Positions 1 through 64,000 of a stretch of DNA of 64,000 nucleotides are shown piece by piece (the first letter of the stretch is position 1; each line of letters starts with the position of its first letter). Origin of the DNA: Planctomycetota bacterium. GTDB taxonomy: Bacteria; Planctomycetota; UBA8108; SXIK01. The notes under the pieces were generated by a model, which worked only from the letters and a program-made list of their open reading frames with translations, had not been told where the DNA came from and made no database searches. The position numbers and the translations under genes were made by a program. The stretch covers positions 7,136,001 to 7,200,000 of the forward strand of contig CBDCXR010000004.1 of assembly GCA_965223845.1 (NCBI GenBank), read 5' to 3'.

Positions 1-1
1 G

Positions 2-1114
2 GCGAGCGTGCGGCTTCTCGAGCGTGGACGCATCGGCGCGCCGGGCCCAGCGTCGTCCGCGTCTCTCGGCTTGCTCGTTCCGCCGCCGCATCGCCGCTCA
101 CTCTTTGGACGACTCCTTCGGATCGCGAACGCGGGCTACGAGGAGCTCGCGCGCGAGATCGAAGAAGAATCGGGCTGCCGGGTGGGTTACCACCGGCCCG
201 GCGGGCTCTATCTCGTCACGGACGAGCCGCCGTCCGGAGAGCGACGCCGTCGCGTCGATGCGTATCGATCTGCCGGCCTCGACGCGCGCTGGGTGGACTC
301 GGCGGAGCTCGCGGCGAGGCTTCCCGGGGTGTCCGCCGCGTTTTCGGGCGCGCTCCTGCTTCCCGAGGAGGCGATGGTCGATCCCGCATCCCTCCTCGAC
401 GCGCTCGCGCGGTGTTGCCGGCAGCGCGGGGTCGAGATCGTCGAAGACTGTGGCGAGCTGAGGATCGATCCCTCCGGCGTGGATCGCGTGATCGCCGCGG
501 AGGGGCGGTCGTGCGGTCTCGATCGCTCGGGAGCTACGCTCATCGTCGCGAGCGGCGCGTGGTCGTCGCGCGTCGTTCCCGACGAGGCAGCCGACTCCGT
601 TCCGCTCACGCCCGTGCGCGGTCAGGCGATCGAGCTCGCGGTCGATCTCGCGGGCGCGCCCGTCGCGCACTTCGAAGCGACCGACGGGCGCGGCTACTAC
701 GCGCAGCCGAAGACGGCCGGCGACGGGGCGCGAGCGACGTGGGTCGGAGCTACGACCGAAGAGGTCGGCTTCGACGCGCGTGCGACGGCGGCCGGCGAGG
801 ATCAGCTCCGCGCGGCGTTTCGTGACCTTTTCCCCGAGCGCCCGCGGGCCGAGTCGGTCCCGCGTCGCGTCTGGGCCGGTCTTCGACCTCGCGCGGACCG
901 TCGCGGCGGACCGTTCCTCGGACCGCTCCCCGGCCGCGACGACGTTTGGATCCTCGCGGGTCACTACAAGAGCGGGATCGCGCTCGGGCCGCTCACCGCG
1001 CGACTTCTGGCGGAGCGCCTCTGCGGCGAAGCCTGTAGCATCGAGCGGGAGGGAGTGAGCCGCGAGGATCTCGAGCAGCTCGCTCCCGGCGCGGGTCCGA
1101 CGCCGGGCGGCTGA
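2..1114 (+). CDS. FAD-dependent oxidoreductase, glycine oxidase/D-amino acid oxidase (ThiO/DadA-like) family; 5' end outside the window
   Basis: Motifs ASSASLG, LIVASGAWS, PVRGQ, VGAT-E-GFD, WAGLRP, GHYKSGI-L-P-TA. The N-terminal GxGxxG is missing because the frame runs off the window edge. Confidence 0.8.
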   Translation, partial: ASVRLLERGRIGAPGPASSASLGLLVPPPHRRSLFGRLLRIANAGYEELAREIEEESGCRVGYHRPGGLYLVTDEPPSGERRRRVDAYRSAGLDARWVDSAELAARLPGVSAAFSGALLLPEEAMVDPASLLDALARCCRQRGVEIVEDCGELRIDPSGVDRVIAAEGRSCGLDRSGATLIVASGAWSSRVVPDEAADSVPLTPVRGQAIELAVDLAGAPVAHFEATDGRGYYAQPKTAGDGARATWVGATTEEVGFDARATAAGEDQLRAAFRDLFPERPRAESVPRRVWAGLRPRADRRGGPFLGPLPGRDDVWILAGHYKSGIALGPLTARLLAERLCGEACSIEREGVSREDLEQLAPGAGPTPGG

Positions 1115-1376
1115 CGCGCGAGAATCCCGCTAAGAACCGGACGGGCTGGGTCGTCTACCTCAATGCTCGGCGGGTCGCGGCCGGGCCGACGCGGCTCGCC
1201 CGGACTCGCACGCGACTCAGTGAGCGGAGCGGCGAGCCACGGGAAGTCGACAACGGACGTGGAGACGGCGCCCGCACCGACTGAGGGCGCGCGTTGCGCA
1301 CGGTGAGAATCGGGGTGGCGAGCCTCCTACTACGCCACCGGATGTCAGGGCTCGACGAGACGAGGTCGAGGCGGAA

Positions 1377-2084
1377 ATGAAGCGAGCACAGAAATGGTGC
1401 GTCGCGCTCGGCGTTGCGGCGACCGTGATCGTCCTGACGTTCGTCGCCCTGAGCGATGTCATCTTCGTCCAGTACTATCTCTACGAGCTGCGCTCGGGCT
1501 CCGCCGAGGAGTTTCGACGGCGGCTCGACAGCACCCCGGGAACGCCGGAGCGCGAGGCGATCGAACGATTCGTCGCGACGCCTCCCGGACGAGAGCGACT
1601 CCTCGCGCTCATCGTCAACGAGCTGAGCGGCTCTCTGAATCGGCGTCGCCCTCGGGCCCGGGGATCGACACCGCTCTCGATCGGCGATCTCGACTACGCG
1701 CTCTGCGGAATGCGCTATCGAGCCGAGAAGGGTGAGTGGTATCTCTGGGCGGACATGCGATGGCCCGACACGCGCTTCCGCGGATCCTTGGCGGCGCTCT
1801 CACCGTCGTTTGCGAGCGGCGAGGTGGTTTCGAAGCTGACCGACGTGATGTGCCGAGAGGCCGCGCCGGGAACGGAGGTGCGCGTGCCCGAGTACGCGGG
1901 CGCCGTGTTCAAGCTCGAGTCGTTCGAGACGGGGCTCGAGGCGTACGAGGCGATTCTCGGTGCGGGCGGAACCTCGATCGAAAGCACGGCGTACTGGTAC
2001 GAGACGCTCAGCGATTGGCGCGAGCTCCTCGATTCCGGTGCGCTCCTTCCGTGGGTCATTCGTATCGAGAAGGTCGCGAAGTGA
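1377..2084 (+). CDS. Hypothetical membrane-anchored protein
   Basis: 235-aa ORF, GAGG-type RBS before the ATG, N-terminal hydrophobic helix (WCVALGVAATVIVLTFVAL), host-like codon usage. Confidence 0.65.
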   Translation: MKRAQKWCVALGVAATVIVLTFVALSDVIFVQYYLYELRSGSAEEFRRRLDSTPGTPEREAIERFVATPPGRERLLALIVNELSGSLNRRRPRARGSTPLSIGDLDYALCGMRYRAEKGEWYLWADMRWPDTRFRGSLAALSPSFASGEVVSKLTDVMCREAAPGTEVRVPEYAGAVFKLESFETGLEAYEAILGAGGTSIESTAYWYETLSDWRELLDSGALLPWVIRIEKVAK

Positions 2085-2126
2085 GAGGGCTCCGTCCGTA
2101 AGCGACGATGTGGTAGAACGTCGTCC

Positions 2127-3842
2127 ATGATGCGTCGCCCCCGTCCGAGTCCGACTTCCATCGCGTTCTTGAGCGTGATGTTCGGCGCGATGGTTCCCGG
2201 CTGTACCGAGCGCTCGTCGCCAACCGGCGCGCCGGCATCCGCACCAGCGCTTCGGTTTATCGATCGGGCGTCGCCGACGGGAATCGACTTTCGCCAGGTG
2301 TGTGGTGGATCCGAGAAGGACTACATCGTCGAAGTGAACGGGGCGGGTGTCGCCCTCTTCGACTACGACTCGGACGGGGATCTCGACCTCTTCTTCGTGA
2401 ACGGAGCGCGGCTCGATCCCCGCCCGAACGAGCCGCCGCCGCGCGATCGTCTCTACCGAAACGACGGCGCGTGGAAATTCACCGACGTCACGGACGAGGC
2501 CGGGATCGACGAGTCGGCGTGGGGCTGCGGCGTGACCGTCGCCGACATCGAGAACGACGGCGATTTCGATCTCTACGTGACGAACCTCGGTCCCGACGAG
2601 CTCTGGGTGAATCAGGGCAACGGCACGTTCCGGGCGGAGGGCGCGGCGAGAGGAGCAGCGGATCCCCGCTGGGGCGCGAGCGCGACCTTCCTCGATTACG
2701 ATCGCGATGGCTTCGTCGATCTCTTCGTCGTCAACTACCTCGTCTTCGATCGGAAGACGACGAAGCCGCGGGGTCCCGAGTCCTGCCAATACAAGGGGCA
2801 GCAGATCCTCTGCGGTCCGGTCGGATTTCCTCGCGAGTCCTGTACGCTCTACCGAAACACGGGAGACGGCCGATTCGAAGACGCGAGCGAGCGCGCGGGA
2901 ATTCGTGTTGCGAAGGGCTGCTACGGTCTCGGCGTCGTCACCTGCGACTACGATCGCGACGGCTGGACCGACATCTACGTGAGCTCCGATACGACGGACA
3001 ATCTCCTCTTTCACAATCTCGCGGGCGAGCGGTTCGAGGAGGTCGGAATCGAGACCGGCGTCGCGCGAAACGATCACGCCCTCCAGCAGGCCGGAATGGG
3101 CGTCGACTTCGGCTTTGTCCGAGACGCCGAGCTCGAGGATCTCATCGTCGTCAACTACGAGGACGACACGAACACGTACTATCGCGCCGACCCGGAAGGG
3201 TATTTTTTCGACGCGACGACGGTCTCCGGGATCGGCTGCTTCAAGCACCTCGGCTGGGGCGCGTTCTTCGCCGATTTCGACCTCGACGGGCATCTCGACG
3301 TCTACATCGCGCAGGGGCACGTCGTTCCGCAGGTCGACCGCGTCCCGACGAGCCCTGGGTATCGTCAGGCCGATCGCCTCTTCCTCGGGAACGGTGACGC
3401 GACGTTCCGCGACGTCTCCGGCGAGGTCGGACCGGGTCTAGAGATCAAAAAGTCCTCGCGCGGCGCGGCGGCGGGCGATCTCGACGGGGACGGCGACCTC
3501 GACGTCGTCGTGAGTGCGATCGACGAGGGCCCGGTCGTCCTCGAGTCCACCGGTTCGCCGCGCGGGCACTGGCTCGGCGTGCGGCTGCGAGGGACGCGGT
3601 CGAACCGCGCGGGGATCGACGCGGTCGTACGCGTCGAAGCGGGCGGCCGCGTGCAGGCGCGCCGCGTGCGCGCGGCCAGCAGCTACGCGTCGCACGCAGA
3701 GCTCACGCAGCGCTTCGGACTCGGGAGCTCCGCGACCGTCGACCGGCTCGAGGTCGCGTGGCCCGGAGGCGCGATCGAGCGGTTCGACGTTCCGGGGCTG
3801 AACCGGGTCGTCGACCTCGTCGAGGGAGAGGGGCGAGAGTAA
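2127..3842 (+). CDS. CRTAC1 / ASPIC-UnbV family FG-GAP repeat protein, probable lipoprotein
   Basis: Repeated DxDxDGxxD(L/I)(Y/F)V motifs, C-terminal ASPIC/UnbV segment (SNRAGI...FGLG...V-WP-G), lipobox-like MVPGC. Confidence 0.9.
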   Translation: MMRRPRPSPTSIAFLSVMFGAMVPGCTERSSPTGAPASAPALRFIDRASPTGIDFRQVCGGSEKDYIVEVNGAGVALFDYDSDGDLDLFFVNGARLDPRPNEPPPRDRLYRNDGAWKFTDVTDEAGIDESAWGCGVTVADIENDGDFDLYVTNLGPDELWVNQGNGTFRAEGAARGAADPRWGASATFLDYDRDGFVDLFVVNYLVFDRKTTKPRGPESCQYKGQQILCGPVGFPRESCTLYRNTGDGRFEDASERAGIRVAKGCYGLGVVTCDYDRDGWTDIYVSSDTTDNLLFHNLAGERFEEVGIETGVARNDHALQQAGMGVDFGFVRDAELEDLIVVNYEDDTNTYYRADPEGYFFDATTVSGIGCFKHLGWGAFFADFDLDGHLDVYIAQGHVVPQVDRVPTSPGYRQADRLFLGNGDATFRDVSGEVGPGLEIKKSSRGAAAGDLDGDGDLDVVVSAIDEGPVVLESTGSPRGHWLGVRLRGTRSNRAGIDAVVRVEAGGRVQARRVRAASSYASHAELTQRFGLGSSATVDRLEVAWPGGAIERFDVPGLNRVVDLVEGEGRE

Positions 3843-3983
3843 CTCCGACTCGACGCTCTGCTCGCGAGCAAGAATTCCTCGCCGGCTCAACGTTCGGTGA
3901 CGTCACGAGCTTGAACTTCCCCGGCAAATCGCCGATTCTCCGCAGTCGCGCTTGCTGTGAGCTAGTCTGAGGAGGACTCACCA

Positions 3984-5405
3984 TTGCCCGAGGAAAACCC
4001 GATCGGCGACAACCCTCTTGGCCAGGAAGCCGTCGGACCTCTTGGCCAGGAAGCCGTCGGACCGCAGATTCCCCGCACCGAGTTCTTCGAATCGGCCGAG
4101 TCGCTCCCGGTCGGCCCGCGCGCGACGCGATCCGACGAAGTGTTCGAGTCGGTCGTCGAGCTGTTCACCCGGGCGAACGTCGGGGAATCCGCCGCCGAAT
4201 GGCTCGCGCACGGCGCACTCTTCCTTCTTCTGATCGTTCTCTCCATCGTCGTTCACTTCGTCGCGAAGCGCGTCCTCCTGCGCGCGGTTCGGACGCTCAT
4301 CAGCCGGAGCCGCGCAAAGTGGGACGATCTCCTCGTCGAGGCGAAGGTGTTCGATCGCCTCGCGCAGTTCGCGCCCGCGCTCGTCGTCTACTCCGCGGCG
4401 GGGATCGTCTTCGCCGGCTGGCCTCACATCATCACGCTCGTCTCGCGGGTGAGCCTTGGCTACATGGTTCTCCTCGGCGCGCGCGTGATCGCGGCGACAC
4501 TCGACGCGTTCGTCTACGTCTATCGCACATTCGACGTCTCGAAGAACCGTCCGATGAAGGGATTCGCTCAAGTGGCGAAGATCTTCGTCACTCTGATCGC
4601 GGGCATCGTGATTCTCGGGATCCTCATGGACCAGTCCCCCTGGGGGCTCCTGAGCGGCCTCGGCGCGATGACGGCGATCATTCTCCTCGTGTTCAAGGAT
4701 TCGATCCTGGGGTTCGTCGCCGGAATCCATCTCACCGCGAACAACATGGTGCGGCTCGGCGACTGGATCGAGATGCCGCGGTTCAACGCGGACGGCGACG
4801 TGATCGACATCTCCCTCACGACGGTGAAAGTGCAGAACTGGGACAAGACGATCTCGACGATTCCGACCTACGCGCTGATCTCCGATTCGTTCAAGAACTG
4901 GCGTGGGATGGAGGAGTCCACCGGACGGCGAGTGAAGCGAGCGATTCGCATCGACATGAACTCCGTCCGATTCTGCGACGAGGCGATGCTCGAGCGCTTT
5001 CGAAAGCTCGAACTCCTCTCCGATTACGTGGCGGAGAAGGAGCGTGAGATCGAGGAGTACAACGCCGAGCGCTCGGTCGATCCGGTGAGCCTCGCGAACG
5101 GCCGCCGGATGACGAACCTCGGCACGTTTCGCCGGTACACGCTCGAGTACGTCCGGCGGCACGCGAAGATCAACGGCGACATGACGCTCCTCGTCCGCCA
5201 CCTCGCGCCGACATCGCAGGGGCTTCCGATCGAGATCTACGCGTTTTCGACGGACAAGCGCTGGGTGGAGTACGAGGACGTCCAGGCCGACATCTTCGAC
5301 CATCTTCTGGCGGCGCTGCCGGAGTTCGACCTGCGCGTCTTCCAGGAGCCCTGCGGGTCCGACGTCGAGCGCGCGATCGCGGAGCTCGCCGGCGGCCGCG
5401 AGTAG
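3984..5405 (+). CDS. Mechanosensitive ion channel, MscS family (YbdG/MscM-like)
   Basis: GLGAMTAIILLVFKDSILGFVAGI, GDWIEMP, ADGDVIDISLTTVKVQNWDKTI, SFKNWRGM, GRRVKR, TNLGTFR, QADIFDH. GGAGG RBS before TTG. Confidence 0.92.
   Translation: MPEENPIGDNPLGQEAVGPLGQEAVGPQIPRTEFFESAESLPVGPRATRSDEVFESVVELFTRANVGESAAEWLAHGALFLLLIVLSIVVHFVAKRVLLRAVRTLISRSRAKWDDLLVEAKVFDRLAQFAPALVVYSAAGIVFAGWPHIITLVSRVSLGYMVLLGARVIAATLDAFVYVYRTFDVSKNRPMKGFAQVAKIFVTLIAGIVILGILMDQSPWGLLSGLGAMTAIILLVFKDSILGFVAGIHLTANNMVRLGDWIEMPRFNADGDVIDISLTTVKVQNWDKTISTIPTYALISDSFKNWRGMEESTGRRVKRAIRIDMNSVRFCDEAMLERFRKLELLSDYVAEKEREIEEYNAERSVDPVSLANGRRMTNLGTFRRYTLEYVRRHAKINGDMTLLVRHLAPTSQGLPIEIYAFSTDKRWVEYEDVQADIFDHLLAALPEFDLRVFQEPCGSDVERAIAELAGGRE
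4014..4061 (+). repeat. Exact 24-bp in-frame tandem duplication (CCTCTTGGCCAGGAAGCCGTCGGA x2, encoding PLGQEAVG x2)
   Basis: Read directly at 4014-4037 and 4038-4061. Confidence 0.95.
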
Positions 5406-5417
5406 CCCCCGGCGTCG

Positions 5418-5765
5418 CTACTTACTGAACGCCTCGCCGACCCAGTTGAACTCGGGCTGCGTATAGACGGAGATGTCGCCATTCACCTTCGTCTGGCACG
5501 AGAGGCGAACCTCGTCCTCGCAGCCGATGTTGAAGAAGCCGAGCGCCGTGCGGCACTTCTCGAGGACATTCGGCCGCTGCGTGTTCTCCATCCCCTCCTT
5601 GATAAGCACGCGACACGACGCGCACTGACCGAGACCGCGGCAGTTGAGGTGCTTGTGGATCCCGGGATAAAGCTCGATTCCCGCACCGAGCGCTGCTTTG
5701 CGCAGGTTCGTGCCGGCGGGGACCTCGATTTCTTTGTTCTCCCGGATAAATGTGATCTTGGGCAT
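5418..5765 (-). CDS. 2Fe-2S ferredoxin
   Basis: NCRGLGQCASC...RLSCQ cysteine pattern and MPKITF N-terminus. Confidence 0.9.
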   Translation of the reverse strand: MPKITFIRENKEIEVPAGTNLRKAALGAGIELYPGIHKHLNCRGLGQCASCRVLIKEGMENTQRPNVLEKCRTALGFFNIGCEDEVRLSCQTKVNGDISVYTQPEFNWVGEAFSK

Positions 5766-5929
5766 GGTGATCTCGGGCTGAACGAAGGGATCGGATGCGC
5801 TCGGCGGAGCGCTCTCTCCGGGCGCGACATTGTAGCAGGGGCCGAAGGTCGTTCAATGGGCCCCTCGACGCGGCGAGTCGTCGCGCCGTCAAAGCGATCC
5901 AAGAGCGGCGGGTGACGTACCCGTCGCGG

Positions 5930-6880
5930 TCAGGGGTCGAGCTCGCGCATCGCGCGCTCGAACTGCTCCTCGTACTCTTCTTCGGTGATCGCGCCGTCCT
6001 CACGCAGCCGTTTGAGGAGCGCGAGCCGGTTCTTCAGCCGAGCGTACTCGCTGTCGTCCGCCGGTTCGGTCGGAACGGGCGGAGGAGCGGGGGCCACGCT
6101 CGGCGCGGCGATCGCCGGCTCCGGCTTCGGCGCGACCGGGTCGTCGGGTGCCGCCCCAGCCGGCGGGCTGGACGTCGGAGTCGCGACGGCCTCCGCCACC
6201 GGGGGCCTCAGCGCCGCGATGTCGATCTCCAGCCAGCGAGCGAAGCGCTTCCCCGTTTTCGGATCGACGTGGAGACGGGATCCGGGGAACGGGATCAATG
6301 GATCGTCCGTCCCCTGGTCGGACGTCGGTTCGACGTGGAAGGACACGTCCTCGGGGGATCCGTTGTCGCCGATGACGACCTTGTCGACGATCCGATCGAA
6401 CGCGACCTCGAGCTGGCCGTCCGTCTCCATGAAGACCACTCCCGAAATCGCCTTCGGGCCGGTGAGCGACGAGTGCCAGCGACTGCGCATGACGAGAAAG
6501 CGAAGCCGCGTATCCGGCTCGAGAGTGCGGAGAGCGAGCGCGATCGGCTCGCTGAACCGCGCGACCTCTTCGGCGGTGAAGATCAAGCGGTCCTCGGAGC
6601 TTCCGAAGAGTGGGTCGCTTCGAAACGCCAGTTGAGCGAGGATCCCCGCGGCTTTTTCGCCCGGGAGGTGGATGGGGTGGCGGAGGTCGAGTGGCGTCTC
6701 GGGCGGCCGGAGGGATTCGCGGTAGAGCGTGAGGCCGTCCCGCGAGAACATGACCTCCCGGTCCCACGGCGTCAGTTTGCAGCCGCTCGCGGTCGCGCAG
6801 ACGACGGCGAGGAGGACCGGACCGCGGAGAGATCGGGCGGTCCAGATTCGCGGGCGAGTGCGGGACGCGCAATTCGGCAT
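5930..6880 (-). CDS. Hypothetical lipoprotein with Pro/Ala linker and C-terminal SHOCT domain
   Basis: Lipobox-like ATASGC; C-terminal RLALLKRLREDGAITEEEYE is the SHOCT signature. ATG 6880 chosen for its GAGAGG RBS. Confidence 0.75.
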   Translation of the reverse strand: MPNCASRTRPRIWTARSLRGPVLLAVVCATASGCKLTPWDREVMFSRDGLTLYRESLRPPETPLDLRHPIHLPGEKAAGILAQLAFRSDPLFGSSEDRLIFTAEEVARFSEPIALALRTLEPDTRLRFLVMRSRWHSSLTGPKAISGVVFMETDGQLEVAFDRIVDKVVIGDNGSPEDVSFHVEPTSDQGTDDPLIPFPGSRLHVDPKTGKRFARWLEIDIAALRPPVAEAVATPTSSPPAGAAPDDPVAPKPEPAIAAPSVAPAPPPVPTEPADDSEYARLKNRLALLKRLREDGAITEEEYEEQFERAMRELDP

Positions 6881-7264
6881 GATGTTCGACCTCTCGATCG
6901 CGAGGGGAAAACGGACTCGGCGCCTCACCCCGGCGGAGGCGCGCTCGGAAGTCGATACGTATGCCAGCTTCGCGCCCGCGGATCAACGCCGGACGTGCGT
7001 CTCGAGTCGAAGCTCGCCTCGGCGGCCGAAGTCGGGGCCGTCGCGGTATGACGGGAAGCGCGTTTGGAGCACACGGCGAATCAGGGCGGCGAGCGGCCGA
7101 TGCTCAGCGTCCCGTTAGGGGGCGTTCCTCGACCAACCTCGCGCCCTCGCCGGATCCATGGTCGAACTCGAGTCTAGACCAGATCCCGCGTCGACGCAGG
7201 ATTCCGAGTCGCCCGCCGTCATCCGTCGATGCCCGGGCGGCGCTCGTAGTACCATGGCTGGATC

Positions 7265-8539
7265 ATGACTGAGCTTTCCCGACGACAGTTCCTCGTTCAG
7301 TCGGCCGGCGTTGCCGGCGTCGGACTCGGACTCTCGAATCGGAGTGCCGCCGATGCGGGGCCGATTCCGCGCGGGACGCTGCGGCTCGGCTTTATCGGCC
7401 TCGGCGACCGCGGGCGCTATCTGCTCGAGTCGGTTCTCCGAATGGAGTCCGTACCCGCGACGGGCGCGATCGGAGACGACGCGCCGCGGATCGAGATCAA
7501 CGCTCTCTGTGATGTGAATCCGCAGCGACTCCGCGGGGCGCTCGACGCGGTCGATGCCGTCGAGGCGGGAAGCGTACGACCGGGACCCGCCCCGTCGCGG
7601 CGCCTTCGGCAGCGTCCGACGCCGTCGTCGAGCTCGTCCCGTCCGCTGAGCGCCGCCGGCGCCCGCGTCCGGGGCTACACGAACTACCGCGCGCTCCTCG
7701 ACGCTCCCGATGTCGATGCCGTCGTCATCGCGACGCCGGTGTATCTTCACGCGGAGCAGGCCGTGACCTCCCTCTACGCGGGAAAGCACGTCTACCTCGA
7801 AAAGCCGCTCGCGGCGACGATCGGTGATTGTCGTGCGATTCGACAGGCCGCGCTCGACGCCGCGGCTCGAGGTGTCGTCTTCCAGGTTGGACTCCAGCGC
7901 CGCTACAACCCGCGCTACCGCGCGAGCATCGACCATCTCGCGTCGGGCGCGCTCGGCCGGCCGCTCTTCGTGCGCGCGCAGTGGCACGCCGCGGGGAACT
8001 CACCGAAGGACAAGCCTTGGCTCTACCGGCGGGAGCGCTCGGGCGACATCGTCGTCGAGCAGGCGACGCACCAGTTCGATCTGTTCAATTGGGCGCTCGG
8101 CGGCGTACCCGCGCGGGTCTCCGGATTCGGCGGCACGCACCGCGATCAAAGCGCCCTGCCCGGTCGCGACACGATGGATCACTACGGACTCGTGCTCGAG
8201 TATCCCGGCGGTGCGAAGGTCAGCTTGACGCATCTCACTTACGCGATTCCCGATCGCAGGTTTTCGGGGATCTACGAGATCGTGTTCGCCGAGCGCGGGG
8301 GTGTCGACCTCGGTGCGGCGCGGGTCTGGCCGCGCGACGGCAAGGCGCGCGCGCTCGACGCGGCGAGTGGGAGCGACACTCCACTTGCCATCGGTGGATT
8401 CGCGGCGGCCGCGCTCGCGCAGGTGCGGCCGGTGGCGGACATCGACGTCGGCTACCGAGCGAACGTCGTCGCTCTGATGTGCCGGCGAGCGCTCGAGACC
8501 GGGCGGCCGGTGACGTGGGGCGAGGTCGAGACGGCTTGA
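7265..8539 (+). CDS. Gfo/Idh/MocA family oxidoreductase with twin-arginine signal
   Basis: SRRQFL TAT motif, GFIGLGDRG, DAVVIATP, GKHVYLEKP, FQVGLQRRY. Confidence 0.9.
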   Translation: MTELSRRQFLVQSAGVAGVGLGLSNRSAADAGPIPRGTLRLGFIGLGDRGRYLLESVLRMESVPATGAIGDDAPRIEINALCDVNPQRLRGALDAVDAVEAGSVRPGPAPSRRLRQRPTPSSSSSRPLSAAGARVRGYTNYRALLDAPDVDAVVIATPVYLHAEQAVTSLYAGKHVYLEKPLAATIGDCRAIRQAALDAAARGVVFQVGLQRRYNPRYRASIDHLASGALGRPLFVRAQWHAAGNSPKDKPWLYRRERSGDIVVEQATHQFDLFNWALGGVPARVSGFGGTHRDQSALPGRDTMDHYGLVLEYPGGAKVSLTHLTYAIPDRRFSGIYEIVFAERGGVDLGAARVWPRDGKARALDAASGSDTPLAIGGFAAAALAQVRPVADIDVGYRANVVALMCRRALETGRPVTWGEVETA

Positions 8540-10341
8540 CCTCGCTCGACGACCGCGCGGCCGGCACGGTTCATGGCGATAGCGGGAGCTCCCGCCTGCC
8601 CGTAGCGAGCGGGCTCGCGACGATCGCGCTTGCGCTCTTCCTCCCCGCGTTGCTCTACGATCTCAATCTCCCCGACGAGCCGCGCGTTGCGCACATGGCG
8701 CACGAGATGGCGCGGACGGGCGAGTGGACGCTCGGACGCGTCAACGGCGAGCTCTTTCTCCACACTCCGCCGCTCGCGTATTGGGCGATCGCCGGCGTCG
8801 AGAAAGTCGTCGGGCACGGGCCGGAGCGCGCACTCCGCGTCGTCTCGGTCGCCGCGGCCATCGGGACGATCCTCGTCACGTTCGCTCTCGTCGCGCGCTA
8901 CGCGAGCCTCCTCGCCGGGCTCGTCAGCGCCTGCGTGCTCGCGTCGACGTTTCAGTTCGCGGACGTCGCGCACCGCCTTACCGTCGACATGACGCTCACG
9001 CTCTTTACGCACGCCGCGCTCGCCGGCCTCATGGTTCTTCGCCTCGAGTCGCATCCCCGCTGGTGGTGGGGGCTCGCGCTCGGAGCGGCGGGCGCCGGAG
9101 CGTTTCTGACGAAAGGAATCGTCGGACCAGCGTTTCTCGGAGTGTTTTTCGCCGCCCTGGTCGCGCTCGACTATCGAGTCTGGTGGAGTCGGCGGGCGCT
9201 CGTTCTCGCGATCGCCGCGGCGACCGCGGTCGCGCTCTCCGTGCCGTGGCTACTCGCGCTCCACCGCCTCGATCCGGCGTATCCAAAGGCCGTGCTTTTC
9301 GGTCACGTCATCGAGCGGGCCGTCGGCGCCGCGCACCACAATCCGAGCAACTGGCAATTCACGCACCGATTCTTGCTTCACGTGATGCCTTGGACACCCA
9401 TCGCGCTGTTCGCGATCGGATCGACCCTCCGCGGCGCGTGGGGACGCCGGCGAGCTCCGCGCGATCAGGCGCCGCGGCCGGATGCCCGCGCGACGCTCGC
9501 GACGCTCGCGGCGCTGTTCGCGACGCTCTCGTTTCTCTTGCTCCTCGTCTCGCGCGGGAAGAGGAACCTCTACTTCCTTCCGGCAGTTCCGGCGCTCGCG
9601 ACGTGCTCGGCACTCTGGATCGACCGCCATCTCGACGCGCGATGGATGCGGCGCGCACTGGGTGTTGTACTCGCCGGCAGCGTACTCGCCGGTGTCGTCG
9701 GTGCCGTACTGACCTTTTTCACCGAAGCGGGACGCGATTCCTGGCTCGTTCCGCTCGCGCTCATCGCCATTTTCTATTGGCCGCTCCGTTCGTGGCGCTC
9801 GAGGCGGCGCCGTCCCCACGCGACGGTGGAACGCCCGGAGGGATTCGTCGTCGCATCGCTTCTCGCGCTCGTGCTCGCCGTCGCCGCGTGGGGATCCGCT
9901 TACCACATTCTCCGGAACGACCGCTACACCGCGACGCCGTTCGGACGCGAGGTGGTGAAGCGGGTCGCGACCGCCGGCGGAGGGGTTGTCGGATTTCAGC
10001 TGTACGAGCGGGAGCAGGCCGCGGTAGCGTGGGCGCTCGGCGAGACCTTTCCCCACACGGACGTCGAGAGCGAGCTCGCGACATGGCTCGCAGACGAGAC
10101 GGTGGCGAATGCGGCGGCGCGAGTGATCGTCGCCGACGCGGAGGCGTACTCTTCGCTGCGCACGGGGGTCCTGAGCGATTGGCGAATCGATCTCGAAGCG
10201 AAGCTGCGCCGTCGCCGCATCTTGATCTTGGTCCATCGGGATTCGACCTCGAGCGCGCGCGGAGCGACGGATCCCCATCGAACGGAGGAGTCCGGTGACG
10301 CGGAGGATGAGAATCACGAAGGTCTACACCCGAGTCGGTGA
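8536..10341 (+). CDS. ArnT/PMT-like (GT39/GT83) polytopic membrane glycosyltransferase
   Basis: PDEPR-A-MA-EM, PPLAYW, LTKGIVG, many TM helices, K-x-x-Y-LP. TTG at 8536 overlaps the upstream TGA (translational coupling); the longer 7828 start is not credible. Confidence 0.85.
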   Translation: MTSLDDRAAGTVHGDSGSSRLPVASGLATIALALFLPALLYDLNLPDEPRVAHMAHEMARTGEWTLGRVNGELFLHTPPLAYWAIAGVEKVVGHGPERALRVVSVAAAIGTILVTFALVARYASLLAGLVSACVLASTFQFADVAHRLTVDMTLTLFTHAALAGLMVLRLESHPRWWWGLALGAAGAGAFLTKGIVGPAFLGVFFAALVALDYRVWWSRRALVLAIAAATAVALSVPWLLALHRLDPAYPKAVLFGHVIERAVGAAHHNPSNWQFTHRFLLHVMPWTPIALFAIGSTLRGAWGRRRAPRDQAPRPDARATLATLAALFATLSFLLLLVSRGKRNLYFLPAVPALATCSALWIDRHLDARWMRRALGVVLAGSVLAGVVGAVLTFFTEAGRDSWLVPLALIAIFYWPLRSWRSRRRRPHATVERPEGFVVASLLALVLAVAAWGSAYHILRNDRYTATPFGREVVKRVATAGGGVVGFQLYEREQAAVAWALGETFPHTDVESELATWLADETVANAAARVIVADAEAYSSLRTGVLSDWRIDLEAKLRRRRILILVHRDSTSSARGATDPHRTEESGDAEDENHEGLHPSR

Positions 10342-10867
10342 CGGCGGGGAGACTCGGCTCGGAGGCGGCCAGAGCGTCCGGAAGGACTCGGCCCGCATCG
10401 CGGCGTTCGGGACGGTCGACGAGCTCAACAGTCAGCTCGGCGTCGCCGTCGCGGTCGGACTCGTTCCCGTTCACGAAGCCGTCGTCCGTCGAGTGCAGCA
10501 CGAGCTCTTCCGCGCGGGCTCTCAGCTGTGCATGCTCGACGAGGACCGAAAGAAGTACTCGGTGCCCGAGATCGAGCAGCGGCACATCGACGGGCTCGAG
10601 AAGGACATCGACCGGCTCCTCGAGCCTCTTCCTCCGCTCGAGGAGTTCATCCTCCCGGGCGGAACGGCCGGAGCGGCGCAACTTCACGTCGCGCGGACGG
10701 TGTGCCGTCGCGCGGAGCGGCTCGTCGTCGCTCTCGCGCGCGAGGAGGAAGTCGGGAGCGCCGTCATCGCCTATCTCAATCGATTGTCGGACCTCCTTTT
10801 CGTCGTCGCGCGAGCGGAGAACGCGGAGAACGGTCGCGAGGATCCCCAGTGGGATCGTGAGGTGTGA
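10307..10867 (+). CDS. ATP:cob(I)alamin adenosyltransferase, PduO type
   Basis: KVYTRVGDGGET, GTVDELNS, FILPGG, LHVARTVCRRAER, YLNRLSD. GGAGG RBS before ATG 10307. Confidence 0.93.
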   Translation: MRITKVYTRVGDGGETRLGGGQSVRKDSARIAAFGTVDELNSQLGVAVAVGLVPVHEAVVRRVQHELFRAGSQLCMLDEDRKKYSVPEIEQRHIDGLEKDIDRLLEPLPPLEEFILPGGTAGAAQLHVARTVCRRAERLVVALAREEEVGSAVIAYLNRLSDLLFVVARAENAENGREDPQWDREV

Positions 10868-10948
10868 TAGCGGGGTCCGATCGCCGTAGTGCCGGTGATC
10901 GTTCGCGACCGGGAACTGCGCTTTTCAAGTGAACTGGGAACGATATCC

Positions 10949-12223
10949 ATGAGTGGTCGAAGCGGAAGACGAGCGGGACGCATCACGCTCGCGATCGGTC
11001 TCACCTTGATGCTTGCCGTCGTCTGTGTGTGGGTTCTCTACGGGCGCGACATTTCACCGCCCGACGAGAGCGACTTTCAGACCTCCGATGGACTCGTTGC
11101 GGACGCGACCAACGCATTCTTCGATCTCGATTTCGAGCCGGATGCGATCCGCGGAACCGAGCGCGACGAGGACATCGAGGACGACTGGGAGCTCTTCGAC
11201 TACGTCGAAGCGTACGACCTCCGGTTTCCACTCCGGCAGGCTGACGACGAGGACGCCGAACTCGGTGCCTTCGACCCGAGCGTGGAGTGGGACGCGGAAG
11301 TGGTCCGCGGCATCGTCGACGAGCGGGCGACGTATCTGGACACTCTCGAGCGAGCGCTCGAAAAGAAGGAGTTCGTCGTTCGCCTCGACGATCCGAGCGA
11401 TCAATACTCCCTCGTCGAGTGGCGCGATCTGGCTTTTCTGCTTCGACTCCGCATTCGGCTGCACCTCGTTCGGAACGACGTGAAGGCGGCAGCCGACGAC
11501 GCCCTCCTTCTCGCCCGGTTTGGACACCGAATCGCGTACTCCGGGCCCTATCTCTGGCTCCTCGTGGGGATCGGCATCGAGTCGCAGGGTTTCGAGGACA
11601 TCTGGCGCATCCTCGCGCTCGCCGACACTCCGAAAGAGCAATGCGAGGAGATCCGAGATCGCCTTCGATCGTTCGCCTTCGATCGCGAGCGGCTGCGAGA
11701 GATTTGGGCCAAGGAGTATCAGTGGGCGACGCTTCTCATCGAGAGCGAACTCGGCGACGCGTGGTTTTACCATCCCAATCGGACGCGGGCGCGACTCCTC
11801 CGGGCGTATCGGATTCAGCGCGATTGGATGCAGAGTCCCCACTGGACTCCGCCGAGTGGAGAGGGAACGATCGCGGAACTGCGGACAACGGGTGTCGCCA
11901 ACTGGCTCAACTGGGCGGGCGAGCAGGCGTGCGCACTTCTTCTCACTGAGCCGTCGCCCGGACTCTGGACCCGCGATTTCGATCTTCGCGCAACGCGGCT
12001 GGTCGCCGCGCTGCGCCTCTACGATCTCGAGCACGATGGGCTTCCCGAAACTCTCGACGCGCTCGTTCCGAAGTTCATCGAATCCGTGCCGCGCGATCCG
12101 TTCGCCGCTACCGGAGGCCTCCGCTACTCACGCGAGGAGCGGGAGATCTCCTCGGTCGGCGCAGACTTGGATCTCGACCACTTCCGGTCGAAGCCGTTCG
12201 TCCGCTCGCTTCCGGAGTGGTGA
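10949..12223 (+). CDS. Hypothetical membrane-anchored helical protein with GspG/pseudopilin-like C-terminus
   Basis: N-terminal TM helix; C-terminal AALRLYDLEHDGLPETLDALVPKF...PRDPF...LRY...SVGAD. Confidence 0.7.
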   Translation: MSGRSGRRAGRITLAIGLTLMLAVVCVWVLYGRDISPPDESDFQTSDGLVADATNAFFDLDFEPDAIRGTERDEDIEDDWELFDYVEAYDLRFPLRQADDEDAELGAFDPSVEWDAEVVRGIVDERATYLDTLERALEKKEFVVRLDDPSDQYSLVEWRDLAFLLRLRIRLHLVRNDVKAAADDALLLARFGHRIAYSGPYLWLLVGIGIESQGFEDIWRILALADTPKEQCEEIRDRLRSFAFDRERLREIWAKEYQWATLLIESELGDAWFYHPNRTRARLLRAYRIQRDWMQSPHWTPPSGEGTIAELRTTGVANWLNWAGEQACALLLTEPSPGLWTRDFDLRATRLVAALRLYDLEHDGLPETLDALVPKFIESVPRDPFAATGGLRYSREEREISSVGADLDLDHFRSKPFVRSLPEW

Positions 12224-12498
12224 GCGGCGCGCCTCGAGGCGTCCACCGGTGCCGGCGAAACGAGCCGCCCGCCAGCCATCCGTCCACCAAATAGACGGCC
12301 CACCGAATCGAAGATGGAACCGTCCGTTCGGCGTTTGTGGCGGCGCTCGCGATAAATTTCGAACCTGGATCCCTGCGCTCGCCGCCTCCCGGTACACCGG
12401 CACTCTACTTGCACCTCGCTTCGATGCGCTCACCTCCCCGGCGAGCGCAGGCGTTTCGTACCGACACGGTGACACGGCCCGACGGAAGCGAGCTCTCC

Positions 12499-12813
12499 TT
12501 GGAACCCACAAACCCCGATTCCGGCCACGCGTCTCGCTCGTCCGAGACCGAATCTGAGCAGCCACAGCCGCTCGATGCGTCCTCCGGCGACGATCATGCG
12601 GAAGAGTCGACGCTGGTGAGCGAATCCGAGACCACCGCACGCGAGTCCGACGTGATCTCGATTCCGACGGTCGTTGCCGCAGAAGCGGTCGCTGACGTCG
12701 ACGTCCCCGCGGCGCACTTCGTTCTCGATTACGACCGCGAGGTCGCCTTCCTGGAGAGCGAGGGGCGGTGGAGCTCCGACATGGTTCCGAAGGGATTTCG
12801 GCGACGTCGCTGA
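12499..12813 (+). CDS. Small acidic, probably disordered hypothetical protein (start uncertain: 12337, 12469 or 12499)
   Basis: About one fifth D/E plus many S/T; ordered-looking C-terminus HFVLDYDREVAFLESEGRW; same strand and directly upstream of the actin-like gene. Confidence 0.5.
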   Translation: MEPTNPDSGHASRSSETESEQPQPLDASSGDDHAEESTLVSESETTARESDVISIPTVVAAEAVADVDVPAAHFVLDYDREVAFLESEGRWSSDMVPKGFRRRR

Positions 12814-13026
12814 AGGCCGGCATCGAGTCAACGTCGGGGCAGCATCGGAGAGTCACACGTTCCCGCGCGGACCAAACGTCGACTCTCTTCGCTCCCGGAT
12901 TCCCCGCCGGGGATGGCGAGATCCGCGCAAACGTCGAATGAACGTCGAGTTTTCGGCCGGTCGCCCCGCTCGGGCATGGCCGAACTCGAGGCTTGAGTCC
13001 GAGGCGTGCACGACGAGGAGTAAGAA

Positions 13027-14094
13027 GTGAGCTTCGACGGACTGCCCGCCTTGGGCGGACGAGCCGCACGAGTCGGCCTCGATCTCGGCTCCGCCGCGAC
13101 GAAAGTCGTCCTCCCGCCTGGACCCGGAGAGACGGGACCTCCTCGGCCGCTCGTCGTGCCGTCTCGAATCGCCTACGCGCGGCCAGGAGCATTGCCGTGT
13201 CCGTTTTCCTGCGTGGGCACACGGGCGCTCGAGCGCCGGGATCACTTGGATCTCCGGCACCCGTTCGCGTGCGCGGACGACGAGGATCTCGGGTCGACTC
13301 TCCGCGACTTTGGTCGGCACCTGCGCGGGAGCTATCAGCGCCGAAAGGACGAGCTCCCATGGGGTGTCGTCGCTTGCCCCGCCAGCGCCACTCAAGCGGC
13401 ACGTGATCTGAGGCGCGTCGTCGGTGGCGAGATCTTCGATCGGATCGCGCTCGTCGACGACGTCTTCCTCGCCGCGGTCGCGATCGACTCGCGGGAAGTC
13501 TCGCAGCACAGCGTGCTCATCGACTTCGGCGACGAATCCGTGCGTGCGGCGATCTTTCACGGCTCGGCGCCGGAAGCGGGCGAGCGGGTGTCGGTCGCGT
13601 TCGACGGCGCGGCGTGGAACGACGCCTTTCGCGATCGCCTCCGGCTCCGCTATCCGGAGCTCCACTTCACGGATCCCACCCTGACGTCCCTCCGCGAGTC
13701 GCTCGCGTTTCTCTCGCCCGCCGCGCGGCGAACGTCGCTGGAGCTCCGCTATCAGGGCGGAGTGATGGCGGTCGACGTCACGCGGACGATCGCGGAGGCG
13801 AGTGCCGTTGCGCTGCGGCCGGTGCTTCGCGCGGCGCGAGACGCCCTGGCGCTCTGCCCGTCAGATGAAACCGAGGTTTTCCAAGAAAACATCGTTCTCT
13901 ACGGCGGCGGAGCGGCCTTGCCGGGGCTGCGCGCTCGGCTCGAGGAGGAGCTCCTCAACGAAGGTTACGATTTCGCGCGTGTCCGCACGGTCGGGAATCC
14001 ACGTACCCTCGTCGCTGAAGGTGCGTACCGCTGGGCATCGCGACTCGACGACGCCGACTGGAGCATCCCGCTCTTCTCGTTCGCGAGCGACTGA
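13027..14094 (+). CDS. Actin-like protein, MamK-like branch of the MreB/MamK family, with degenerate ATPase motifs
   Basis: Phosphate-1 GLDLGS, adenosine motif NIVLYGGGAALPGL, connect-2 VAEGA. Segments VGTRALERRDHLDLRHP, RYPEL, VDVT and GAYRWASRLDDADW parallel MamK as I recall it. GAGGAG RBS before GTG. Confidence 0.8.
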   Translation: MSFDGLPALGGRAARVGLDLGSAATKVVLPPGPGETGPPRPLVVPSRIAYARPGALPCPFSCVGTRALERRDHLDLRHPFACADDEDLGSTLRDFGRHLRGSYQRRKDELPWGVVACPASATQAARDLRRVVGGEIFDRIALVDDVFLAAVAIDSREVSQHSVLIDFGDESVRAAIFHGSAPEAGERVSVAFDGAAWNDAFRDRLRLRYPELHFTDPTLTSLRESLAFLSPAARRTSLELRYQGGVMAVDVTRTIAEASAVALRPVLRAARDALALCPSDETEVFQENIVLYGGGAALPGLRARLEEELLNEGYDFARVRTVGNPRTLVAEGAYRWASRLDDADWSIPLFSFASD

Positions 14095-14433
14095 TCCGCC
14101 TGCGGGTTCGAGCTTGAGGACGGCCTCGAGCGAACCTTCCCGCAGTTGGTCGCCAGCCCACCAGACCGGCCGATCGCATGCGAACGATTGCGTCTTCGAC
14201 GCCGGCCGAATCTCGGCGCCATCTGCAGCTTTCGTAACGGGATGCGCGGTTCTCGATGCGTTTGGCCCCGGCCGTGCTTTCGCTTCCCCCGGCGGCAGAG
14301 TACGCGTGGTGCGTGCGGTTCACCGTCGCGACGCGGACGCGATGCGCCGTCGAGCGAAGGGAGCGAGAGGCCGTGAGCTCGAAGCCGCGCCGTGGAGCGG
14401 TCGCGGCCGAGGAAGTGGACGGGAGACGCGGGA

Positions 14434-15429
14434 ATGACGACGGGCATGAAGGGGAAGACGGGGACGGCGGCGGTCGGAGCGCGAGGGAGACGGGCGGCCC
14501 CCGCTGTGCGGTTGGCGTTGGCGGTTTCGACGATGGTGATTTCGCTGTCGGCGGCGGGGATCGCTTCGCCGGCAGAGGCGGCCGGCGGAGGTCGAGTGGC
14601 CCCGTTCATCAACGTGGGACAGATCGCGGACCGGATTGAGCGCGAGGTCTCGCGGCTCGCCTCGCGAGCGCGGCGGTTGCTGCTCGGATTGTCCGACTAC
14701 CAGCGACGGCGGGCGTTCGACACCTGGACACCGACCGTGTCGGATCCGAACGGGTTTCCGCTGTTCCCGGAACGCTCGGTGGAGATCCGGACGACGCCGT
14801 GCTGGTACCTCGAGGATGCACCGATCTATCTGTCGAACTCGGACGAGGGCGAGGATCAGAGGCTGGGCGCCCGGGTGAGGCTCTCCTTGATCACGACCGG
14901 GGATCGATCGCAGAGCCACGGTGCGGGCAGCGGCGGCATTCTCCCCGCGGAGCTGCAGGTCGCGCTGGTCGAGGAATACAGCGTCGGCGGCACGTGGAAA
15001 ACCTACGACCGCCAGCCTCGACGGATCTCTCTCCGCGTGCGCGGCCGCGGTCGATCGAATCTCGAGATCGGTCACGGATCTGCGTCGGGCTACTTTCAGG
15101 CGCGGGCCGTGTTCTCATCGAACCTCCTGCCGAAACCTATAGTCGAAACGCTCGAGCGCTCGGCGGGAGCGTCCTCGAAAGAAGAGATCTTCAAGTTGGG
15201 CGGGGGGATCTTCGAAGTGCCGATCGAGCTCGGACGAGGAACGGGGAACTATCCCGACTCGTTTCACTTCGGGCCGAACCCGCTGCGCGGATGCGACTCG
15301 GCGTTCGATTTCGAGATGCGCACCAAGGTCGCGAGCAAGATCGTCGTCGATCGCAAGGGACGAGTGAACGGCAAGCTCTACACTCAGCTCGCGCTCGACG
15401 CCTATCTCTCGTGTGCGGTGTGTCGGTAG
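14434..15429 (+). CDS. Hypothetical secreted protein
   Basis: Basic N-region, hydrophobic core and PAEA cleavage site; beta-rich body; Cys residues near the C-terminus. Confidence 0.7.
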   Translation: MTTGMKGKTGTAAVGARGRRAAPAVRLALAVSTMVISLSAAGIASPAEAAGGGRVAPFINVGQIADRIEREVSRLASRARRLLLGLSDYQRRRAFDTWTPTVSDPNGFPLFPERSVEIRTTPCWYLEDAPIYLSNSDEGEDQRLGARVRLSLITTGDRSQSHGAGSGGILPAELQVALVEEYSVGGTWKTYDRQPRRISLRVRGRGRSNLEIGHGSASGYFQARAVFSSNLLPKPIVETLERSAGASSKEEIFKLGGGIFEVPIELGRGTGNYPDSFHFGPNPLRGCDSAFDFEMRTKVASKIVVDRKGRVNGKLYTQLALDAYLSCAVCR

Positions 15430-15445
15430 GAACGGGGGAGAGCGG

Positions 15446-17488
15446 ATGTCGAAACCGCGAAGAATCAGACGTTCTCTGCCGTGGTGGATCGCGACGATCT
15501 CGGGGGTCATCGTCGTTTGGTGGAGCCGCGGGCTCCACGAGGAGATTCACGATCACGAAACGTTCGACGATCGACCGAACGAGCTTGCTTCCCCTACCCC
15601 GGCTCGCTCCGCGCCTCGAGCGTTCGGCATCGCGGTGATCGACGACCGCGGACGGCCGGTGCCGACCGCCCGACTCGAGCTCGAAGGCAACGTCGTTCGG
15701 TCGGTAGATCAACGCGGTCGCGTCGAGCTCCTCGGCGGAATCCACCGAGGAGTCGCGCGTGCGCCGGGTCACGTGTCGACCGAGTTCGATGTCGCGCTCG
15801 GGCCGGATGAAGAAGAGGGCTGCGTCGTGCTCGCTCGCCTCGGGCGACTCCGGCTCCGCATCGCAAACGAGCACGACGAACCCGTCGCGGGGATTCGCGT
15901 GACGATCGTTCCTCCGCTTCTCAGTGGAGAGCCGTTCGGGTCGGAGTGGCGGCAGCAGCTCCCGCCCATGCTCGACGGAATGCCCGCGCCCACGCGGGTA
16001 CTTCTGCGACGAGTTCTCGCCGACGGCTCGGAGTGGCGCGGCGTGTCAGCTGACGATGGTTCGATCGAGCTCGGCGGATTCCATCCGGGGCCGGGGTATC
16101 GATACGGAATCTTGTCGGACGGAATCCCTTGCGACCTCGCGCCTCCGCATGAGGCTGAGCCGGTGACGAAGCTCCCGAGTGGTGACATCGTCTACCGCTC
16201 AGACGAGAGCCGGCCGGTCGGACTCTCGGGTGAGTTCGCCGTAGCGCCCGGGGAGGCGACCGAGCTCGACGTCCTCGTCTACGAGAAGACGGGAGTCGTC
16301 GGCCGGATCTACGTCCCCGGCGAGACTCTCGAGGACGTCCAGCTTCGACTCGTGAGCATCGAGCCGCACGATTCCGATGGAGATGGATTGAACGATTGGA
16401 CGCACAAGCGCGCCGAGATCATCGCGCGGGGCGAGGCGGATGGCTTCTTCTCGCTCATGGGACTGAGGGGAAACCTCGAGAAAGAGCTCATCGGGCACGC
16501 CTCCACACGAAACGGTGGTGTCGCGCACTATTGGCCCGTATCCCGGCGGTTTTTCTGTCCGCTCGGGCAGATCTACGAGCTCGGCGACGTCGTGCCGCTC
16601 CGGGATCCGGCGATTCGGGGCGTGATCGAGTTCGGTACGCCTGACGGAGAGCCGATCGACCCGACGAGAATCTTCGCCGAGCCGCCGCGCTTCGCTCGCG
16701 CTCGACTCAGTTTCCAGCCGCCCGGTCGGCGGGATGGATACACCGCGGGGTTCCCGATCGAGCTCGGAGTTCCCTTCGTTCTTCACGGCGCGGTCGGCGC
16801 GACGGATCTTCGGGTTGACGCCGAGAACAACTGGCCCGAGCCCCGTCTAGGCTATCGTCTCTCGCCACCGGAACCAGCGACGCTGAGACCGGAGAGCGGC
16901 GAGCTCGTGCGGATCCGGTTTCTCGCCGAGGAGACCCGGCGCGTCGAGTTGCGGTTCTCGTTCGCGCTCGGGGAGGTCTGTCCGTTTCGCTACTTTGTGC
17001 GGCACGAGTCCGGCGAGATGGTTCGGCGATGGATCCACTCCGTCGACTCGGAAACCTCGGCGATCTCGGAGTACCGCTGGCTCGCGGTCGGCGCCCACGA
17101 GATTTACGTCCACACGAACTCGCCGTTCCATCGCGGCGAGAGTCTCTTCGCGATGAAGCGTTTCGTTGTCCCATCGGCGAGCGAAGGCGACGCGACTCCG
17201 GTCGAAGTCGCGATCACGCCCGGGAACATCCTCGAGATCGAGGCGAGAGCGATCGACGGTAGTTCGCCGCTCCGCGAGATCGACGTCAGCCTCGCGCTCG
17301 TTCGACCGAACGCGCCCGACGAACCTCTTTGGCTCTTCAGCAGTCCGACGGATGCGTCCGGGGTGGCGACGTTTTACGGCATACCGCCGAACGCGCTTCT
17401 CTACACTCACCTCGATCCCGAGGTCCGCTTGAGCTCCGGGCCGCCCGGCAGCGTCATGACGTACGAAGTCTACGGAACGGAGTGGTAA
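15446..17488 (+). CDS. Hypothetical membrane-anchored protein with carboxypeptidase-regulatory-like (beta-sandwich) repeats
   Basis: N-terminal TM; recurring V-D-xGxP(V/I)-GA-V-like and TDxxG-xF motifs (VIDDRGRPV, NEHDEPVAGIRV, TDASGVATF). GGGGAG RBS. Confidence 0.7.
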   Translation: MSKPRRIRRSLPWWIATISGVIVVWWSRGLHEEIHDHETFDDRPNELASPTPARSAPRAFGIAVIDDRGRPVPTARLELEGNVVRSVDQRGRVELLGGIHRGVARAPGHVSTEFDVALGPDEEEGCVVLARLGRLRLRIANEHDEPVAGIRVTIVPPLLSGEPFGSEWRQQLPPMLDGMPAPTRVLLRRVLADGSEWRGVSADDGSIELGGFHPGPGYRYGILSDGIPCDLAPPHEAEPVTKLPSGDIVYRSDESRPVGLSGEFAVAPGEATELDVLVYEKTGVVGRIYVPGETLEDVQLRLVSIEPHDSDGDGLNDWTHKRAEIIARGEADGFFSLMGLRGNLEKELIGHASTRNGGVAHYWPVSRRFFCPLGQIYELGDVVPLRDPAIRGVIEFGTPDGEPIDPTRIFAEPPRFARARLSFQPPGRRDGYTAGFPIELGVPFVLHGAVGATDLRVDAENNWPEPRLGYRLSPPEPATLRPESGELVRIRFLAEETRRVELRFSFALGEVCPFRYFVRHESGEMVRRWIHSVDSETSAISEYRWLAVGAHEIYVHTNSPFHRGESLFAMKRFVVPSASEGDATPVEVAITPGNILEIEARAIDGSSPLREIDVSLALVRPNAPDEPLWLFSSPTDASGVATFYGIPPNALLYTHLDPEVRLSSGPPGSVMTYEVYGTEW

Positions 17489-17527
17489 GCGGTTCGAGCG
17501 CGCTGAGTTTGCGCGCTCGATACCACG

Positions 17528-18010
17528 TCAGACCTGGGGATCCGCTTCGGTCGGCTGCGTCTCCGGGCTCGTCTGCATGCGGTACTCGGCGACCTTCCAC
17601 CCGGACGGACCGAGGTTGAAGCGCTCGCCCTGGAGAACGATCGAGAGCCGATCCTCGGCTCCGTCCATCGCCATCCCGTTTTGCTTCATGCGAGAGATGC
17701 ATTTCGCTCGGAGGGGAATCTCAGCCATCGGACCCTCGGTCTCGAGGATGCTCGCGACGATGGACTCGAGATCGGCCATCCACTTGGGGTCGCTCGGCTC
17801 CGACTTGCGTCCCGAACGCTTCGACTTCACGGCGGCCGACATCTCGGGAGTGAATCGCCTTCCGTGAAGACCGGCGAGGCCCGCTTGGACGCGATCGAGC
17901 TCGCGCGTCAGCTCTTTCTGGCGTTGACGAACTTCGGCGAGCTCCTTGCGGAGTCGATCCTTCTGCGCCTTCAAGTCGCCGATGATGTCGGTGATCGAAT
18001 TCTCTTCCAC
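17528..18010 (-). CDS. Hypothetical protein: N-terminal coiled coil, basic linker, putative winged-helix-like C-domain
   Basis: Heptad pattern IIGDLKAQKDRLRKELAEVRQRQKELTRELDRVQAGL; KSKRSGRK linker; ILETEGPM...F...GW ending. AGGAG RBS before GTG. Confidence 0.7.
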   Translation of the reverse strand: MEENSITDIIGDLKAQKDRLRKELAEVRQRQKELTRELDRVQAGLAGLHGRRFTPEMSAAVKSKRSGRKSEPSDPKWMADLESIVASILETEGPMAEIPLRAKCISRMKQNGMAMDGAEDRLSIVLQGERFNLGPSGWKVAEYRMQTSPETQPTEADPQV

Positions 18011-18484
18011 GATGCTGCTCCTAATCTATTGGGTGGCGACGCGTTCGACTAGCCGGCTGATCGAGCGACGCGCTCGCTCAGTCGCTAGGTTCCTTCTGAG
18101 GCGGTTTTCGGGAAGCCGTCTCGCCGGCGCGGGGAAGCCGTGCCGAGTTCACCCGGGCGAGCTCTCCGCGGGATCGTGTTCGTCCCCGACAGGCGTTTCT
18201 GCCGAGAAGCGTTTGGGCGGGGAATCGGATCCGGGGCGAGCTGGGAGGCGACGCACGTACGCCTTCACAGGACGTGGATGTCCGGGCGCAGTGCGGGCGA
18301 CGGCGGCCGCTGTTCGATTCGTCGTCAAGTGGCGCCGCGTATCTTGACGCGGCGATCGTTTATCGCCCCGAACGCCTCTGGGCGAGGCTTTCACCGGCCG
18401 GAAATCGCGCACTCAGGTCTGAAAACCGGCCGGCGATCCCCGTGCTGCCCGCCCGCTGCGCCGCTAGAGGCCGCTCGACGGAGG

Positions 18485-19279
18485 TCAGTAGCGGTGCGTC
18501 TCCGTCTTCTCCTTCATCCCGAGCTCTTCGACGGCGTGCATCGCCCCCTGGGTGAGGAACATGAGGTCGCTTCCGAGCGCGATGAACCTCCAGCCCTCCC
18601 GCCTTCTGCGGAGGGCCGAGTCGACGCTGCCCGTGTGGAGTCCGGGCGCGATCCCGTGGCGATCGGCCGCCTCGCGGAGGATGCGGAGGGCGTCGACGAA
18701 CTCGGGGTCGTCCGTCTCCATCGCCGGTGTCTTTCCCATCGACTGGAGAAGGTCGTTCGGTCCGATGAAGATGGCGTCGAGGCCTTCGACCGCGCAGATC
18801 TCGTCGGCGTTCTCGACCGCGCGAATGTGCTCGGTCTGAACTGCTACGAAGATCTCGCGGTTCGCGCGGGCGTAGTACTCGGACGGATTCGTGCCGAACG
18901 CGAGCGCGTGTAGGTTTCCGCCGACGCTGCGGTCGCCTTCGGGGTGATACCGCGTCGCGGCAACCGCTCGGCAGGCTTCTTCCGCCGTATTGACCATGGG
19001 TACGACGATTCCGTAGGCCCCGTTGTCGAGAACTCGCTTGATGTTCTCATGACTGTTCGACGGTACGCGCGCGAGGGGGACGCAGCCGGCGTCTGCAATC
19101 TGCGCGAACATGTGCGCCGCCGTCTCCCAATTGACGGGACTGTGCTCGATGTCGACCGTCAACCACGGAAAGCCCGTGCGCGCCATGAAGCGCGTCGAGA
19201 GAGCGCTCGAAAGCGAGAGCCAAGTGCCGATCTGCGATTCGCCGCGCCGGAGCGCCGCCTTGAGTGCGTTCTTCTTCAT
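18485..19279 (-). CDS. HpcH/HpaI (GarL/RhmA-like) aldolase
   Basis: WLTVDIEH, PLARVP, LDNGAYGIVVPMV, YHPEGDRS, VQTE, FIGPNDL. Confidence 0.93.
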   Translation of the reverse strand: MKKNALKAALRRGESQIGTWLSLSSALSTRFMARTGFPWLTVDIEHSPVNWETAAHMFAQIADAGCVPLARVPSNSHENIKRVLDNGAYGIVVPMVNTAEEACRAVAATRYHPEGDRSVGGNLHALAFGTNPSEYYARANREIFVAVQTEHIRAVENADEICAVEGLDAIFIGPNDLLQSMGKTPAMETDDPEFVDALRILREAADRHGIAPGLHTGSVDSALRRRREGWRFIALGSDLMFLTQGAMHAVEELGMKEKTETHRY

Positions 19280-19464
19280 GCGCTCGGTAATCTCCGCCGT
19301 ACTGCGCCGAGGGCTCGACGTCGACCTCGTCGCCACGATCATGCCCGCTTCGTCTCCATGGTAGAGAAGCCGGAGTCCGGGTACAACCGACGGACCCTTT
19401 CCGCGGGCGCAGATCCGTTGGTGCCCGTCGCCTCACTCACCGAATCCGCCGAGAAGCCCGGACC

Positions 19465-21084
19465 ATGTCTGACGACGCGCCGACCTTCCCCACGTCCGCC
19501 GTTCCGCCGGAGCGGGCGGGCGGCACGGGCCCGGCGGTCGATTCCGATCGCGACCGCTATGCGCGAGAGGGATGGTTCGCGCTCGGCGCATCTCTTCTCG
19601 TCGGCTGCACCGTCGTTTCGCTTCTTTCGGGCGAGTTCGTTCACGGCGAGCGATACCTCGAGCGCCCGATCCTAGAGGTCGTCGTCCTTCTCCTTGCCGG
19701 GGGCGCTCTCTACTTGGTTGCGGCGCTCCGGTGCCGAGAGCGCGCGCCGACGCTTCGCTTCGTCATCATCGTCTCGGTTCTCGCGCGCGCTCTGCTCCTG
19801 CTCGGACAACCGATCCAAGAGGACGATTTCTATCGGTATCTGTGGGACGGACGCGTCGCATCCACCGGAGTGAGCTCGTATCGATTCAGCCCCGCGGAAG
19901 TCGACGAGGTTCGATTGCGTCCCGACGCTGCCGCGGCCGAGGATCGCGTTCCGCTCGTCCGTCTCTCGGAGCTTTCCGAACAGACTCCGGCGCTCGCGAC
20001 CGGATTCGAGCGCATCAACAATCGCGAGTACGCGACGATCTACCCACCGCTCGCGCAGATCGTATTTCGGGCGGGTGCATCGATCATCCCCGTCGAGTGG
20101 GACATCGCTCACCAAGTGCGCGCGCTGCGCGCGCTGATCGTCCTCTTCGATCTCGGCATTTTCTTCGCCGTCGTCGCTCTCCTGCGATCCGCGGGGCGAC
20201 CCCCAGGCTGGGCACTTCTCTACGGTTGGTGCCCACTCGTCCTCAAAGAGTTCAGCAACTCGGGGCACATGGATGCGATCCCCGGCTTTTTTCTCGCGTG
20301 GTCGCTCGTCGCGCTCCTCTCGCGCTGCGGCGTCTTCTGCGGGATCCTTCTCGGTGCGGCGATCGCGGCGAAATTCTACGCCGCGGCTCTTCTTCCGCTC
20401 GCGTTCGTACGGCTGGGCGTTCGTCGGGGCGGACTGGCCGTCGCGACGGCGATCGCGTTGATCGTTCTGGTGAACGCGACGAGCGACAGCGGTTTGCGTT
20501 ACCGCGAGACCTTGGTCGAGTTCACGTTTCTCTGGGAAAAGAACTCCGCCCTGTTCGCGTGGATGCAATCGATCGCGGGGACTCTCGCGGGAACCGAGCT
20601 CGTCGATCTCGCGATCCCGCTCGCTCGAGGTCACGCGCCGCTCGACGTCGCCGTTCCGATCGATCGCCTCATCGCGCTCGGGGCCGCGGGTGCGCTCCTC
20701 GCTCTCATCACGGTCCTTTCGGCCCGCGGCGCTCGCCGAGTGACGCGCCCCGAAGTTCTTCGGCGGGCGTTCGTCGTTCTCGCGTCGGTGTTCTTGATCG
20801 GGCCGCTCGGATTCCCGTGGTACTTCACGTGGTGCGTACCTCTCCTCGCCTTCGTTCGCGCGCGGAGCTGGTTCGTGCTTCCGGGGCTGCTGAGTCTCTA
20901 CTACGTATTCTTCTGGGTGATCTACCACCACGAGGAGTCGTGGCTTGGATTTACTCCGGGCGACGAGTTCTTCCATCGCGCGGTGGTCGCGCTCGAGTTC
21001 GGCGCGTTCTTCGCGAGCCTCGCGTACGAAGCTTGGCGTACCCGCCGGGGAAGCTATTCCCGCGAGCGCGACTTCTCGATGTAG
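19465..21084 (+). CDS. GT87/DUF2029-like polytopic membrane glycosyltransferase
   Basis: EDDFYRYLWDGRV, TIYPPLAQ, YGWCPLVLKE-SGHMD, FPWY; many TM helices. Confidence 0.85.
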   Translation: MSDDAPTFPTSAVPPERAGGTGPAVDSDRDRYAREGWFALGASLLVGCTVVSLLSGEFVHGERYLERPILEVVVLLLAGGALYLVAALRCRERAPTLRFVIIVSVLARALLLLGQPIQEDDFYRYLWDGRVASTGVSSYRFSPAEVDEVRLRPDAAAAEDRVPLVRLSELSEQTPALATGFERINNREYATIYPPLAQIVFRAGASIIPVEWDIAHQVRALRALIVLFDLGIFFAVVALLRSAGRPPGWALLYGWCPLVLKEFSNSGHMDAIPGFFLAWSLVALLSRCGVFCGILLGAAIAAKFYAAALLPLAFVRLGVRRGGLAVATAIALIVLVNATSDSGLRYRETLVEFTFLWEKNSALFAWMQSIAGTLAGTELVDLAIPLARGHAPLDVAVPIDRLIALGAAGALLALITVLSARGARRVTRPEVLRRAFVVLASVFLIGPLGFPWYFTWCVPLLAFVRARSWFVLPGLLSLYYVFFWVIYHHEESWLGFTPGDEFFHRAVVALEFGAFFASLAYEAWRTRRGSYSRERDFSM

Positions 21085-22838
21085 CGTGCGACGTTCTCTT
21101 CGAGCAGCGTGAGCGGAACGCTGCCACTTAGCAGAACGACATCGTGAAACTCGCGCACATCGAAGCGCGCCCCGAGCTCGCGCTCGGCGCGTCGGCGAAG
21201 CTCGGTGATCTTGAGCTCGCCCATCTTGTACGCGAGCGCCTGACCCGGCCACGCGATATAGCGGTCGATCTCTGTCTCGACCGTGTGCAGGGTGAGCGCG
21301 GTGTTCTCGGCCATGAATTCGATCGCACGCTCGCGCGACCAGCCGAGCGCGTGCATGCCCGTGTCGACGACGAGGCGACACGCGCGCCACATCTCGTACG
21401 TGAGGCGTCCGAAGTCACTGTACGGATCCCGATAGAACCCGACTTCGAGGCCCAGTCGCTCGGAGTAGAGCGCCCAGCCTTCGATGAACGCCGTGAAACG
21501 CGAGAAGCGCCGAAACTCCGGAACGTCCTCGAGCTCTTGCTGAAGGGCGAGCTGCAGGTGGTGTCCGGGAACTGCCTCGTGGTAGGAGAGCGCCTCGACT
21601 TCGTAGAGCGGGCGGCTGTCGAGCTTGTAGGTGTTGATGAAATAGATGCCAGGGCGCGTACCGTCTCCCGACGGCAGCTGGTAATAGGCCGGTGTCGTTT
21701 TCGGGGCGATGTAATCGGGTACCGGCTCGATTCCGTAAGGCATCCGCGGCAGCGTTTTGAAGAGGAGGGGGAGTTTCCCGTCCATGTTCTTGAGGACGAG
21801 CGCCGTCTCTTTGAACAGCTCCTCCGGTGTCTCGACATAGAAGCGAGGATCGGTGCGAAGAAACCTGAGAAACTCCGCGAACGTGCCGTCGAACTCGACC
21901 TTCGCGATGATCGCCGCCATCTCGCGGCGGAGGCGCGTCACCTCGGCGAGACCGACGGCGTGGACTTCTTCGGGACCGACGTCGAGCGTCGTAAAGCGGC
22001 GCACGCGGTGAGCGTAGAACTTCTCTCCGTTCGGAAGAGCGCTCGCGGCGATCGACTCCCGGCAGGACGGGAAGTACTCGCGCTGCCAGAACTCGAGAAA
22101 GCGCTCGTACGCGGGAACGACGTTCTCGGCGATCGCCGCACGGGCATCGGCCCGAAGCCGTTCGGCGTCGGCGGGCGAGATGCTCTGGGGAATCTCTCTA
22201 AACGGCGCGTAGAGCGCGCTCGTTTCTGGAGCCTCCGTGATGTGAGCGGAAATCGATCCCTCGTAGCCCTCGAGAACGACTTTGGGGAGAACGTAGCCGG
22301 AGCGTACGCCTTCGCGAAGGAGCTCGATGTGCTCGTCGGTGAATCGTCCGAACGCTCGGAGGCGCGCGAGGTAATCGTCGAAGTCACGCACCGTCACGAA
22401 CGAGAGCTTCTTCGGCAGCTCCGGAAACTCGATGTGAAATCCGGAACGGTTCGTGATCGGGATGAGATGAGAGTGAAACGCGTGTTCGGCGAGATGATCC
22501 TCGTTCACTCTCCGGAAGATGTCGTAGTTGACCTGGTCGTTCCGGGTGAGTTGATCACGCGGAATGGCGTCGAGCCGGAGAAGAAACTCGCGCCGCGCGT
22601 CGGCTCGGCGCTGGATGTCGTCTCGACTCATCCCGCGTAGGCGATCGTTGCCGCGGCGATCGCCGAGCGTCGTCGCGAAGACGGGATTCTCCTCGAGGTG
22701 AAACTCCCACGCGTCGCGAAAGAGCCCTCGAAGGCGAAGCTTGGCGCTCTTCGCTTCGAGCGTGAAGCACCCCGGGAGGAAGCCGCAGAGAGCTAGTGAA
22801 ACGACGAGTTTCCCAACATTCAGCCGATACCTGCGCAT
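21054..22838 (-). CDS. DUF885 family protein (metallopeptidase-like, probable lipoprotein)
   Basis: HEAVPGHHLQ, AFIEGWALYSE, RACRLVVDTGMH, EIDRYIAWPGQALAYKMG, FHDVVL; lipobox-like FLPGC. Confidence 0.92.
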   Translation of the reverse strand: MRRYRLNVGKLVVSLALCGFLPGCFTLEAKSAKLRLRGLFRDAWEFHLEENPVFATTLGDRRGNDRLRGMSRDDIQRRADARREFLLRLDAIPRDQLTRNDQVNYDIFRRVNEDHLAEHAFHSHLIPITNRSGFHIEFPELPKKLSFVTVRDFDDYLARLRAFGRFTDEHIELLREGVRSGYVLPKVVLEGYEGSISAHITEAPETSALYAPFREIPQSISPADAERLRADARAAIAENVVPAYERFLEFWQREYFPSCRESIAASALPNGEKFYAHRVRRFTTLDVGPEEVHAVGLAEVTRLRREMAAIIAKVEFDGTFAEFLRFLRTDPRFYVETPEELFKETALVLKNMDGKLPLLFKTLPRMPYGIEPVPDYIAPKTTPAYYQLPSGDGTRPGIYFINTYKLDSRPLYEVEALSYHEAVPGHHLQLALQQELEDVPEFRRFSRFTAFIEGWALYSERLGLEVGFYRDPYSDFGRLTYEMWRACRLVVDTGMHALGWSRERAIEFMAENTALTLHTVETEIDRYIAWPGQALAYKMGELKITELRRRAERELGARFDVREFHDVVLLSGSVPLTLLEENVARYIEKSRSRE

Positions 22839-22974
22839 CGTTTTCGCCTCCGCCGATCGACACCGCGGCCCTCCCTGCGAGGACGCACTCGTGGAAGCGC
22901 GATCATACGGAGCGCCACGACCGATCGTAAACACCAACCGCTCGTACGTCTCGTTCAGCGCAGGGCGCGGCGCC

Positions 22975-24441
22975 TCAGCCGAAGATCTCGGTGATCGGAC
23001 GTCCAGTCGCGAGGACGTGTGGCCGGCGGAGATGATCGTGAATCTCCGTTTCGGGGTCGATCCCGAGCGCGTAGTAGATCGTCGCGGCGATGTCTTCGGG
23101 TGTCACCGGGTCGCGCGTCGGGTAGGCGGCGTAGCGATCGCTCGCGCCGTAAATCGCTCCGGGCGCCACGCCGCCGCCGGCGAGGAGCACGGAGTAGCAA
23201 TGCGGCCAGTGGTCGCGTCCGCCTTTGTCCGCGCCGGCGTTGCTCGTGATCTGTCCGACCTTGGGGGTTCGCCCGAACTCGCCCATCGCGACGACGAGCG
23301 TCTCGTCGAGCAGACCGCGCTGGTGGAGATCATCGATGAGCGCCGAGAACGCGCGGTCTGTGAGCGGGAGAAGCGACTTCTTGAGGAGCGGGAAGTGCTT
23401 TCGGTGCGTGTCCCATGCCTGGCAGAAGCGCCGGCCGCCGCAGACGGTGACGAGCCGCACGCCCGCTTCGATGAGTCGACGCGCGAGGAGCATGCTCTGG
23501 CCGAGGTGGGGCACGCCGCCGAACTCGCGCGCGAGCTTCGAACGGTCGGAGGCGTGGTCGAATCCGAAGCGCTCGCGGACGGCATCCGGTTCGCGCTCGA
23601 GGTCGAAGGCGTCGCGCGCCGACGAAGAACCCAGAAGCTGAAACGCCTTCTGGTGGTAGGTATCGAGTTCGCGAAATCGCCGGGAGTCGCCGAGACCGTC
23701 GAGAGTTCGCGCCATCATCTCGCCGAAGAGCCGTCGGCGGCGAGCGAAGCGTGAGTTCGTGAGGCCACCGGCGAGCTGGAGGCCGGTCGGCTTCCAAGCA
23801 TCGACGCTCGGATCACCCGTGACGTACGGATCGGTCTCCGCGCCGAGGAACCCGCCGAACTGTCCCGGAAGATCGAATCCCAGGTTCGAGAGCACCTCGG
23901 GGACGTGGACGAAATCGGGGAGAGGACTTCCGGTCGGTCGAAGCGCGGCGAGAGCGGCGCCGTAAGTCGGAAACAACTTTCTCGACGGCGCGCGGATGAG
24001 TTCACCGCCGTCGTCCGGCGGCCGGCCAGTAAGGACGTAGTACGCCCCCGCGTTGTGATCGTTGACGTTGTGCCGGACGGTGCGAACCTGGGCGAAGTGA
24101 TGGATCTGCTGCGCGAATAGGGGCAGGTGTTCGCACACCTGGATCCCGGGCGTTTTTGTCGGGATCGGCTTGAACTCGCCGCGGTATTCGACCGGCGCGT
24201 CCGGCTTCATGTCCCAGAGATCCTGATGCGCCGGGCCGCCCTCCATGAAGTAGAGGATGCACGAGCGCGCGCGTCCACGCCCGGGAGCGCGCGCCGGCGA
24301 ATCGCGCCCGGCGTCGGCGCGAAGCAGCTTGGGGAGAGAGAGGCCGAAGAGACCGAGGCCGCCGAGTTGAATTGCACCGCGCCGAGACAAGGAACTCGAG
24401 CTCGGCGGAGCGGGCGCGCGGTCCGGGGCGGGGGAACTCAA
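22975..24441 (-). CDS. DUF1501 domain-containing protein (PVC-typical, TAT-like signal)
   Basis: SRR..LGGLG, GGPAHQDLWDMKP, LLARRLIEAGVR, WDTH, MGEFGRTP, GRDHW. Confidence 0.93.
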   Translation of the reverse strand: MSSPAPDRAPAPPSSSSLSRRGAIQLGGLGLFGLSLPKLLRADAGRDSPARAPGRGRARSCILYFMEGGPAHQDLWDMKPDAPVEYRGEFKPIPTKTPGIQVCEHLPLFAQQIHHFAQVRTVRHNVNDHNAGAYYVLTGRPPDDGGELIRAPSRKLFPTYGAALAALRPTGSPLPDFVHVPEVLSNLGFDLPGQFGGFLGAETDPYVTGDPSVDAWKPTGLQLAGGLTNSRFARRRRLFGEMMARTLDGLGDSRRFRELDTYHQKAFQLLGSSSARDAFDLEREPDAVRERFGFDHASDRSKLAREFGGVPHLGQSMLLARRLIEAGVRLVTVCGGRRFCQAWDTHRKHFPLLKKSLLPLTDRAFSALIDDLHQRGLLDETLVVAMGEFGRTPKVGQITSNAGADKGGRDHWPHCYSVLLAGGGVAPGAIYGASDRYAAYPTRDPVTPEDIAATIYYALGIDPETEIHDHLRRPHVLATGRPITEIFG

Positions 24442-24572
24442 GCTTGCCTCCCAACTTCACTGGTGAAACGCCGCGATTCGACTGATGACCAAGTCGAGTC
24501 TATCCGGTTCGGCGACGCCCTTGGATCGAGAATCCGAGCTCGCCGTCGCCATCGCTTCCGCCGAGCTCCCGG

Positions 24573-25283
24573 TCAGGACGACGGCGGACGCGCGAGCGGA
24601 CGGATCTCGAGCTGGCTGACGCAAGTGCCTGGGCGCATGCGGAGGATGCTCGCACAGGCTTCGCCGACATCACGCGGCGTCGCTTTCCAGCTCGTGTCCT
24701 CGGCCGGGTCGTGACGATGCGAGGCACTGTCGACCGATCCGGGGTAGAGCGTGGTCACGTGGATTCTGCGGTCGCGAAGCTCGTGGAAGAGTGAATCCGA
24801 AAAACCCGTCACGGCGTACTTCGATGCGGCGTACCCACTTCCTCCAGGGAGGGGAACGCGGCCGGAAATGGACGAAATGTTGATGATGTGCGCGCACTGT
24901 CGCTCGAGGAGGAACGGCAGCGCCGCGCGCGTCGAGTGAAAGACCCCGCTGATGTTCGTCTCGACCATCTCGCGCCACTCTTCGAGCGAGAGCGCGAAGA
25001 TGTCTTTCCGGATCACGACGCCCGCGTTGTTGACGAGAGCATCGATTCCGCCCAGCTCGCGCGCGAGAGTTGCGACCACTTCTTCGACTGCGCTCGGATC
25101 GCGTACGTCGCAGGCTCGCGCGACCGCGATCGCTCCTTCCGCGGAGAGCTCGGCCTCGAGCTCGGTGATCTCGGGCTCCGATCGCGCGAGGAGACCGACG
25201 CCGAATCCTTCGCGCGCGAGCACCGTCGCGATGCCGCGACCGATTCCTCGACTCGCTCCGGTTACGATGACATTTCTCTTCAT
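24573..25283 (-). CDS. Short-chain dehydrogenase/reductase
   Basis: TGASRGIG, NNAG, NISS, YAASK. Confidence 0.92.
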   Translation of the reverse strand: MKRNVIVTGASRGIGRGIATVLAREGFGVGLLARSEPEITELEAELSAEGAIAVARACDVRDPSAVEEVVATLARELGGIDALVNNAGVVIRKDIFALSLEEWREMVETNISGVFHSTRAALPFLLERQCAHIINISSISGRVPLPGGSGYAASKYAVTGFSDSLFHELRDRRIHVTTLYPGSVDSASHRHDPAEDTSWKATPRDVGEACASILRMRPGTCVSQLEIRPLARPPSS

Positions 25284-26482
25284 GGCCGATCTCCGCTAGC
25301 TGTGTCGTGCGGGAAGATTCGCGCGCCGGACGCGAGGGCTGAGTCGATCACCCGCAGTTCGCGAGAAAACTCTCGGGCGTACGCTCGCTCGAGCGCCGCC
25401 CGCACGTCCGTCGCAGCGTCGGCCGAGACGAGCGTCACCGTTGCGCCGCCGAATCCGCCACCGCTCAGCTTAGCGCCGTAGACTCCCGGCACGTTTCGAG
25501 CGGCTTCGACGAGAGCATCGAGCTCTCGAATCGAGTTTCCGAAGAGATCGCGACACGATGCGTGCGAAGCGTGCATGAGCTCTCCGAGCGCCGCGAAGTC
25601 ACCGGTCGCAGCGGCCACTCGGCCGGTCTCGACGCGAGTGATTTCCTCGACGACGTGCTGCGCGCGCGGCCGATCGGACGGGTGGAGCGCTCCTGCGTGC
25701 TCGCGGAACTCTTCGGGCGACACGTCGCGCAGGGCCTCGACCGGCCGGCCGAGACTCTCGCCGAGAGCGCGCGCAGCACGTTCGCAAGACGACCGCAGCG
25801 ACGCGTATTTCCCGTCGACGAGCGCGTGCTCTACGCCCGTGTCGGAGACGAGCACGCGGAGAGTGCCCGGTGGAGTTGCGATTCGCTCGTGCTCAAGCGA
25901 TCGACAGTCGAGGTAGAGGAGACAGTCCTCGCGGCCGTAGCGCACGGAGAACTGATCGAGGAGCCCGCAGGGCATCCCCGCGAATTCGACCTCGGCGCGG
26001 CGGCAGAGCTGCGCCGTCACCATCGGGTCTTCGGGTGCTCCGCCGTAGAGCGAAAAGAGAGCATCGGCGGTCGCCGTTTCGAGCGCGGCGGAGGACGACA
26101 CGCCGGCGCCGATCGGCAGCGAAGCGACGATCGCGAGTCGCGTCGAGTCGACGTGCACGCCGGCGGCGATGATCTGCTGAACGACACCGCAGGGGTAGTT
26201 CGTCCACGAGTGCGGAACGGGTGCGAGCGAATCGAGCGCAAAGCGTCGCCGCTCGCCCATCGAATCGCTCCAGAGCTCGATCGTGCGCTCGCTCGCCGCG
26301 CCGCGTCCTCCCGCGACTGCGATCCCGAGCTCGAGCGCGGCCGAGATGATTCCCCCACCGTTGTAGTCGGTGTGGTTCCCGAGGATCTCGACGCGCCCGG
26401 GCGCGAACGCGACGCACTCGGGCGCGGAGTCGTAGTGCTCGCGATACTTCGCGGCGGCTCGGCTCCTCAGCTCTCCGTCCAT
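25280..26482 (-). CDS. galK: Galactokinase
   Basis: APGRVEILGNHTDYNGG, PIGAGVSSSAA, CGLLDQ, GAKLSGGGFGG. ATG 26482 has a GAGG RBS. Confidence 0.9.
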   Translation of the reverse strand: MDGELRSRAAAKYREHYDSAPECVAFAPGRVEILGNHTDYNGGGIISAALELGIAVAGGRGAASERTIELWSDSMGERRRFALDSLAPVPHSWTNYPCGVVQQIIAAGVHVDSTRLAIVASLPIGAGVSSSAALETATADALFSLYGGAPEDPMVTAQLCRRAEVEFAGMPCGLLDQFSVRYGREDCLLYLDCRSLEHERIATPPGTLRVLVSDTGVEHALVDGKYASLRSSCERAARALGESLGRPVEALRDVSPEEFREHAGALHPSDRPRAQHVVEEITRVETGRVAAATGDFAALGELMHASHASCRDLFGNSIRELDALVEAARNVPGVYGAKLSGGGFGGATVTLVSADAATDVRAALERAYAREFSRELRVIDSALASGARIFPHDTASGDRP

Positions 26483-26598
26483 TCTCGTCCTCACGACCGG
26501 GGAGGAGAGAGAGGATACGAGACCGCGCGCCGCGGGGCTACCACGCCCCTCGGGTCAACGGAGCGAGACGCGCGATGCGCACGGACGGCGCGGTCGGC

Positions 26599-28686
26599 CT
26601 AAATCGCAAGGCACTCGCCGAGCGGGTCGTCGGTCGGATCGAGCCCCTCGTTCGGAAAGGGAACCGCGGGGGGCGCTCCTTCGCCGAAGAGGAAGTTGAG
26701 GATCGCGATTCCGCTGCTGATGTCGACTCCGCCGGCGTCGGTGAAGTCCGCGGCATCTAGACAGCTCGGGGCTTCTTGGTCGCCGAAGAGATAGTTGAGG
26801 ACGAAGATCGCGTCGGTGACGTTGATCGACCCGCTGTGGTCGACATCGCCCCGCCGAAAGCGTCGCGGAAACGGCGGCTCGACCGAGCGGACGTGGACGT
26901 TCGCACTCTTGAGAGCAGGGGGAATGGAATCGACGCCGACCACCACGATGTTCTTGATGCGGCTCAGATTCGCGTCGTTCTCGAGGCGAAGGACAGTCGT
27001 TTCTCCCTGCGGCGCGCTCGAGAGTACGTCGACGATCAGATTGACGAGGCGAGTTCCGCGCGAGGGCGGGAGCACGACGTCATCGAAGGGGGGTTGCGTT
27101 TGGAAGAGGACGCCGACCTCGAAGTAGCGGTCGAATACGTTCGTCTGCTCGAACTCCGGTTCGATCCGCGCGTCGTCGATCGCCGTGTAGCGGTAGTCGG
27201 AGCCCGTGATCGAGAGAAAGTTCGGGTCATACGTTCCCATCACTTGGAAACCGCGGATCTCTTCCACGTACGACGCGATCACCGGGAACCAGACACCTTC
27301 TGCGCCGGGAAGAACTTGCTGGTTCGGAATTCGGTAGGAATAGAGCGGGTTCTGCACGACGACGAGATCCTCGATCGTCTTCGAGCTCTCGGCTCCTCCC
27401 GGTCCCGCGACGGTGAGCGTCACGTCGTACGAGCCCGGGTCTTGGTACGTGTGAACGGGATTCCGAACGCCGGAACTGCCGCCGTCCCCGAAGTCCCACT
27501 CCCAGTGTGTCGCGTCGCCGGTCGAGAGGTCGGTGAACTGAACGGCGAGCGGTACCCGCCCGCTCGTCGGCTCGGCGACGAAGTCGACCGCCGGGGCGCA
27601 CACATTGTTCGTGTATTGGCTCTCTCCGTTCGCCAAGTACGAGAGGTGAAGATTGCCGAATTGGTCGGCGTCGAGCGTCGGAAGGCTCTCGATGTCCGCA
27701 CTCTCGAACACCCGCGTCGCGGATGTGAGCGCCGTGTCCTGACCGACGATCGTGTAGATGTCGCCGAACTTCGCAAAGGCGATCAGGACCTTTCCCGACC
27801 GTCGGACGCGCATGCGCGGTTGCTGGACGCCTCCCGCCTCGAGGAGCTGCTGCGGTGCGAACTCCGTCTCGGAGGTGCTCGCCGAGACGTAGAGACTATT
27901 GTTGCTTTCGTACGCGATGAGAATCGTCCGCTCCGCGACTCGACCGAGCGTCGCCGAGGACTCGGGGACGAACGGCGAGTTCGTCACGCGGACGGGATCG
28001 GCAAAGGCGCCTTCGATGCCACGCGCGTAGAAGAGGTCGTTCTTCGACGAGAAGACGACGTGGACGATGTCGTCGTCACCCATGAAGACCGCGGGGTAGT
28101 CGCCTTCGTCGGCGACGATGGAGGGGTCGCCGATCTCGTCGTTCCAGTAGAGCACGCGACTCGACCCTCCGACTCGCTGCGCCCAAACGACGTGAGGATT
28201 CCCGCGGCGATCGAGGACTTGCTGCGGGGCGTAGTCGTCGAGCCGACTCGCACTCAAGCGACGCGGGGTCGTGAAGACGCCGCCGCTGTTGCGCGCGAGA
28301 TAGATGTCGCGTCCGAGTGCGGGCTCCTCCGAGTCGAGGAGAGTGTAGGTGACGTACGTGACGCCGCTCGACGTGGTGTCGAGAGACGGATCCCCGGGGA
28401 TGCCGTTCGTCTCGACCGGCAGAAGGATGTCTGCGCCCGAGCTCACGATGCGTACCGAGAGCTCTTCACCCGCAACGGTTGCGATGTTGGCGCGATCGGC
28501 CGGGTCGACCGTGAGCCGCACTTCGGTGACACGTTCATCGACTAGGACGGACGTCGGCGCTCGCCAGGTCTCCTCGCATTCGTCATCCTGGGAGCGCGCG
28601 GCGGCTAGATAACTTCCGACGAAGGCGCCGACGATCGTCGATAGAGCGATGCGGCGATATCGTGAGACAGTCTCGCTCGCAATCAT
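26599..28686 (-). CDS. Secreted protein: repeat/propeller-like region, PKD domain, cohesin-like domain, C-terminal dockerin-like domain
   Basis: PKD motif FTDLSTG..WEWDFGDG...NPVHTY-PGSYDVTLTV; C-terminal FRRGDVDHSGSINVTD...CLDAADFTDAGGVDISS; signal peptide. Confidence 0.85.
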   Translation of the reverse strand: MIASETVSRYRRIALSTIVGAFVGSYLAAARSQDDECEETWRAPTSVLVDERVTEVRLTVDPADRANIATVAGEELSVRIVSSGADILLPVETNGIPGDPSLDTTSSGVTYVTYTLLDSEEPALGRDIYLARNSGGVFTTPRRLSASRLDDYAPQQVLDRRGNPHVVWAQRVGGSSRVLYWNDEIGDPSIVADEGDYPAVFMGDDDIVHVVFSSKNDLFYARGIEGAFADPVRVTNSPFVPESSATLGRVAERTILIAYESNNSLYVSASTSETEFAPQQLLEAGGVQQPRMRVRRSGKVLIAFAKFGDIYTIVGQDTALTSATRVFESADIESLPTLDADQFGNLHLSYLANGESQYTNNVCAPAVDFVAEPTSGRVPLAVQFTDLSTGDATHWEWDFGDGGSSGVRNPVHTYQDPGSYDVTLTVAGPGGAESSKTIEDLVVVQNPLYSYRIPNQQVLPGAEGVWFPVIASYVEEIRGFQVMGTYDPNFLSITGSDYRYTAIDDARIEPEFEQTNVFDRYFEVGVLFQTQPPFDDVVLPPSRGTRLVNLIVDVLSSAPQGETTVLRLENDANLSRIKNIVVVGVDSIPPALKSANVHVRSVEPPFPRRFRRGDVDHSGSINVTDAIFVLNYLFGDQEAPSCLDAADFTDAGGVDISSGIAILNFLFGEGAPPAVPFPNEGLDPTDDPLGECLAI

Positions 28687-28758
28687 GTGGAATCTCCTCC
28701 ATTCGCCCAAACATCGGACGACAGGCGCTTGTCCGGGCGCGCGCGAGAGAAGGGGAGC

Positions 28759-31700
28759 TCAGTCGAAGAGCCCGAGGTCTTTGACGCAGGTCTGAAGGAG
28801 CAATGTTACCCGCGGCATGAGCGAGGATCCTGTCTCATGTTGCGGTTCGGCGGCCAAAAGGCGATGGAGAGCCTCCTGGGCGAGTTCGAGGTGGTCCCTC
28901 GCGCGCCGCCTCATTCGGCTCGCCTCCGGCATCCCGGGGAGAGTTCGCCTCATGTACTGGCCGCCCGCGCGAAAGTGCTTCAGCGCGAACGGAAACAGCT
29001 CCGCGAACGCGCCGGGGATCGGCTCGTCGACCCTCTCCTTGTCACCGTCGTTCGTCTCGGGCTGAGCTGGCGGCGCGGGGGCGTCGGCGGTCCGCACCGG
29101 CTCGGCCTTTCGCCCGGTCGCGAGCCGCCAGTCCTTGACGAGATCGTCCGCTCGTTCGGGAAAGTAGGTGTGAAGGAGGGAGAGGAACTCGTCCTTTGCG
29201 CTCGCCTGCGAGAGAAACTTCGTCACCTTCTCCTCGAACTGGTTCGTCTTCGCAAAGAGCGCGAGAAAGAAGAGGGTCGTCGGTGCTGCGCGCGCGCCGG
29301 CTTCGGCGACTTCGAGGAGCTTCTTCTCCATGCGAACTTCGTTCTCCCGCCGCCAGCGGCTCTGGGGGAGAGCCTGCTCGCGATCGACGAGGCGGAGCGG
29401 AACCACGAGCGTTCCACCGTAGCTCGGGCGGAGCGTGAGTGCGTCCTCACTTCGCTCGAGCACGCGAAAGATGCGGGTCGTCGTCTTGCCGCGCGAGGAC
29501 TTGAGGCGAATGCGGGCGAGGTCGTCGGCACCGACGAGCTGACTGACGGGCGTGCCCTTCGTGAGCGCGTAGAAGAGTCGCGCGCGGTGGAACGACCGCT
29601 TCGCGTCCGCCTTCGCGTCGTCTTTCGAGAGGGACCAGAGCTTACTGTAGCACCGCCCGGCGAGACGAAAGTCCGCCTTCAACTCCGCCCGGCGGGCGAG
29701 CGCGCGGATCTTCGCGGGGTCCGTCGGGATCGCGGTGGGCTCGGGTTTCGTTCGCTTCGCGACGCTCGAGCTAGCGTTGCGCGCGCTCGAGGGAACGCTT
29801 CCCATCGTCACGGTTCCGCCGACTGCGGCTCGAAGTTCCGCCACGACGGCCGCGACGGATCGGCCGCCGACGCGGTCCGGGTCGGTCGCAAATCGCGCCG
29901 TGCCGCGGTCGAAACGCCACTTCGCGCCGACGTGCTTGGCGAGCTCGTCGAGGAAAACGCCGATCGCAGCTGCTTCCGCGCTGCACGTCACGCGGCGGTC
30001 CGCGGGGAGATCGCCGAAATCCATCTCCACACCAAAGAGCTGCGCCACTCGGCCGACATTCCGGAGCTCGACGTCTTCAAACGCCATCGAGAGCTTTTCC
30101 GAGAGCGCGTCGTAGGTCTTCAGCTCGCTCTCGCGGAGCCCCGCGTGGACATCCCAGATCTCGAACCAGTTGCGCGGGTAGCCCAGCCGGTCGCGAAGGA
30201 ATCGTCCGACAACCGTCACCTGACGACCGGGCTCGATGCTCGCGAGACGCCGTGCCGTGTCGAACGGGTACTTGCGCGAGCGGAGGTCGACGCGTGACTT
30301 CCAAGGCCCCTTTTCGAGGCGCTCGAAGTGCGTCTTCGCATCCGCCTTCCACGCGAAGAACCGAACTCCGTGCGGGATTCTGCCATCGATGCGGACAACG
30401 GTTCGGATTGCGTTTGTGCCGTCGCCGCCGTTCGAGCTCGATGCGCCGCGCCCGGTCCGCCGACCGCCGGACGCCGCCGGAGCGGTCGAAGCACTTCCAC
30501 GAAAGATCCCCCTCACGGTGTGCCAGCCGCTCGAGTAGTCGTCGGGAAACGCGACGAGCACCTCCGGCGCGATCGCTTCGGAACCACGCTCCGAGGCACT
30601 CGGAATGTTCGCCGTGTCGAGCTTCCCGCGGGCCTGACGAAATACGTCGAAGGACTGGACGTAGCGCGCGAAGTCGGTGGAGTACGCGAGAAGAAAGTTT
30701 GCCCGCACCCGCGGATCGGTGTCCGCACCGAGCCAGACCCGGCCGGCCGCGGTGACCTCATCGTCCGACGGTGGAACCGACGAGAACGCCGAGCGGATTC
30801 GCGCCCCGAGCGAGTAGTTCGCGGGAACTCCACGAAAGAAATTGAGCGTGGCGCTCTCCTCGACGCGCAGGACGATACTCTCGACCTCGGCGAGCGCCGA
30901 CTTGAACGGTCGCTTGAGGACCTTGAGACTGCGCGCGCGGTTGATCACCTTGACGAGCGCATCCCGCTCCTTCTTCGTCAGCCGCTTGTTGTCGGGACGC
31001 GACTGCATGCCGACGCAGTCGGGACAGAAATTGTGCTTTGCGCCACCGCACACTCGACAGCGGATCGTCTTGTAGATCTTGCCGCGCCGTCGCGACACTC
31101 TGACGAGTACGCGCTCTGTCCCCTTGCCGCCACAGCGCGTGCACCTCACGAACCCGCCGCCCGACGAACAGCGTCCGCACCGGTGGATGCTTCTTTGGAC
31201 CGGATCGATTTCCGCCTCGAAGAATCGCTCGTCGATCCGCTCGGTCGTGCGCGCGAGGCGGTGGAGCAGTTGATGGCGCGGGACGAAGGCGGCGCTGCCA
31301 CCCTTCTTCGGGAAGAGCGCGTAGGCCTCGGCGTACTTCTTGCGCGCCTTTTCGTAGGCGCGACTCTTGTAGAGCTCGTCCCCCTCGAGCGCGAGTGCGC
31401 GCTGCTTGTTCGAAGCCGCGCTCGCCGCCTCGTCGAGGATGCGCCGCGCCTCGGGGTGGTTGAACTTCCCGACGAGGATCCTCAGTCGACGCGAGGCGCT
31501 CTCGAAATCCTCGCGCTCGAGATCGATGCTCGCGAGATGAAAGACGGCGTTCGGGTACGCGGGGCTCGACTCGTTCTCTTCGATCCGTCGAAAGCACTGC
31601 TCGGCCCACGCGGCTCGATCGCGGTCGAGCGCCCAGACGCCGATGGCGAGAAGCGCTTCGTGGTCATTCGCCTCGACCGCCGCTAACTTCGCCTGAAACG

Positions 31701-31779
31701 TCTTGAGGTCGCTTCCGAAGCTTGCGGGTGCCGCGAAGAGAGTTACCGCAACGAGAGGAAGCGCGACGGCGATCTTCAC
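28759..31779 (-). CDS. Large exported hypothetical protein with TPR-like helices, DnaJ-type CxxC zinc finger and STN-like segment
   Basis: 1006-aa ORF with signal peptide; four CxxC motifs (CGRC, CTRCGGKG, CRVCGG, CPDCVG); GGGAGG RBS. Confidence 0.8.
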   Translation of the reverse strand: MKIAVALPLVAVTLFAAPASFGSDLKTFQAKLAAVEANDHEALLAIGVWALDRDRAAWAEQCFRRIEENESSPAYPNAVFHLASIDLEREDFESASRRLRILVGKFNHPEARRILDEAASAASNKQRALALEGDELYKSRAYEKARKKYAEAYALFPKKGGSAAFVPRHQLLHRLARTTERIDERFFEAEIDPVQRSIHRCGRCSSGGGFVRCTRCGGKGTERVLVRVSRRRGKIYKTIRCRVCGGAKHNFCPDCVGMQSRPDNKRLTKKERDALVKVINRARSLKVLKRPFKSALAEVESIVLRVEESATLNFFRGVPANYSLGARIRSAFSSVPPSDDEVTAAGRVWLGADTDPRVRANFLLAYSTDFARYVQSFDVFRQARGKLDTANIPSASERGSEAIAPEVLVAFPDDYSSGWHTVRGIFRGSASTAPAASGGRRTGRGASSSNGGDGTNAIRTVVRIDGRIPHGVRFFAWKADAKTHFERLEKGPWKSRVDLRSRKYPFDTARRLASIEPGRQVTVVGRFLRDRLGYPRNWFEIWDVHAGLRESELKTYDALSEKLSMAFEDVELRNVGRVAQLFGVEMDFGDLPADRRVTCSAEAAAIGVFLDELAKHVGAKWRFDRGTARFATDPDRVGGRSVAAVVAELRAAVGGTVTMGSVPSSARNASSSVAKRTKPEPTAIPTDPAKIRALARRAELKADFRLAGRCYSKLWSLSKDDAKADAKRSFHRARLFYALTKGTPVSQLVGADDLARIRLKSSRGKTTTRIFRVLERSEDALTLRPSYGGTLVVPLRLVDREQALPQSRWRRENEVRMEKKLLEVAEAGARAAPTTLFFLALFAKTNQFEEKVTKFLSQASAKDEFLSLLHTYFPERADDLVKDWRLATGRKAEPVRTADAPAPPAQPETNDGDKERVDEPIPGAFAELFPFALKHFRAGGQYMRRTLPGMPEASRMRRRARDHLELAQEALHRLLAAEPQHETGSSLMPRVTLLLQTCVKDLGLFD

Positions 31780-31963
31780 GTTGGTGAGCCCTCCCGGCGA
31801 TTGCGAGCTTGATTCCGCGGAGCGACGGAGCGCTGGGCGGAGGCTCCCGATCGGGTCCGAGTCCGCCGACGCCTCCGAAAGAGAGCGATGGTACGGGAGC
31901 CGCGAGGGACAGTCAAACGACCGCCCCGCGGGGGACGCGGCCGCTTTGGGATCGTTCGGGGGA

Positions 31964-33139
31964 CTACCGTCCGCCGCGCCGCCCGAGCAACTCGCGCGCG
32001 ATCACCATACGGTGCACTTCGGAAGGCCCGTCGTAGATGCGAAAGGCTCTCGCTTCCTGCGAAAACTGGGCGAGCGGAAGGTCGGTGCTCATGCCCGCGG
32101 CGCCGCAGACCTGAATCGCACGATCGATGACGCGACCGACCGTCTCGGCGACGAACACCTTGCACTGCGAGGTTTCGACGCGCGCCTTTTCACCGCGGGC
32201 GACGCGCCACGCGGCCGCTCGCGTGAGGAGTCTCGCGGCTTCGATCTCGGTCGCGCTGTCCGCGAGCATCCAGGCGATGGCTTGATGCTCGCCGAGTGTC
32301 TTCCCGAATGCTTCTCGGACTTGCGCTCGTTCGATCGCGATGTCGAGTGAGCGCGCGGCGACGCCGAGCCAGCGCATGCAGTGGGTGAGACGTGCTGGAC
32401 CGAGCCGCTTCTGCATGAGGCGATAGCCCTGGCCGACTTCGCCGAGGATTTGACTCGTGTGGACGCGACAAGCCGCGAGCTTCACTTCGCAGTGACCGCC
32501 GGGGGTCGCGTCGCCGAGGGTGGGAACTTCGCGGACGATCTCGTAGCCGGGAGTGTTCGCATCGACGAGAAACAGCGTCATCGCTTCGCGCGGCCGAGCT
32601 TCCGCATCGGTGACGCAAGCTACGATGGCGAAGGCCGCGCCAGCGGCGCCGGTGGAAAACCATTTGTGCGCATCGATGACCCAGTCGTCGCCGTCCTTCA
32701 CCGCGCGCGATCGCATCATCGTCGGGTCGGAGCCCGCTCCCGGAGGCGGCTCCGTCATCGCGAACGCCGAGCGCATCTCGCCGCGGGCGAGAGGAAACAA
32801 GTACGCTTCGCGCTGCGCTTCCGTCGCCGCGATATCGAGAAGGTGAGCATTTCCTTCGTCCGGTGCGCTGCAGCCGAGGGCGAGGGGGCCGAGGAGGCTC
32901 CGTCCCGCAGCTTCGAGCACCGGCGCCGCCTCGAGAAGAGTGAGCCCGCGTCCACCGAGACTTGCCGGTAGCTGCGGCGCCCACAGCCCCGCCTCGCGAG
33001 CCGCACGGCGGACCGACTCGAGAGCGGCCGTCGGCGGCGTCCCGGGAAGATGCTCTTCGAGCGGGAGGACCTGCGATTCGATGAACTCTCGCGTTTTCTC
33101 GGCGAGCGCCTCGGCTTCCGGGCTGATGCTGAGATCCAT
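31964..33139 (-). CDS. Acyl-CoA dehydrogenase, ACAD10/11 / LvaC-like
   Basis: GCSAPDEGN, FAMTEP-GAGSDP, HKWF-TGA, RLGPARLTHCMRWLG, RAFRIYDGPSEVH. Start at ATG 33139. Confidence 0.92.
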   Translation of the reverse strand: MDLSISPEAEALAEKTREFIESQVLPLEEHLPGTPPTAALESVRRAAREAGLWAPQLPASLGGRGLTLLEAAPVLEAAGRSLLGPLALGCSAPDEGNAHLLDIAATEAQREAYLFPLARGEMRSAFAMTEPPPGAGSDPTMMRSRAVKDGDDWVIDAHKWFSTGAAGAAFAIVACVTDAEARPREAMTLFLVDANTPGYEIVREVPTLGDATPGGHCEVKLAACRVHTSQILGEVGQGYRLMQKRLGPARLTHCMRWLGVAARSLDIAIERAQVREAFGKTLGEHQAIAWMLADSATEIEAARLLTRAAAWRVARGEKARVETSQCKVFVAETVGRVIDRAIQVCGAAGMSTDLPLAQFSQEARAFRIYDGPSEVHRMVIARELLGRRGGR

Positions 33140-33188
33140 TCGGAGCTTCTGTCCTGAGTGGTTCGTTCGACGGACTCGCTGCGTCCGC

Positions 33189-33956
33189 TCAGTCGCTCTC
33201 TTCGCGTCCGCCCGCCTGCACGCCCGCGGCGAGCGATTCGATCGCGCGGCGACTCTGGGTGAAGATTTGTTCCATGGTCGTGAGGCGAAGTCCGCGTTTC
33301 GTGCGTTCGTACTCGGTGTAGTTGAGAAGACGGACGAAGGCGTGTCCGTCCGCATCGACATCGATGATGTTGATGCAGCCCGCGTCCTGCTCGAGGCGGC
33401 CGAAGCATTCGAGCGGCGCGCCGAGAACGTGACTCAGAATCGCGCGATTGGTTCCCCCGTGCGCGACGAGGAGTAGGACGCGCCAGTCCGACCCGTCGAC
33501 GATGCGAGTGTAGGCCGGAATGACGCGCTCGCGAAACGCGCCGTACTCTTCGCCGCCGAGGAAGCGATCCGTAGGCCCAACCTTGCGTGCGAGCGACTCG
33601 ACGAAGAATTGTTCGATCCCCCCCGGCGTCGCGGCCAGCTCCGCGGCCCAGTCTTTGAGCGGTCCCGGGCGGATCTCGGCGAGATCGCTCTCGCGCTCGA
33701 GCTCGAGCGCGCTTCCGCCGACGATCGTTCGCGCGGTCGCGTCCGTTCGTTCGAGGCCGCTCGTCACGACGCGATCGATCGGTTCATCGGCGAGGACGTT
33801 CGCGAGCTCCGCCGCCTGTGCGCGGCCGCGAACGCTGAGCGGAAGCTGCTCCGTCGGCAACGGCCGACCGGCCTCGTCGAAATAGTTCACGTCGGCGTGA
33901 CGGATGAGGATGACGCGGCGGCGATCGCGCACGCGCTGTTCGATGAGCGATTCCAT
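33189..33956 (-). CDS. Histidine phosphatase (phosphoglycerate mutase) family protein
   Basis: LIRHA, SGLERT-TA, LAEI, GGE, VAHGGTNR. Confidence 0.9.
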   Translation of the reverse strand: MESLIEQRVRDRRRVILIRHADVNYFDEAGRPLPTEQLPLSVRGRAQAAELANVLADEPIDRVVTSGLERTDATARTIVGGSALELERESDLAEIRPGPLKDWAAELAATPGGIEQFFVESLARKVGPTDRFLGGEEYGAFRERVIPAYTRIVDGSDWRVLLLVAHGGTNRAILSHVLGAPLECFGRLEQDAGCINIIDVDADGHAFVRLLNYTEYERTKRGLRLTTMEQIFTQSRRAIESLAAGVQAGGREESD

Positions 33957-34173
33957 GGTGCACCCATGCTAACTCCGGTTTCCCCGGATTCTACCGCGCG
34001 GCTGAGCTCGGGCCGTCAGCAGCGTCTTCCGGATCGACTCCGGACGCGGATGCGCCTTTCTTCGCAGGTCCGACTGGGGCATCGTTGGCTCCGCGGAGGC
34101 TCGCTCCTCGGGCGCGGCCGCGAGATTGTCAGCTCCATAGGGGTTCCTCGATGCACGAACGACGGGTGATTTC

Positions 34174-35208
34174 ATGAACGATCTCGAGCTCGCGTCCCGA
34201 CTCGCTCGCTTCCTCACGGAGGCGCAGGACGGAGCCGCGGTGAGCGTCAGTGGAGTGCGCGCTCTCGCCGGCGGTGCATCGCGCGCGGCGTACGCGTTCG
34301 ACGCGACGGGGTGGCGAGGCGGGTCGGGCGGCGATCCCCTTCGCGCAGTCCTTCGTCTCGATCTCGGCGGAGAGATTCACGCTTCGTCGCTCTCGCGCCG
34401 GGCCGAGTTCGACGTGCTGCGGGTCGCGCGTGAGCGCGGAGTTCCCGTCCCGCGTGTGATCGCCGTGTGCGACGACGCGTCCGTACTCGGCCGCGATTTC
34501 TTGATCATGGAGCGAGTCGAAGGCGAGACGATCGGCGCGAAGATCGTCCGCCGGCCGGACCTCGCGGCGGCCCGAGAAAATCTACCGGCGCAGATGGGAG
34601 CTGCGCTCGCGCGGATCCACGCGATCGATCCTGAGTCGCTCGAGATTCTTCCGCGCCCGGTGAACGGAGCCTCTACCGTGCGTTCGGTTCTCGCGCGCGC
34701 ACGATCGGAGCTGGGGCGCGCGGGCGGAGCGCACCCGCTCATCGAAGCAGCTTTTCTGTGGCTGGACGCCCACGCGCCGGCCGGAGTCGAGCCGACGGTC
34801 GTCCACGGGGACTTTCGCCTCGGGAACGTCGTCGTCGGCGCGGACGGACTCGAGTCCGTTCTCGACTGGGAGTTCACCTGCGTGGGCGATCCCTACGAAG
34901 ACCTCGCGTGGCCGTTCGTCCGCGACTGGCGCTTCGGTGTCGACACGCTCCGCTTTGCGGGAATCTCCGATGGCGAGGACTTTCTCCGCGCCTACGAGAG
35001 CGCGGTGAACACCGTAGTGGATCGCCGGCGGCTCCGGTACTGGGAGGCCATCGGCAACCTCCGCTGGGCGATCGGCTGCCTCACGCAGGTGCTCCGGTAC
35101 ACGAGCGGGGAAGAGCGAAGCGTCGAGCTCGCGAGCCTCGGAAGGCGCTCGGTCGAAATGCAGCTCGAGCTGGCGACGCTCATCGAGGAGCTCGATCGCG
35201 CGGGCTGA
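34174..35208 (+). CDS. APH-family phosphotransferase, LvaA / ACAD10-kinase-like
   Basis: LAGGASR, VPVP, MERVEG, VHGDFRLGN, LDWEF-GDP-EDLAW, VRDWRFG, ELASLGRR. Confidence 0.9.
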   Translation: MNDLELASRLARFLTEAQDGAAVSVSGVRALAGGASRAAYAFDATGWRGGSGGDPLRAVLRLDLGGEIHASSLSRRAEFDVLRVARERGVPVPRVIAVCDDASVLGRDFLIMERVEGETIGAKIVRRPDLAAARENLPAQMGAALARIHAIDPESLEILPRPVNGASTVRSVLARARSELGRAGGAHPLIEAAFLWLDAHAPAGVEPTVVHGDFRLGNVVVGADGLESVLDWEFTCVGDPYEDLAWPFVRDWRFGVDTLRFAGISDGEDFLRAYESAVNTVVDRRRLRYWEAIGNLRWAIGCLTQVLRYTSGEERSVELASLGRRSVEMQLELATLIEELDRAG

Positions 35209-35336
35209 CCTGCGTTTCTGACCCGATTCTACTGCGACACCTTAGGGTGAGAGCTGAGCATCGCTCACCTCGTTCGTCCTCGCCGCTCAGCTCACCGAAC
35301 CTGGTGAGGAATGCGGGCTCATCGGGTGCGCGTCGG

Positions 35337-36389
35337 CTAGCGTTCGGCCGGCACCTCGTACGCGCGTCCGCCGAGCACGGCGACGAGCATCGCGAGCTCC
35401 TCGCGAATCTTCGCTCCCTGTGCCATCGAGTCGAGCCGCCGGGCGCGCGTGACGCTGAGGAGTCGCCCGTCCGCGTCAAACTCCGCCATCGCTTCGAACG
35501 GCGAGCTTCGGAGCGCGGTGAGGAAGTTGTAGCGAACGTCTATGAGGTGCACGGCGTGACCGCCGCCTGGGCGCGGTTCGAGTTCAACGTGCACGAAACC
35601 CTGCGCGAACTCGGAGAAGAGCCGCCCCTCATCGGACGCGAGTGCTCGCTCGGCGAGGGGGTGAGACGCCTTTGCCAGTCGCCGGTACGCCGGAGGATGC
35701 GAAGCGAGCGTCGAGACGAAGCCGGCGACGAGATCGCCCGTCGCGTCGCGTGCGGTGAGGCGCCAGACGATGGTGTTGAACAGCGTCGGCGTGGCCCGAA
35801 GCTCCGCCACCTCGACCCCCGCTTCGGTCAGCGCCTCGTGACCGCGCTCGAGCGCGATGCGCGACTGCCAAAAGCCGAAGCCGGCGTAGAGTGAGCTCAC
35901 GGCGAGCGCGATCCACGCGGCACGGCGGATCGACGATTCGTGGGCTCGGCGACGGCGCGCGACGACGAACGCGACGAGGAGCGGAAGAGTGTACAGTGGG
36001 TCGATGACGGCGATCGCGTCGAGCGCGAAACGCCCGTCGGAGAGTGGCCAGAGGAGCTGAGTTCCGTACGAGGTTCCCCAATCGAGGAGCGGGTGGCTGA
36101 GGAGCGCAGCGAGTGCCGCCGCCGTCCACGCTCCGAGCGAGCCGGTCCGAGCGAACCGGTGGCCGAGCCAGCCGCATCCGAGCGCGATCGCCGGCAGGAT
36201 CAGGAGCGAGTGCGTCGCGCCGCGGTGGTAAGCGAGAAACGTCCAGTCACCCCAGAGCATGGTGACGATGTCGAGATCGGGCGCGGCTCCACACGCCGCG
36301 CCGTACCAGCCCGCATTTCGGCCCAACCGATCGCGAAAACCGGCTTCGACGATCGCGCCGCCGAGAACCGCTTGGCTCACCGGATCCAC
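35337..36389 (-). CDS. Membrane-bound metal-dependent hydrolase (YdjM/DUF457 family)
   Basis: MDPVSQAVLG start, APDLD, HRGATHS, SHPLLDWGTSYGTQLLWP, IDPLYT. Confidence 0.88.
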   Translation of the reverse strand: MDPVSQAVLGGAIVEAGFRDRLGRNAGWYGAACGAAPDLDIVTMLWGDWTFLAYHRGATHSLLILPAIALGCGWLGHRFARTGSLGAWTAAALAALLSHPLLDWGTSYGTQLLWPLSDGRFALDAIAVIDPLYTLPLLVAFVVARRRRAHESSIRRAAWIALAVSSLYAGFGFWQSRIALERGHEALTEAGVEVAELRATPTLFNTIVWRLTARDATGDLVAGFVSTLASHPPAYRRLAKASHPLAERALASDEGRLFSEFAQGFVHVELEPRPGGGHAVHLIDVRYNFLTALRSSPFEAMAEFDADGRLLSVTRARRLDSMAQGAKIREELAMLVAVLGGRAYEVPAER

Positions 36390-36673
36390 GGCTGCTCTCC
36401 ACGAGGAGCGGGATCGAATGCCCAGGTTTTGGGCAGATACGAGACGTGTGGGCGGGCGACGGACGCGCAACGGTCGCGAGCCCTCGCCGCGTTCGATCGC
36501 TGTTCCCGCCGCGCGAATCGGCTCGGTCCGTCCGTCGCAGCTCGAAACGGGCCCCGGAGTTGCCGCGATGATGGCACGCGCGGAGCGGCACTCCAGCAAG
36601 ATTCGCGCCGAGCGACCGACGTCGGCGAGCGCGGCTCCGTCGTCGTAGACTTACTCAAGGGGCGAAACTCCGG

Positions 36674-37366
36674 ATGCAGATTCCAGTGACGACGATCCCC
36701 GCTCCTCACCGTTCGACCATTGCCGTCTCGGCGTCTCGAGCTCGCGAGGAGTTTTTCAACAGCCTGACGCACGGCGTGGGATTCCTCCTTACGCTCTTCG
36801 GCGTCCCGGCCCTCATCGCCTGTGCCGCCGGGAATGGAGACGCGTGGACGCTCGTCGGCTGCTCCGTCTACGGCGGCGGGCTCACGGTCATGTATCTCGT
36901 GTCGACGATTTACCACGGTGTCGCCGCGCGACCGAGTCGTGACACCTGGCGGCGACTCGATCATATCTGCATCTTTCTCTTCATCGCCGCGACGTACACG
37001 CCGTTTGCGCTCGTCCACCTGCGCGGTCCTACGGGTTGGCTGATCCTGAGCGTCGTGTGGTCCATCGCACTCGTCGGCATCACCTGCAAGCTCGTCCTCG
37101 AGGTGAACTCGCACTGGGTGTCGACGGTCAGCTACGTGATCATGGGGTGGCTCTGCCTCCTCGTCGTCAAGCCGATGATCGAGTCGGTGCCGCTCGGTGC
37201 GGTGCTCTGGCTCTTTGCCGGAGGGGTGACGTACACGCTCGGAACGGTGTTCTACATCCGCGACCACCGCCCGTACTACCACGTGATTTGGCACTGTTTC
37301 GTGCTCGCCGGCAGCGCGTGTCACTACGTCGCGATCTATTCGTACGTCATTCCGCCGATCGCTTGA
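36674..37366 (+). CDS. Hemolysin III / PAQR family membrane protein (YqfA/TrhA-like)
   Basis: EEFFNSLTHG, STIYH, RRLDH..IF-IAATYTPF, YVIMGW, GG-TYT-G, HVIWH-FVLAG. Confidence 0.93.
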   Translation: MQIPVTTIPAPHRSTIAVSASRAREEFFNSLTHGVGFLLTLFGVPALIACAAGNGDAWTLVGCSVYGGGLTVMYLVSTIYHGVAARPSRDTWRRLDHICIFLFIAATYTPFALVHLRGPTGWLILSVVWSIALVGITCKLVLEVNSHWVSTVSYVIMGWLCLLVVKPMIESVPLGAVLWLFAGGVTYTLGTVFYIRDHRPYYHVIWHCFVLAGSACHYVAIYSYVIPPIA

Positions 37367-37384
37367 TCGACCGGAAGCCGGTGT

Positions 37385-37822
37385 TCAGTCGAACGATCCG
37401 CTCGCGATCGCCTCGCGAATCCGCTTTTTGAGTTCGTCGCGGACGAGCCGCGCGGTGCGCAGTTGCTCGTCTTCGTCATCGATCGCGGCGGGATCGGGAA
37501 GCGGCCACCGGAGTCGGGTCACCTCGCCGGGGAACACCGGGCAGTCGCGATCCGCGTTGCTGCAGACGCTCACGATGACGTGTGGGGTGACTTCCGACGG
37601 CGGGAGAAACTCGTCGATGCTCTTCGAGCGATGCGCCGAAAGATCGATGCCGAGCTCGGCCATCACCGTCGTTGCAACCGTATGGATCGTACCGGACGGA
37701 CGCGCACCGGCGGATTGGGCGACATAGCGGTCGCCACCCTCGTGTCGGAGGAGGGCCTCGCCCATGTGGCTGCGACAGGAGTTTCCGGTGCAGAGAAATA
37801 AGACTCGTCTTCGTGCATCCAT
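37385..37822 (-). CDS. arsC: Thioredoxin-coupled arsenate reductase / LMW-PTP family protein
   Basis: LFLCTGNSCRS P-loop, SAG, VC..A..CPVFPG, DP. Confidence 0.8.
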   Translation of the reverse strand: MDARRRVLFLCTGNSCRSHMGEALLRHEGGDRYVAQSAGARPSGTIHTVATTVMAELGIDLSAHRSKSIDEFLPPSEVTPHVIVSVCSNADRDCPVFPGEVTRLRWPLPDPAAIDDEDEQLRTARLVRDELKKRIREAIASGSFD

Positions 37823-37974
37823 GCTTCGCCTCGATGAGTTCGGTGCGTTTCCCGCGCGGGAGTGTACCCGATCGGTCGCGCGGGAGAACGTGGCGGATTC
37901 CTTCCGCCGCGCGCAATCCGAAGCCGCGGGCGTTCGCACCTCGCGACGTGTGGAGGCGTTGTTTGGCCTGCGGT

Positions 37975-38059
37975 TTTTCCTTATTTCTTGGCTTGACGAA
38001 GAGAATCGGAGCGTCTATCGTCGATTTCACTTGCGGGCGCAAAGGCGTCCGCTAAGAAT
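37975..38059 (+). promoter_or_regulatory. Tandem sigma70-like promoters with a T-rich upstream element
   Basis: TTGACG(37993)-N17-TATCGT(38016); second TTGCGG(38031)-N16/17-TAAGAAT(38053); TTTTTCCTTATTTCTT upstream in otherwise GC-rich DNA. Confidence 0.55.
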
Positions 38060-38061
38060 CC

Positions 38062-38810
38062 GCGACCGGAACGGAAACGCGGGTTCGCGCTCCGGCGGTT
38101 CAGAGGCCGCGTCGAAACGAACGCGGGGTCAACGCCGGAGGTCGGAGGGCGCTCGGTCGCACCTCCTTGCAGAAGCTCAGGGTTGAGGCTCGGACAATCG
38201 CGCTCGATTCGCGTGCGCGACGGGGCGCCGAGCGGTCAATCGTATGGCCGACGCCGTCGAGAGCGGTTACCGGCCCGCGAATTCGAGTTGGCTTGAACAA
38301 GTCTCGACGCTTTGTCGAAGAGAGAAGAGGCCGAGAGGCGGTCTCGTCGGTTAAAAGAGGCGGCTGCACAGCCCGCACCGCCTGACCGAAGCCGCGACGA
38401 GAGTTTGCCACTGCCGCTAAGACACAGCTTCCCGACGTCAGCGGAACACGAACAGTCGCGGCGCCCCGTCGTCGCGCACCGGTCCGCTGAAGCGGAGCGC
38501 CGAGACGACTTAGATACACGGGCGCTTACAGAACCAGCGGGGACTGCGACCTGAATCCGGCGCGGTGCCGGCTGTAGAACGGCCGGCGATCGATGTCCGA
38601 CCTTCGACGCGACGGCAAAGGATTGCAGTCTCGGATCGACCGAGCGGTCGGCTGAACTCGTGCATGCTCGCACCGCGTGCATGCTGGTGACGGTCACCTG
38701 ACTCTTGCGAGTCGCGGTGACGGTCTCGAGTTGGGAAACACTGACGTGGACGCTACCCTCGTGACCTGTCGTCGTGAGGTCCGATGCGTGAGGGATCGAT
38801 GTCCGACCGA
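38062..38810 (+). ncRNA. Candidate long structured non-coding RNA or 5' leader (unassigned)
   Basis: 18-bp long-range helix 38213-38230 with 38459-38479 (3-nt bulge); nested stems 38062-69/38153-60, 38090-97/38133-40, 38342-49/38395-402, 38358-63/38378-83, 38567-87; no convincing CDS. Confidence 0.4.
38588..38808 (+). repeat. 15-bp direct repeat GATCGATGTCCGACC (38588-38602 and 38794-38808)
   Basis: Exact match read directly. Confidence 0.8.
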
Positions 38811-38847
38811 AGCGTTGCACGCATGCGAGAATTGAAGAGGCAGACGG

Positions 38848-41800
38848 TTGGCTAGCACGCCGAGCGACAAGTCCGCGAAGAAGAAGTCAAAGAAGAAGAC
38901 TTCGACCGGAACGAAGAAGAAGACGTCCAAGTCCGCGGCGACAAAGACGACGAAGTCGACATCGAAAAAGAAGAAGACGACGAAGAAGAAGGTAGCCAAG
39001 AAGACGGCGAAGAAGACGACCAAAAGGTCGGCATCGTCGTCGAGCCCGGCGTCTTCAAAGGCTAAGTCGTCGAAGAACGGGTCCGCGGCGACCGGTGCGA
39101 ACCCGAGCGACGCGCCCACGCCGCCGGAGGTCGCGGAGGGACGGGCCGCGCCGAGGCGATCGGGTGCTCGAAACGCCGGCGCGAACACCGCGCGAGACGA
39201 TGCGAGGTCGCGCTCCGGTGCACGGCCGGCTGCGCGCCGAACCGCAGACGCTAGACCCCGGACGAGTGACGCCGGGGACGCGCCCTCGTCCGGCTCGACT
39301 CGCTCGCCGCGCGATGTCGAGTCCTCGACGACCGTCGAGACGAGGAGCGCTCCTCCCGGCGACGCTCCCTCGCGGCGGGACTCTCGCTATCGCGGCCGAC
39401 GCGGTGAGCCGAGTGGGGGTTCGAACAATGGACGCGCGCCGAATCGTGGACCGCAGAGACGCCCGGCGTCCGGCCCGGGGGGACGCCGAGGTGGGAGGAG
39501 GCGCCCGCCCGGACAGCACGAGGCGCGGCGAGGTGCGTCTCCCGAAGGTGATCTCAACGGGCGCCGCGACGGTTCACCCGCTCGAACTCACTCCTCTCGA
39601 ACCGGGCCGAGCGCTCATCCTCAGCGCGGACGCGGTCCGCGACGTCGTCCCCATCCGCAGCGTTCGCCGCGCCGCCAGCACGGACATCGGGGCGCGCGCG
39701 GCCCGCGACTTCCGGATGGCCCGGCCGGTCTCGTCTACGTCGTCGACGCGAGCGCTCCGATCGGCTCGACCGGAGTCCTCCGCGTCTACTACCGTCAGCC
39801 GAGAGCGGGCGGCGGAGACGCGGGCCGCGGCTCGAAGCAGCAGCGACGGCGCACGGCGTCGTTGACGCCGCTCACCATCGATCGCCAGCTCAGTCGCCAC
39901 GCGAAGCACCCCCTCGACCACCGGATCACCGGCCTTCTTCTCCGCCTCCCGAGGCAGTCGAAGAGCGCGGCGCGCAAGAAGACGCGAGGCCCGCAGAGAA
40001 AAAAGGCTCGCACCAAAATCGTACCGGGAAGCGCCGTGACGGTGACGGAGAAGGCCTGGCGCACCCTGATGCCGTGGTTGCTCGAAACGAAGCGGTTCTT
40101 TCTGCTCCAGCCGGGGAGCCAGCAGCGCGCAGTCCCGGTCATCGAAGAGGAGCTCGTTCCGCTTCAGTTCCATCTTCTCCTCGAGCGCATCAAGAAGCGC
40201 GGCGACTTCCATCTCACCTGCCGCTTTGTGCGCGGTAACAAGACGCTTCTCTACAAGTCGCAAGTGCTCCTCATCACGGACGGCGAAGAGGGCATGTTGC
40301 TCCGGCGGTCGGGTCGTATCAGCAAGGTTCAGTTCGACGGCTCGGTCGCGTGGCTGAAGGCGCTTCGTCGCGGACGATTTCGCCACGTTCCGAAGCGCAA
40401 GATCGCCTCGCTCCTCAAGATCTTCGAGCGATCGACGACGCTGCCGATGGTGCACTTTCCGTCGGTGCTGCGCGTGAAGCCGATCGAGGGCGTCGAGCCG
40501 CGGCCCGAGCTCAAGCTCGATAGCGGCACGCAGGAAGTCGACGCGGAGGTGACCTTTCGCTACGGCGAAAACCTCGTGCGTGCCGCGCGTCCGGGGAAGC
40601 GGTTCTTCTCTCTCAAGCAGCGATGTCTCGTCGTACGCAACCTCGACGCCGAAGGCGCCCGCGCGGTCGAGCTCCTCCAGGCCGGCTTTACGTACGACAA
40701 CAACAAACACTCGTTCGGCCTCTCGGCGGATCTCCTCGTGACCGCGGCCCCCGCGCTGTTCGAGCTCGGGTGGACTCTGCACGGAAAGCGGATGCCGTTC
40801 CGTCCTCCGACCGGGATGGACGTCGACGTTACGACCGGACCCGACTACATCGATGTCGATGTGACGGTGAGGTTCGGCGACCAGAAGATCAAGGTGCCGC
40901 AGCTCCTCGAAGCGATGCGAGAGGGAAACCGGATGATTGTCCTCAAGCAGGGCGTCGTCGGTGTGCTCCCATCCGATTGGATCGAAAAGAATGCGGCGTG
41001 GATGGAGCTCGGTCAGCTCCACGGCGACAAGCTGAGACTTCGCCGCAACCAATCGTCGATGATCGACGCGCTCGTCGAAGAGAACATCAAGGCGCGGCTC
41101 GATCAGGGGTTCAGCTTCGAGAAGAATCGGCTCGAGGGATTCGAGGGCGTCGAGGAGTGCGACCCCACCGACGATTTCTGCGGCGAGCTGCGCGCCTACC
41201 AGCGATTCGGTCTCGGTTGGCTCCGCTTCCTCGACCGGATGGCGTGGGGCGGGTGTCTCGCCGACGATATGGGACTCGGAAAGACCGTGCAGGCCCTCGC
41301 GCTTCTCCAGCTCCACAAGGCGGACGGCCGCGAGGGGACGACGCTCGTCGTCGCGCCGAAATCGCTGATCTTCAACTGGGAGCGCGAGGCGAAGAAGTTC
41401 ACTCCGGATCTGCGCTGTGCGAGCTACCACGGTCCGAAGCGCGCGCAGCTCCTCGAATCGATCGAGGACTACGATCTCCTCTTCACGACCTACGGCACGG
41501 TACGCCAGGACGTCGAGATCCTCTCGCAGCAACAGTTCTTCTACGTGATCCTCGACGAAGCGCAGGCGATTAAGAACGTCGACTCGCAGAACTCGAAGTC
41601 GGCGCGACTCCTCAACGCCGAGCGGCGTCTGATTCTCAGTGGAACGCCGGTCGAGAACCACCTCGGCGAGCTCTGGTCGCTGTTCGATTTCATCAATCCC
41701 GGCATGCTCGGAACCTACGCCGCATTCAAGCGTCGATTCGGCGGGGAGCGCGGCGTCGACTCGGGCAGTCTCGCATTTCTCCGGCGGACGCTCCGGCCGT

Positions 41801-42564
41801 TTATCCTCCGGCGAAAGAAGGAGGAGGTCGCACCGGATCTGCCTCCGCGCTTCGAAGAGACGATCCTCTGCGAGATGGAATCGGAGCAGAAGAAGATCTA
41901 CCGCGAGCTGAAGGAGCGATGTCGAAACTCCGTGCTCGCGCAGGTCAAGGCGAAGGGGATGGCGCGGTCGAAGCTCCACATCCTCGAAGCGCTCCTCCGT
42001 CTCCGCCAGGCCGCTTGCCACCCGGCGCTCATCGACGAAAAGCACGGCGGCGCGGCGTCCGGCAAGATGACCGCCCTTCTCGGCATGCTCGAACAGGTCG
42101 AGGACGAAGGGCACAAGGTGCTCATCTTCTCGCAGTTCACCTCACTCCTCGCGCTCGTCCGAGAGCAGCTTGACGCGGCGGGGCAGGTGTACGAGTACCT
42201 CGACGGTCAGACGCGCGACCGCGCGGAACGCGTCGATCGCTTCCAGAACGATGATTCCTGCCGCGTGTTCCTGATCAGCCTCAAGGCGGGCGGCGTCGGA
42301 CTCAATCTCACCGCGGCGGACTACGTCTTCATTCTCGATCCGTGGTGGAACCCAGCCGTCGAAGCGCAGGCGATCGACCGGGCCCATCGCATTGGGCAAG
42401 ACAAGAAAGTCTTCGCGTACCGCTTCGTCTCCGAGTCGACGATCGAGGAGCGCATCGCCCAGATGCAGGAGTCGAAGCGAAAGCTCGCGGATGCGATCGT
42501 GAGTGCGGACGAGAACATCATGCGCGACATGACGAAAGAGGATCTCGAGGTCCTCTTCAGCTAG
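38848..42564 (+). CDS. SNF2-family (SWI2/SNF2) ATPase with Lys-rich H1-like and Arg/Gly/Pro-rich disordered N-terminus
   Basis: LRAYQ, LADDMGLGKT, DEAQ, LSGTPVEN, LRLRQ, FSQF, SLKAGGVGLNLT, DPWWNPAVE-QA-DRAHRIGQ. N-terminal KKKSKKKT...KKVAKKTAKKTTK. Confidence 0.93.
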   Translation: MASTPSDKSAKKKSKKKTSTGTKKKTSKSAATKTTKSTSKKKKTTKKKVAKKTAKKTTKRSASSSSPASSKAKSSKNGSAATGANPSDAPTPPEVAEGRAAPRRSGARNAGANTARDDARSRSGARPAARRTADARPRTSDAGDAPSSGSTRSPRDVESSTTVETRSAPPGDAPSRRDSRYRGRRGEPSGGSNNGRAPNRGPQRRPASGPGGRRGGRRRPPGQHEARRGASPEGDLNGRRDGSPARTHSSRTGPSAHPQRGRGPRRRPHPQRSPRRQHGHRGARGPRLPDGPAGLVYVVDASAPIGSTGVLRVYYRQPRAGGGDAGRGSKQQRRRTASLTPLTIDRQLSRHAKHPLDHRITGLLLRLPRQSKSAARKKTRGPQRKKARTKIVPGSAVTVTEKAWRTLMPWLLETKRFFLLQPGSQQRAVPVIEEELVPLQFHLLLERIKKRGDFHLTCRFVRGNKTLLYKSQVLLITDGEEGMLLRRSGRISKVQFDGSVAWLKALRRGRFRHVPKRKIASLLKIFERSTTLPMVHFPSVLRVKPIEGVEPRPELKLDSGTQEVDAEVTFRYGENLVRAARPGKRFFSLKQRCLVVRNLDAEGARAVELLQAGFTYDNNKHSFGLSADLLVTAAPALFELGWTLHGKRMPFRPPTGMDVDVTTGPDYIDVDVTVRFGDQKIKVPQLLEAMREGNRMIVLKQGVVGVLPSDWIEKNAAWMELGQLHGDKLRLRRNQSSMIDALVEENIKARLDQGFSFEKNRLEGFEGVEECDPTDDFCGELRAYQRFGLGWLRFLDRMAWGGCLADDMGLGKTVQALALLQLHKADGREGTTLVVAPKSLIFNWEREAKKFTPDLRCASYHGPKRAQLLESIEDYDLLFTTYGTVRQDVEILSQQQFFYVILDEAQAIKNVDSQNSKSARLLNAERRLILSGTPVENHLGELWSLFDFINPGMLGTYAAFKRRFGGERGVDSGSLAFLRRTLRPFILRRKKEEVAPDLPPRFEETILCEMESEQKKIYRELKERCRNSVLAQVKAKGMARSKLHILEALLRLRQAACHPALIDEKHGGAASGKMTALLGMLEQVEDEGHKVLIFSQFTSLLALVREQLDAAGQVYEYLDGQTRDRAERVDRFQNDDSCRVFLISLKAGGVGLNLTAADYVFILDPWWNPAVEAQAIDRAHRIGQDKKVFAYRFVSESTIEERIAQMQESKRKLADAIVSADENIMRDMTKEDLEVLFS

Positions 42565-42671
42565 ATCCGTCGCGAGCGGCTTCGCGAGCCCCGCTCGACG
42601 GATTCACACGCGAAAGCGAGCGTTTGGCTCGATTCGATCCGCAGTGCGCGATTCCCTAGCGGCGCTGCCGA

Positions 42672-43151
42672 TCAGTGGGGCGGGGCCGCACCCCGCGACC
42701 ACCGGCGCCACGGCAGGAGCACACCGCTCTCCGCCCACCCGAGCTCGCCTCGGACCTCGAGGATGACGCGCACCGTCTTTCCCCCGTAGTCGCCGATCAG
42801 CTCTCGGCAACTGCCGCAGGGAGGGAGCACGAAGAGGCGTCCGTTGTGCTCTCTCGGTTTCGGATGGCGGATCGCGACGCACCCGACGATCGAGTCTTCG
42901 CCCGCCGTCATCGCCCGCCCGATGGCCACTTTTTCGGCACACACGGCGGGCTCGCCGATCACCCCCTGCAAGTGAACGCCGGCGTAGATGGCCCCCGTTC
43001 CGCCGCGGACGGCCGCGCCGACGTGGTGACGCCCCTCAGCGAAGCGGTGGGTAATGATCTCGGCGGCGGAGTCGTAGAGTTCCCGATCCACCGGCTCGAG
43101 CGGGAGGAGTGCCGGGAGTTCGAGCGCGCCAGGAAGGTGCGAGTCGGACAT
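42672..43151 (-). CDS. Cytidine deaminase / blasticidin-S deaminase-like protein
   Basis: HHVGAA, VCAE, PPCGSCRELI (three-Cys zinc site). Confidence 0.85.
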   Translation of the reverse strand: MSDSHLPGALELPALLPLEPVDRELYDSAAEIITHRFAEGRHHVGAAVRGGTGAIYAGVHLQGVIGEPAVCAEKVAIGRAMTAGEDSIVGCVAIRHPKPREHNGRLFVLPPCGSCRELIGDYGGKTVRVILEVRGELGWAESGVLLPWRRWSRGAAPPH

Positions 43152-43247
43152 GAGGTAGAGACGAGAGGGAAGTGTGGGGTCCCGAGTTATCGGCGGCGCT
43201 CGCCTAGCGGGCCCGGTTCCTTCTATCGTCCGAAGCGGCGTCCGTCC

Positions 43248-44348
43248 TCAGCCGCTCGAGCGACCGAGCGGGTGACGGCGTTCGGCGAGTGGAAGCCGAA
43301 CGGGCGCGTCCGCCCGGTGAGACGCGTACGTCGCGAGAATCATCTCGAGGGCGGCGCGTCCGTCGTAGACGCTGCCGCGAGGTCTCCGCCCGTCCTCGAT
43401 CGATGCGATGAGATCCTTCGCGATGAGAACGTTTCCCATGTGGAGCCCGCCGTCGGCGAGCGGCTCGGGGGCTCCGAGCCCCGCGCTCGTGATCGGGATC
43501 CACTCCGCGCCGCTCCGCCCTGGCGACCACGAGGGATCCTCGATGAAGTGCGCGGCCGGGAGGCTTCCCGTGCGGAGAGTGACCGCGCCGCGGCTGCCAA
43601 GAATGTGAAGGCCGAAGCGCTGCGCTGCGCCGTGCCTTGCGCGATGCGTCGAAAAGGTCGCGACCGTCGGACTCTGAAAGCGGTAGAGCGCGTGGATCTC
43701 ATCCCCGGCGAGGGGACCGATTCCTTCGGCGCCGTCGCGCACCTCGTTTGGCGTGACAGGCTTTCCGTTTTCCAGCACGTGGGCGAAGCACGATACGGGA
43801 TCTCCCGCGAAGAGTCGCATGAGATCCATGATGTGCGTTCCGAGCACCATGAGATCTTCGCCGCCGCCGCGGCGGTCTTCCTTTCCGCGTCCGCGCAGCT
43901 CGAGGATGTCTCCGAGACGCCCCGCACGGATGAGCGCTTCGATTTGAGCGACGCGCGGGCTGTAGCGCGTCTGGTGGCAGATCGCGAGTTGAACGTGCGC
44001 GCGCTCGCAGGCATCGACCATCTCATCCGCCTCTTCGAGATTCCGGCACATCGGCTTCTCGAGAAGCACGTGGCACCCGTAGCTCACGGCGGCGAGCACC
44101 ATGTCGCGATGGCAATCGAGCCAGCGGGGAGCGACGCTCACGATCTGCGGTCGCTCCTTGTCGAGCATCTCGCGATAGTCCGCGTACGCGCGCGGGGCGC
44201 CGGTCCGCTGAGCGGCCGCGGCGCGACCCGCGTCGTTTTCGTCCGCAACGGCGACGACCGTCGTCCTCGGGACGTCCCTCCAAACGGTGTCCAGTCCGTG
44301 CCCGTAGTTCCCTCGCCCGGTTCTGCCGATGATCGCGACCTTGTACAT
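43248..44348 (-). CDS. Gfo/Idh/MocA family oxidoreductase
   Basis: VAIIGRTGRGNYGHG, LLEKP, GKEDRRGGGEDLMVLGTH. Confidence 0.9.
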   Translation of the reverse strand: MYKVAIIGRTGRGNYGHGLDTVWRDVPRTTVVAVADENDAGRAAAAQRTGAPRAYADYREMLDKERPQIVSVAPRWLDCHRDMVLAAVSYGCHVLLEKPMCRNLEEADEMVDACERAHVQLAICHQTRYSPRVAQIEALIRAGRLGDILELRGRGKEDRRGGGEDLMVLGTHIMDLMRLFAGDPVSCFAHVLENGKPVTPNEVRDGAEGIGPLAGDEIHALYRFQSPTVATFSTHRARHGAAQRFGLHILGSRGAVTLRTGSLPAAHFIEDPSWSPGRSGAEWIPITSAGLGAPEPLADGGLHMGNVLIAKDLIASIEDGRRPRGSVYDGRAALEMILATYASHRADAPVRLPLAERRHPLGRSSG

Positions 44349-44470
44349 CGAGCGGATCCCTCGTCTTGCCGCCAGGAGTTTCAAGCCTAGGGGAGACATT
44401 GTAGCCCGAGTCCCGCGAGCGCCGGAGTCGCCGTTCAATCGAGCGTCGCCCCCGAGTATCCTCATTAGCG

Positions 44471-44911
44471 ATGCAGGACTCTCCCGAACTTCCCCAGCTC
44501 ATCGCCAGCGTCGAGCGGTTTCTCCGCGAAGAGTGGCTTCCGCGCGCAGCGGATGCACGCAGTCGATTTCGGCTCCTCGTCGCCATGCACGTCCTCGGCG
44601 TGGCCGCGCGGGAGGCGACTCTCGGAGCGGAGCTCGATGCACGCGAGCTCGAGCGACTCTCTCGTCTCGTCGGCGGTGAACGCGACGGGGACGACGAGGC
44701 GAGCGGTGCCGCGTCGACGGACGCCGATCGATTGCGCGCACTGAACGATCAGCTAGTGACGGACATCCGCGAGGGACGCGTCGCCGCCCGGCCGGGAACG
44801 GAGGCCTGGGCTCACCTCAAAGCGACTGCGATCGAGAAGCTTCGCATCGCGAATCCCGCATATCTCGCTCGGGTCGGCGTCGACCCCGAGGCCCGCGGAG
44901 ACACGAGATGA
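44471..44911 (+). CDS. DUF6285 / LvaB-like small helical protein (phosphotransferase partner)
   Basis: MQDSP...VERFL-E..P....F...VA...L...RE and C-terminal HL....EKLRIANP-Y pattern. Confidence 0.75.
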
Positions 44912-46923
44912 CCGCGTCCGATCAAGGACTCGAGTCGCTCATGCGCGCGGACGAGTCGATCTTCGTCCTGAGAACGCACGCGCCGGGGCCGCGCGGCTCG
45001 CTCCCGCTCGACGCTCGGCTCCTTCGCGAGAGCCCGAGCGGCGATCTGTTCGCGCTTACGCAGAACGCCGGCATGGGTTGGAATCCGGCCGAGGTGCTCC
45101 GCGATCCGTTCCTCATTCTGAGCACGAAGGGGGGAATCCGCGAGGCCGACGGGCGTCCGATCGCCCTCGGCTACCACACCGGTCACTGGGAGGTCGGTCT
45201 CCTCGCGGAGGCGGCGGCGCGAGAGCTGCGCGCGCTCGGACGCCTACCTCACGCCGCGTTCGTCAGCGATCCCTGCGATGGCCGCTCGCAAGGGACGACC
45301 GCGATGATGGACAGCCTCGCGTACCGAAACGACGCGGCGATCGTACTGCGCCGATTGATTCGTTCGCTCCCGACGGCGCGCGGCGTGCTCGGCATCGCGA
45401 CGTGCGACAAAGGTCTCCCGGCGATGATGCTCGCGATCGCGGGCGAAGGTCGGCTGCCCGGGGTGATCGTGCCGGGCGGTGTAACGCTGCCGCCCACCGA
45501 CGGTGAGGATGCAGGCCGCGTGCAGTCTCTCGGCGCGCGTTTCGCGCACGGTGAGGTCAGCCTCGAGGAGGCCGCCGCGCTCGCCTGCCGCGCGTGCGGG
45601 TCACCGGGCGGAGGCTGTCAGTTCCTAGGAACGGCGGCGACGTCGCAGGTCATCGCCGAGGCGCTCGGTCTCAGCGTTCCGCACTCGGCGCTCGCTCCGT
45701 CGGGGGAGTCGGTGTGGCTCGACGTCGCACGGCGCTCGGCGATCGCGCTCGCTCGCGCGAGCGAGCGCGGGGCGACGACGGCCGACGTTCTCACCGAGTC
45801 GGCGCTCCGCAATGCCATGGCCGTCCACGCGGCCTTCGGCGGCTCGACAAACTTGCTTCTCCACATCCCCGCGATCGCGCACGCCGCTGGTCTTCACCGT
45901 CCGGACGTTCGCGAATGGACGCGCGTCAATCAAGCCGTGCCGCGTCTCGTCGACGTCCTTCCGAACGGTCCCGTCGGCCATCCGACCGTTCGCGTTTTTC
46001 TCGCCGGCGGCGTGCCCGAGGTGATGCTGCACCTTCGCGCGCTCGGACTTCTCGACCTCGAAGCGAAGACCGTGACCGGTGCGAGCGTCGGGGACGTCCT
46101 CGCCTGGTGGGAAGCGAGTGAACGACGCGAGCGCTTCCGCGCGCTCCTGTCGTCCGCCGACGGCGTCGATCCCGACGGCGTGATCTTGGCGCCCGAGCGA
46201 GCGCGCGTCGCGGGACTGACGAGCACCGTGACTTTTCCGATGGGGAACCTCGCTCCCGAAGGCTCGGTGATCAAGAGCACGGCGATCGACCCGAGCCTCG
46301 TCGACGAGGACGGCGTTTACCGCAAGGTCGGCCCGGCGCGAGTTTTCGTGAGCGAGCGCGCCGCGATCGAAGCGATCAAGTCGTCCGGCGCCGATCGAGT
46401 TCGGCCCGGGGACGTCCTCGCCCTCATCGGCCGCGGACCGATAGGCGCCGGGATGGAGGAGATCTACCAGATCACCGCGGCGCTCCGGTATCTCAGCTTC
46501 GGGAAGGAGATCGCTGTCATCACGGACGCGCGCTTCTCCGGCGTGTCGACCGGCGCCTGCGTCGGCCACGTCGGGCCCGAGGCTCTCGCCGGTGGACCGA
46601 TCGGGAAGCTACACGACGGCGACCGGATCCGCATCGCGATTGATTGCGGTCGGCTCGAGGGGCGCGTCGACTTCATCGGCGACGCTGAATCCGGGGAATT
46701 GAGTCCCGAAGACGGAGCGCGAGTGCTCGCGTCTCGACCGCCGCGCGACGATCTCGTTCCCGATTCGAGTCTTCCCGCCGACACGCGGCTCTGGGCGGTG
46801 CTCCAGGACGCGAGCGGCGGAACGTGGGGCGGATGTGTCTACGATGTGGACGCGATCATCGATGCGCTCGGGTCTTCCAAGAAAGAGATTCACACGAAGG
46901 GCGCGGACGAAACGCGGAATTGA
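44908..46923 (+). CDS. YjhG/YagF family D-xylonate dehydratase (IlvD/Edd superfamily)
   Basis: [65 protein letters not shown] overlap with the upstream gene. Confidence 0.93.
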
Positions 46924-47090
46924 GAACGAAAGAGCCGACGAGAACGCCGCGCTGAGTCTACCCGCGCAGCGGTCGGCCGAGGGGCGGAGCATCGACTCCC
47001 GTCCATGGTTCGGCTTGAAGAATCGGGAACGGACTGCGAACACCGACTCGCGAAGCGACCCTCACTCGCATCGAACGAGGATGGAGACTC

Positions 47091-48434
47091 ATGAACCGAC
47101 GATCGTTTCTGCACCAGATGACGACGGGAGCTGCGCTCGCCGGAGCGGCGTGGGGCGGCTCGAACACTCTTCGCGCGGCTCAGGCGCCGGAGCCGGACCC
47201 TCCGACCTCTGATCCGCTCCGCATCACTCGCGTGCGTGCGTTCCTCACCGCTCCGGGCGGCATCCGCCTCGTGGTCGTCCGCGTGGAGACGAGCGAGCCG
47301 GGGCTCTACGGACTCGGCTGCGGCACGTTCACCCAGCGCGCGCGCACGGTCGTCACCGCGGTCAACGACTACCTCGACCCTTTCCTCCGCGGGAAAAACC
47401 CGAACCACGTCGAGGATCTGTGGCAGGCGATGTTTCAGAGCTCGTACTGGAGAAACGGACCGGTCCTCATGAACGCGCTGAGCGGCGTCGACATGGCGCT
47501 CTGGGATATCAAGGGCAAGCGCGCGGGGATGCCGGTCTACGAGCTGCTCGGCGGGAAGTGCCGCGTCGGCGTGCCGGTCTACCGTCACGTCCACGCCGCG
47601 TCGCCCGAGGCCGCCGCCGACGGCGTTCGTCGCTTCATGGCGAAGGGTGTGCGGCACGTCCGCGTTCAGTTCAGCATCCCCGGGCAAGCCGCGTACGGTG
47701 CGCGCGGGAGCTCGGCCCGTGCGGGAAACGGACACTTCGCCGGCAATCGGTTCGAGCCCCGCAGCTACCGCTTGCTGATTCCGAAGTACTTCGCGCGACT
47801 CCGAGAGATCCTCGGCGACGAAATCGCTCTGCTCCACGATGTGCACGAGCGATTGCACCCGATTCAGGGAATCGGCCTCGCGAAGGACTTGGAGCCGTAC
47901 CATCTGTTCTTTCTCGAGGATCCGGTGGCACCGGAGGACGTCGACTATCTGCCGAAGCTGCGCGAGCAGACGTCGACACCGATCGCGATGGGTGAGCTCT
48001 TCAACAATCCGAACGAGTGGCTGAACATCATCTCGAGCCGGAGCATCGATTTCATCCGCTGCCATCTCTCGCAGATCGGCGGGATCACCGTCGGCAAGAA
48101 GCTCGCGGCGCTGTGTGAGTTCTTCCGCGTACGAACGGCGTGGCACGGGCCGGGAGATCTGACGCCGATCGGACACGCCGCCAATCTCCACCTCGACACC
48201 GCGATCTGGAATTTCGGCATCCAGGAGCTCGTCGATTTCAATGACGCGACGCACGAGGTCTTTCCTGGCGCGCCGCGGATGGGCGCGGGAATCGTCGAGC
48301 TCAGTGATCGACCGGGATTCGGCGTCGACTTCAACGAAGCGCTCGCGGCGAAGCATCCCATCCGCGACGATCCGCCGTTCGACCTCCATTGGGGCCAACT
48401 TCGGGGTGCGGACGGGACGATTCGCCGACCTTAG
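47091..48434 (+). CDS. Enolase-superfamily sugar-acid dehydratase (mannonate dehydratase RspA/ManD-like) with TAT signal
   Basis: NRRSFL; SYWRNGP, DMALWDIKGK, LLHDVHER, FLEDP, MGEL, WHGPGD, IQE. Confidence 0.9.
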   Translation: MNRRSFLHQMTTGAALAGAAWGGSNTLRAAQAPEPDPPTSDPLRITRVRAFLTAPGGIRLVVVRVETSEPGLYGLGCGTFTQRARTVVTAVNDYLDPFLRGKNPNHVEDLWQAMFQSSYWRNGPVLMNALSGVDMALWDIKGKRAGMPVYELLGGKCRVGVPVYRHVHAASPEAAADGVRRFMAKGVRHVRVQFSIPGQAAYGARGSSARAGNGHFAGNRFEPRSYRLLIPKYFARLREILGDEIALLHDVHERLHPIQGIGLAKDLEPYHLFFLEDPVAPEDVDYLPKLREQTSTPIAMGELFNNPNEWLNIISSRSIDFIRCHLSQIGGITVGKKLAALCEFFRVRTAWHGPGDLTPIGHAANLHLDTAIWNFGIQELVDFNDATHEVFPGAPRMGAGIVELSDRPGFGVDFNEALAAKHPIRDDPPFDLHWGQLRGADGTIRRP

Positions 48435-48458
48435 CCGCCGCGTAATCGATGGGACGCG

Positions 48459-49268
48459 CTAGCGCAGCGCGGCCGCGAGCGCTGCGCGAGGAGTTGCGCG
48501 GACGAAGGCGACGAGGCCGGGGTAGGCCTCGTTCCAGGCTCGCGAACGCGAGAGGCCGTGGCGGAGCTCGAGGGTTACGGTTGGAGTGTCGAGGTCGATC
48601 CCCGCGTAGCTTCCGAGCGATCCCGGTGTTGGGTAGCCGATCGACGCGCGGAGCGGATACTTAGTCGCGCGGGCCATCGCTTCGGCGATCTCGCGCGCGG
48701 GACCGTCGTAGTTCACGCAATGAAGCGGTGAGTGGATCGCGAGGATGCGCGCCGGTCGAAACTGCCGCATCAGTTTGAGGACCGTGCGCGTCTCCGGCTC
48801 GCTTCCGGGGTAGAGCCCGTGGCGGCGGGCGGGCGTCCAGTTCTCTGCGGGAAAATTGCGATTGAGATCGACTCCGCGCACGTTGGTCCGCTGCCCCCGC
48901 GCGAGTCCGTCCGGATTGACGACCGGGACGACGACGAACCGCCGTCCGCGCAAGAGGGCCGGATCGGCGCGCACCTCGGCGATGAATCGCTCGAGGATGG
49001 GACCGCCGAGCGGCTCGTTGCCGTGCACGACGCCGAGGAGGAGGTACGTCTCTCGATCCCGCGCGGGCTCCTCGAGTGAGAGGATGGTCCCCCGAATCGG
49101 GAGTCCGTTCGTCGACACGCCGAACTGTTCTCGTTCGACGCGGACGCGCTCGTCGCGCTGGGGTGAAAACGGCGACACGCAGCCGATCGTCGCCGCACAG
49201 ATCGCCAGGGCAATGTAGAGACGCGCGCGAATCTGGAGCGCGCGCGTGAGAAAGAAGGGTGAGGGCAT
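48459..49268 (-). CDS. M14-family zinc peptidase, murein peptide amidase A (MpaA/DUF2817)-like, probable lipoprotein
   Basis: HGNE, NPDG, R-N-RGVDLNRNFP, SEPET, IHS, GYPTPGSLG, TLE; lipobox-like ATIGC. Confidence 0.85.
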   Translation of the reverse strand: MPSPFFLTRALQIRARLYIALAICAATIGCVSPFSPQRDERVRVEREQFGVSTNGLPIRGTILSLEEPARDRETYLLLGVVHGNEPLGGPILERFIAEVRADPALLRGRRFVVVPVVNPDGLARGQRTNVRGVDLNRNFPAENWTPARRHGLYPGSEPETRTVLKLMRQFRPARILAIHSPLHCVNYDGPAREIAEAMARATKYPLRASIGYPTPGSLGSYAGIDLDTPTVTLELRHGLSRSRAWNEAYPGLVAFVRATPRAALAAALR

Positions 49269-49686
49269 CGTGGCTCCTTCGCCGTTCGTTTCGTCAGAGC
49301 TCGCTCTCCACGCCCCGAGGTCCGGGACGGGCGAGGCCGGAGGCGTTCGTCGAGTGTGAGCGACCATCGACGGAATTCGAGCGCGGCGATGGTCCGAAAA
49401 AGTCGTCGTGACGCCACCGGGACCGCGGCGACACCGGGCTCACTCGAACGACGACATCCGACGGACTCTTATCGGACAACGGACCCACATCACTTTGGCC
49501 TCACCCTAAAACACGCGCGTCGCTTGCAGTCTCGTGACCTCTCTCGGAGAATAGATCTCTGGCCACGTACAAAAGCGGGGCGTTGACCACGGAGCGACCG
49601 CCGGGGAGGCGGAGCGGGGCGGCTCCGGACACTACGCCGAGCCCCGAAGTGCGGCGGGTTTTCGTCGCCGATTGGAGACTATCCGT

Positions 49687-50478
49687 ATGAGTGATGACCG
49701 ACATCTCTACGCGATCATGCACCCGAACCACGCGCTGGTGGGGTCGATGCTGCCGCCGGAGGAGTTCGGAAAGCACTACACCCTCGGCAGCTCGCGCTAT
49801 TTTCACGGACAGGTGATTTTCGCCGAGATCGCGATCGACTTCCGTCACGACTATTTCCCGATCGACGAGAAGCTCGCCGACGTCAAGCCGAAGGTGGACG
49901 GGAGTCCGAAACGGACGAAGTTCATCAAGTCCTACCGGGTGCTCGAGCACATCGACTTCGGCGCGTTCAAGGACCTCTTTGTCACGTCTTCGGTCGGTGA
50001 GGTCCTCCGCCTCGAGAAGGCGCCCTACACCCGTGATCACCAGCCCGGGTTCATCCGCACGTTCCAGGAGATCTGCCCGCTCCACATGATCGTGCTGTCG
50101 TACATGGATCCGCCGGAATTCGGGAAGTACATCACCTCGCCGGGCGTCGCGAAGGGGGCTCCGAAGCTGTTCTTCGCGCAGATCGATCTCAACATCGACG
50201 AGTTCCTGTCGAAGCTCGCGACCGACCCGTTCGTCCAGTCGCCGCTTCCGAACGTCCACCCGCACAAGCTGCGCGATCAGATCCTCGAAATGCGCGCGAA
50301 TCCCGAGAAGGGCACGAAGGGAATCAGCCTCGACTCCGTGCTGGGCCAAATCTCGTTTCTCCGGCTCCGCACCGGCTTCTGGATCGCCGGCCACGACGAT
50401 CTTCTCTTCTACCCGATTCCGGATGCCGAGACGCTCCAGCGCGACCACTTCCAGTGGCTGCGCTCGCTCAGTCAATAG
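49687..50478 (+). CDS. Conserved-looking hypothetical cytoplasmic protein with an internal duplication
   Basis: Strongly biased codon usage, GGAGA RBS, globular composition; repeated S-x2-PP-EFGK-(H/Y)...FA(E/Q)I unit. Confidence 0.8.
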   Translation: MSDDRHLYAIMHPNHALVGSMLPPEEFGKHYTLGSSRYFHGQVIFAEIAIDFRHDYFPIDEKLADVKPKVDGSPKRTKFIKSYRVLEHIDFGAFKDLFVTSSVGEVLRLEKAPYTRDHQPGFIRTFQEICPLHMIVLSYMDPPEFGKYITSPGVAKGAPKLFFAQIDLNIDEFLSKLATDPFVQSPLPNVHPHKLRDQILEMRANPEKGTKGISLDSVLGQISFLRLRTGFWIAGHDDLLFYPIPDAETLQRDHFQWLRSLSQ

Positions 50479-50568
50479 CCTCAACATGGGATCGTGCTCT
50501 AGCGCGCTGACCGGCGAGCAGCCCGACGTGGTTCTGAGTGCTCGAGGTCTACGGCGCCAGCTTAGACG

Positions 50569-52011
50569 CTAGGACGACGCGCTCAGGCGAGCGAACGACC
50601 AATCGTCGAGCTGAGTTCGTTCGTCGAACGCGATCTCGCAGTCGTACCCGAACCCGACCGCAGACACGACGCTGCGAAGATCGATGGTTCCGTCGACGAT
50701 GCGAAGGAGCACGGAATCTCCCGAATCGGTGTAGAGATCCGAGTGCGCGGCGAGTGCGGCTTCCGACTCCGCGGCCGGGAGATGATCGAGTCCGCGATAG
50801 TAGTGGTGGCCGTTTCGTTCCGCGTGCGCGATGTCGAGCGCCGCGAGGGCGGCGAAGTCTTCGTGGAGAGGCAACACCGCGACGTTCGCAAGATCCTCGG
50901 CGCTTTGAAAGTACCGCGGCTCGTCGAGCTCTGCATTGAGCTCAGAGATGAGCGCGCGATTCGTGAGCGACTTGAAGATTCCCTTACAATTCTTGTGCGA
51001 CACGCCTTGGTACCCGAGGTCCACCGCGCGGCGGAACGAATCGATTCGGTCGTCGCTCTCATCGATGAGAACGGGACGCAGCTCGGCGAGGCGACCGATC
51101 TCAGATTTCGCTTCCTCTCTGAGTGCGACGCTCCGCTCGAGCGGCTGTTCGACGAAGAGGATCGAGCGAAAGAGCTCGTCGCCGTAAGGCTGCGATCGCA
51201 GCTCTTCGAGAAGGCGCTCGAGCTCACCGGCGCTCCGGTACTGCTCGTTGCCGTCGAGAGTGACCGAATAGCCGTTCTCGCAGCGTTGAGAGAGCAGCGC
51301 CGCCATGCGTGTGAGTCGTTCGAGGTCGCGGTCGAACTCGCCGAAGACCTTCACCTTGAAGTATCGGAGGCCGTAGAACTCGATATCCTCCTCCAGCGCC
51401 TGCGGGAGACCGTCGTTCAATCGATCCTCGTCGGCGATCTCGCCGCGCGTGATCGGGTCGGCGAGCCCGACGGTGTGGCGGCACCAGATGCGTTCCCGCG
51501 GCTTCTCCGGTAGGTGTTGTGCGGTGTCGAATCCGAGCAGGTTCCGGCGAAGTCCGTCAAAGAACGAGATCCCCTCGGCGCGGCAGAGGGCGTCCGCGAT
51601 CGCTCGCTCGAAGAACGAGCTGGCGAACGAAGCGGTGAGGGCGTTGATGCCGGTCGTCGCCGCCTCGTCGATCACGCGCGGCAGAGCCGCTTCCCAGAGA
51701 GCGTGCGCGGGCTGCGCTGAGTGCCCGAGCAAGGAGTAGATCGCGCGCGCCTTGCGAAAGGCTTCGATCTGGTCTTCGACGTTTCGCTGAAAGTCCTTGC
51801 TCGGATCCTTGTCGAACCAGAGCGGCGGCAGACAGTCACCGGCGTATCCGGTCGCTCGAGTCCCTGTGCCCGTCTCGATGTCGACCTTGACGAGGAGAAT
51901 CGGCGCGGCGGTGAGGCAGGCCTTGCCGTAGCGGAACGGCATGCGCGTCCGCACTTCCTGCAGGACGGCGTCGGAGGAGACGATCGTGAACGTCGGCGCG
52001 TTTCGTTTCAT
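50569..52011 (-). CDS. Enolase-superfamily (mandelate racemase/MLE-like) protein of unknown substrate
   Basis: RMPFRYG, FKVKV, LDGNEQY, VEQP, IDES, HKNCKG, ERNGHHY. Confidence 0.8.
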   Translation of the reverse strand: MKRNAPTFTIVSSDAVLQEVRTRMPFRYGKACLTAAPILLVKVDIETGTGTRATGYAGDCLPPLWFDKDPSKDFQRNVEDQIEAFRKARAIYSLLGHSAQPAHALWEAALPRVIDEAATTGINALTASFASSFFERAIADALCRAEGISFFDGLRRNLLGFDTAQHLPEKPRERIWCRHTVGLADPITRGEIADEDRLNDGLPQALEEDIEFYGLRYFKVKVFGEFDRDLERLTRMAALLSQRCENGYSVTLDGNEQYRSAGELERLLEELRSQPYGDELFRSILFVEQPLERSVALREEAKSEIGRLAELRPVLIDESDDRIDSFRRAVDLGYQGVSHKNCKGIFKSLTNRALISELNAELDEPRYFQSAEDLANVAVLPLHEDFAALAALDIAHAERNGHHYYRGLDHLPAAESEAALAAHSDLYTDSGDSVLLRIVDGTIDLRSVVSAVGFGYDCEIAFDERTQLDDWSFARLSASS

Positions 52012-52247
52012 AGCGCGTCTGATTATTGCGCTCGCTGCGTCGATGTCAAAGCGAACGCGCGCTCGGACTCACTCTCCAATCGGCCGTGCGAGTCGAGCGG
52101 CCGATCCCGCGTGAAGTGGCGACGAGCGCGAAGAAGATGCTGTCGCGCGCGGCGTCGTGTACTCTGGGGCCACTGTCCGCGACCGCTTCGCGCGGTGGAG
52201 GCGACGCGGGGAAACGCGGAACTGAGCTCGGTTCGAGGTGGTCTCTC

Positions 52248-53111
52248 GTGACAAACCGAATTGCCGCAAGCGGGCGCATGAACTCTCTGCTCGCTCTCGC
52301 GCTCATCGCCGGCTGTCGGGCCGGTACCGACCACGTCTCTCCGGCGATTCGGACTGAGTCCGGGGGCGTCGTCGCGCCTGGGGGACGCGTCGATCACGAC
52401 ACGACGGCGGAAGAGTTGGCGCACACGCTCGGATCGACGAACGCCGGACGGACGCTTCTCCGTGCGGTCGATGCGCACGGGGGCTGGAGCCGATGGGTCG
52501 AGCTCACGGCGATCGAGTACCGCCGCGCGCGCTCGCACGCTCCGAACGGGAGTCGAGACGACGGTGCGGAAGACGGCGGCGACGGGCCGATCGCCGACGC
52601 ACCGATCGACGCGGCGCGCGAGTCCGGCGACGTGTCCCCGCCGCCCGACGGGGAGGGCGCGTTCCCGAGCGCGTCGCGAGAGGTCGAGATGGTGGTCCTC
52701 GATCCGCGCGAGTGGCGTTCGCTCAGCGGAAACGACGTCGAGCGCGACGAGGCGGAGCTCGTGTTCGCGCCGTTTTTCTTTCTCCGTGCGAACTGCACGA
52801 TCGAGTATCTCGGCGTCGAGTACGACCCCGAGGACGACGTGGCGTACGACAAGCTCCGCGTCGCGGACCTGAGCGACGAGCGCAGGAGCTGGATCGGCTT
52901 CTTCGGCGGAAACTCGGGACTTCTCCACCGCATCTTGAGGCCGCGCGCGGACGGACGATGGGAGCGAGTATCGTTCGGAGGGTGGGTCGACGCCGCTGGC
53001 CTCCGATGGCCGACGACGCGCTCGGTCCACCTGCTCGAGAGTCGCTTTCGGCGGGCGTCCGAACGCACCTTCGCGTGGCGCGACGAACTGGGCGAGTGGA
53101 GCGTTCGCTGA
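52248..53111 (+). CDS. Hypothetical lipoprotein
   Basis: Lipobox LALIAGC, AVDAHGGWSRW motif, beta-rich C-terminus. GAGGTGG RBS before GTG 52248 (ATG 52278 is an alternative). Confidence 0.65.
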   Translation: MTNRIAASGRMNSLLALALIAGCRAGTDHVSPAIRTESGGVVAPGGRVDHDTTAEELAHTLGSTNAGRTLLRAVDAHGGWSRWVELTAIEYRRARSHAPNGSRDDGAEDGGDGPIADAPIDAARESGDVSPPPDGEGAFPSASREVEMVVLDPREWRSLSGNDVERDEAELVFAPFFFLRANCTIEYLGVEYDPEDDVAYDKLRVADLSDERRSWIGFFGGNSGLLHRILRPRADGRWERVSFGGWVDAAGLRWPTTRSVHLLESRFRRASERTFAWRDELGEWSVR

Positions 53112-53138
53112 CGCCGCCCAGAGGACGTCGTTCTTTCC

Positions 53139-55061
53139 ATGTACTGCCCTCGCTGTTCACTCGAGTTCGACGGAAAGAGCGACGACGACGCGTGCCCCCG
53201 ATGCGGGGAGGCCGGGCGGCTCGCCGGTCCGCCCGCGTCGATCACGTCCACGATTCCCGCGCCGGACGCTGAGGACGACGGCGATCGTACGCGCACGGAG
53301 AATCGCTCGGAACCCGCCGATCCCTGGGCGCCGAATTCCATCGTCGCCGGAAAGTACGAGGTGCTGTCGCGTCTCGGCTCGGGTGGTTTTGGGACCGTCT
53401 ACAAGGTGCGGCACCTCTTCCGCAAGAAATACTACGCGCTCAAAGTTCCCCATCCTTCGGTCGCGCGCGACGAGAGCTTTCGCCTCCGCTTCGAGCGCGA
53501 AATCGAGGTGATGGAGCGGTTCGTTCACCCGGACGTCGTCATGATCCGCGACTCCGGTCGCACCGAAGAGGATTGGCCCTACTTCACGATGGACTTCATC
53601 GAGGGCGAGAGTCTCCGCGCCGTGCTCCGTCGCGAGGGGCGACTCCCCGTCCGGCGCGCGCTCGAGATCGTCACCCGCATTCTGCAGGTGCTCGATGTTG
53701 CGCATTCGCACCAGATCATTCACCGCGACATCAAGCCGGACAACATCCTCCTCACATCGGTCGGAGGGCGCGAACGCGTCAAGGTGGTCGACTTCGGGGT
53801 GGCGAAGCTCCTCGATCTGGTCGGCGAATCGGAGACGATCACTCGCGGGCAGCGCGTCGGAACGCCGAAGTACATGTCCCCGGAGCAGATCACGGGCGGC
53901 GACGTCGATGCGCGCAGTGACCTTTTCTCCCTGGGCATCCTTCTCTACGAGATGGTGACGGGAGCGTATCCCTTCGCCGGTTCACGCGATCCCATCCGAG
54001 TCACAGGGGCGATTCTCAGCGCTGAGCCGGAGCCGCCGCGCGACCGATGTCCCGACATCTCTCGGGGTACGAGCGATCTCATCCTCTCCCTGCTCGAGAA
54101 GCGCGCGCGGCGGCGACCGGAGTCGGCGTTGGCCGTGATCCGGAGCATCGAGGCTCTCGACGAACGAGTTTCCGGCGGCGAGCCGAGCGTGGCGCTCGCT
54201 TTAGAGCTCGAACCCGGCTTCGAGCGCGAGTCAGCGCGCTCTCTCGTTCTCCGCGAGTCCGGAGCCAGCGGCGAGCGGCGTTATTTTCTTTTCTTTCGCG
54301 ATCGCGTTACGTTTGGCCGTGCGAACGATCGCACTCGCGGCATCGCGAACGACGTTCTGCTTCGACGACTCCCGTGTCGCTCGCGATCGCTCGATCCCGA
54401 GAACTGGCGCGCGAACGCCACGCTCAGCCACGGGCTCGTCGCGGTGTACCCGGACGGGAACGCGCTCGTCGTCGAGCCGCTCGCGGTCGCCAAATGCCCG
54501 ATCGTGATCGGCGGCGTTCGGAGTACGAGCGCGGCGCGGCTCTACGCGGATCGCTTTCACCTCGCGTTCGGTGAGCGTGTGATCGAGCTCGACGGCTACC
54601 GTGTCGCCCGAACGCCGCAGAGCTCCGCGTGGGATCTCGAGTTTCTCCTCGAGGGCCGCCCCGGCGACCTTCCGGTCGCGACGCTCGGCGGCTACTCGAA
54701 TCCGAGTGCGATGCTCGACGGCGCGTACTTTCGCCGCGCGAACAACGGCGATCGCCACGAGTACTATCTCATCTACCGTATGCTACGCGTCGGTTCCGGC
54801 GCGCGCTCGGCGCTGCGCCTCGATCGACCGGGAGTCGCCGGCGAGCACGCCGTGATCCTCTTCGAGGGAGGCGAGGCTTTCCTTGTCGCCACGGGTGGAC
54901 CGGTCGGTGTTTCCGGTGCGCGTGGGCTCGATGGCGAGCGCGAGCCGTTCGAGCTGCGACCGGGACGCTGCCTTCCGCTCACGCCCGGGTTGCAACTGCG
55001 TTTCGGGGACGCCATCCTGAGTGCGAGTGCGACGGTGGAGCGAGACTTCAAAACCGACTAG
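53139..55061 (+). CDS. Hanks-type Ser/Thr protein kinase with N-terminal zinc ribbon and C-terminal FHA-like domains
   Basis: CPRC...CPRC; LGSGGFGTVY, ALK, HRDIKPDN, DFG, GTPKYMSPEQ, SDLFSLG; later VTFGR and LRVGS...HAVI...LRFG. Confidence 0.9.
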   Translation: MYCPRCSLEFDGKSDDDACPRCGEAGRLAGPPASITSTIPAPDAEDDGDRTRTENRSEPADPWAPNSIVAGKYEVLSRLGSGGFGTVYKVRHLFRKKYYALKVPHPSVARDESFRLRFEREIEVMERFVHPDVVMIRDSGRTEEDWPYFTMDFIEGESLRAVLRREGRLPVRRALEIVTRILQVLDVAHSHQIIHRDIKPDNILLTSVGGRERVKVVDFGVAKLLDLVGESETITRGQRVGTPKYMSPEQITGGDVDARSDLFSLGILLYEMVTGAYPFAGSRDPIRVTGAILSAEPEPPRDRCPDISRGTSDLILSLLEKRARRRPESALAVIRSIEALDERVSGGEPSVALALELEPGFERESARSLVLRESGASGERRYFLFFRDRVTFGRANDRTRGIANDVLLRRLPCRSRSLDPENWRANATLSHGLVAVYPDGNALVVEPLAVAKCPIVIGGVRSTSAARLYADRFHLAFGERVIELDGYRVARTPQSSAWDLEFLLEGRPGDLPVATLGGYSNPSAMLDGAYFRRANNGDRHEYYLIYRMLRVGSGARSALRLDRPGVAGEHAVILFEGGEAFLVATGGPVGVSGARGLDGEREPFELRPGRCLPLTPGLQLRFGDAILSASATVERDFKTD

Positions 55062-55242
55062 TCTCCTTCCCGCCCGCACGGCAGGAGACTGCCGGCGTCA
55101 CCCCAACGAGCGAGCCTTCGGCGCGTTCAGCCTCGAGGACACGCGGTTCTGACGAATCGCGTCTGTTTGGAACCGATACCGCGATCAGTCGGAGAGCCTT
55201 GTCCTCCGACGGAGTTTCGCCGCGACACGTACGGAGCTCAGA

Positions 55243-55614
55243 GTGCCCGATCGACTCAAACTCGCCTGCTGGCTGGGATCCGTCCGCTCGATCGTCGGCG
55301 TGCTGCTCGCTTCGTTTCTCGTCTACAAGCTCTTCTTCGCCGAAAAGCCCGTTCCCGAGGTGTTCGCATCCGACCGGCGGCTGTTCCTCGTCCTCGCGAT
55401 CGTGCTCGCCGTCCTCGCGCTCCTCCGGCTCACGATCGTCGTCGGCTCCGTACTCTCGCTCCGGTGGGTCCGTCGGCTCGGACTCGGTCTCGCGATCTTC
55501 GACTGCGCCAACCTGATTCTCTTCCCGCTATCGACCGCGTTCGGGCTTCATGGCCTGGTCGTGTTCCGTCACGCCGACACCGTTCACTTCTTCGGCTCCC
55601 GCCCCCGAAGCTGA
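55243..55614 (+). CDS. Small integral membrane hypothetical protein
   Basis: Three to four hydrophobic segments; FPLSTAFGLHGL near the C-terminus. Confidence 0.6.
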   Translation: MPDRLKLACWLGSVRSIVGVLLASFLVYKLFFAEKPVPEVFASDRRLFLVLAIVLAVLALLRLTIVVGSVLSLRWVRRLGLGLAIFDCANLILFPLSTAFGLHGLVVFRHADTVHFFGSRPRS

Positions 55615-55702
55615 CTCCGCAGCGAAACGGATCGCGCGGGCACTCCCCGGCTCGCGTTTGGGATCGACCGCCTGGTTTTTGTCCTGGTGGTTGAGCTCGG
55701 AC

Positions 55703-55755
55703 GTCTCATTTGAGACAATAGCGGTTTGTCTCCACTCGACATGTAAGTTGGGACA
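55703..55755. promoter_or_regulatory. Putative operator with GAGACA/TGTCTC half-sites upstream of the sugar operon
   Basis: GTCTCA-TT-TGAGAC (55703-55716), GAGACAA-N7-TTGTCTC (55712-55732), TTGGGACA (55748-55755) in an AT-richer gap. Confidence 0.35.
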
Positions 55756-55828
55756 CGCAGCCTGGTTACGATTCTCCCGGTCCTGCGGCCGACGAGCTCG
55801 TCGCCTTCCATCGAGGTTTCTTTCCCGA

Positions 55829-57088
55829 ATGCCGTCCAAGGTCGAACGATACCGAGAAGACTTCTCGATTCCCGAGAAAACGCTCTGCTGGCAACTGAGC
55901 GGCAAGGGCTTCGAGAGTTTCGCCCTCGCCGAAGTCGCCGTCCCCGAGATGGGGCCGCGGGACATCCGCTTCCGTTCCGATTCGAACGGGATCTGCTTTT
56001 CCGACGTGAAGGTCATCGCGGCGGGCGGCGAACATCCTCGCCTCAAGGGTTACGACATCGCGAAGGACAAAGTCGTTCCCGGTCATGAGATTTCGATCAC
56101 CATCGTCGAAGTCGGCGAAGATGCGGACCCGAGATTTCGCGTCGGCGATCGCTACATCGTCCAGGCGGACATGCTCGAGTTCGACACCGCGGTCGGCTAC
56201 GCGATTTGGGGCGGGATGATTCAGTACGGCGTGTTCGACGACCGCGTGCAGAAGTATCTCATCAAGGTCGAGGAGCCGGACCTCGGCTTTTCCCAGGCGT
56301 CGCTCGTCGAGCCGTGGGCCTGCATCGAGGCGTCCTACGAACGAGCGGATCTCCAGCCGACCGACGATTCGGTGTGGGTCATCGGGGGGGGCGGCCCGAT
56401 GGGGCAGATGCACATCCAGCGGACGATCGCGCTCGCTGAGCTCGGGCGTCTCCCGGCCCTCGAGCTCGTTCTCGTCACGGACGTGAGCGCCGAGCGCCTC
56501 GACGCGGTCGCGACGCGATTCGGTCCGTCGATCGAAAAGGTCGGGGCACGACTCGTCACGCTCAACCCGCTCGACGACCAGTTCGAAGCGCGCATGAACG
56601 AAGTCGCGCCGCGCGGCGTCGCGTACTCGATCGCGTGCGCGCAGATTCCGGAGGTCGTGAGTGATTCGCTCCGGTTTCTCCGTCGTTACGGCGTCTGCAA
56701 TCTCTTCGCCGGATTGAAACGCGGCACCGGTCCCGTTTTCCTCGGCGACATTCACTACGATCAGCACACCCTGACGGGAAACTCCGGATCGCGTGTCGCG
56801 GACATGGAAAAGGTCCTTCGCATGACTGAAAAAGGCGAGATGGACACGAACGCGTCCGCCGGTGCCGTCGTCGGCATGAAGGCGTGCGCCGACGGCGTGC
56901 GTGCGGTCGCCGACGGCGCGATCACCAACAAGACGATTCTCTACCCGCAGCTTGCCGATCTGCCGCTCACGCCGATCGAAGAGCTGCCGAAACTCGTCGA
57001 GTTTTCACCGGACGTCCGCCGCGAGGTCGAGGCCGGACGCTGGAGCAGGGACGCCGAGCGCGAGATGCTCGAAGCGCTCCTGCCCTGA
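55829..57088 (+). CDS. Zinc-binding MDR dehydrogenase, L-sorbose-1-phosphate reductase (SorE)-like
   Basis: GICFSD-K, VPGHE, GDRYIVQAD, SLVEPWAC, GGGGPMG, IHY...G-SG. Start at ATG 55829. Confidence 0.85.
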   Translation: MPSKVERYREDFSIPEKTLCWQLSGKGFESFALAEVAVPEMGPRDIRFRSDSNGICFSDVKVIAAGGEHPRLKGYDIAKDKVVPGHEISITIVEVGEDADPRFRVGDRYIVQADMLEFDTAVGYAIWGGMIQYGVFDDRVQKYLIKVEEPDLGFSQASLVEPWACIEASYERADLQPTDDSVWVIGGGGPMGQMHIQRTIALAELGRLPALELVLVTDVSAERLDAVATRFGPSIEKVGARLVTLNPLDDQFEARMNEVAPRGVAYSIACAQIPEVVSDSLRFLRRYGVCNLFAGLKRGTGPVFLGDIHYDQHTLTGNSGSRVADMEKVLRMTEKGEMDTNASAGAVVGMKACADGVRAVADGAITNKTILYPQLADLPLTPIEELPKLVEFSPDVRREVEAGRWSRDAEREMLEALLP

Positions 57089-57191
57089 CGATCGGAAGCA
57101 GGACCGGCCGCCGGAGCGCGCGCGTTCGTCGTCGGTAGGTTCGGGGCCGCTTTCTGGCGCGAGCCGACTTAGTTTTCTCGAGGAATCGTCC

Positions 57192-59204
57192 ATGGCGAAG
57201 CGGCAGAGGGCCGGCGGTCGAAGGGCTCGCGCGGCCGGTGCGCTCCGGGAGCTGATCGAGCTGTCCCGGGCGCTCGGCGTCGATCGAGATCTCGTTCAAG
57301 GAGGGGGCGGGAATACGTCGGTCAAAACGCGCGACAGCGAGACGATGTTCGTCAAGGCGTCCGGCGCAGAGCTGCGCGACATGGACGCGGACCGAGGCTG
57401 GGCCGAGGTCGAACTCGAGCCGGTACGCGCGCTCGCGGAAGATCGCTCTCTGCGCGCGCTCGATCCCGCGGAGCGCGAGCGCCGAGTTCGCGAACGTCTT
57501 CAACTGGCCGTGATCCGGCCGTCCGGTGCGCGCCCGAGCGTCGAGAGCTCGATCCACGCGCTACTCGGGCGCGTCGTGATCCACACGCATCCCGTGCACC
57601 TCAACTCGATTCTCTGCGCGCGTGGCGGCGGCGAGGAGGCTCGGGAGTTGGTCCGCGGGATCGCCGGTCCGCCGATCGTTCTGGGGTACGTCGACCCCGG
57701 GTACGTGCTCGGGACTGAGCTCCACCGCGCGATCACCGAATACCGCGCACGCGAGGGTCGCGAGCCGGCGATCGTCATTCTCGAGAACCACGGGGTGTTC
57801 GTCTCGGACGACGACCCGAGTCGATGCGCGCGCATTCACCGCCGCGTAACGGAGCGGGCGAAAAAGCGTACGGGACGCGGGACGATCAACGTCTCCCCGC
57901 ACGAGACGCGGCCGGCGTCGCGGCGACGAAAAGCCCGCGCGCTCGAGGAGCCGCCGCGGGACTCCGCCGTCGAGATCCGCGGCGCGCTTCTTCGCGCCGG
58001 CGTCGCGGCGGGCGTCGTCCGTCGCGATGAAACGGAGATCGCGCGCGAGTGGATCGCGAACACTCCGGCGATCGCCGTCGCGAAGCGTGGAGCCTTCACT
58101 CCGGATCAAATCGTCTATTGCCGCACGCAGCCGCTCGTTCTCTCCGAAACTCGCTCCGCGACTTGGGAGCGAAGCGCGGCAACCTACCGTGAACGCCACG
58201 GGCTCGATCCTCGCGTCATCATCGCGCCCGGGGACGGCGTCTACTACGCCTCGTCCCAGCCGCGCGAGCTCGAGGTGATCGGAGACGTCTACCGGAGCGC
58301 GATGGTCCCGCTCCTCGACCGGACGAAATCTGCGCGTCTTCTCACGAAGCGTGAAGCCGCCTTCATCGAGGGCTGGGAAGTCGAAGCGTTTCGCGCGCGC
58401 CTCCTCGCCGGCGAGAGTCGGCGCTTGACCGGCCGCATCGCCGTCGTTACCGGAGCCGCGAGCGGACTCGGGAAAGGCATCGCGCTCGGGCTCGCGTCCG
58501 AGGGCGCGATCATCGCGGGCTGCGATGTCAATCGAGACCTCCTTGCGACCGCCGAACGCGAGTTCCCGGCCGGGCATTTCGTTCCGCTCGAATGCGACGT
58601 CACGGACGAAGTGTCGGTCGACGCCGCGTTCGCGGCGGTCGCGGCGCGGCTCGGAGGGCTCGACATCCTCGTCAACGCCGCGGGCATCGCACCGTCGTTT
58701 CCACTCGTCGACTTTCCTCTCGGCGCGTGGCGGAAGACACTCGAAATCAATCTCACCGGCTACTTTCTCTGCGCGCGCGCGGCGGCGCGTGTCCTTCTCC
58801 GTCAAGACGCCGGCGGAAGCATCGTGAACGTGACGAGCAAGTCGGGACTCGACGCGAGCAAGTCGAACTCCGCGTACAACGCGACGAAGGCGGGCGAGAT
58901 TCATCTGATGCGCGGATGGGCGCTCGAGCTCGGATCGAAGAAGATCCGCGTCAATTGCGTCGCTCCGGGTAACGTGTTTCAGGGATCGCAGATCTGGAAC
59001 GCGGAGTACATTCGCGCCGCCGCGAAAAAGAAGGGGATTCGCCCGGAGGAAGTGATCCCTTACTACACGTCTCTCTCTCCGCTCGGAGAGGAGATCCTCC
59101 CCGCCGATATTGCGAACGCGGTTCTCTACCTCGTGTCGGACGACGGCGCGAAGGTGACGGGACAGACGCTCGTCGTCGACGGAGGTCAGGTGATGGTCCG
59201 CTGA
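57192..59204 (+). CDS. Fusion of class II aldolase (RhaD-like) and SDR (sorbitol-6-phosphate dehydrogenase-like)
   Basis: GGGGNTSVK, KASG, PSVE, HTHP, LENHG, FTPDQIVY; then TGAASGLG, NAAG, SKSG, NSAYNATK, GQTLVVDGGQ. Confidence 0.88.
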   Translation: MAKRQRAGGRRARAAGALRELIELSRALGVDRDLVQGGGGNTSVKTRDSETMFVKASGAELRDMDADRGWAEVELEPVRALAEDRSLRALDPAERERRVRERLQLAVIRPSGARPSVESSIHALLGRVVIHTHPVHLNSILCARGGGEEARELVRGIAGPPIVLGYVDPGYVLGTELHRAITEYRAREGREPAIVILENHGVFVSDDDPSRCARIHRRVTERAKKRTGRGTINVSPHETRPASRRRKARALEEPPRDSAVEIRGALLRAGVAAGVVRRDETEIAREWIANTPAIAVAKRGAFTPDQIVYCRTQPLVLSETRSATWERSAATYRERHGLDPRVIIAPGDGVYYASSQPRELEVIGDVYRSAMVPLLDRTKSARLLTKREAAFIEGWEVEAFRARLLAGESRRLTGRIAVVTGAASGLGKGIALGLASEGAIIAGCDVNRDLLATAEREFPAGHFVPLECDVTDEVSVDAAFAAVAARLGGLDILVNAAGIAPSFPLVDFPLGAWRKTLEINLTGYFLCARAAARVLLRQDAGGSIVNVTSKSGLDASKSNSAYNATKAGEIHLMRGWALELGSKKIRVNCVAPGNVFQGSQIWNAEYIRAAAKKKGIRPEEVIPYYTSLSPLGEEILPADIANAVLYLVSDDGAKVTGQTLVVDGGQVMVR

Positions 59205-59211
59205 GGCGGGG

Positions 59212-60513
59212 ATGGGAACCGCTCGCGCCGAACTCGAAGCACGTCTCCGTCGCCCCGACCTCGGCGAAAACGGCTACGTCGACGGAAGCGAGTCGCGCAC
59301 ACGGATCGACGCGCTCGAGGAGCTCGTGCGCCGCGTCGAGCGCGGCGACATCGCGCGGGCGGGCGAACGCGGAGGGGTGAACACTCACGTTCACACCGCG
59401 AAGTCGTTCGCGTACTTCGACTCACCGGCGGCCGCCGTCTGGGCGGCCTATCTCGCGGGCATCGAAGTGTTCGGGATCAACGATCACTATACGATCGCCG
59501 GACACGAGGAGTTTCGCGCCGCCTGCGCGGTGACCGGGATCGCTCCCCTCTTCAGCATGGAAGCGATCGCGATGTGGGAAGAGGCGGAAGCCTCAGGGGA
59601 GACGGTCAACGATCCCGCGAACCCGGGACGGACCTATCTCACCGCCAAGGCGATCACGCGCGATTTCGCCCCCGAAGCGGAGGGGGCGCGAGATCTCCGG
59701 CGGATGAACGCCGCGCTGGCGGAGCGGAATCGAGACATCACCGCGAAGCTCGCGGCGCTCCTCGCCGAGCGACTCGACGTCCGTACGGGGGTCGATTGGA
59801 GTGCCGTCCTCGCGCTCACGCCGCACGACCAGCCGACCGAGCGACATCTCGCTCAACTCGTCGCGAACGCCGTGCTCGCGCGCTGGCCGGATCCCGCGCA
59901 CGCGCGGGACGCCGTCGTTCGTCTCGTGCGCGAAGACATCGCCGCCGACGTCGTGAGCGACCCGGCCCGCCTTCAGGACCTGATCCGCGCGCGACTCATC
60001 AAGTCGGGGTGTCCGGCCTACGTCGAGGAGTCCAGAGAGGCGTTCATCCCGCTCGCCCGTATGGTCGCACTCTCCCTCGATCTCGGCGCCGTTCCGACCT
60101 ATCCCGTGCTCGGCGATCCGGTGACGCCCTGGGAGGAGGACCTCGACACTCTCTTTGATCGACTCGAGGCCGAACGCATTTTCGCGATCGAGGTGATCCC
60201 CGATCGCAACTCGCGCGAGCGACTCTCGGCGATCCTAACGACGGCGGAGGACCGCGCCTTTCCTGTCGTGAACGGGACGGAACACAACACGAAGAACCCG
60301 GCACCGCTCGTCGACCGGTTCTTCACCGAACCAGGGTTTCACGCGGCCTTCGTCCGCGGCGCATGCGTCATGCTCGGCCACCAAGCGCTTCGCGCGGCGG
60401 GCGACCCCGGCTACGTAGACGATCGCGGCGAGCTGGCGCCGGGGCCGCGCTCGGTTCACCTCGCACGAATCGAGGCGGCGGGTCGCGAAGTCTGGTCGTC
60501 CGCGCGAACCTGA
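59212..60513 (+). CDS. PHP-superfamily metal-dependent phosphoesterase-like protein
   Basis: NTHVHT, GINDHY, NDPANPGRTY, IEVIP-RN, GTEHN. Confidence 0.75.
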   Translation: MGTARAELEARLRRPDLGENGYVDGSESRTRIDALEELVRRVERGDIARAGERGGVNTHVHTAKSFAYFDSPAAAVWAAYLAGIEVFGINDHYTIAGHEEFRAACAVTGIAPLFSMEAIAMWEEAEASGETVNDPANPGRTYLTAKAITRDFAPEAEGARDLRRMNAALAERNRDITAKLAALLAERLDVRTGVDWSAVLALTPHDQPTERHLAQLVANAVLARWPDPAHARDAVVRLVREDIAADVVSDPARLQDLIRARLIKSGCPAYVEESREAFIPLARMVALSLDLGAVPTYPVLGDPVTPWEEDLDTLFDRLEAERIFAIEVIPDRNSRERLSAILTTAEDRAFPVVNGTEHNTKNPAPLVDRFFTEPGFHAAFVRGACVMLGHQALRAAGDPGYVDDRGELAPGPRSVHLARIEAAGREVWSSART

Positions 60514-60545
60514 GACCGGCTGCCCGCGCGGGCGTCGGTCCGAGA

Positions 60546-61211
60546 CTACCTCTCGAGCTCGACCTCTCGCTCGATTGCGTCGACCGACTCTGGCTCACTC
60601 TCTTCGGTGCCGGAGTCTTCGCACCGATTCGTAGTGGCGTCAGAACCGGAGATCGACGCTTCGTCGGGGTCGGCGGCTGCTCCCGAAACGACCTCGTCGG
60701 GAAGCTCGCAGAGTTCGCAATCGAGCTTGAGTTCGTCGTCGTTCTCTGCGGCGCACTTGATGAGGAGCGCCTCGGTCGAAAGACCCTGCTTGAGGACGGT
60801 CATCCGGTCGGTGATCTTGCACGGCTTGAAGTGGACGACCCCGCTTTCCCAAGTGAGGAGGTCCTTGACGACGCGCCGGATGTGGTCCTTCGTCTGGCGT
60901 TCGAGTGCGTCCGACTCGACGAACCCGTGCGCGACGAGGCTGGTCGCGAGAGGAACCCAGTGCGTGTTCGTCTGCTGCGCGCGAAGCGCGGTGGCGAGAT
61001 CGTTCTCGGAGATCACGCCGCGCTGAACGAGCCAGAAGCCGAGCCGACTCTGTGTGTCGGAGCTCGCGTAGACGACGTTTCCCCGCCGGAACACGAGGCG
61101 GCCGGTCACCGCGTCGTGAATGATGGTGGCGATACCGGACAGACGACCGATCGAGACGATCTGGAAGACGTCGTTGAGATCGAGGCCTTCGAGGTGAGCA
61201 GTGAACGACAT
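60546..61211 (-). CDS. DUF4388 domain protein with an MshEN-type motif and acidic tail
   Basis: L-L-DVFQ...LSG...F-RG-VVYA, W-SG-F; RLGFWLVQRGVISENDLATALRAQ. Confidence 0.85.
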   Translation of the reverse strand: MSFTAHLEGLDLNDVFQIVSIGRLSGIATIIHDAVTGRLVFRRGNVVYASSDTQSRLGFWLVQRGVISENDLATALRAQQTNTHWVPLATSLVAHGFVESDALERQTKDHIRRVVKDLLTWESGVVHFKPCKITDRMTVLKQGLSTEALLIKCAAENDDELKLDCELCELPDEVVSGAAADPDEASISGSDATTNRCEDSGTEESEPESVDAIEREVELER

Positions 61212-61456
61212 GGCGATGCACGTGGTGGGAGCTTGATGAGGGTCGGACCGGCCCCGCATTCTTCTTCGGGTTCATCTCCGTGAGATCTATAGGCGCTCCC
61301 ACCGGACCGGCGCGTCACGCGTGATCCGATTCCGAAAACTCGCCGTCCGGGCGAAGGCGACCAGATTTCCGGAAGCCAGGGCGTCTGGTGTTTTCCGACC
61401 CGTCCGTAGTAAAAAGGGAGGTCTCCCCGGATTCCCAGCCCCTTTGGTCGAAACTC

Positions 61457-64000
61457 ATGGTTCGTTCCCGCGACGCTTCGTTGTTCCATCGTTCGAGTGG
61501 CTGCCGCCGGCGCCGTCTCCTCGTGAGCTCTCTCTTCGCGCTCGCGCTCCTAACCCTCGTGCGATCGGCGACGAGCTCGATGGACGCGCGTGCAGAAACG
61601 ATCGAATTCCTCGAGGATCGCTTCGAGATCCCTGCGGGCTTTCGCGTTTATCGTGTCGCCGATGGATCGCTTGCGGGAGGTTCCTACGACCTCGCGTTCG
61701 ATGGCGACGGTCGATTGCTCGTAGGAGACGGCACTAGGGTGCGGCGCCTCGAGGATACGGACGGCGACGCGGTGTACGATCGCTTCAGCGTCATCGCCGA
61801 GGGGCTCGGCGGCCGAGGGCCCCAGGGGCTCGTCGTCGATGGTGATCGCTTAATCGCGGTGGGCGGTGACGGCGTGCAGATGTTCACCGGCTACCGATCC
61901 GGCGAAATCCAGCACGCATCTCGCATCGGCGCACCGTTTCACACCGGCGGTGACCATGCCGCACACACGATCTTCCGCGGGCACGACGACTACTTCTATT
62001 TCATCACCGGCGACGGCGGCGGCGCGCGCGACCGAGATCACATCACGGTCGAAACATCGCCGGCGCTTTTCGAGCGGGCGGGCTCCGTCTTTCGCATCGA
62101 TCCTACGGGCGAGAATTGGGAGTGCATCGGAACGGGCGGTCGGAACGCGCCGAACCTGGGGATGGACGAGCTCGGCGATCTCTTCAGCCTCGACAGCGAC
62201 ATGGAGTGGCACGTAGATCTTCCTTGGTGGCGTCCCGTGCGGCTCAACCATTGGCTCACCGGCGGCGATCAGGGCTGGCAATCGGTGGGGGCTTACCCGC
62301 CGTATTTCGTCGACGCTCTGCCGGGGATTCTCGACGTCGGTCGCGGCTCACCCGATTGGGGCCAGTTCTACGAGCATGAACGATTTCCCGCGAAGTATCG
62401 CGGAGCGTACTTTGTTTGCGACTACCGTTCGAAGTCCGCGACGTCGGGCGGTTACGACACGACCGGACGACTCTACGCGTTTTTCATCGAGCGCGATGGC
62501 CCCGGTTACCGCGTCGAGCAGGAAGTGTTCGCGATTCCCCGGAGCGGCGCCGTCGACGATCGCGGCGAGCGGATCGACTTTGCCCTCGTCGACATCGAGG
62601 TCGGACCCGACGGCGACCTCTACCTGAGCGATCACAGCCGCGGCGTGTGGCGGGTCTACTTCGATCCCGAGGGGGCGGGAGACCCACCGCCTCTACCCGG
62701 CTCGAAACCAGCGTCGCTTCCGGTCGCGTTCGACCTCGATGCGCTGCTCGCCCTTCCGCAGCCTGGAGCCGAATGGAGCCGTGTTCGTCGCGACGCGTTT
62801 CGGCGCGCAGCGGGAGACGCGTACGGGTCGAGCCTAGAGCGCGTCGTGCTCGATTCCTCCGAAAGCCTCGCGCGGCGCCTTCGCGCGCTGCGCTACCTCG
62901 CGCCGCTCTTTGCGGAGCTGTCGACCGAGTTCGTCGCCAGGCTCGCGCGAACGAACGCTCCCGAGCTGCGCGGTCAGGCGGCGTGGCTCGCGGGCATCCG
63001 TCGTCGCCCGAGTGAAACGCAGCTTCTTGTCGACGGACTCCGGCGCGACGCCGACCCGTTCGTCCGGCGACGCGCACTCGAAGCTCTAACCCGTCGCCGT
63101 CTCACGAACGCCGAGCTCCTTCGGGTCGCCGCGTCGCTCGAAGATCCGCACCGCACCATTCGCTACGCCGCAACGCTCGTCCTCTCCCATCATCCCATCG
63201 AAGCGTGGTTCGATGAGCTCGACGCTCGTCCCGGCGTGCAGACGCGCGTCCGGGCGCTCGTTGCGGCGAGCTTGCGGAGAGATCGTCCGGAGCCGCCCCG
63301 GACGCGAGCGACGATTCGGCGTTTGATCGCGGACGTGCGGGACGAAGAAAACTCGTCGGAGCAGATCGTAGAAAATCGGCTCGACGTCCTTCGCACGATC
63401 GGGCTCTACGCCGGCGAAGTGCGCGCGGACGAGGCTCTCGTCGACGAGGTCGAGCGGTTCCTCCTCGAACAGTTCGCAGCGGGGGGCGCACGCATTCGCT
63501 GGGAGACCGCGCGTCTCATCGGCCAGCTCGATGTCCACACCGGATTTGCACCGCTCTCGGCCGCACTCGAGCGCGAAGGGGACCGCGTCGCTCAGTTCCA
63601 CTTCGCGCAGTGTCTGGCGCGTCTCTCCGGCGGCTGGGCCCCCGAGACCGAGGCGCGCGCCGTCGCTTGGTTTCTCGCCGCGCAGAGCGGCTGGTTCACC
63701 GAGTTCGCGGGGAAGGGACGGCAGTTCCCCGGCTTCTGGTCGACGGTTCTCACGGCGTTCGTCGAACACCACGCGACCGCGCTCGCTCAGGCGATCGATC
63801 GCGTCGATCTCAGCGGCCGACTCGGGCGCGCCCTTCTCGATCGCATGGCCGAAGACGAGGGTGCCGCGGAGCAGCTCGCGGCTCTGCTTCGGTCCACCGA
63901 GCAAGCCGAGTCGCGTCGTCGCATCGCGGAAGCGTTCCGGCGTCAGAAGGGTGAGCTCGCGAGCGAAATTCTTCGGGACGCGATCGATCGTGAGCGGAAC
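61457..64000 (+). CDS. PVC-type putative membrane-bound dehydrogenase (beta-propeller plus HEAT repeats, heme-binding family); 3' end outside the window
   Basis: Open frame from ATG 61457, absent from the ORF track presumably because it has no stop in the window. Signal peptide, LEDTDGD, GPQG, GDHAAH, GGRN, DSDMEW...PWWRP-R, GRGSP, DIEVGPDGDLY, then HEAT-like repeats. The CxxCH would lie beyond the window. Confidence 0.82.
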   Translation, partial: MVRSRDASLFHRSSGCRRRRLLVSSLFALALLTLVRSATSSMDARAETIEFLEDRFEIPAGFRVYRVADGSLAGGSYDLAFDGDGRLLVGDGTRVRRLEDTDGDAVYDRFSVIAEGLGGRGPQGLVVDGDRLIAVGGDGVQMFTGYRSGEIQHASRIGAPFHTGGDHAAHTIFRGHDDYFYFITGDGGGARDRDHITVETSPALFERAGSVFRIDPTGENWECIGTGGRNAPNLGMDELGDLFSLDSDMEWHVDLPWWRPVRLNHWLTGGDQGWQSVGAYPPYFVDALPGILDVGRGSPDWGQFYEHERFPAKYRGAYFVCDYRSKSATSGGYDTTGRLYAFFIERDGPGYRVEQEVFAIPRSGAVDDRGERIDFALVDIEVGPDGDLYLSDHSRGVWRVYFDPEGAGDPPPLPGSKPASLPVAFDLDALLALPQPGAEWSRVRRDAFRRAAGDAYGSSLERVVLDSSESLARRLRALRYLAPLFAELSTEFVARLARTNAPELRGQAAWLAGIRRRPSETQLLVDGLRRDADPFVRRRALEALTRRRLTNAELLRVAASLEDPHRTIRYAATLVLSHHPIEAWFDELDARPGVQTRVRALVAASLRRDRPEPPRTRATIRRLIADVRDEENSSEQIVENRLDVLRTIGLYAGEVRADEALVDEVERFLLEQFAAGGARIRWETARLIGQLDVHTGFAPLSAALEREGDRVAQFHFAQCLARLSGGWAPETEARAVAWFLAAQSGWFTEFAGKGRQFPGFWSTVLTAFVEHHATALAQAIDRVDLSGRLGRALLDRMAEDEGAAEQLAALLRSTEQAESRRRIAEAFRRQKGELASEILRDAIDRERN

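Follow-up and report, generated by a model that had tools for sequence, protein, structure and literature searches.

A planctomycete contig carries, in tandem and on the same strand, a small acidic open reading frame and a gene for an actin-fold protein, and the question raised by this pair is where the actin belongs among the bacterial actins, how far its altered nucleotide site could still work and what the small upstream protein might do. The window, that is, the whole stretch of 64,000 nucleotides that was analysed (positions 7,136,001 to 7,200,000 of contig CBDCXR010000004.1, assembly GCA_965223845.1), had received a first-pass annotation made from its letters alone, which read the pair as an orphan MamK-like actin, possibly hydrolysis-dead, with an acidic cargo adaptor in the position of mamJ. 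ORF reading, translation and alignments agree with the descriptive part of that annotation, namely a 355-aa actin-fold ORF carrying the motifs that it quoted and an acidic ORF directly upstream. The features discussed here are the following (window coordinates).

12424..12813, + strand: gene of a small partner protein, 129 aa in the public call (P0155), with its ATG at 12424 in an open frame spanning 12295..12810
12709..12801, + strand: conserved C-terminal partner motif of about 31 residues, AAHFVLDYDREVAFLESEGRWSSDMVPKGFR (alignment); predicted actin-binding element
13015..13020, + strand: Shine-Dalgarno-like GAGGAG, 6 nt ahead of the actin GTG start (read from the sequence only)
13027..14094, + strand: gene of an actin-fold protein, 355 aa, GTG start (ORF reading), from an unnamed BeeR-related subfamily
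13075..13092, + strand: phosphate-1 motif, G17-S22 (GLDLGS, preceded by V), conserved (alignment)
13456..13461, + strand: connect-1 residues Asp144-Asp145, of which Asp145 aligns with the catalytic Glu143 of MamK
13522..13545, + strand: rebuilt phosphate-2 loop, D166-R173 (DFGDESVR; alignment)
13657..13767, + strand: residues 211-247 in subdomain IIB, on which the partner is predicted to dock (complex model)
13903..13926, + strand: adenosine motif, G293-G300 (GGGAALPG), conserved (alignment)
14059..14082, + strand: subfamily-specific C-terminal tail, W345-F352 (WSIPLFSF; alignment, AF2)

Placement of the actin subfamily

The actin gene cannot start upstream of GTG 13027 because an in-frame TAA lies at 13021-13023. 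Its 355-aa product is 100% identical to P0001 in the public protein collection, and the AF2 model is of high confidence (pLDDT 92.8, pTM 0.90), with strand 1 beginning at residue 15 and about 14 residues ahead of it; in the alignment, the subfamily rows have about 14-25 residues ahead of the corresponding VGLDLG strand. At the other end, a W-x-I-P-L-F-x-F tail is common to the subfamily (Trp345 in 26/26 rows, Pro348 in 23/26, and Phe350 and Phe/Tyr352 in 21/26 each), whereas most BeeR-like and MamK-like rows stop at or soon past the Trp; AF2 models residues 341-350 at a pLDDT of 89. A scan for promoters and terminators returned no promoter-like site and four terminator-like sites against 2.2 expected, none of them between the partner and actin genes.

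Profile, sequence and fold comparisons all rank BeeR first. The NCBIfam BeeR model (NF053558, an equivalog) gave the window actin 130.7 bits against a cut-off of 530 (562 for the BeeR representative P0035), the NCBIfam MamK model (NF040964) gave 109.2 bits against 400 (425-508 for true MamK representatives), and the MreB models gave 15-20 bits against cut-offs of 293-515, with TIGR00904/PRK13927 at 15 bits against 293-366. The ranking was the same in a PDB sequence search (7e-24 for BeeR 8r2n, 1.8e-17 for MamK, 1e-3 for MreB) and in Foldseek run with the AF2 model (E 4e-28 for 8r2n, 6e-24 and 1.6e-20, respectively). The first-pass statement that the protein matches MamK better than MreB is thus upheld (109 versus 15 bits), with BeeR higher still at 131 bits. 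The only Pfam family named was MreB_Mbl (PF06723, 32.7 bits, cut-off 27), which agrees with the AF2 model and Foldseek on an actin/ASKHA fold, its phosphate-2 element being degenerate.

In a tree of 59 rows, the 26 subfamily rows form a single clade (SH-aLRT 97) that groups with the BeeR-like and "odd" rows at SH-aLRT 99, and the MamK-like rows stand apart at 89; the tree came from a quick search with SH-aLRT support only, and the forks nesting the subfamily among BeeR-like rows, at 86 and 94, are under the starred level. By these sequence comparisons the subfamily belongs to the BeeR/MamK clade, on its BeeR side, and is neither MamK proper, MreB nor Hsp70. The name MamK is therefore withdrawn for the window actin, which sits on the BeeR side of the tree and under both the BeeR and the MamK cut-offs; a placement among MreB or EutJ/Hsp70-like proteins, the concern raised by the first-pass annotation, gives way to one in the BeeR/MamK clade.

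The subfamily is found in 6 of the 21 genomes of the window's order, and a 401-genome sample of the phylum held no member outside that order; the query of the search for related loci was a 7-row subfamily alignment. Homologues at 30-51% identity carry the same motif changes as the window actin. We found no description of the subfamily in open-access papers and bioRxiv preprints, supplements aside, and a preprint on predatory planctomycetes deals with a lokiactin homologue, which is different from this subfamily; the conserved actin-partner cytoskeletal module appears to be undescribed so far. The window actin is one of four actin-fold cytoskeletal genes in its genome, together with MreB, a BeeR-like and a MamK-like paralogue. 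The canonical mreB (414.6 bits on Pfam MreB_Mbl) adjoins mreC at about 2.197 Mb on the contig, some 5 Mb from the window actin. The epithet "orphan" is accordingly right for the neighbourhood, which has no mam or mre genes, and wrong for the genome, which has mreB-mreC and two further BeeR/MamK-type paralogues. That one planctomycete genome can hold four actin-fold cytoskeletal genes bears on the unusual cell biology of the phylum.

A rebuilt nucleotide site

Phosphate-1 and the adenosine motif are conserved. In phosphate-1, Asp19 is present in 24/26 and Gly21 in 26/26 subfamily rows, and in the adenosine motif, which reads NIVLYGGGAALPG in the window actin, Gly293 is present in 26/26, Gly294 in 25/26 and Gly295 in 21/26. 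The phosphate-2 loop is rebuilt: the window actin has IDFGDESVR where BeeR has IDIGGGTSD and MamK has VDIGAGTTD, and a subfamily consensus D-x-G-x-x-[S/A]-x-R replaces D-I-G-[A/G]-G-T-T-D. Asp166, the retained equivalent of MamK D161, and Gly168 each occur in 25 of the 26 rows, but Gly at position 170 occurs in one row and Thr at 171 in none, and Arg173 is found in 25; at the equivalent positions, BeeR-like and MamK-like rows have Gly in 10/11 and 12/13, Thr in 9/11 and 12/13 and Asp in 11/11 and 12/13, respectively. The window loop is the most deviant of the subfamily, with an Asp169 found in this protein alone and a Glu170 shared with two other rows. Private decay of the window copy had been named as a possible explanation of the substitutions; the rebuilt loop in 25-26 of the 26 rows speaks against it.

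Connect-1 reads LVDDVF in the window actin, LIPEPF in BeeR (8r2n) and VVSEPF in MamK (5ljw). Position 145 is Glu in 11 subfamily rows, Asp in 9, Pro in 3, Gly in 2 and His in 1; the Glu is present in 11 of the 12 clade B rows, the catalytic Glu being lost in two of the three clades, and outside the subfamily it is found in 10/11 BeeR-like and 13/13 MamK-like rows. An acidic residue is nevertheless present at 144 and/or 145 in 26/26 subfamily rows and, since it persists throughout and clade B keeps the Glu itself, hydrolysis may be retained. "Hydrolysis-dead" is thus too strong a description of a site that has this acidic residue and in which phosphate-1, Asp and Gly of phosphate-2 and the glycines of the adenosine motif are all conserved. 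For MamK, PMC5059902 describes static filaments upon E143A and D161A substitution. We also considered an argument against polymerisation from the residue aligned with MamK A278 (A278D being a non-polymerising mutant, 5ljw), which was dropped because proteins passing the MamK cut-off also have Asp or Glu there.

The partner gene and its predicted docking site

At all 12 subfamily loci whose upstream sequence was long enough to judge (six in genomes, two at paralogues and four on metagenome contigs), a partner gene lies directly 5' of the actin gene and on the same strand; the acidic ORF is thus conserved beside homologues. An HMM of the partner motif has a single match in the 7.93-Mb genome (E 7e-15; next match, E 0.78) and none in the loci of the BeeR-like or MamK-like paralogues. 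Partner dN/dS is below 1 in all 43 computable pairs, with a median of 0.46. The distance between the partner and actin genes is about 2-30 nt in four relatives' loci, depending on start-codon choice, and 214 nt in the window, which makes co-transcription less sure there. Altogether, we are confident that the window actin represents a separate subfamily related to BeeR, and that this subfamily has a partner gene of its own.

Conservation within the partner is confined to its C-terminal motif. The N-terminal part comprises 72-97 residues in the window (GTG 12337 and TTG 12499 are alternative starts), the 72-residue version having 17 D+E and 2 K+R, 25-29 residues in 5 of the 10 orthologous loci measured and 115 in another; its sequence is unconserved, mostly acidic and predicted to be disordered. 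AF2 of the partner alone leaves residues 1-70 without secondary structure and models the motif at pLDDT 80-87. A cargo adaptor, as first proposed, is poorly matched by a protein whose N-terminal part is often short, unconserved and predicted to be disordered, and in which conservation is limited to the putative actin-binding motif. What the partner gene shares with mamJ is its position; no Pfam or NCBIfam family matched the partner at E up to 0.1 or 0.01, the coverage of MamJ models in these libraries being uncertain.

Co-folding of the actin with the acidic ORF, a check that the first-pass annotation had suggested, predicts binding, with an ipSAE of 0.81 against 0.01 for the best of three controls. 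Of 80 solved complexes, 58 attained this ipSAE mark, as did 2 of 110 mismatched pairs; these counts are only a rough guide here because the model used custom alignments (12 + 41 rows). Three runs share at least 90% of contacts, with a partner pLDDT of 76; partner strand 72-79 pairs with actin strand 236-242 in subdomain IIB, and the partner interface extends over residues 66-102. The complex model and its control scores support partner-actin binding, and we consider it probable that the partner binds the actin.

BeeR polymerises with ATP into a three-stranded tubular filament, in which the cross-strand contacts are R242, N246, I277 and L284 plus the C-terminus (PMC11929497). The four residues correspond to positions 207, 211, 242 and 249 of the window actin, in or beside the predicted docking segment; this mapping relies on a gap-free sequence alignment block and the residues named in PMC11929497, by which a lateral and a longitudinal face are not distinguishable. 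On the predicted surface, Leu212 is present in 23/26, Pro231 in 25/26, and Arg234 and Leu226 in 20/26 subfamily rows each, and BeeR-like rows vary or differ at these four positions. As a set, the predicted interface shows no significant extra conservation within the subfamily (mean entropy, 1.94 versus 2.07; 1094 of 5000 random sets were as low).

Readings of the module and comparison with known systems

We propose that the window actin originated among the BeeR-like members of the BeeR/MamK clade. It keeps the elements that hold Mg-nucleotide (D-x-G of phosphate-1, Asp and Gly of phosphate-2, GGG of the adenosine motif); the subfamily has lost the phosphate-2 Gly-Thr and exchanged the closing Asp for Arg, the window's clade also replacing the catalytic Glu by Asp. 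Such a protein may still bind nucleotide and assemble like BeeR and MamK, but would hydrolyse slowly or not at all, yielding long-lived polymers rather than treadmilling ones. The partner motif is predicted to dock on actin subdomain IIB by adding a strand to a hairpin and packing a short helix alongside, so that the disordered, mostly acidic N-tail would project outward. Because the docking surface coincides with the strand-to-strand contact positions of BeeR, the partner could set or limit lateral association (strand number, bundling) or hold subunits from assembly; we do not think that it links the filament to a specific cargo. As a whole, a two-gene cytoskeletal module of a few lineages of one planctomycete order, working by these steps, is our best explanation, to which we give an even chance. 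Its parts differ in strength: the fold, the placement, the motif changes common to the subfamily and the conservation and specificity of the gene pair are results of the analysis, binding and its site come from a model, we lean slightly towards polymerisation of the window actin, and a role of the partner in lateral assembly or sequestration is a tentative suggestion that we hold to be less likely than not. Most speculative, and in our view improbable, is the idea of a BeeR-derived actin without fast hydrolysis in which control of assembly has been given to a small side-binding IIB subunit that supplies in trans the "repellent" tail that BeeR has in cis.

A different use of the same parts would be that of a pseudo-ATPase subunit without self-polymerisation, which together with the partner would make up a stable heterodimer able to cap or nucleate filaments of the BeeR-like paralogue or to co-polymerise with them, analogous to Arp-type or MamK-like accessory proteins; we regard this as unlikely. 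It would accommodate the subfamily-wide change of phosphate-2, with the Asp169-Glu170 of the window copy in the phosphate loop, the branching of the subfamily from within the BeeR-like grade and the canonical PEPFLAA, DIGGGTTD and GGGS motifs of the BeeR-like paralogue in the same genome. A BeeR-like-tier match (268-291 bits) is also present in all six genomes that have the subfamily, but this co-occurrence among kin says little because the tier is common in the class, with matches in 16 of 41 genomes (17 when a 222-bit match is included). Moreover, the BeeR-like paralogue is 6.6 Mb from the window actin, and the subfamily has paralogous sub-clades, each with its own partner gene, which suggests self-sufficient modules.

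We find still less likely a positioning system of the MamK/MamJ kind, with the acidic upstream protein tying the filament to an organelle or other cargo. The mamJ gene precedes mamK, an order mirrored here by the acidic gene and the actin gene, and C-terminal actin binding, as predicted, would leave free an acidic tail that is long in the window genome. However, this tail is unconserved in length and sequence and has no predicted structure, and so offers no conserved cargo-binding element, and the partner matches no family model. The neighbouring genes for a PMT-type glycosyltransferase and a PduO-type adenosyltransferase are syntenic with the partner-actin pair among close relatives only, and no conserved cargo-type genes were found around the pair. 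Over the whole genome, the best matches to MamP and MamQ reached 24 bits against a cut-off of 300 and 75 bits against 250, respectively, and MamI gave no match, a weak blank as the MamI control matched in no genome. The first-pass reading of a non-magnetosome actin with a degenerate ATPase site is supported, for a protein of the MamK/BeeR type.

A DNA-segregation actin of the ParM/Alp type, carried by a mobile element together with a ParR-like centromere adaptor, would likewise pair an actin-like protein with a small one that has, near its C-terminus, a short predicted actin-binding element. ParR binds ParM at the IA/IIA cleft, whereas the site predicted here is in subdomain IIB; the locus is chromosomal, its PMT-type glycosyltransferase, PduO, partner and actin synteny being common to relatives, a repeat search by the genes found scattered 12-30-nt matches only and no iterated centromere-like repeats, the partner has no DNA-binding family match, and the tree puts the actin in the BeeR/MamK clade, so that we hold this reading to be very improbable. 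An ordinary or decaying gene (a divergent MreB, an EutJ/Hsp70-like protein or a pseudogenising paralogue beside a chance upstream ORF), for which the lone Pfam name MreB_Mbl and the deviant window loop with its unique Asp169 could be cited, has next to no probability and is already contradicted by MreB scores far under cut-off next to a canonical mreB-mreC elsewhere in the genome, by the tree, by an intact frame with a confident AF2 model and signature residues kept over 26 rows, and by an upstream ORF that is in frame at 12/12 loci with dN/dS below 1.

On the most speculative reading, with control of assembly given to the small IIB-binding subunit, the pair would form a prokaryotic actin polymer of two components, in which a protein that binds the side or sequesters subunits determines strand number or bundling. 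Bacteria would then have evolved, independently, an equivalent of the actin-binding regulators of eukaryotes, and some genomes would hold duplicates of the actin-partner pair. A partner that regulates assembly would be a rare bacterial example of a dedicated actin-binding regulator. The naturally rebuilt nucleotide site is a ready test of the role of the phosphate-2 Gly-Thr-Asp in the BeeR/MamK clade, and a co-evolving partner with a compact predicted motif offers an easy way into the biochemistry and a means of locating the polymer in cells. There are few kinds of bacterial actin, and every new architecture has been informative on how the fold builds polymers.

Docking of a short terminal motif of a disordered or variable partner on an actin fold has precedents in the C-terminal peptide of FtsZ on FtsA, in ParM/ParR and in the thymosin or WH2 motifs on actin. 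On FtsA, the FtsZ peptide occupies subdomain 2B, which is also where the partner is predicted to dock here. There is, however, no sequence relation to these systems, and the predicted mode of the partner, strand addition to IIB plus a short helix, is different.

The MamK/MamJ system shares the wider clade, MamK being the second-best fold match, and has an acidic protein gene just upstream. The window actin is nevertheless under the MamK cut-off and apart from the MamK-like rows, has Asp145 for Glu143, and has a partner whose conserved part is a 31-residue C-terminal motif and not repeats. In the MamK-like protein of Magnetospirillum magneticum AMB-1 the catalytic Glu is substituted, yet interaction with MamK is maintained; like the window actin, it is a natural paralogue that coexists with a canonical actin-like protein. 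It is encoded in a magnetosome islet and closely related to MamK, whereas the present subfamily forms a clade of its own, deeply separated and with a rebuilt phosphate-2 loop. AMB-1 has both mamK-like and mamJ-like homologues (PMC5059902). Saltatorellin, a MamK-like actin of Saltatorellota that formed filaments upon expression in E. coli and M. gryphiswaldense (bioRxiv 10.1101/817700), is another non-magnetosome MamK-type actin of the planctomycete radiation. In that preprint, the printed reverse primer encodes a ...YWEQLK end, which resembles the MamK-like tier ("YW") and not the subfamily's WxIPLFxF, and two actin homologues are given per genome, against four here.

The closest known protein is BeeR, described in 2025 and of unknown function (PMC11929497). 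It is the top match of the window actin by HMM, PDB sequence and fold, lies with it on one side of the tree (SH-aLRT 99) and has in common with the subfamily a Trp near the C-terminus and a "(C/S)xSD" helix. Unlike BeeR, which keeps canonical ATP-binding and hydrolysis residues and has a disordered N-terminal extension of 30-50 residues (PMC11929497), the subfamily is without the phosphate-2 Gly-Thr-x-Asp and lacks such an extension; it adds the IPLFxF tail and has its own partner gene upstream, a gene not found at the BeeR-like loci, and it comes from Planctomycetota whereas BeeR comes from Verrucomicrobiota.

A divergent actin on the BeeR side of the tree

The features of the locus are as follows (window coordinates).

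7828-10341, +, PMT-type glycosyltransferase (PMT_2, 57.7 bits)
10295-10867, +, PduO-type cob(I)alamin adenosyltransferase
10889-12223, +, 444-aa ORF, lying between PduO and the partner gene in the window's genome only
12295-12810, +, frame of the upstream (partner) ORF, ahead of the actin gene
13015-13020, +, GAGGAG, ahead of the actin GTG
13027-14094, +, actin gene, 355 aa, uninterrupted, GTG start

The start of the actin is fixed by an in-frame TAA at 13021-13023, and the public protein collection holds the same 355-aa protein. A 16-nt inverted repeat inside the ORF (13479-13494 / 13692-13707, 94% complementary), whose second arm doubles as a terminator-like hairpin with a T-rich run behind it, is probably due to chance.

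Pfam recognizes the protein through MreB_Mbl alone, at 32.7 bits just above the threshold of 27, and the top NCBIfam model is BeeR (130.7 bits, cut-off 530), followed by MamK (109.2 bits, cut-off 400), with MreB models at 15-20 bits. A sequence search of the PDB gave the same order (BeeR, 7e-24; MamK, about 2e-17; MreB, 1e-3), as did structural comparison of a confident AF2 model built from 41 aligned rows (pLDDT 92.8, pTM 0.90), which best matched the BeeR filament subunit (E 4e-28, TM 0.78), then MamK (6e-24) and MreB (1.6e-20). Relatives are few: HMMER matched no more than 182 of 1.84 billion cluster representatives with E values up to 1e-3, and 21 with values up to 1e-30, and a word-indexed search found two, at 51% and 43% identity.

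We built a tree of 59 hand-picked rows (50 full-length representatives of 300-480 aa, drawn from 153 proteins, and 9 proteins taken from loci, leaving aside fragments and most weak matches) by an IQ-TREE quick search with SH-aLRT support only and the genome's own MreB as outgroup. The 26 rows sharing the window protein's signature, hereafter the family, form a single clade (SH-aLRT 97), which unites with the BeeR-like rows, plus a small "odd" group, in one clade (99), whereas the MamK-like rows fall apart from it (89). Planctomycete BeeR-like proteins may be its nearest neighbours, the nesting forks having support values of 86 and 94. For ten rows, NCBIfam scores served to check the group labels; representative P0035 clears the BeeR cut-off (562 bits), and P0053 and P0068 clear that of MamK (508 and 425 bits). 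The first-pass annotation had thus rightly preferred MamK over MreB, but BeeR scores higher still and the tree separates the family from MamK-like proteins. Four other representatives (P0062, P0070, P0094, P0130) make up another small BeeR-side actin-fold clade (SH-aLRT 100) branching close to the family, with a different degenerate site: connect-1 is VPGLTLA, without Glu, phosphate-2 is, for example, GIGHASIQ, and the C terminus is HW[DE]VL.

A rebuilt nucleotide site

HMMER alignment to the solved structures of BeeR (8r2n) and MamK (5ljw) confirmed the motifs first read from the sequence. Phosphate-1 is VGLDLGS and the adenosine motif is NIVLYGGGAALPG; connect-1 is LVDDVF, versus LIPEPF in BeeR and VVSEPF in MamK, with Asp145 opposite MamK Glu143; phosphate-2 is IDFGDESVR, versus IDIGGGTSD and VDIGAGTTD, with the retained Asp166 opposite MamK Asp161.

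Residues were counted in the 26 family rows and in 11 BeeR-like and 13 MamK-like rows. The family keeps phosphate-1 (Asp19 in 24/26, Gly21 in 26/26), Asp166 and Gly168 of phosphate-2 (25/26 each), the adenosine motif (Gly293 in 26/26, Gly294 in 25/26) and Trp345 (26/26). Gly170 is found in one of 26 rows, versus 10/11 BeeR-like and 12/13 MamK-like rows; Thr171 in none (Ser in 15, Ala in 8), versus 9/11 and 12/13; and position 173, occupied by the closing Asp in 11/11 and 12/13, is Arg in 25/26. Thus, the parts that hold the Mg-nucleotide are conserved and those acting on the gamma-phosphate rebuilt. At the position of MamK Glu143, Glu occurs in 11 of the 26 rows, which are 11 of the 12 rows of clade B, and clades A (the window's) and C have Asp, Pro, Gly or His. 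At Trp345, where most BeeR-like and MamK-like proteins stop, the family runs on into a W-x-I-P-L-F-x-F tail (Pro348 in 23/26, Phe350 in 21/26). Among family rows, Asp169 is peculiar to the window protein, and its Glu170 recurs in two others. Decay of the actin gene was considered and is contradicted; the substitutions are a family trait.

In a MamK study, filaments turn static on mutation of Glu143 or Asp161 (PMC5059902). By analogy with these mutants, we infer that hydrolysis by the family actin is altered and probably slow, with caution because every one of the 26 rows keeps an acidic residue at position 144, 145 or both.

The upstream gene and its predicted docking site

The gene upstream of the actin is the real find of this locus. 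The acidic ORF that the first-pass annotation placed ahead of the actin is genuine: a small same-strand ORF ends just 5' of the actin in 12/12 family loci with enough upstream sequence, namely, the window, five other genomes, two paralogue loci and four independent metagenome contigs; four duplicate loci and five metagenome loci (L048-L052), in which upstream sequence is short or absent, stand outside this count. The window's partner, publicly called as 129 aa from ATG 12424, is strongly acidic ahead of its C-terminal 30 residues (D+E 17 versus K+R 2 in 72 residues). Across loci, the N-terminal parts span 25 to 115 residues and are highly divergent, mostly acidic and Pro-rich, and conservation resides in the final ~31 residues, whose consensus is VFVL-x-YD-x-E-x-x-x-LV-x-EG-x-x-x-PG-x-x-PSGLK. 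In the 28-codon core of this motif, dN/dS was <1 in 43/43 computable pairs (median 0.46), over a short stretch with dS close to saturation. A motif HMM run on all six reading frames of the entire genome gave one match (E 7e-15; next, 0.78), found no match at the BeeR-like and MamK-like paralogue loci, and otherwise hit only the loci used to build it. The partner proteins are annotated as hypothetical and matched no Pfam or NCBIfam family. Folded alone, the window's partner has no secondary structure over residues 1-70 (pLDDT 57-66) and a helix at residues 78-87 within the motif (pLDDT 80-87).

Cofolding of the actin with residues 61-104 of the partner, from alignments of 41 and 12 rows, respectively, scored 0.81, 0.80 and 0.81 in three runs, against 0.01 for the best of three controls, with at least 90% contact agreement and a partner pLDDT of 76. 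Of 80 solved complexes, 58 attained such a mark, as did 2 of 110 mismatched pairs; both counts are only rough because custom alignments were used. The model supports, rather than shows, binding of the partner to the actin. In the prediction, partner residues 72-79 run along actin strand 236-242 in the subdomain IIB hairpin, residues 81-85 pack on actin 213-218, and tail residues 95-102 extend to actin 299-303 and 71-73. Leu212, Leu226, Pro231 and Arg234, conserved specifically in the family, lie on this surface; taken together, the interface positions show no significant excess of conservation over the remainder of the protein (entropy, 1.94 versus 2.07; 1094 of 5000 random sets had values as low), and they are among the more variable ones in BeeR-like rows. 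BeeR strands contact each other through R242, N246, I277 and L284, together with C-terminal N380 and L385 (PMC11929497). A gap-free alignment block (offset 35) takes the first four to positions 207, 211, 242 and 249 of the window protein, which fall within or beside the predicted partner site in this mapping by sequence only.

Genomic setting, mechanism and known systems

When the window's neighbours were compared with relatives' loci by tblastn, only the glycosyltransferase, PduO and the actin are syntenic, in close relatives only, and the two ORFs downstream of the actin are not conserved. Five close-relative loci (L032, L033, L035, L046, L047) share the order glycosyltransferase, PduO, partner, actin, with PduO present in 5/5 and the glycosyltransferase seen in L032, L033 and L035; no functional link is obvious, and the more distant family members (genomes G009 and G014) do not share this order. 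The 444-aa ORF, without Pfam or NCBIfam match, is an insertion of a multicopy, lineage-specific family (4 copies in this genome, 16 in one relative) that is elsewhere unlinked to actin. A 160-aa ORF (17528-18010, -) has weak coiled-coil-type Pfam matches, all below cut-off, and a counterpart shortly downstream of the actin in L035 (11190-11600, 27% identity, E 5e-16).

Nor is the actin an orphan, as had been proposed: the 7.93-Mb genome (G000) contains four actin-fold cytoskeletal genes, the other three being as follows.

About 5 Mb from the window: canonical mreB (414.6 bits), mreC adjoining
G000:C4:500479-501570 (L039:8479-9570), +, BeeR-like paralogue, 364 aa (BeeR 386.6 bits, cut-off 530)
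G000:C4:2154411-2155523 (L040:8412-9524), -, MamK-like paralogue, 371 aa (MamK 384 bits, just below the cut-off of 400)

The BeeR-like paralogue has fully canonical motifs (PEPFLAA, DIGGGTTD, GGGS and a QWQVPM end). The MamK-like paralogue ends in "..YW.." and an acidic tail, resembling saltatorellin; ahead of it, in the same orientation, lies a 556-aa ORF without Pfam match. Across the genome, MamP and MamQ models gave generic weak matches only, and the MamI model, whose control was positive in no genome, gave none.

With 1e-92 as the upper E limit for the family profile, the family occurs in 6 of the 21 genomes that represent species of the window's order (4/4 in its own taxonomic family, the window's genome included, 1/3 in another and 1/14 in a third) and in only 3 genomes of an even 401-genome phylum sample, all from the window's own taxonomic family, figures that mean "not found in those searched" because many genomes are incomplete. 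Two of the six have a further copy, a paralogue. The relatives are MAGs recorded as Planctomycetia or Planctomycetota. A BeeR-like-tier match is present in 6/6 family-bearing genomes and, being widespread in the class, in 16 of 41 relatives searched (17 counting a 222-bit match).

Our best reading is that the actin would be a nucleotide-binding polymer subunit of BeeR ancestry, with slow or absent hydrolysis, and that the small partner would dock on subdomain IIB, at the surface through which BeeR strands contact each other. At that site it may limit or pattern lateral association, or hold subunits back, and display its disordered acidic tail. The main rival is a nonpolymerising pseudo-ATPase that regulates filaments of the BeeR-like paralogue. 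The cargo-adaptor role that the first-pass annotation gave the acidic partner is weakened, as the tail is unconserved and conserved cargo genes are absent; a partition system is contradicted.

We located no description of the actin subfamily or its partner in the open-access and bioRxiv literature searched. BeeR, described in 2025 and of unknown function, has a disordered N-terminal extension that prevents filament bundling (PMC11929497), whereas the actin family studied here has no such extension; that the partner's tail is a loose parallel to it is speculation only. Saltatorellin is a MamK-like actin of the planctomycete radiation that assembles into filaments when expressed in foreign hosts (10.1101/817700); the primer printed there implies a MamK-type C terminus, from which that of the family differs.
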